Notes under the pieces: generated by a model
Databases searched by the model: none
What the model was told of the DNA's origin: nothing
The model's input: the letters and a program-made list of their open reading frames with translations, nothing else
Program-made: the position numbers and the translations under genes
Assembly (NCBI GenBank): GCA_964473825.1
Contig: CAYYQL010000030.1
Location: forward strand, 1 to 12,537
Origin: an uncultured archaeon
GTDB lineage: Archaea; Asgardarchaeota; Thorarchaeia; Thorarchaeales; Thorarchaeaceae
DNA: 12,537 bases
Direction: 5' to 3'
Part shown: piece after piece, positions 1 to 12,537 of the stretch
Layout of the letters: every line of letters begins with the position of its first letter
How positions within the stretch are numbered: the first letter of the stretch is position 1

Positions 1-72
1 GAGGCCCTAGAGATGGGTTATCGCATGGTAGACACTGCTTTTGCCCCTGATTGGTGCCGAGAGTCTACCTAG
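1..72 (+). CDS. Possible 3' end of a convergent gene entering from the left (EALEMGYRMVDTAFAPDWCREST*)
   Basis: Frame +1 is open from base 1 to TAG at 70-72. This stop overlaps the minus-strand TAG (69-71) of the acyl-CoA dehydrogenase in the palindrome CTAG. Only 23 codons are visible, so it could be chance. Confidence 0.3.
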   Translation, partial: EALEMGYRMVDTAFAPDWCREST

Positions 73-1268
73 AAGTCTGGCGGTTCCATGTTGACCCATT
101 TTGGTATGCTCTCCATAGCTGGGTCATATCCGTCGAGGACATGGCGTGCGAGAATCAGTCGTTGAATCTCGCTCGTGCCTTCGTAGATCTGGTAGAGCTT
201 TGCATCTCTAAAGATCTTCTCGAGAGGGTACTGATCAATATATCCGTATCCTCCGTGGATTTGAAGCGCCTCACTTGCAATCCACATTGCGGCATCCGTA
301 GCAAAGGCCTTTGCCACACTGGCAGGGACTGTTGAATCGCCCGAGGTATCGGCCTCCCACGCAGATCTGAGGTAGAGCAATCGCGACGCCTCTATCTTCA
401 TATACATCTCTGCAAGCTTGAACTGGATTGCCTCAAACTCTCGCAGCTTCTTGGTGAAGGCCTCTCGTTTGTTCACATATTCTCTGGCATATTCCATGGC
501 AGCTCTTGCCAGACCTGTGGCGAAGGCGCCAATTGCAGGTCTCGTCATAGCGAAAGTCGACATAGCAATCAGGAAGCCCATCCCTTCTCCGCCCAAGATG
601 TTCTCTTCAGGGACTTCGACATCTCTCAGAACGACAGACGAAGTTGAAGACGCTCTATGCCCCATCTTTTCAACAGGCCGGCCAGTCCTCAGACCCGAAC
701 TGTCCGCTTCAACAATGAATGCACACAGTGCCTTATGTCTCTGACTGGGATCTAAGCTCGCAAACACCGTAAAGTAGTCAGCATAGGGCGCATTCGTAAT
801 CCAGAACTTGCTTCCATTCAGGACATAGTGGTCACCCTTCTTTTCTGCTCGTGTCTTGATACCTGCGACATCACTCCCCATTCCTGGTTCTGAGCAAGCA
901 AAAGATATGAATCTCAAATCCTCCGTCAAGGGCCGTAGGTACTTCTCCTTCTGTTCCTCATTTCCAGCCACAAGAATCGGCTCTGCACCAAGACTGTTGA
1001 CGTAGATGCTCGTGGTCATCCCTGCACATCCCGCAGCCATCTCCTCCACAACAATGCACTGTTCCAATGCCCCCAGTCCCGGGCCACCATAGTCCTCAGG
1101 TATTCCGAGATTCATGAGTCCCTCATCCCAGCACTTCTGTATGATGGGCCGTGGGAACTCACCAGTCTTGTCGTAGTAATGTGCATAGGGAAGCATATAC
1201 TCTTGGGCAAACCGCCTAGCACGGTTTCGTAGCTCGACCTGTTCATCGGTTAGGGAAAAATCGATCAT
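69..1268 (-). CDS. Acyl-CoA dehydrogenase, short/medium-chain (MCAD/SCAD-type), ~399 aa
   Basis: Motifs [43 protein letters not shown] and [17 protein letters not shown] (catalytic Glu in YEGT). Start placed at ATG 1268 ([10 protein letters not shown], typical family N-terminus) with GAGGA upstream; the ORF track extends it to 1313. Confidence 0.95.
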   Translation of the reverse strand: [399 protein letters not shown]

Positions 1269-1378
1269 CTTCTCGTCCTCTTGCATAATAGAATGGTATC
1301 CAACTCGTAGCATGCTATATGTCAGTTTTGACTCAGCAGTATACTACGATACTCTACACTCTATCGATATTTGGTCTG

Positions 1379-3649
1379 TTAAATGATGCCAGCCTTGATC
1401 TGCTTAACAACCTCGGGCAGGTTCCATTTCAGTTCAAGTTCCAACGCACCATCTTCGGGTCCAGGACATCTACGTACACATGTTCGACAGGCGACACAGA
1501 GCCAGAGATCAACCTCCACGGTACCAAATCCCGGTTTGTCTTCATCCAGCACAATCTTCTGTGTAGGCTTATCCTTTGCCAGTCCACGGATTGTCCGGTA
1601 GAATATCCCTCGGTTGACCGGGAGACTATCGATTGCCTCATCAGAGAAATCGAAGAAGGCAGGGGCATCTATGATCGGCCTGAGCGTGATTGCGTCTTCC
1701 GGGCAGGCAATCTCGCATGACTTGCAGCCAAGACACTTTGATTGCTCCCATCTTACCGTTCCAAATCCTAGAAGGGGCGCATACCCCATCTGTGACTTGT
1801 ATTCCTCCAAGACGGAGGGAACATCCACATCCAGCAGATCTTCGATAGTGACCTTAGGTCGAGTATTCGGTATCTTGGCACGTGTTCGATATGTCATAAC
1901 GACCGCGGACTTCACCTTGTCCTCGACGGTATCAAGAAGACTCCCCGCGATCACCGTTCCACCGATGTCTATCTTCTCCATCTTATCCCGTGCCTTGGAA
2001 AAGGTCTCAAGCGAGTTAGCAAGATTTCCAATATCTTCAGGCTTCAAGTCTTCAAGTATGGATTCAATCTCATTCTTTGCACTGACCAGTAGCTTTGCTT
2101 CTTCACATGCCGTTCGCACCACAATCTCTGCCTTTGTGGGCGTTCTTGGGACATCATAGAGAACATATCCGTGTTCCTCCCCGGCAAGGGTAAGGAGCTC
2201 GTCACGTTTCATTCTGAGAAGATGCTGAAAGACTCTATCTTGAGGAATACTGGTTCTCTCGGCTAAGTCTTTGGCACTCATGGCACCAAGTTCACGTATC
2301 AAGATGAGGATTGTCCCTCTCTCAAGCTCATTACTGAGATAGCTGTCCATGATTTGTTTGTATCTCTCCGGATCTAGCTTCTCCCCATAGACATTGGCAC
2401 CTTCTACGAGATTGGGCCCCTTCTCTAAGGCAATCTTCAATCTGAATCGAGCAAATGCTTCAAGACCTGCAGAAACAAGCAGTCTAAGGTCTTCAGCCCC
2501 AGTGTCATCAGTTCTCGTCAGAATGCCCTGTGTAGCGCCGTCAGCAATTCCTCTTGCCTTGCTGAGCAATTCTGCAAGATCTGTTTCATCGTACAGCCCA
2601 AGCTTCTGCAGTCTTTCGAGTCCCAGTTCGAGTTCTTCAAGAGAAGAAACGACCAGTTCCTTATTCTTCCCCTCCAAAGAGCGCGAAATACCACGTAGCT
2701 GCTGAACGATTCTCTTCAACACCATCGTGCCTTCTGGAATGGTTTCGAAGACTCGAGCAAAGACGGGTGCATTCTCATCAAGACCCACCATCTCCACGTC
2801 ACTTCGCTGAATCATGCTTACAATGCTTCTCTGAATGACGTCTGCCTCTATACCAATCAACTCTGCGAGTTCTGGCACAGTCTTTGAACCCATATGGGTC
2901 AGTATGAAGTATATGACTCCTCGATACAGCTCAATCATGACATTCTGACGAAGAAGGTAGTCAAACCTCTCCTGGTCTATTCTTTCCTCTCGTTTTGCTC
3001 TCTTCACCTGTGCTGCAGTCCTGAGGAAGTTTCCATATCGCGTCTTGGTGCCAAGTTTCTGTAGTCGGGCCAGAGTTTCATCAGGCTCCTTTTCCACAAG
3101 ATTTCTGGCATCCTGGATTCCCTGCCGTAACTCTTTCAAATCCCGTTCTGCAGTCTTTGCATCTTCATCCGCGCTCTCCTCATACCCCCTGATCACTTCG
3201 GTTATGTGATTGGTTAGTTCGGGCAAAGGCGCGAGAATATCTCTCAGTTCAACTTCTTCTGTTTCTTCTTCCTTCCTTGACTTCTTAGTAAGTGAGTCAA
3301 GTCTAATTCTCAGAAGGCCCAAGAGGCCCTTCAGGGATTCAATGTTTCCCTTTTCGACTGCCTCTTCGAGATTATCAATTGCTCCTGCCAGAAGCCCTCT
3401 ATCGGAAACGTTTTCGATGAGGCTTGCCTTTTCAACGGCTGTTCGGAACTCACCAAAGTACTTCTCTGGAAAAGCAAGTATCTCCTCTGTCAGGGGACTT
3501 ATCTGTTCCTTTAGAAGTTCGAGTTCTTCATTGACTCGGCTTAGAGGTATAGCTGACTCTTCTTTCAGACCTCCAAGGACCATAATCATATCCATCATTC
3601 GTCTTCGCTTGGGTGCCATCTCACGCTCTGCTGCAATCGGTTCAGTCAT
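1379..3649 (-). CDS. Uncharacterised ~756-aa protein: helical N-terminus, two winged-helix-like repeats, C-terminal 2x[4Fe-4S] ferredoxin
   Basis: CxxCxxCxxxCP motifs CLGCKSCEIACP and CVACRTCVRRCP. wHTH-like segments GSKTVPELAELIGIEADVIQRSIVSM and GAMSAKDLAERTSIPQDRVFQHLLRM. Start set at ATG 3649, which overlaps the upstream stop (ATGA) with GGAGG 8 nt upstream; the ORF track starts at 3667. Confidence 0.85.
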   Translation of the reverse strand: MTEPIAAEREMAPKRRRMMDMIMVLGGLKEESAIPLSRVNEELELLKEQISPLTEEILAFPEKYFGEFRTAVEKASLIENVSDRGLLAGAIDNLEEAVEKGNIESLKGLLGLLRIRLDSLTKKSRKEEETEEVELRDILAPLPELTNHITEVIRGYEESADEDAKTAERDLKELRQGIQDARNLVEKEPDETLARLQKLGTKTRYGNFLRTAAQVKRAKREERIDQERFDYLLRQNVMIELYRGVIYFILTHMGSKTVPELAELIGIEADVIQRSIVSMIQRSDVEMVGLDENAPVFARVFETIPEGTMVLKRIVQQLRGISRSLEGKNKELVVSSLEELELGLERLQKLGLYDETDLAELLSKARGIADGATQGILTRTDDTGAEDLRLLVSAGLEAFARFRLKIALEKGPNLVEGANVYGEKLDPERYKQIMDSYLSNELERGTILILIRELGAMSAKDLAERTSIPQDRVFQHLLRMKRDELLTLAGEEHGYVLYDVPRTPTKAEIVVRTACEEAKLLVSAKNEIESILEDLKPEDIGNLANSLETFSKARDKMEKIDIGGTVIAGSLLDTVEDKVKSAVVMTYRTRAKIPNTRPKVTIEDLLDVDVPSVLEEYKSQMGYAPLLGFGTVRWEQSKCLGCKSCEIACPEDAITLRPIIDAPAFFDFSDEAIDSLPVNRGIFYRTIRGLAKDKPTQKIVLDEDKPGFGTVEVDLWLCVACRTCVRRCPGPEDGALELELKWNLPEVVKQIKAGII

Positions 3650-5808
3650 TTGCTCGCCTCCATCCATTTTCCAGCAGTCCCCTCATGCACCGGAGTTGGC
3701 CCAAGCTCTTCTGCTCGTCTTACCATTTCATCTATGGCCTCTATGAAACGCTCAGGTTCAGCACTGTACATTCTGAACATATCAACTCGTTCGCCTTTCC
3801 AGCCAATTGCATTCAGGATATCCCGGGCGACATCAATCTGGACCTGAGCAATTTCGTTTCCTGTTCCTCCCATATGGCATCGGTCAGTTTCGCAAGATGC
3901 AATCATCACTGTGCTTGCTCCGTGTTCGAATCCCTTGAGTATATCGATGATGCTTACTCTTCCTGCACATGGAACGGGAATAAATCGCGTATTCGCTGGA
4001 TACTTCATCTTTCGCGTCCCAACAATATCTATGGTTGACACGGCACACTCTTCACAATGGAAACAAAGCGTGATTGGATTGTCTGCTCCGGCTCCCTCTA
4101 GAGAGGCCTCAATCTGAGCCCAGAGCTGCTCATTAGTCAAGAAGTTGAGTTGGGTTGCTGCTGAGGGACAAAGGCTCTGGCAGACACCACAGGCATGGCA
4201 GTTGAGTGTGTCAATGGACGCCTTGAATTCCAACTTCTCATTTTCGTCCTCTGGATTCTCGGTTTCCTCAATCATCAAAGGCACGCCACGAGGACACTGC
4301 TGTGCACACAATGAACATCCCACACAGTCTTCCACATTCAGAACCGCGCCCCGAGCTAGCTTCGTGATTCTTCCCCTTTGAAGTTCATTATGCATCACGA
4401 GGGCGCCTGCTTGCGCATCTGTCACTGCTTCGAAGACAAACTGGGGTCTGGTGGCTCCACCGACAGCAATAACTCCTCTTCTTCGCGTTTCTAACCTCCG
4501 CAGCTTGCCATACAACTCCTTGACATGGCCACCCTCTTCGATATCAAAGCCAAGGGTTTCTGAGAGTTCATTTAGACCTTCAGAGGGAAGTACGGCAGAT
4601 GAGAGGACAAGAAGGTCAGGTGTGAGTTCTAGATACTTGTTGAGAAGAGAGTCATATACCTTAACATGGGTCTGCGTATCTTCTTCCCAGACCATGCTGA
4701 CTCTTCCCCTGATATAGTCCACCCCCTTTTCTCGAGACTCTTTGTAGATCATCTCATTCTCAAATGGAACCCGGATATCCATATAGACAACTCTGACTCG
4801 CACCTCGGAGTTCCTCTTGAGGACCTCGAGGGCGTTGTCTATAGCAAAGGTACAGCAGAGCTTGCTGCAATCGCGTTTATAGTCCTCTGCCCTACTGCCC
4901 ACGCATTGTACCATCACAATCTCCTTTACGGGTCCACCATCAGAGGGCCTGTTCAGCTCTCCTTCGCAGAGCATGCAGGATAGCTCGAACTGAGTCATAA
5001 CATCTGGATTCTTACCATACCTGTATTCATCCAACTCTGTTGGCTTGAACTCTCTGAAGCCAGTGGCCATCAGAATGCCGGAGGTCTGTATGTCCTTCTC
5101 AGCCCCATCCGTATCAACATAATGAATAGTGAAGTTTCCCATCTCTCCATCAAAGAACTTCACAGTAGCGTTTCGGTGGACATCGATATTGACATCTTTC
5201 TCGATAGATTCTAGTCTGCCACTGAGTACCTCTGCTCCTGACTTGCCTGTCGGGGCCACAACAGGTAGATGAATCACATGACCTCCCAATTCGGTTTCTC
5301 TCTCAAGAAGAGTGACCTCGTAGCCCAAATTGGATAGACTCAATGCAGACTCGATGCCCGCAATTCCTCCACCAATGACCGTTACATGACTTGCGACTTC
5401 CTTTGTTTCGTTCAAGACAGGCTCTGAGAGGTTCGCAAGTTTCACTGCACCCTTGATCATTGCCAACGATTTCTCTGTCGCCTCTTTGATATCATCGTGG
5501 ACCCATGCAGAGTGCTCTCGAATATTCACATATTGTATCTGTGATGAATCGATCCGCTCGTCTCTCAAGTAGTTGTCAATCCGTACCTTGATCTTCTGGC
5601 TGGTACAGGCTGCAATAACCAGACGCCCCTGACTTGCTGCAACGAGCTTCTTGATTTCCTCCAGCCCCTCATCCTGGCATAGGGTACCATGGATTGTGAC
5701 CGATTCCACCCCTTCATACTGTGAGAGCTCTTTGTCTAACAGGTCATAGTCAAGCGACAGGGTATCTCCACAAGTACATAGTAGCACAGGGGATTCATTT
5801 TCACTCAC
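3646..5808 (-). CDS. hdrA: Heterodisulfide reductase subunit A-like flavoprotein fused to a C-terminal MvhD/FlxD [2Fe-2S] domain (QmoB-like architecture), ~720 aa
   Basis: HdrA N-terminal domain (LCTCG..LCQDEG..AACT..NIREHSAWVH), FAD motif VIGGGIAG, HdrA signature QCVGSR..CSKLCC, C-terminal ferredoxin (CVGCSLCAQQCP, CHACGVCQSLCP), and MvhD motifs CEEC, YPANTRFIPVPCAGRV, SCETDRCH, ELGPTP. Start set at GTG 5808, 4 nt after the upstream stop, preceded by GGAAGTGA; the ORF-track start at 5901 overlaps the upstream gene. Confidence 0.9.
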   Translation of the reverse strand: MSENESPVLLCTCGDTLSLDYDLLDKELSQYEGVESVTIHGTLCQDEGLEEIKKLVAASQGRLVIAACTSQKIKVRIDNYLRDERIDSSQIQYVNIREHSAWVHDDIKEATEKSLAMIKGAVKLANLSEPVLNETKEVASHVTVIGGGIAGIESALSLSNLGYEVTLLERETELGGHVIHLPVVAPTGKSGAEVLSGRLESIEKDVNIDVHRNATVKFFDGEMGNFTIHYVDTDGAEKDIQTSGILMATGFREFKPTELDEYRYGKNPDVMTQFELSCMLCEGELNRPSDGGPVKEIVMVQCVGSRAEDYKRDCSKLCCTFAIDNALEVLKRNSEVRVRVVYMDIRVPFENEMIYKESREKGVDYIRGRVSMVWEEDTQTHVKVYDSLLNKYLELTPDLLVLSSAVLPSEGLNELSETLGFDIEEGGHVKELYGKLRRLETRRRGVIAVGGATRPQFVFEAVTDAQAGALVMHNELQRGRITKLARGAVLNVEDCVGCSLCAQQCPRGVPLMIEETENPEDENEKLEFKASIDTLNCHACGVCQSLCPSAATQLNFLTNEQLWAQIEASLEGAGADNPITLCFHCEECAVSTIDIVGTRKMKYPANTRFIPVPCAGRVSIIDILKGFEHGASTVMIASCETDRCHMGGTGNEIAQVQIDVARDILNAIGWKGERVDMFRMYSAEPERFIEAIDEMVRRAEELGPTPVHEGTAGKWMEASK

Positions 5809-5812
5809 ATGA

Positions 5813-7063
5813 TCACTTCCTGTTCTGCAGAATCTTCGACACAACAGCTCTCGCCTGGTTGACGCTCTCTGGAACTTCTGCTGGTCCCAGGGCTGTACCA
5901 CATGCGTAGACTCTCTCTCCTACTACGACCTCGTTCTCTGCAATCAAGTCTGCGGGTGCAACAAACCCGCTTGCGTCCTCTAGACCGAGTTGCTTCATCA
6001 GTTCCTTTCCCCCCTCAGGAGGTTCCAGTGCTGAGGAGAGCACAAATAGGTCCACATTTGTTTTCAGGTATCCATCCAGCAACGAATCATAGACAACAAC
6101 ATCGAGAGATTCATCTTCTCTGGGTTCTATGCGGGTGACCCGTCCCCGGATGAACTCGACTCCTCCATCACGTGCCTCGCGATAGTATCGTTCGTGTCTG
6201 TCATATGTCCGAATGTCCATGTAGACTACGCTTACCTTGACATTCTCTCTCTCCTGTGTGGCAATTACTGCATGTTTCAAAGCGAACACACAACATATCT
6301 TTGAGCAGTATGGATAATATCGCTCATCGCGGCTTCCGACACATTGAACCATCATCATTCGCCTGACAGGTTCTCCATCTGAGGGTCGTGTGATCACGCC
6401 GCCTGACTCTCCATTTGGATCGAGTATCTTCGCCAGCTCCAACTGGGTCACTATGTTTGGATGCGTTCCATAACCGTACTCCTCTACATCGGCAGGTATC
6501 ATCTCGTGGTAACCCGTAGCAATCACAATGTCTGAGACCTCTACGGTTTCCTCGGAGGGTTCAGCCGCGAGATTGATGGCGTCCGTGGGGCATTCCTCCT
6601 CCGCCTTCCTATCCCCCTCTTCGGCTTTGGAGGGGTTGTAGACGACAGCCTGTGGCTGACACTGAGGGGACAGCAGTTCGAATGCCCGCGAGTGTTCTAT
6701 GCATTTTCCACACAGAATGCATTTCTTTGGATTCACATACCGGGGGCCCACAAGGAGTGTGGCTTGAAACTCTCCCGCCGTACCTGATATATCCTTTACA
6801 GTTGTATCTGTGTACAAGTCGATATTCTGCTGGTCGGTCATAGCACTCCTGTAGAAGCACTTTCTTATTCCTGGTCGTGAGCGATTCCCCTCAAAACAGT
6901 AGAAACAATCGTCAGTTGGAAAGGCTTTGTAGAGATTGAGTGCATTTCCGCCGATTGTTCTCAACCTATCAACAAGGATGACCTTCACTCCTGAGTCAGC
7001 TAGTTCGACTGCTGCCGTCATGCCTGCAACGCCCGCGCCGATTACTAGAACTGGGCTTGTCAT
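5813..7063 (-). CDS. hdrA: Short heterodisulfide reductase subunit A-like flavoprotein (QmoA-like size), 416 aa
   Basis: VLVIGAGVAG FAD motif at the N-terminus, LYKAFPTDDCFYC (HdrA DKTFPTxDCxxC-like), EYGYG..NIVT, RPSDG, QCVGSRD..YCSKICC, YMDIRT, GVEFIRGRV. RBS GAGGTGA upstream of the ATG. Confidence 0.9.
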   Translation of the reverse strand: MTSPVLVIGAGVAGMTAAVELADSGVKVILVDRLRTIGGNALNLYKAFPTDDCFYCFEGNRSRPGIRKCFYRSAMTDQQNIDLYTDTTVKDISGTAGEFQATLLVGPRYVNPKKCILCGKCIEHSRAFELLSPQCQPQAVVYNPSKAEEGDRKAEEECPTDAINLAAEPSEETVEVSDIVIATGYHEMIPADVEEYGYGTHPNIVTQLELAKILDPNGESGGVITRPSDGEPVRRMMMVQCVGSRDERYYPYCSKICCVFALKHAVIATQERENVKVSVVYMDIRTYDRHERYYREARDGGVEFIRGRVTRIEPREDESLDVVVYDSLLDGYLKTNVDLFVLSSALEPPEGGKELMKQLGLEDASGFVAPADLIAENEVVVGERVYACGTALGPAEVPESVNQARAVVSKILQNRK

Positions 7064-7081
7064 TCCGGATTCACCTCAAAA

Positions 7082-7948
7082 TCACTCAGAGAGATGCTCA
7101 AGTATCCCGTGTGCTGGGACTCGATTCATGTTCAGTCCGACTTCGTCATCACTCATTCCCATGGCCAGTCCAAGAATCTGGGGGTATAGAAGGACAGGCA
7201 GATCATAGGCTTCACCGTACGACTCTCTCAATCCCAGCTGCTGGAGGTCAAGCTGGTTTCCACAGGCCGGACAGACCACCGTGAGAAACTCAGCTCCTGC
7301 TGTCTTCATGGATTTCAGCTTATCTCTTGCAAGTCTTATTGCCAACGGTTCATTCACGGGAAGCACCGTGGCGCCACAACACTGTTTCCAAAGGGGGTAT
7401 TCCGTCACCTTTGCACCTGTCACTCTGACGAGTTCCTTGAGGACTCTAGGCTTGAACTCAGTCACATCCTCTGGTCGTAGAAGATGACAGCCGTAATGAA
7501 TGGCAATCTCCGCCCCATCAAGGGGATTAGTGATCTTGGCTTTGATTGCATCGATTCCAATATCTGTGTAGAGCGCCTCTACAAAGTGACGAACCTTGAT
7601 GTTCCCCTTCAATTCCAGATTATACTGTTTGAGTTCCTCATTGATCTTCTTCATGTCATCTTGACTGTGCTTCAGATGATGAAGGACATCTTTTAGGGAT
7701 CCGAAACATCCGTTGCAGGGGGTGACAATGTCGTGGCCATTCTTCTCGGCAATTGCAAGGGTACGAGCATTAACCACAAGCCAGCCGAAGTAGTCGAATG
7801 CACGAAGGTTTGGGCTACCACAGCAAGCAACGCCCTCCATGTATTCTAGTTCCATATCAAAGGCTTCTGCGACTTTGAGCATAGATGCTTCATAGTTTGG
7901 ATAGTTGGCTGGGACGCTGCAACCCATATAGAGATTATATGTTGGCAC
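7082..7948 (-). CDS. hdrB: Heterodisulfide reductase subunit B (two CCG domains), 288 aa
   Basis: YMGC..CCGS..TPCNGC and HYGCHLLRP..CCGA..VCPAC..QLD. Start set at GTG 7948, 1 nt after the hdrC stop, with RBS GGAGGAG; the ORF-track extension to 8095 overlaps hdrC. Confidence 0.95.
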   Translation of the reverse strand: MPTYNLYMGCSVPANYPNYEASMLKVAEAFDMELEYMEGVACCGSPNLRAFDYFGWLVVNARTLAIAEKNGHDIVTPCNGCFGSLKDVLHHLKHSQDDMKKINEELKQYNLELKGNIKVRHFVEALYTDIGIDAIKAKITNPLDGAEIAIHYGCHLLRPEDVTEFKPRVLKELVRVTGAKVTEYPLWKQCCGATVLPVNEPLAIRLARDKLKSMKTAGAEFLTVVCPACGNQLDLQQLGLRESYGEAYDLPVLLYPQILGLAMGMSDDEVGLNMNRVPAHGILEHLSE

Positions 7949-7949
7949 T

Positions 7950-8489
7950 TTACTCTCCTCCCACAAGCTGGCCGGTCCGTGTCTTCTTGAGAATGCTCTC
8001 CACATCTTCAACAGCCAGCCCCGGCACTTCGGGTTCCAAATCAAGGTCTTCTCGTTCCCAGTCAGCGGTGACAACATAGAGCTGACCCTTGTCAATCAGT
8101 TCCTTTCCTAGAGCCAGCACATTCTCTGGAATCTTTCCTTGTTCTGCAGCTAGATTCTTGCAGTCAAAGAGAATGTCCGTTACCCGGACCTTTTGGGGAC
8201 ATCTCTCTTGGCATTCGAAGCAAGTGAGACACTCCCAGATTTCTCTGGATGAAAGAACCTCTTCACGCATACCAAGCAGTATCATCCTGACTAATTGATG
8301 TGGCTTGAAATCCCATTGATTTGCAATGGGACACGCTGCTGTACAGGTCGAGCATGCAAAACAAGCAGTGAGTTCTTCACCGTTTGGCATGCTCTTCACT
8401 TGATCACGGAAACTGGGATCCAATTTCGACATGTCAATAGGATCGACCAGTGTAACCGGGGGATTCACCTTCTCATCAGTTTCTGCCAT
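7950..8489 (-). CDS. hdrC: Heterodisulfide reductase subunit C, 2x[4Fe-4S], 179 aa
   Basis: CFACSTCTAACP and IWECLTCFECQERCP separated by PHQLVRMILLG; directly upstream of hdrB. Confidence 0.95.
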   Translation of the reverse strand: MAETDEKVNPPVTLVDPIDMSKLDPSFRDQVKSMPNGEELTACFACSTCTAACPIANQWDFKPHQLVRMILLGMREEVLSSREIWECLTCFECQERCPQKVRVTDILFDCKNLAAEQGKIPENVLALGKELIDKGQLYVVTADWEREDLDLEPEVPGLAVEDVESILKKTRTGQLVGGE

Positions 8490-8555
8490 TTGCTAACACC
8501 ACTATGAAGTGCCTTCCCTTGTGATACGGACGTGACTCGGAGCTTCTGTCCCACA

Positions 8556-8570
8556 TATTAAAAGCTTACA
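8556..8570 (-). promoter_or_regulatory. Putative archaeal promoter (TATA box TTTTAATA with weak upstream BRE-like GTAAGC) for the hdr operon
   Basis: Minus strand reads TGTAAGC-TTTTAATA about 67 nt upstream of the hdrC ATG, within a 128-nt intergenic gap; GGTG RBS-like sequence lies before the ATG. Confidence 0.5.
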
Positions 8571-8578
8571 GAATGGCG

Positions 8579-8584
8579 AAAAAA
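8579..8584 (-). terminator. Possible oligo-T terminator ending the replication-cluster transcript
   Basis: T6 tract (GGTTTTTTCG on minus) about 35 nt after the stop of the small membrane gene and just upstream of the putative hdr TATA box. Confidence 0.35.
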
Positions 8585-8617
8585 CCAAGGATAAAGTTTC
8601 AGGGACTGAGATATGCA

Positions 8618-8809
8618 TCATTGACCGGGTAGTCCCTTCTTGTAGATGAGGAGGGCAATCCCAGTAGTCAAGAATATGACGACTGTTTCATATGCAAGAA
8701 TCGCCAACAAGCCCTGATCTGCAAGGGGATAGAATGCTGCCCCAGATAGGGCTAGACCGATACAGCTAATCCATCCGAGTATGATAATCCAATCTCTCTT
8801 GGGCGACAT
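8618..8809 (-). CDS. Small hypothetical membrane protein with two predicted TM helices, ~63 aa
   Basis: Hydrophobic stretches WIIILGWISCIGLALSGAAFY and LLAILAYETVVIFLTTGIALLIY, flanked by basic residues (KR, KK). ATG 8809 preferred over GTG 8821. Confidence 0.65.
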   Translation of the reverse strand: MSPKRDWIIILGWISCIGLALSGAAFYPLADQGLLAILAYETVVIFLTTGIALLIYKKGLPGQ

Positions 8810-8832
8810 AGTCGAACACACGTCTAGGGTTC

Positions 8833-9123
8833 TTATTGGTTTTGTGTTGTGTTTCGTATAGATGAGACTCTTCGTTCAAGCTCCCTGTAGTTGGCAAGAG
8901 ATTCTTCTCTTAGTTGTAGATGCTTTCGGATAAGATATCCATTCAGCTCTTCTTTACTCCCATGCATACGTTCGATTGTTTCCAGCCTATCAGTCGTTAT
9001 CAAACGTAGCGATCCGCTAAGGGCCACCTGAAACTCGTCATGCAGTTTCTCAACACGCTCCTGCATTTCTCGCAGCGTCTTGAGAATCTCTTCAATCTCT
9101 GCCCGAATAGTCTCATCTTTCAT
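8833..9123 (-). CDS. Hypothetical alpha-helical/coiled-coil protein, 96 aa
   Basis: ATG overlaps the gins15 stop (ATGA at 9123-9120); heptad-like pattern IEEILKTLREMQERVEKLHDEF. Confidence 0.75.
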   Translation of the reverse strand: MKDETIRAEIEEILKTLREMQERVEKLHDEFQVALSGSLRLITTDRLETIERMHGSKEELNGYLIRKHLQLREESLANYRELERRVSSIRNTTQNQ

Positions 9124-9746
9124 TTCTGGTCACGAGTTCCAATCTTCTGAGCTGCGATTCTTGTCACGGTACCATCTCTCAACCATATTTTTGCATTATC
9201 AATCGGGATGCGTGTTACCTCTTCGGCCTCAAATGGACCATACACCTGTTCATCCATACCAACGAACTGAGTCTTGACAGGCTGCAGGAATCGTACAAGA
9301 ACGTAGTCAACATCTCCCTCAACATCCTCGGCAGTGAGGTCTTCATCAACTTCTTGCTCTCTTGTGGCTAGACCGGACCCCCCTCTCAACATCTCTTCCA
9401 CAAACTCATCATGGCCCTCAAATCCTCTAGTGAGCCGATTATAGAGTCTCTCTTCGGAAACAGTCATGATTCCTAGGGGTTTTCTCCCCTCGGTTGCTGC
9501 CTTCAGAATCTTTTCTCTTCGCACCCGAAGAAGGTCCTTCAACATGAACTCGGCATTGAGAATCTCTCTTGTCAGTAGGTCTGCCTGAAGCTCACTCTCT
9601 GCGGGAGTTTCAGTGAGTTTCATTCGAATAGACGACAGGTATTCTCCCAGTTCTGCGAGGCGCAAGTCCTGTAAGTCTTGCAGGCTATCTTCCTGCACCT
9701 CTGCATCCCATGCTTTCTGGAGGTCTGCATAGATAGCCCTATTCAA
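9120..9746 (-). CDS. gins15: GINS complex subunit, Gins15/Gins51 type (A domain, acidic linker, B domain), 208 aa
   Basis: Helical A domain (W..E....LQDL; RREKILKAA; MTVSEERLY) and B domain YVLVRFL..FVGMDEQVYGPFEAEEVTRIPIDNAKIWL..G. Lies directly after priS as in the conserved archaeal pcn-priS-gins15 cluster; TTG start overlaps the priS stop by 8 nt. Confidence 0.9.
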   Translation of the reverse strand: MNRAIYADLQKAWDAEVQEDSLQDLQDLRLAELGEYLSSIRMKLTETPAESELQADLLTREILNAEFMLKDLLRVRREKILKAATEGRKPLGIMTVSEERLYNRLTRGFEGHDEFVEEMLRGGSGLATREQEVDEDLTAEDVEGDVDYVLVRFLQPVKTQFVGMDEQVYGPFEAEEVTRIPIDNAKIWLRDGTVTRIAAQKIGTRDQK

Positions 9747-11118
9747 TCACAGCAACTCCCTTGCACATCAAGAACACTGCAGCAGCAATCGGCAATGAAA
9801 CTACCCCATTTTCAAGGGGTCCGTAACTATCTTCACTAATTCGAAATTCGGGGATTCCCAAGTCGCCACCCTTAACATTTATTCTCAGATCATTACCCCT
9901 GATTGCCACGGCATCGGAGAACGGGTCGAAACTTTCCATATCATCGCGTGTTAACTCTTTAACTGCGAAACCCGTCTTTCCGCTCAGACTTCCGATGAGT
10001 CTTATGACTCTATGAATATCATGGGTAACCGGCACATCTATCTCTCCACCGTATTCATCTGCAGCCAGGGTTGCTATCTCCTGCCATGACTTAAGACCTA
10101 CTCCTTTTACCCTCGCGCTGAGGATAGGCACATCAAGAAGCAGCCCTTGGAGTGCCTCATCCTTGTACTTCTGAAGCGGAGAAACCCACCTGTACTTCCC
10201 CTCGAAACCATCAATGTTCCTGATGAATTCCACCATTGCACCAGCAACCTTGCCCCCCCACCCCGGCACTTCGCGTCCCGTGATTGACTCGGACGATCCT
10301 CTTAATGTCACCACTCTCTTCCCTTGGAAACCGAATCCTGATATATAGTGAACTATCTCGACTCGGGCATTTGAGTCCAGAGGGAATACTTTCTGGTCTT
10401 TCACCCGTATGTGATACCCTCGATGCCCACTGTAGTTCAACTGGATATCGGCAGGATCTACATCAAAATCATTTACAAGAAACTCATCATAGACCTTTAG
10501 GGTATTCTTCTTTGCATCTTCCAGACACCTATCACAGACCCACTTCCTGGCAATGAAAGAAGTACCTTCACACTGCGGACAAATGTCCGGCGCTGTTCCT
10601 CTTCCTCTCTCTCTGCATTCTGCATTGGTGCACATCCATGAGTCATGGTCTTCTGTGCAGGAAGAGTCCAGATGGTCCGCATCTATGTCAAATACCAGCT
10701 CTGCCCCCATCCATTCCTTGTCTTCCATTCGTGCAGTTGGCACCCTGTAGAAAGCAGCAGAATGATAGATGCTATGTGGTGCATTCTTCACGAGCCCCTC
10801 AATCAGACTGTTACCTGATCGAAATGCTACGTGTCGCGTCCAGTTATTTGTGCTGAGGCCTTCAGTGCCACAGTTCGGACAGATCGATAGTCTTCCATAC
10901 GAACGTCCCGACCTACCACAACCAATGAGTTTCACTTTCCCCTGTTCATCCTCATCATGTCTCTTTCTGCAGACCCAATTGTAGTGCCAGCTCTGTAGAC
11001 CAAACTCTCGAGTGTGTACTCTGTCAGGAATATCGACCTGTCCCGAATGGCTTCGATAGTAGTCTCTAAACGCAAGCTGCAAGAATCTCCTTGTTGCTTC
11101 TCGAGGCTTTTTTGACAA
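9739..11118 (-). CDS. priS: DNA primase catalytic (small) subunit with Zn-ribbon insertions and a GINS-B-like C-terminal domain
   Basis: AEP motifs REFG..RH, YHSAAFY, W.GAELVFDIDADHL, YSGHRGYHI, IDVPVTHDIHRVIRLIGSLSGKTG. Start set at TTG 11118 (AGGAG 10 nt upstream); GTG 11145 is an alternative. Confidence 0.95.
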   Translation of the reverse strand: MSKKPREATRRFLQLAFRDYYRSHSGQVDIPDRVHTREFGLQSWHYNWVCRKRHDEDEQGKVKLIGCGRSGRSYGRLSICPNCGTEGLSTNNWTRHVAFRSGNSLIEGLVKNAPHSIYHSAAFYRVPTARMEDKEWMGAELVFDIDADHLDSSCTEDHDSWMCTNAECRERGRGTAPDICPQCEGTSFIARKWVCDRCLEDAKKNTLKVYDEFLVNDFDVDPADIQLNYSGHRGYHIRVKDQKVFPLDSNARVEIVHYISGFGFQGKRVVTLRGSSESITGREVPGWGGKVAGAMVEFIRNIDGFEGKYRWVSPLQKYKDEALQGLLLDVPILSARVKGVGLKSWQEIATLAADEYGGEIDVPVTHDIHRVIRLIGSLSGKTGFAVKELTRDDMESFDPFSDAVAIRGNDLRINVKGGDLGIPEFRISEDSYGPLENGVVSLPIAAAVFLMCKGVAVIE

Positions 11119-11211
11119 AGGAATCAGACTCCTGAACTGGCCCACTTGGGACTATCTGGCCTGCTGGTTTCTATTGGCAAGAGATTTGACACCTGCCAAC
11201 AACCGCTGCGA

Positions 11212-11961
11212 TTATCTTCTCTCAATCCGGGGTGCCAACACAAAGCTGATACTACCCGCCTCAGCAATTCCAAAGTCCATTCTCATCGGTTTGTCATTGC
11301 TGAACTGGATTATCACCGTGTCCGCAGCAACTGCTTTGACAATCTCTGAGAGGTAATTCAGGGCATACATGGCCGTAGTCTTTTCCTTGCTCTCCAAGTC
11401 ATAAATCACAGAGTCTTCTCCCGTTGTTAGCTGAACCTCTGCTTCTCCGGTGTCACCCTCTCCCGCAAAGATTACTGACTTCTTATCTGCTGTAACTTTG
11501 ATATGGTTGGATATCACACCGATGTCTTTTACAGCCTGCTTGAGGGCATCGGAATTCATCTCCAGTTTGGCCATGAATTTCAGATCAGGCCTCTTGGCTT
11601 GGTTATCCGGGGGAGTAAGCATCTGCAGTCTGAACACTCGCTCTGCCTGACCTATCATCTTTATCTCGAATCTCTTGTCATCACCGACATCGAATTCAAG
11701 TCTATCATCTGCGGCCATTCTTCTACTGATCTTGGCCAGTTCGTCCACACCAAGACAAATCTGCATCTCTTCATCACAGGTAAACTCCTGAAAAACACCT
11801 GCAGGAAGAGTCAGATCAATCATGGCCACCTTGGATGAATCTAGCTGTGTCAGAGTGATTCCTGTTTTGTTGACCACGAAGTTAACCTCGGTGAGCAGGG
11901 TTGCCAGCGCATCCACAATTTGCTTCCAAGTTTTGCTACTATCTAGCGTTGCATGAAACAT
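11212..11961 (-). CDS. pcn: DNA polymerase sliding clamp PCNA, 249 aa
   Basis: Typical length and motifs: GITLTQLDSSKVAMIDL, VFQEFTCD, MYALNYL, FSNDKPMRMDF, C-terminal FVLAPRIE. RBS GGAGG upstream. Confidence 0.97.
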   Translation of the reverse strand: MFHATLDSSKTWKQIVDALATLLTEVNFVVNKTGITLTQLDSSKVAMIDLTLPAGVFQEFTCDEEMQICLGVDELAKISRRMAADDRLEFDVGDDKRFEIKMIGQAERVFRLQMLTPPDNQAKRPDLKFMAKLEMNSDALKQAVKDIGVISNHIKVTADKKSVIFAGEGDTGEAEVQLTTGEDSVIYDLESKEKTTAMYALNYLSEIVKAVAADTVIIQFSNDKPMRMDFGIAEAGSISFVLAPRIERR

Positions 11962-11975
11962 CTAGCCGCCTCCAA

Positions 11976-12371
11976 TTATCTCCGGAGATAGTCTAGTACC
12001 TTCTTCTCTAGGTCAAGTGTCTGCTTAAACTCTTTTATGTCAAGCTCGTCCACGTTGTGAGCAATACTTGCTACCAATTGCTTCTCCTTTCCTTTCGAAG
12101 TGGTCTTCTCTGCGACTTCTCCAATCAGCATATACTTCTGAGCAACCTCTAGGGTGCCTTCAACAGTGACAGGAATGGTGACAGCGTGGCCCACCTCATC
12201 CATGATGTCTTGTACAAGTGCTGCACCAGTTCTCGCCTCTACTACGATACCAAGTATCCTCACTAGTCCCTTTGTCTCCGGGCTGAGTTCTCGCACTGTT
12301 GTGAGTCTAGCTGGTTTTCGCGGTGGAAAGCTCTTCTTCTCCTCAGTCACTGGTTTCACTTCGGCTGCCAT
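11976..12371 (-). CDS. Single OB-fold protein resembling archaeal RPA3/RPA14 (replication protein A small subunit), 131 aa
   Basis: RKPA...VREL, VRILGIVVE, LVQD, YMLIGEV and a C-terminal helix VDELDIKEFKQTLDLEKKVL. This matches my recollection of Thermococcales RPA14 (RKPA..ISEI; VSLIG; D..ALEEIRELERKLL). Directly upstream of pcn. Confidence 0.65.
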   Translation of the reverse strand: MAAEVKPVTEEKKSFPPRKPARLTTVRELSPETKGLVRILGIVVEARTGAALVQDIMDEVGHAVTIPVTVEGTLEVAQKYMLIGEVAEKTTSKGKEKQLVASIAHNVDELDIKEFKQTLDLEKKVLDYLRR

Positions 12372-12374
12372 CTT

Positions 12375-12398
12375 TTGATGAGAGAGTTATCTCATCAA
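12375..12398. promoter_or_regulatory. Perfect 9-bp inverted repeat TTGATGAGA-N6-TCTCATCAA abutting the start of the RPA3-like gene (operator or 5'-UTR hairpin)
   Basis: Read directly: arms at 12375-12383 and 12390-12398, ending 3 nt before ATG 12371. Confidence 0.55.
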
Positions 12399-12426
12399 GA
12401 AGTACTATGTCGGGGGTATTTGAGTG

Positions 12427-12440
12427 TGTATAAGTCTGTC
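12427..12440 (-). promoter_or_regulatory. Weak candidate TATA box (CTTATACA preceded by GACAGA) for the replication cluster
   Basis: Minus strand GACAGA-CTTATACA about 56 nt upstream of ATG 12371 and downstream of the tfs terminator-like hairpin. Confidence 0.3.
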
Positions 12441-12443
12441 TGT

Positions 12444-12469
12444 AAAAGGGAGCGGTAATCCTACCCTCC
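12444..12469 (-). terminator. Hairpin plus T-tract over the tfs stop codon (terminator-like)
   Basis: Minus strand GGAG-GGTA-ggat-TACC-g-CTCC-CTTTT: an 8-bp stem with one bulge followed by T4. Confidence 0.35.
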
Positions 12470-12537
12470 ATACCGTCTCCAGGTCGCCTTGCACTTGGTG
12501 CATCTATAGAATTCAGTAGCCCCTTCATCGGCTCGAC
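12461..12537 (-). CDS. tfs: Transcription factor S (TFS, TFIIS/RpoM-like), 3' fragment running off the window
   Basis: Manual translation from 12535 gives RADEGATEFYRCTKCKATWRRYGG*, matching the TFS C-terminal Zn ribbon (R.ADE..T.FY.C..C...W) with the catalytic acidic DE pair. tfs is often found next to pcn in archaea. Not in the ORF track. Confidence 0.9.
   Translation of the reverse strand, partial: RADEGATEFYRCTKCKATWRRYGG

Follow-up and report, generated by a model that had tools for sequence, protein, structure and literature searches.

What role is played by a protein whose gene overlaps that of an HdrA-MvhD fusion and which joins winged-helix (WH) folds to a ferredoxin domain in a single chain? 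Flavin-based bifurcating complexes of the Hdr type hold a central place in how anaerobes conserve energy. To our knowledge, Asgard archaea have no methanogenic heterodisulfide. The window analysed here, a 12,537-nt stretch of DNA from an uncultured member of the Thorarchaeaceae (contig CAYYQL010000030.1), contains such an overlapping gene, designated gene X. The original prediction allowed its product to be either a redox-sensing transcription regulator wired to the Hdr electron path through its clusters, or a scaffold or electron-carrier subunit that uses its WH folds for protein docking.

Gene organization and conservation

The overlap with the stop codon of hdrA-mvhD, on which the original prediction had built, was confirmed in the sequence (Table 1): the ATG of X (3649-3647) and the TGA of hdrA-mvhD (3648-3646) share the letters ATGA; the X start is preceded by a GGAGG at a distance of 9-13 nt. 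A second in-frame ATG at 3667 would lengthen X by six codons; however, homologues are called at the overlap. The coordinates of hdrA-mvhD are those of its longest ORF, and its real start is probably about 30 codons further downstream because its homologues are 719-722 aa long. X itself is an acidic protein (pI 4.98).

Table 1. Positions and basis of the features of gene X and of the neighbouring genes in the window
Feature	Position (nt)	Strand	Basis
Gene X, Hdr-associated WH/ferredoxin protein, 756 aa	1379..3649	(-)	ORF and translation
Stop codon of gene X	1379-1381	(-)	
ATGA stop/start overlap, hdrA-mvhD / X	3646..3649	(-)	Sequence
X N-terminal region, aa 1-121: conserved basic peptide, then helices	3287..3649	(-)	Alignment, DSSP
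X charged linker and long helices, aa 122-220	2990..3286	(-)	DSSP
X repeat 1, aa 221-418: long helix, WH1, helical bundle	2396..2989	(-)	Internal duplication, module profile, fold
X WH1, aa 226-299	2753-2974	(-)	Predicted fold
X MvhD-extension-type module, aa 384-500: helix with FRLK..EK, GANVYGEK loop, WH2	2150..2500	(-)	phmmer, alignment, hhalign, Atlas structural matches
X helical hairpin after WH2, aa 501-592	1874..2149	(-)	DSSP, pLDDT 80-90
X C-terminal 2x[4Fe-4S] ferredoxin domain, aa 629-756	1382..1765	(-)	Pfam, invariant Cys, PDB sequence matches, predicted docking
X Cys motif CLGCKSCEIACP	1700-1735	(-)	CxxCxxCxxxCP
X 67-aa insert between both Cys motifs	1499-1699	(-)	
X Cys motif CVACRTCVRRCP	1463-1498	(-)	CxxCxxCxxxCP
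hdrA-mvhD fusion, upstream ORF and predicted docking partner of X	3646..5901	(-)	Pfam Pyr_redox_2, Fer4_7, FlpD (MvhD)
Remaining conserved operon: short hdrA paralogue, hdrB, hdrC	5813..8489	(-)	Pfam and synteny
Short hdrA paralogue	5813-7063	(-)	Pfam
hdrB (CCG domains)	within 7082-8095	(-)	Pfam
hdrC	7950-8489	(-)	Pfam
Acyl-CoA dehydrogenase gene, 65 nt downstream of X	69..1313	(-)	Pfam, synteny, gap size

Homologues of X are numerous, with more than 240 near-full-length sequences at about 58-61% identity, and the gene is present in every sampled genome of its own family, the Thorarchaeaceae (76/76). More distant copies, at 19-27% identity, are present in Helarchaeota and Lokiarchaeota, and the family is confined to Asgard archaea. 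The survey by taxon and gene neighbourhood that the original prediction had proposed gave a uniform picture, in that X lies directly 3' of hdrA-mvhD and adjoins hdrBC at every locus read. The 4-nt overlap is repeated in four loci labelled Thor, Sif or 'Loki' (L002, L003, L005 and L008). At the Lokiarchaeota and Helarchaeota loci (L006 and L007), hdrA-mvhD and X are separated by 2 and 11 nt, and hdrC-hdrB is located on the other side of X.

Pfam and PDB sequence searches returned no full-length match of X to any described family, and a literature search found no paper on the family, in keeping with the original claim that no characterised Hdr subunit has such a layout. The architecture of X is uncharacterised.

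Domain composition of X

In the AF2 models, X is mostly helical. Besides long helices, read earlier from the letters and now also assigned by DSSP, it contains a helix-helix-helix-hairpin unit at residues 226-299 and a second one at 427-499. The mean pLDDT was 76.8 for the full-length model and 80.3 for a model of residues 215-600, with low pTM values (0.41 and 0.36, respectively). Both units superpose on solved winged-helix domains over 60-64 residues (Z 10-12.8, rmsd 1-2 Å), with Z up to 12.8 for WH1, so that the two wHTH-like modules of the original prediction reappear as predicted folds. Repeat 1 and repeat 2 are an internal duplication (BLASTP E 9e-9). Repeat 1 has no GNVYGEK loop and matches the A4 module profile, which includes repeat-2 sequences of X, at E 1.4e-11, more weakly than repeat 2 does.

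The N-terminal basic peptide contains an invariant lysine and arginine (K14 and R15) in the alignment of homologues. An Atlas feature search with residues 1-220 returned no usable match. Residues 1-121 are retained in two longer variants of X, and the loop near aa 207-211 is the point at which one of these variants (P0247) accepts an additional module, as described below.

The two CxxCxxCxxxCP motifs are both intact, as originally noted, and their eight cysteines are invariant in 32 homologues with identities as low as 19%. Only Fer4 families exceed the Pfam cut-offs on X (Fer4_7, 37.4 bits against a cut-off of 27; Fer4_9, 34.5 against 27; Fer4, 32.2 against 21.1); MarR_2, TrmB, HTH_9 and Med9 stay below theirs. 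The nearest solved sequence relatives of the domain are FwdF, FmdF and MvhB (E 6e-14 to 5e-6), and NuoI was also matched; a PDB sequence search with the profile of the X family gave no match beyond the ferredoxin domain. Polyferredoxins of the MvhB/FwdF type have several tandem 2x[4Fe-4S] units, whereas X has one two-cluster unit only. Pfam found no FlpD domain (PF02662) in X; this domain instead forms the C-terminal end of the product of hdrA-mvhD, which precedes and overlaps X.

A winged-helix module shared with long MvhD proteins

Several lines of sequence comparison show residues 384-500 of X to be homologous to the extension that long MvhD proteins carry at their C-terminus. A profile of long MvhD proteins, built without any X sequence, aligned with this region by hhalign with a probability of 99.3% (E 1.2e-20), and phmmer searches with the X module reached long MvhD proteins at E 1e-7 to 1e-4, nine of the ten matches scanned carrying FlpD. 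The alignment is nearly gapless over about 115 residues, and the motif FR[LV]R..GK..GNVYGEK is common to both. An independent structural search of the Atlas with the X module likewise returned FlpD proteins. Long MvhD proteins (210-330 aa) consist of an FlpD domain, a helix, the GNVYGEK loop and a winged helix, and their genes sit among hdrA and hdrBC genes in Thermoplasmata, Bathyarchaeia, Archaeoglobi, Chloroflexi, Acidobacteriota, Syntrophobacterales and others.

The long-MvhD extension and X are alike in being encoded inside hdrA-rich operons, and they differ in how the module is joined to MvhD. In long MvhD the module is fused to the protein's own FlpD domain, whereas in X it follows the MvhD domain across the 4-nt gene overlap, X itself lacking an FlpD/[2Fe-2S] domain. 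Unlike long MvhD, X contains the module twice, in each case with extra helical hairpins, and adds a 220-aa N-terminal helical region and the 2x[4Fe-4S] ferredoxin domain. When the module was searched for at 'longer' lengths, the matches were mostly the X family itself, and the sole addition was a 1219-aa variant.

A structural precedent comes from a 2026 preprint on the cryo-EM structure of class II benzoyl-CoA reductase, in which the WH motif of BamF, a long MvhD homologue, contacts BamI (10.64898/2026.04.10.717634). The electron route of that enzyme runs from BamI through the C-terminal ferredoxin domain of the HdrA-like BamE to the [2Fe-2S] cluster of BamF (10.64898/2026.04.10.717634). BamF is counted among the long MvhD proteins by its description in the preprint. 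A protein search seeded with a long MvhD of Thermodesulfobacteriota gave close relatives only, with BamF not among them, and a contig search with the strict GNVYGEK pattern gave 16 loci, none from Geobacter. The long-MvhD contexts at L020 and L023 are hdrA clusters, not bam clusters. Against the PDB, long MvhD matched only MvhD chains of 129-141 aa, none with the extension. The MvhD-extension WH module is widespread in archaea and bacteria and has neither a Pfam model nor a matching chain in the PDB copy searched, and it seems to act as a docking element of Hdr supercomplexes in general.

Predicted docking on HdrA-MvhD

Complex prediction placed the ferredoxin domain of X on the C-terminal ferredoxin of HdrA and on MvhD. 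Residues 384-756 of X and 515-751 of HdrA-MvhD scored 0.88, computed from shallow, self-built alignments, against 0.00 for the best of three controls; of solved complexes, 58 of 80 attain the former mark, as do 2 of 110 mismatched pairs. Between runs, at least 88% of the contacts are the same, and the partner pLDDT is at least 59. On the X side, the predicted interface is formed by the Cys motifs and the ferredoxin insert, including the invariant residues L676, P677, A691, G707 and P729; the partner side comprises both ferredoxin Cys motifs of HdrA, MvhD and the C-terminal tail of HdrA.

Ferredoxin-type subunits bound to HdrA/MvhD have already been solved in the Mvh-Hdr and Fdh-Hdr-Fmd complexes. 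Because such structures exist, the high score may mirror likeness to solved complexes rather than binding by this copy of X. MvhG, FdhB, MvhB/FmdF/FwdF and BamI are ferredoxin-type relays that dock on HdrA/MvhD, and the X ferredoxin is predicted at the same place, in agreement with the route from BamI through the BamE ferredoxin domain to BamF. Unlike the known relay subunits, X contributes much of the predicted interface through a 67-aa insert, and its ferredoxin is joined to a helical and WH scaffold of about 620 residues. The WH modules lie outside the confident part of the interface, and a docking role for them hence rests on homology and on one preprint.

Variants with a built-in flavoprotein

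Two longer proteins occupy the same gene slot as X. In P0247 (1219 aa), a Fer4_20 plus Pyr_redox_2 module of the GltD/NfnB type is inserted at about aa 207-211, and in P0215 (972 aa) a GltD/NfnB-like module replaces aa ~120-418. The ~975-aa form is known from about six genomes of the family. These insertion variants, the only ones in which a catalytic partner is fused to X, indicate NAD(P)H as a candidate donor.

Proposed role and alternative explanations

We consider X to be probably a non-catalytic docking and electron-relay subunit, or adaptor arm, of an Asgard flavin/iron-sulfur complex of the HdrA/MvhD-HdrBC type. Its ferredoxin, with two [4Fe-4S] clusters, would plug into the junction of the C-terminal ferredoxin of HdrA and the fused MvhD, and would lengthen the electron wire that reaches the flavin of HdrA via the [2Fe-2S] cluster of MvhD. 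The WH-plus-helix repeats, both derived from the module that extends long MvhD, would form together with the N-terminal helical region a protein-docking scaffold that places the redox partner. In some Thorarchaeota, an NAD(P)H-oxidising flavoprotein of the GltD/NfnB type is built into this scaffold, while the 756-aa form would use a separate partner; this may be free ferredoxin, or ETF together with the acyl-CoA dehydrogenase encoded next to X. The analysis establishes the anatomy of X, its conservation and synteny, the homology of its module and the existence of the variants, whereas we infer that X physically binds its partners, that its clusters are occupied, which way electrons flow and that its WH modules dock proteins.

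The redox-sensing regulator of the original prediction, in which the [4Fe-4S] clusters would report the redox state of Hdr and the WH domains would bind DNA at hdr or other genes, draws on the fold. The WH cores of X superpose best on DNA-binding domains of the MarR, ArsR, IclR and TrmB types, with which they share three helices and a beta-hairpin; MarR_2 (26.1 bits, cut-off 27) and TrmB (22.3 bits, cut-off 25.6) fall slightly under their Pfam cut-offs, and PF0610-like_N (17, cut-off 33) far under its own; and the automatic JGI name for X is 'ferredoxin/MarR family regulator'. The electrostatics, which the original prediction had proposed to inspect for the recognition helices, are mixed: helix 2 (QDRVFQHLLRMKR) has a net charge of +3 in the main clade, but this is not kept in the distant clade (mean +0.7), helix 1 is neutral, and both wings are acidic in all clades (-2 for WH1 and -3 for WH2 in X; family means -1.7 and -2.2). 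Compared with the MarR, ArsR and TrmB regulators, X is five times larger, has no typical dimerisation architecture and is translationally coupled to its neighbour amid the genes of an enzyme. Moreover, its WH module is the one fused to MvhD within the hdr operons of many phyla, and in BamF such a WH contacts a protein (10.64898/2026.04.10.717634). A regulator also sits poorly with variants that carry an NAD(P)H oxidoreductase within the same chain, and with a ferredoxin domain predicted to dock on HdrA/MvhD. We regard this reading as very unlikely, and of the two originally offered the scaffold or electron carrier is well supported, favoured because of the module homology, the GltD-like insertion variants, the predicted HdrA/MvhD interface and the acidic wings. 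Automatic annotation mislabels the MvhD-extension module as an ArsR/MarR regulator because of its WH fold.

A more specific form of the adaptor model would make X a bridge between beta-oxidation and Hdr that docks acyl-CoA dehydrogenase or ETF, with acyl-CoA/enoyl-CoA serving a bifurcating or confurcating Hdr complex as its high-potential couple. Here and in all four of the four Thor-type loci, an acyl-CoA dehydrogenase gene lies on the same strand ~65-95 nt downstream of X, the genome contains EtfAB genes, and the HdrBC-like subunit of class II benzoyl-CoA reductase reduces ETF in a reaction coupled to butyryl-CoA dehydrogenase. In that enzyme, however, ETF binds the HdrBC-like subunit and not an adaptor on the MvhD side; the dehydrogenase gene is absent beside X in Helarchaeota and Lokiarchaeota, and it is retained where the GltD-like module replaces repeat 1. 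We judge such a bridge to be rather unlikely. We rank lower still, as highly improbable, a role as a large ferredoxin that stands by itself, or as an assembly or chaperone factor, in which X would share an operon with hdr without being a stable subunit. Gene neighbourhood by itself is no proof of binding, and the low pTM values would suit a flexible multidomain protein, but the stop/start overlap is conserved, the module is directly fused to MvhD elsewhere, and the high-scoring predicted interface contains invariant residues.

Wider implications

X is a universal and highly conserved candidate for an extra Hdr subunit in one large Asgard family, and its comparison with long MvhD identified a widespread, unannotated MvhD-extension winged-helix module in archaea and bacteria. 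It is possible, although we put this forward tentatively and with more doubt than confidence, that X defines an Asgard-specific class of HdrA-based bifurcating or confurcating complexes, in which a modular arm with duplicated WH domains recruits exchangeable donor and acceptor modules. If so, some lineages would take in NAD(P)H by way of a GltD-like flavoprotein within the chain, and others would rely on ETF with acyl-CoA dehydrogenase, or on ferredoxin. In this way the closest archaeal relatives of eukaryotes would link the fermentation of fatty acids and amino acids to low-potential ferredoxin.

A whole-model Foldseek search gave the RNA polymerase III subunits RPC62/RPC82 as top matches (E 6.4e-5, probability 0.99). 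The TM-scores were 0.08-0.16, with an rmsd above 30 Å and 9-14% identity, and at a TM-score of about 0.1 the match was not taken as evidence of homology. Pfam HTH_9 scored weakly on X (19.2 bits, cut-off 23.4). The likeness is kept as an architectural analogy: RPC62/RPC82, like X, are chains of WH domains spaced by long helices, which in RPC62/RPC82 form a protein scaffold and in X would serve protein-protein contacts.

Protein X and its operon

Every gene of the window lies on the minus strand. The gene under study (here X) encodes 756 aa and has a GGAGG 9–13 nt upstream of its ATG, which overlaps the TGA that ends the upstream ORF in the sequence ATGA. That ORF is an HdrA-MvhD fusion with Pyr_redox_2, Fer4_7 and FlpD domains (Pfam); upstream of it come a short HdrA paralogue, HdrB (CCG domains), HdrC, and then Gins51, PriS and PCNA, which mark the host as an archaeon, while an acyl-CoA dehydrogenase gene (acd) is found 65 nt downstream of X. 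The longest hdrA-mvhD ORF overlaps the short hdrA gene; because homologues have 719–722 aa, its true start is probably ~30 codons downstream of the GTG, near ..VSENESP...

The original prediction, which listed the overlap with the hdrA-mvhD stop, long helical regions, two winged-helix-like modules and two intact CxxCxxCxxxCP motifs, was borne out in every point. All eight Cys of the two motifs are invariant in 32 homologues. AlphaFold2 models (mean pLDDT 76.8 at full length, 80.3 for residues 215–600) contain long helices and two helix-helix-helix-hairpin units, both of which match solved winged-helix domains (Z 10–12.8, rmsd 1–2 Å, 60–64 residues), and the two repeats are paralogous (BLASTP E 9e-9). 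The N-terminal peptide, modelled with low confidence despite its conservation, is kept with its invariant residues in the distant clade (homologues at 19–27% identity) and in both insertion variants, and could be a short docking motif.

Features of X, its operon and related loci (positions refer to the window unless a locus or genome is named)
Feature	Position	Residues of X	Remarks
Gene X	1379–3649		
N-terminal peptide APKRRRMMDMI	3560–3649	1–30	Conserved, basic; K14 and R15 invariant
Helical region		up to ~220	
Repeat 1		221–418	
Winged-helix unit 1		226–299	
Repeat 2		419–592	
Winged-helix unit 2		427–499	
Linker, repeat 2 to ferredoxin domain			Modelled poorly
Ferredoxin domain		629–756	67-residue insert separates the Cys motifs
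hdrA-mvhD, longest ORF	5901 (start)		GTG start
Overlap with short hdrA	5800–5901		~90 nt
pcna-priS-gins51	8489–12371		With one or two small conserved ORFs; hdr operon directly downstream
Variant P0215	L008:8001–10919		In X slot
Long MvhD genes with in-frame TGA	L020:4557–5318; L023:4545–5303		Syntrophobacterales, Thermodesulfobacteriota
Ferredoxin/module proteins	L022:4455–5309; L024:4455–5282; L026:4404–5276		276–291 aa
Module-only ORFs (examples)	G146:C17:41391–41696; G272:C15:127843–128151; G093:C80:2015–2320		115–137 aa, window's family

Distribution and gene neighbourhood

More than 240 near-full-length relatives of X, at ~58–61% identity, came out of a word-indexed search. All carry the sole annotation “4Fe-4S dicluster domain-containing protein”; where a source is named it is Thorarchaeota, apart from a few labels of Sifarchaeia, Hodarchaeota, Lokiarchaeota or Promethearchaeota. 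When 1.84 billion cluster representatives were searched exhaustively, we found one main cluster and about nine full-length clusters at 19–27% identity, the latter from Helarchaeota or Lokiarchaeota wherever a source name was given. Among 301 sampled genomes of the phylum, the gene is present in 76 of the 76 from the window's family and patchy elsewhere. This makes X a core gene of the family; within the collections searched, its occurrence is restricted to Asgard archaea.

Three Thor-type loci (L002, L003 and L005, labelled Lokiarchaeota, Sifarchaeia and Thorarchaeota) share the order pcna-priS-gins-...-hdrC-hdrB-hdrA(416 aa)-hdrA/mvhD-X-acd and the 4-nt overlap of the X start with the hdrA-mvhD stop. 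The loci of the Lokiarchaeota/Helarchaeota relatives read hdrA(~435 aa)-hdrA/mvhD-X-hdrC-hdrB, with gaps of 2 and 11 nt preceding X and without an acyl-CoA dehydrogenase gene. The comparison reveals that the link of X to hdrA-mvhD and hdrBC persists down to ~20% identity, at which the link to acyl-CoA dehydrogenase is lost. The adjacency of pcna-priS-gins51 and hdr genes was seen in all Thor-type loci read (these three and L008), a pairing of replication genes with redox genes that is unusually stable.

A module common to X and long MvhD proteins

Matches outside the family (phmmer) were short proteins aligning with X residues ~384–500, and nine of ten scanned were MvhD (FlpD) proteins of 215–331 aa, in which the matching part is a C-terminal extension. 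The alignment is nearly gapless over ~117 residues, with FR[LV]R..GK..L..GNVYGEK followed by a winged helix in both. The repeat region of X matched a profile built from MvhD extensions only (hhalign probability 99.3%, E 1.2e-20), and repeat 1 also matched a module profile that contains X's own repeat 2 (E 1.4e-11). An independent structure-based search of the Atlas retrieved FlpD proteins of 234–254 aa and 119-aa stand-alone modules; the 119-aa cluster (TM 0.87) is commonest in Thorarchaeota. X effectively starts where a long MvhD would go on, right after the MvhD domain, as a separate, translationally coupled chain.

Long MvhD genes are packed between double-hdrA, mvhD, hdrBC-fusion, gltD-like and metF genes. 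Their hosts are Methanomassiliicoccales, Thermoplasmata, Bathyarchaeia, Archaeoglobi, Chloroflexi, Acidobacteriota, WOR-3, Syntrophobacterales and Thermodesulfobacteriota, and some of the genes probably encode selenoproteins. The extension is absent from every MvhD chain matched in our PDB copy, scans of X and long MvhD proteins found no Pfam model for it, and literature searches found no paper describing X or the module as such. The in-frame TGA of two long MvhD genes lies in a G-U-HPGECHY motif and is likely a selenocysteine codon; many database entries of ~167 aa appear to be such genes ended at the TGA. Another module-bearing architecture occurs in Archaeoglobi and uncultured archaea, whose proteins start with a pair of ferredoxin motifs and end in a GNVYGEK winged-helix module.

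Predicted docking on HdrA-MvhD

With custom alignments, the predicted complex of X residues 384–756 and HdrA-MvhD residues 515–751 scored 0.88 (runs 0.90, 0.88 and 0.88; best of three controls 0.00). Among 80 solved complexes 58 reach this value, against two among 110 mismatched pairs. As a likeness, the score supports binding rather than demonstrates it and may partly reflect known complexes, because ferredoxin-like subunits on HdrA/MvhD are already solved. Contact agreement between runs was at least 88% and partner pLDDT at least 59. The confident interface would involve, on the X side, the two Cys motifs together with the insert of the ferredoxin domain, with invariant L676, P677, A691, G707 and P729 among its residues. 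On the HdrA-MvhD side it would take in both Cys motifs of the C-terminal ferredoxin domain, the C-terminal tail, and two segments of MvhD that contain invariant residues. The winged-helix module lies outside it in this prediction.

Proposed role of X

The original prediction left two options, a redox-sensing regulator or a scaffold/electron carrier with winged helices for docking. X is acidic (pI 4.98), as is the main clade (4.7–6.3), with some distant members basic; the wings of both units are acidic throughout the family, recognition helix 1 is neutral, and helix 2 carries +3 in the main clade, not in the distant clade. Such charges argue against classical wing and helix DNA contacts rather than exclude them. 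In some Thorarchaeota the X slot holds P0215 (972 aa), with the 4-nt overlap and acd downstream, which retains X residues 9–119 (44% identity) and 419–753 (61%), the middle (~120–418) being swapped for a GltD/NfnB-like Fer4_20+Pyr_redox_2 module; of the family's 76 genomes, roughly six carry this ~975-aa form. P0247 (1219 aa, Thorarchaeota), in the same operon slot, retains all of X (residues 9–207 and 211–753, the latter at 64% identity) with that module within the 207/211 loop. A chain that takes an NAD(P)H-oxidising iron-sulfur flavoprotein insert behaves like a component of an electron-transfer assembly, not like a transcription factor, and we consider a regulator highly improbable.

The best-supported reading, which we regard as likely, is the second option, in which X belongs to an Asgard Hdr complex as a subunit that serves as scaffold and electron relay. 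The ferredoxin domain would wire into the junction of the HdrA ferredoxin domain and MvhD, while the MvhD-extension-type winged-helix repeats would dock a redox partner, built in as the GltD-like module in some lineages and another protein in the window's lineage. A precedent is BamF of class II benzoyl-CoA reductase, where cryo-EM reveals an MvhD homologue extending >100 residues beyond known MvhDs, whose winged helix-turn-helix motif contacts BamI, electrons passing from BamI through the C-terminal ferredoxin domain of HdrA-like BamE to the BamF [2Fe-2S] cluster (2026 preprint, 10.64898/2026.04.10.717634). Judging by the preprint's description, we infer that this motif is the module of X and long MvhD proteins.

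Since EtfAB is encoded in the same genome and acyl-CoA dehydrogenase beside X, a link to beta-oxidation is possible, one not conserved family-wide. In the Atlas, 824-aa Promethearchaeota proteins (FrhB_FdhB_N and Pyr_redox) weakly match the winged-helix/helical repeats of X in structure (TM 0.27) and may represent a further Asgard redox protein built on this kind of scaffold.
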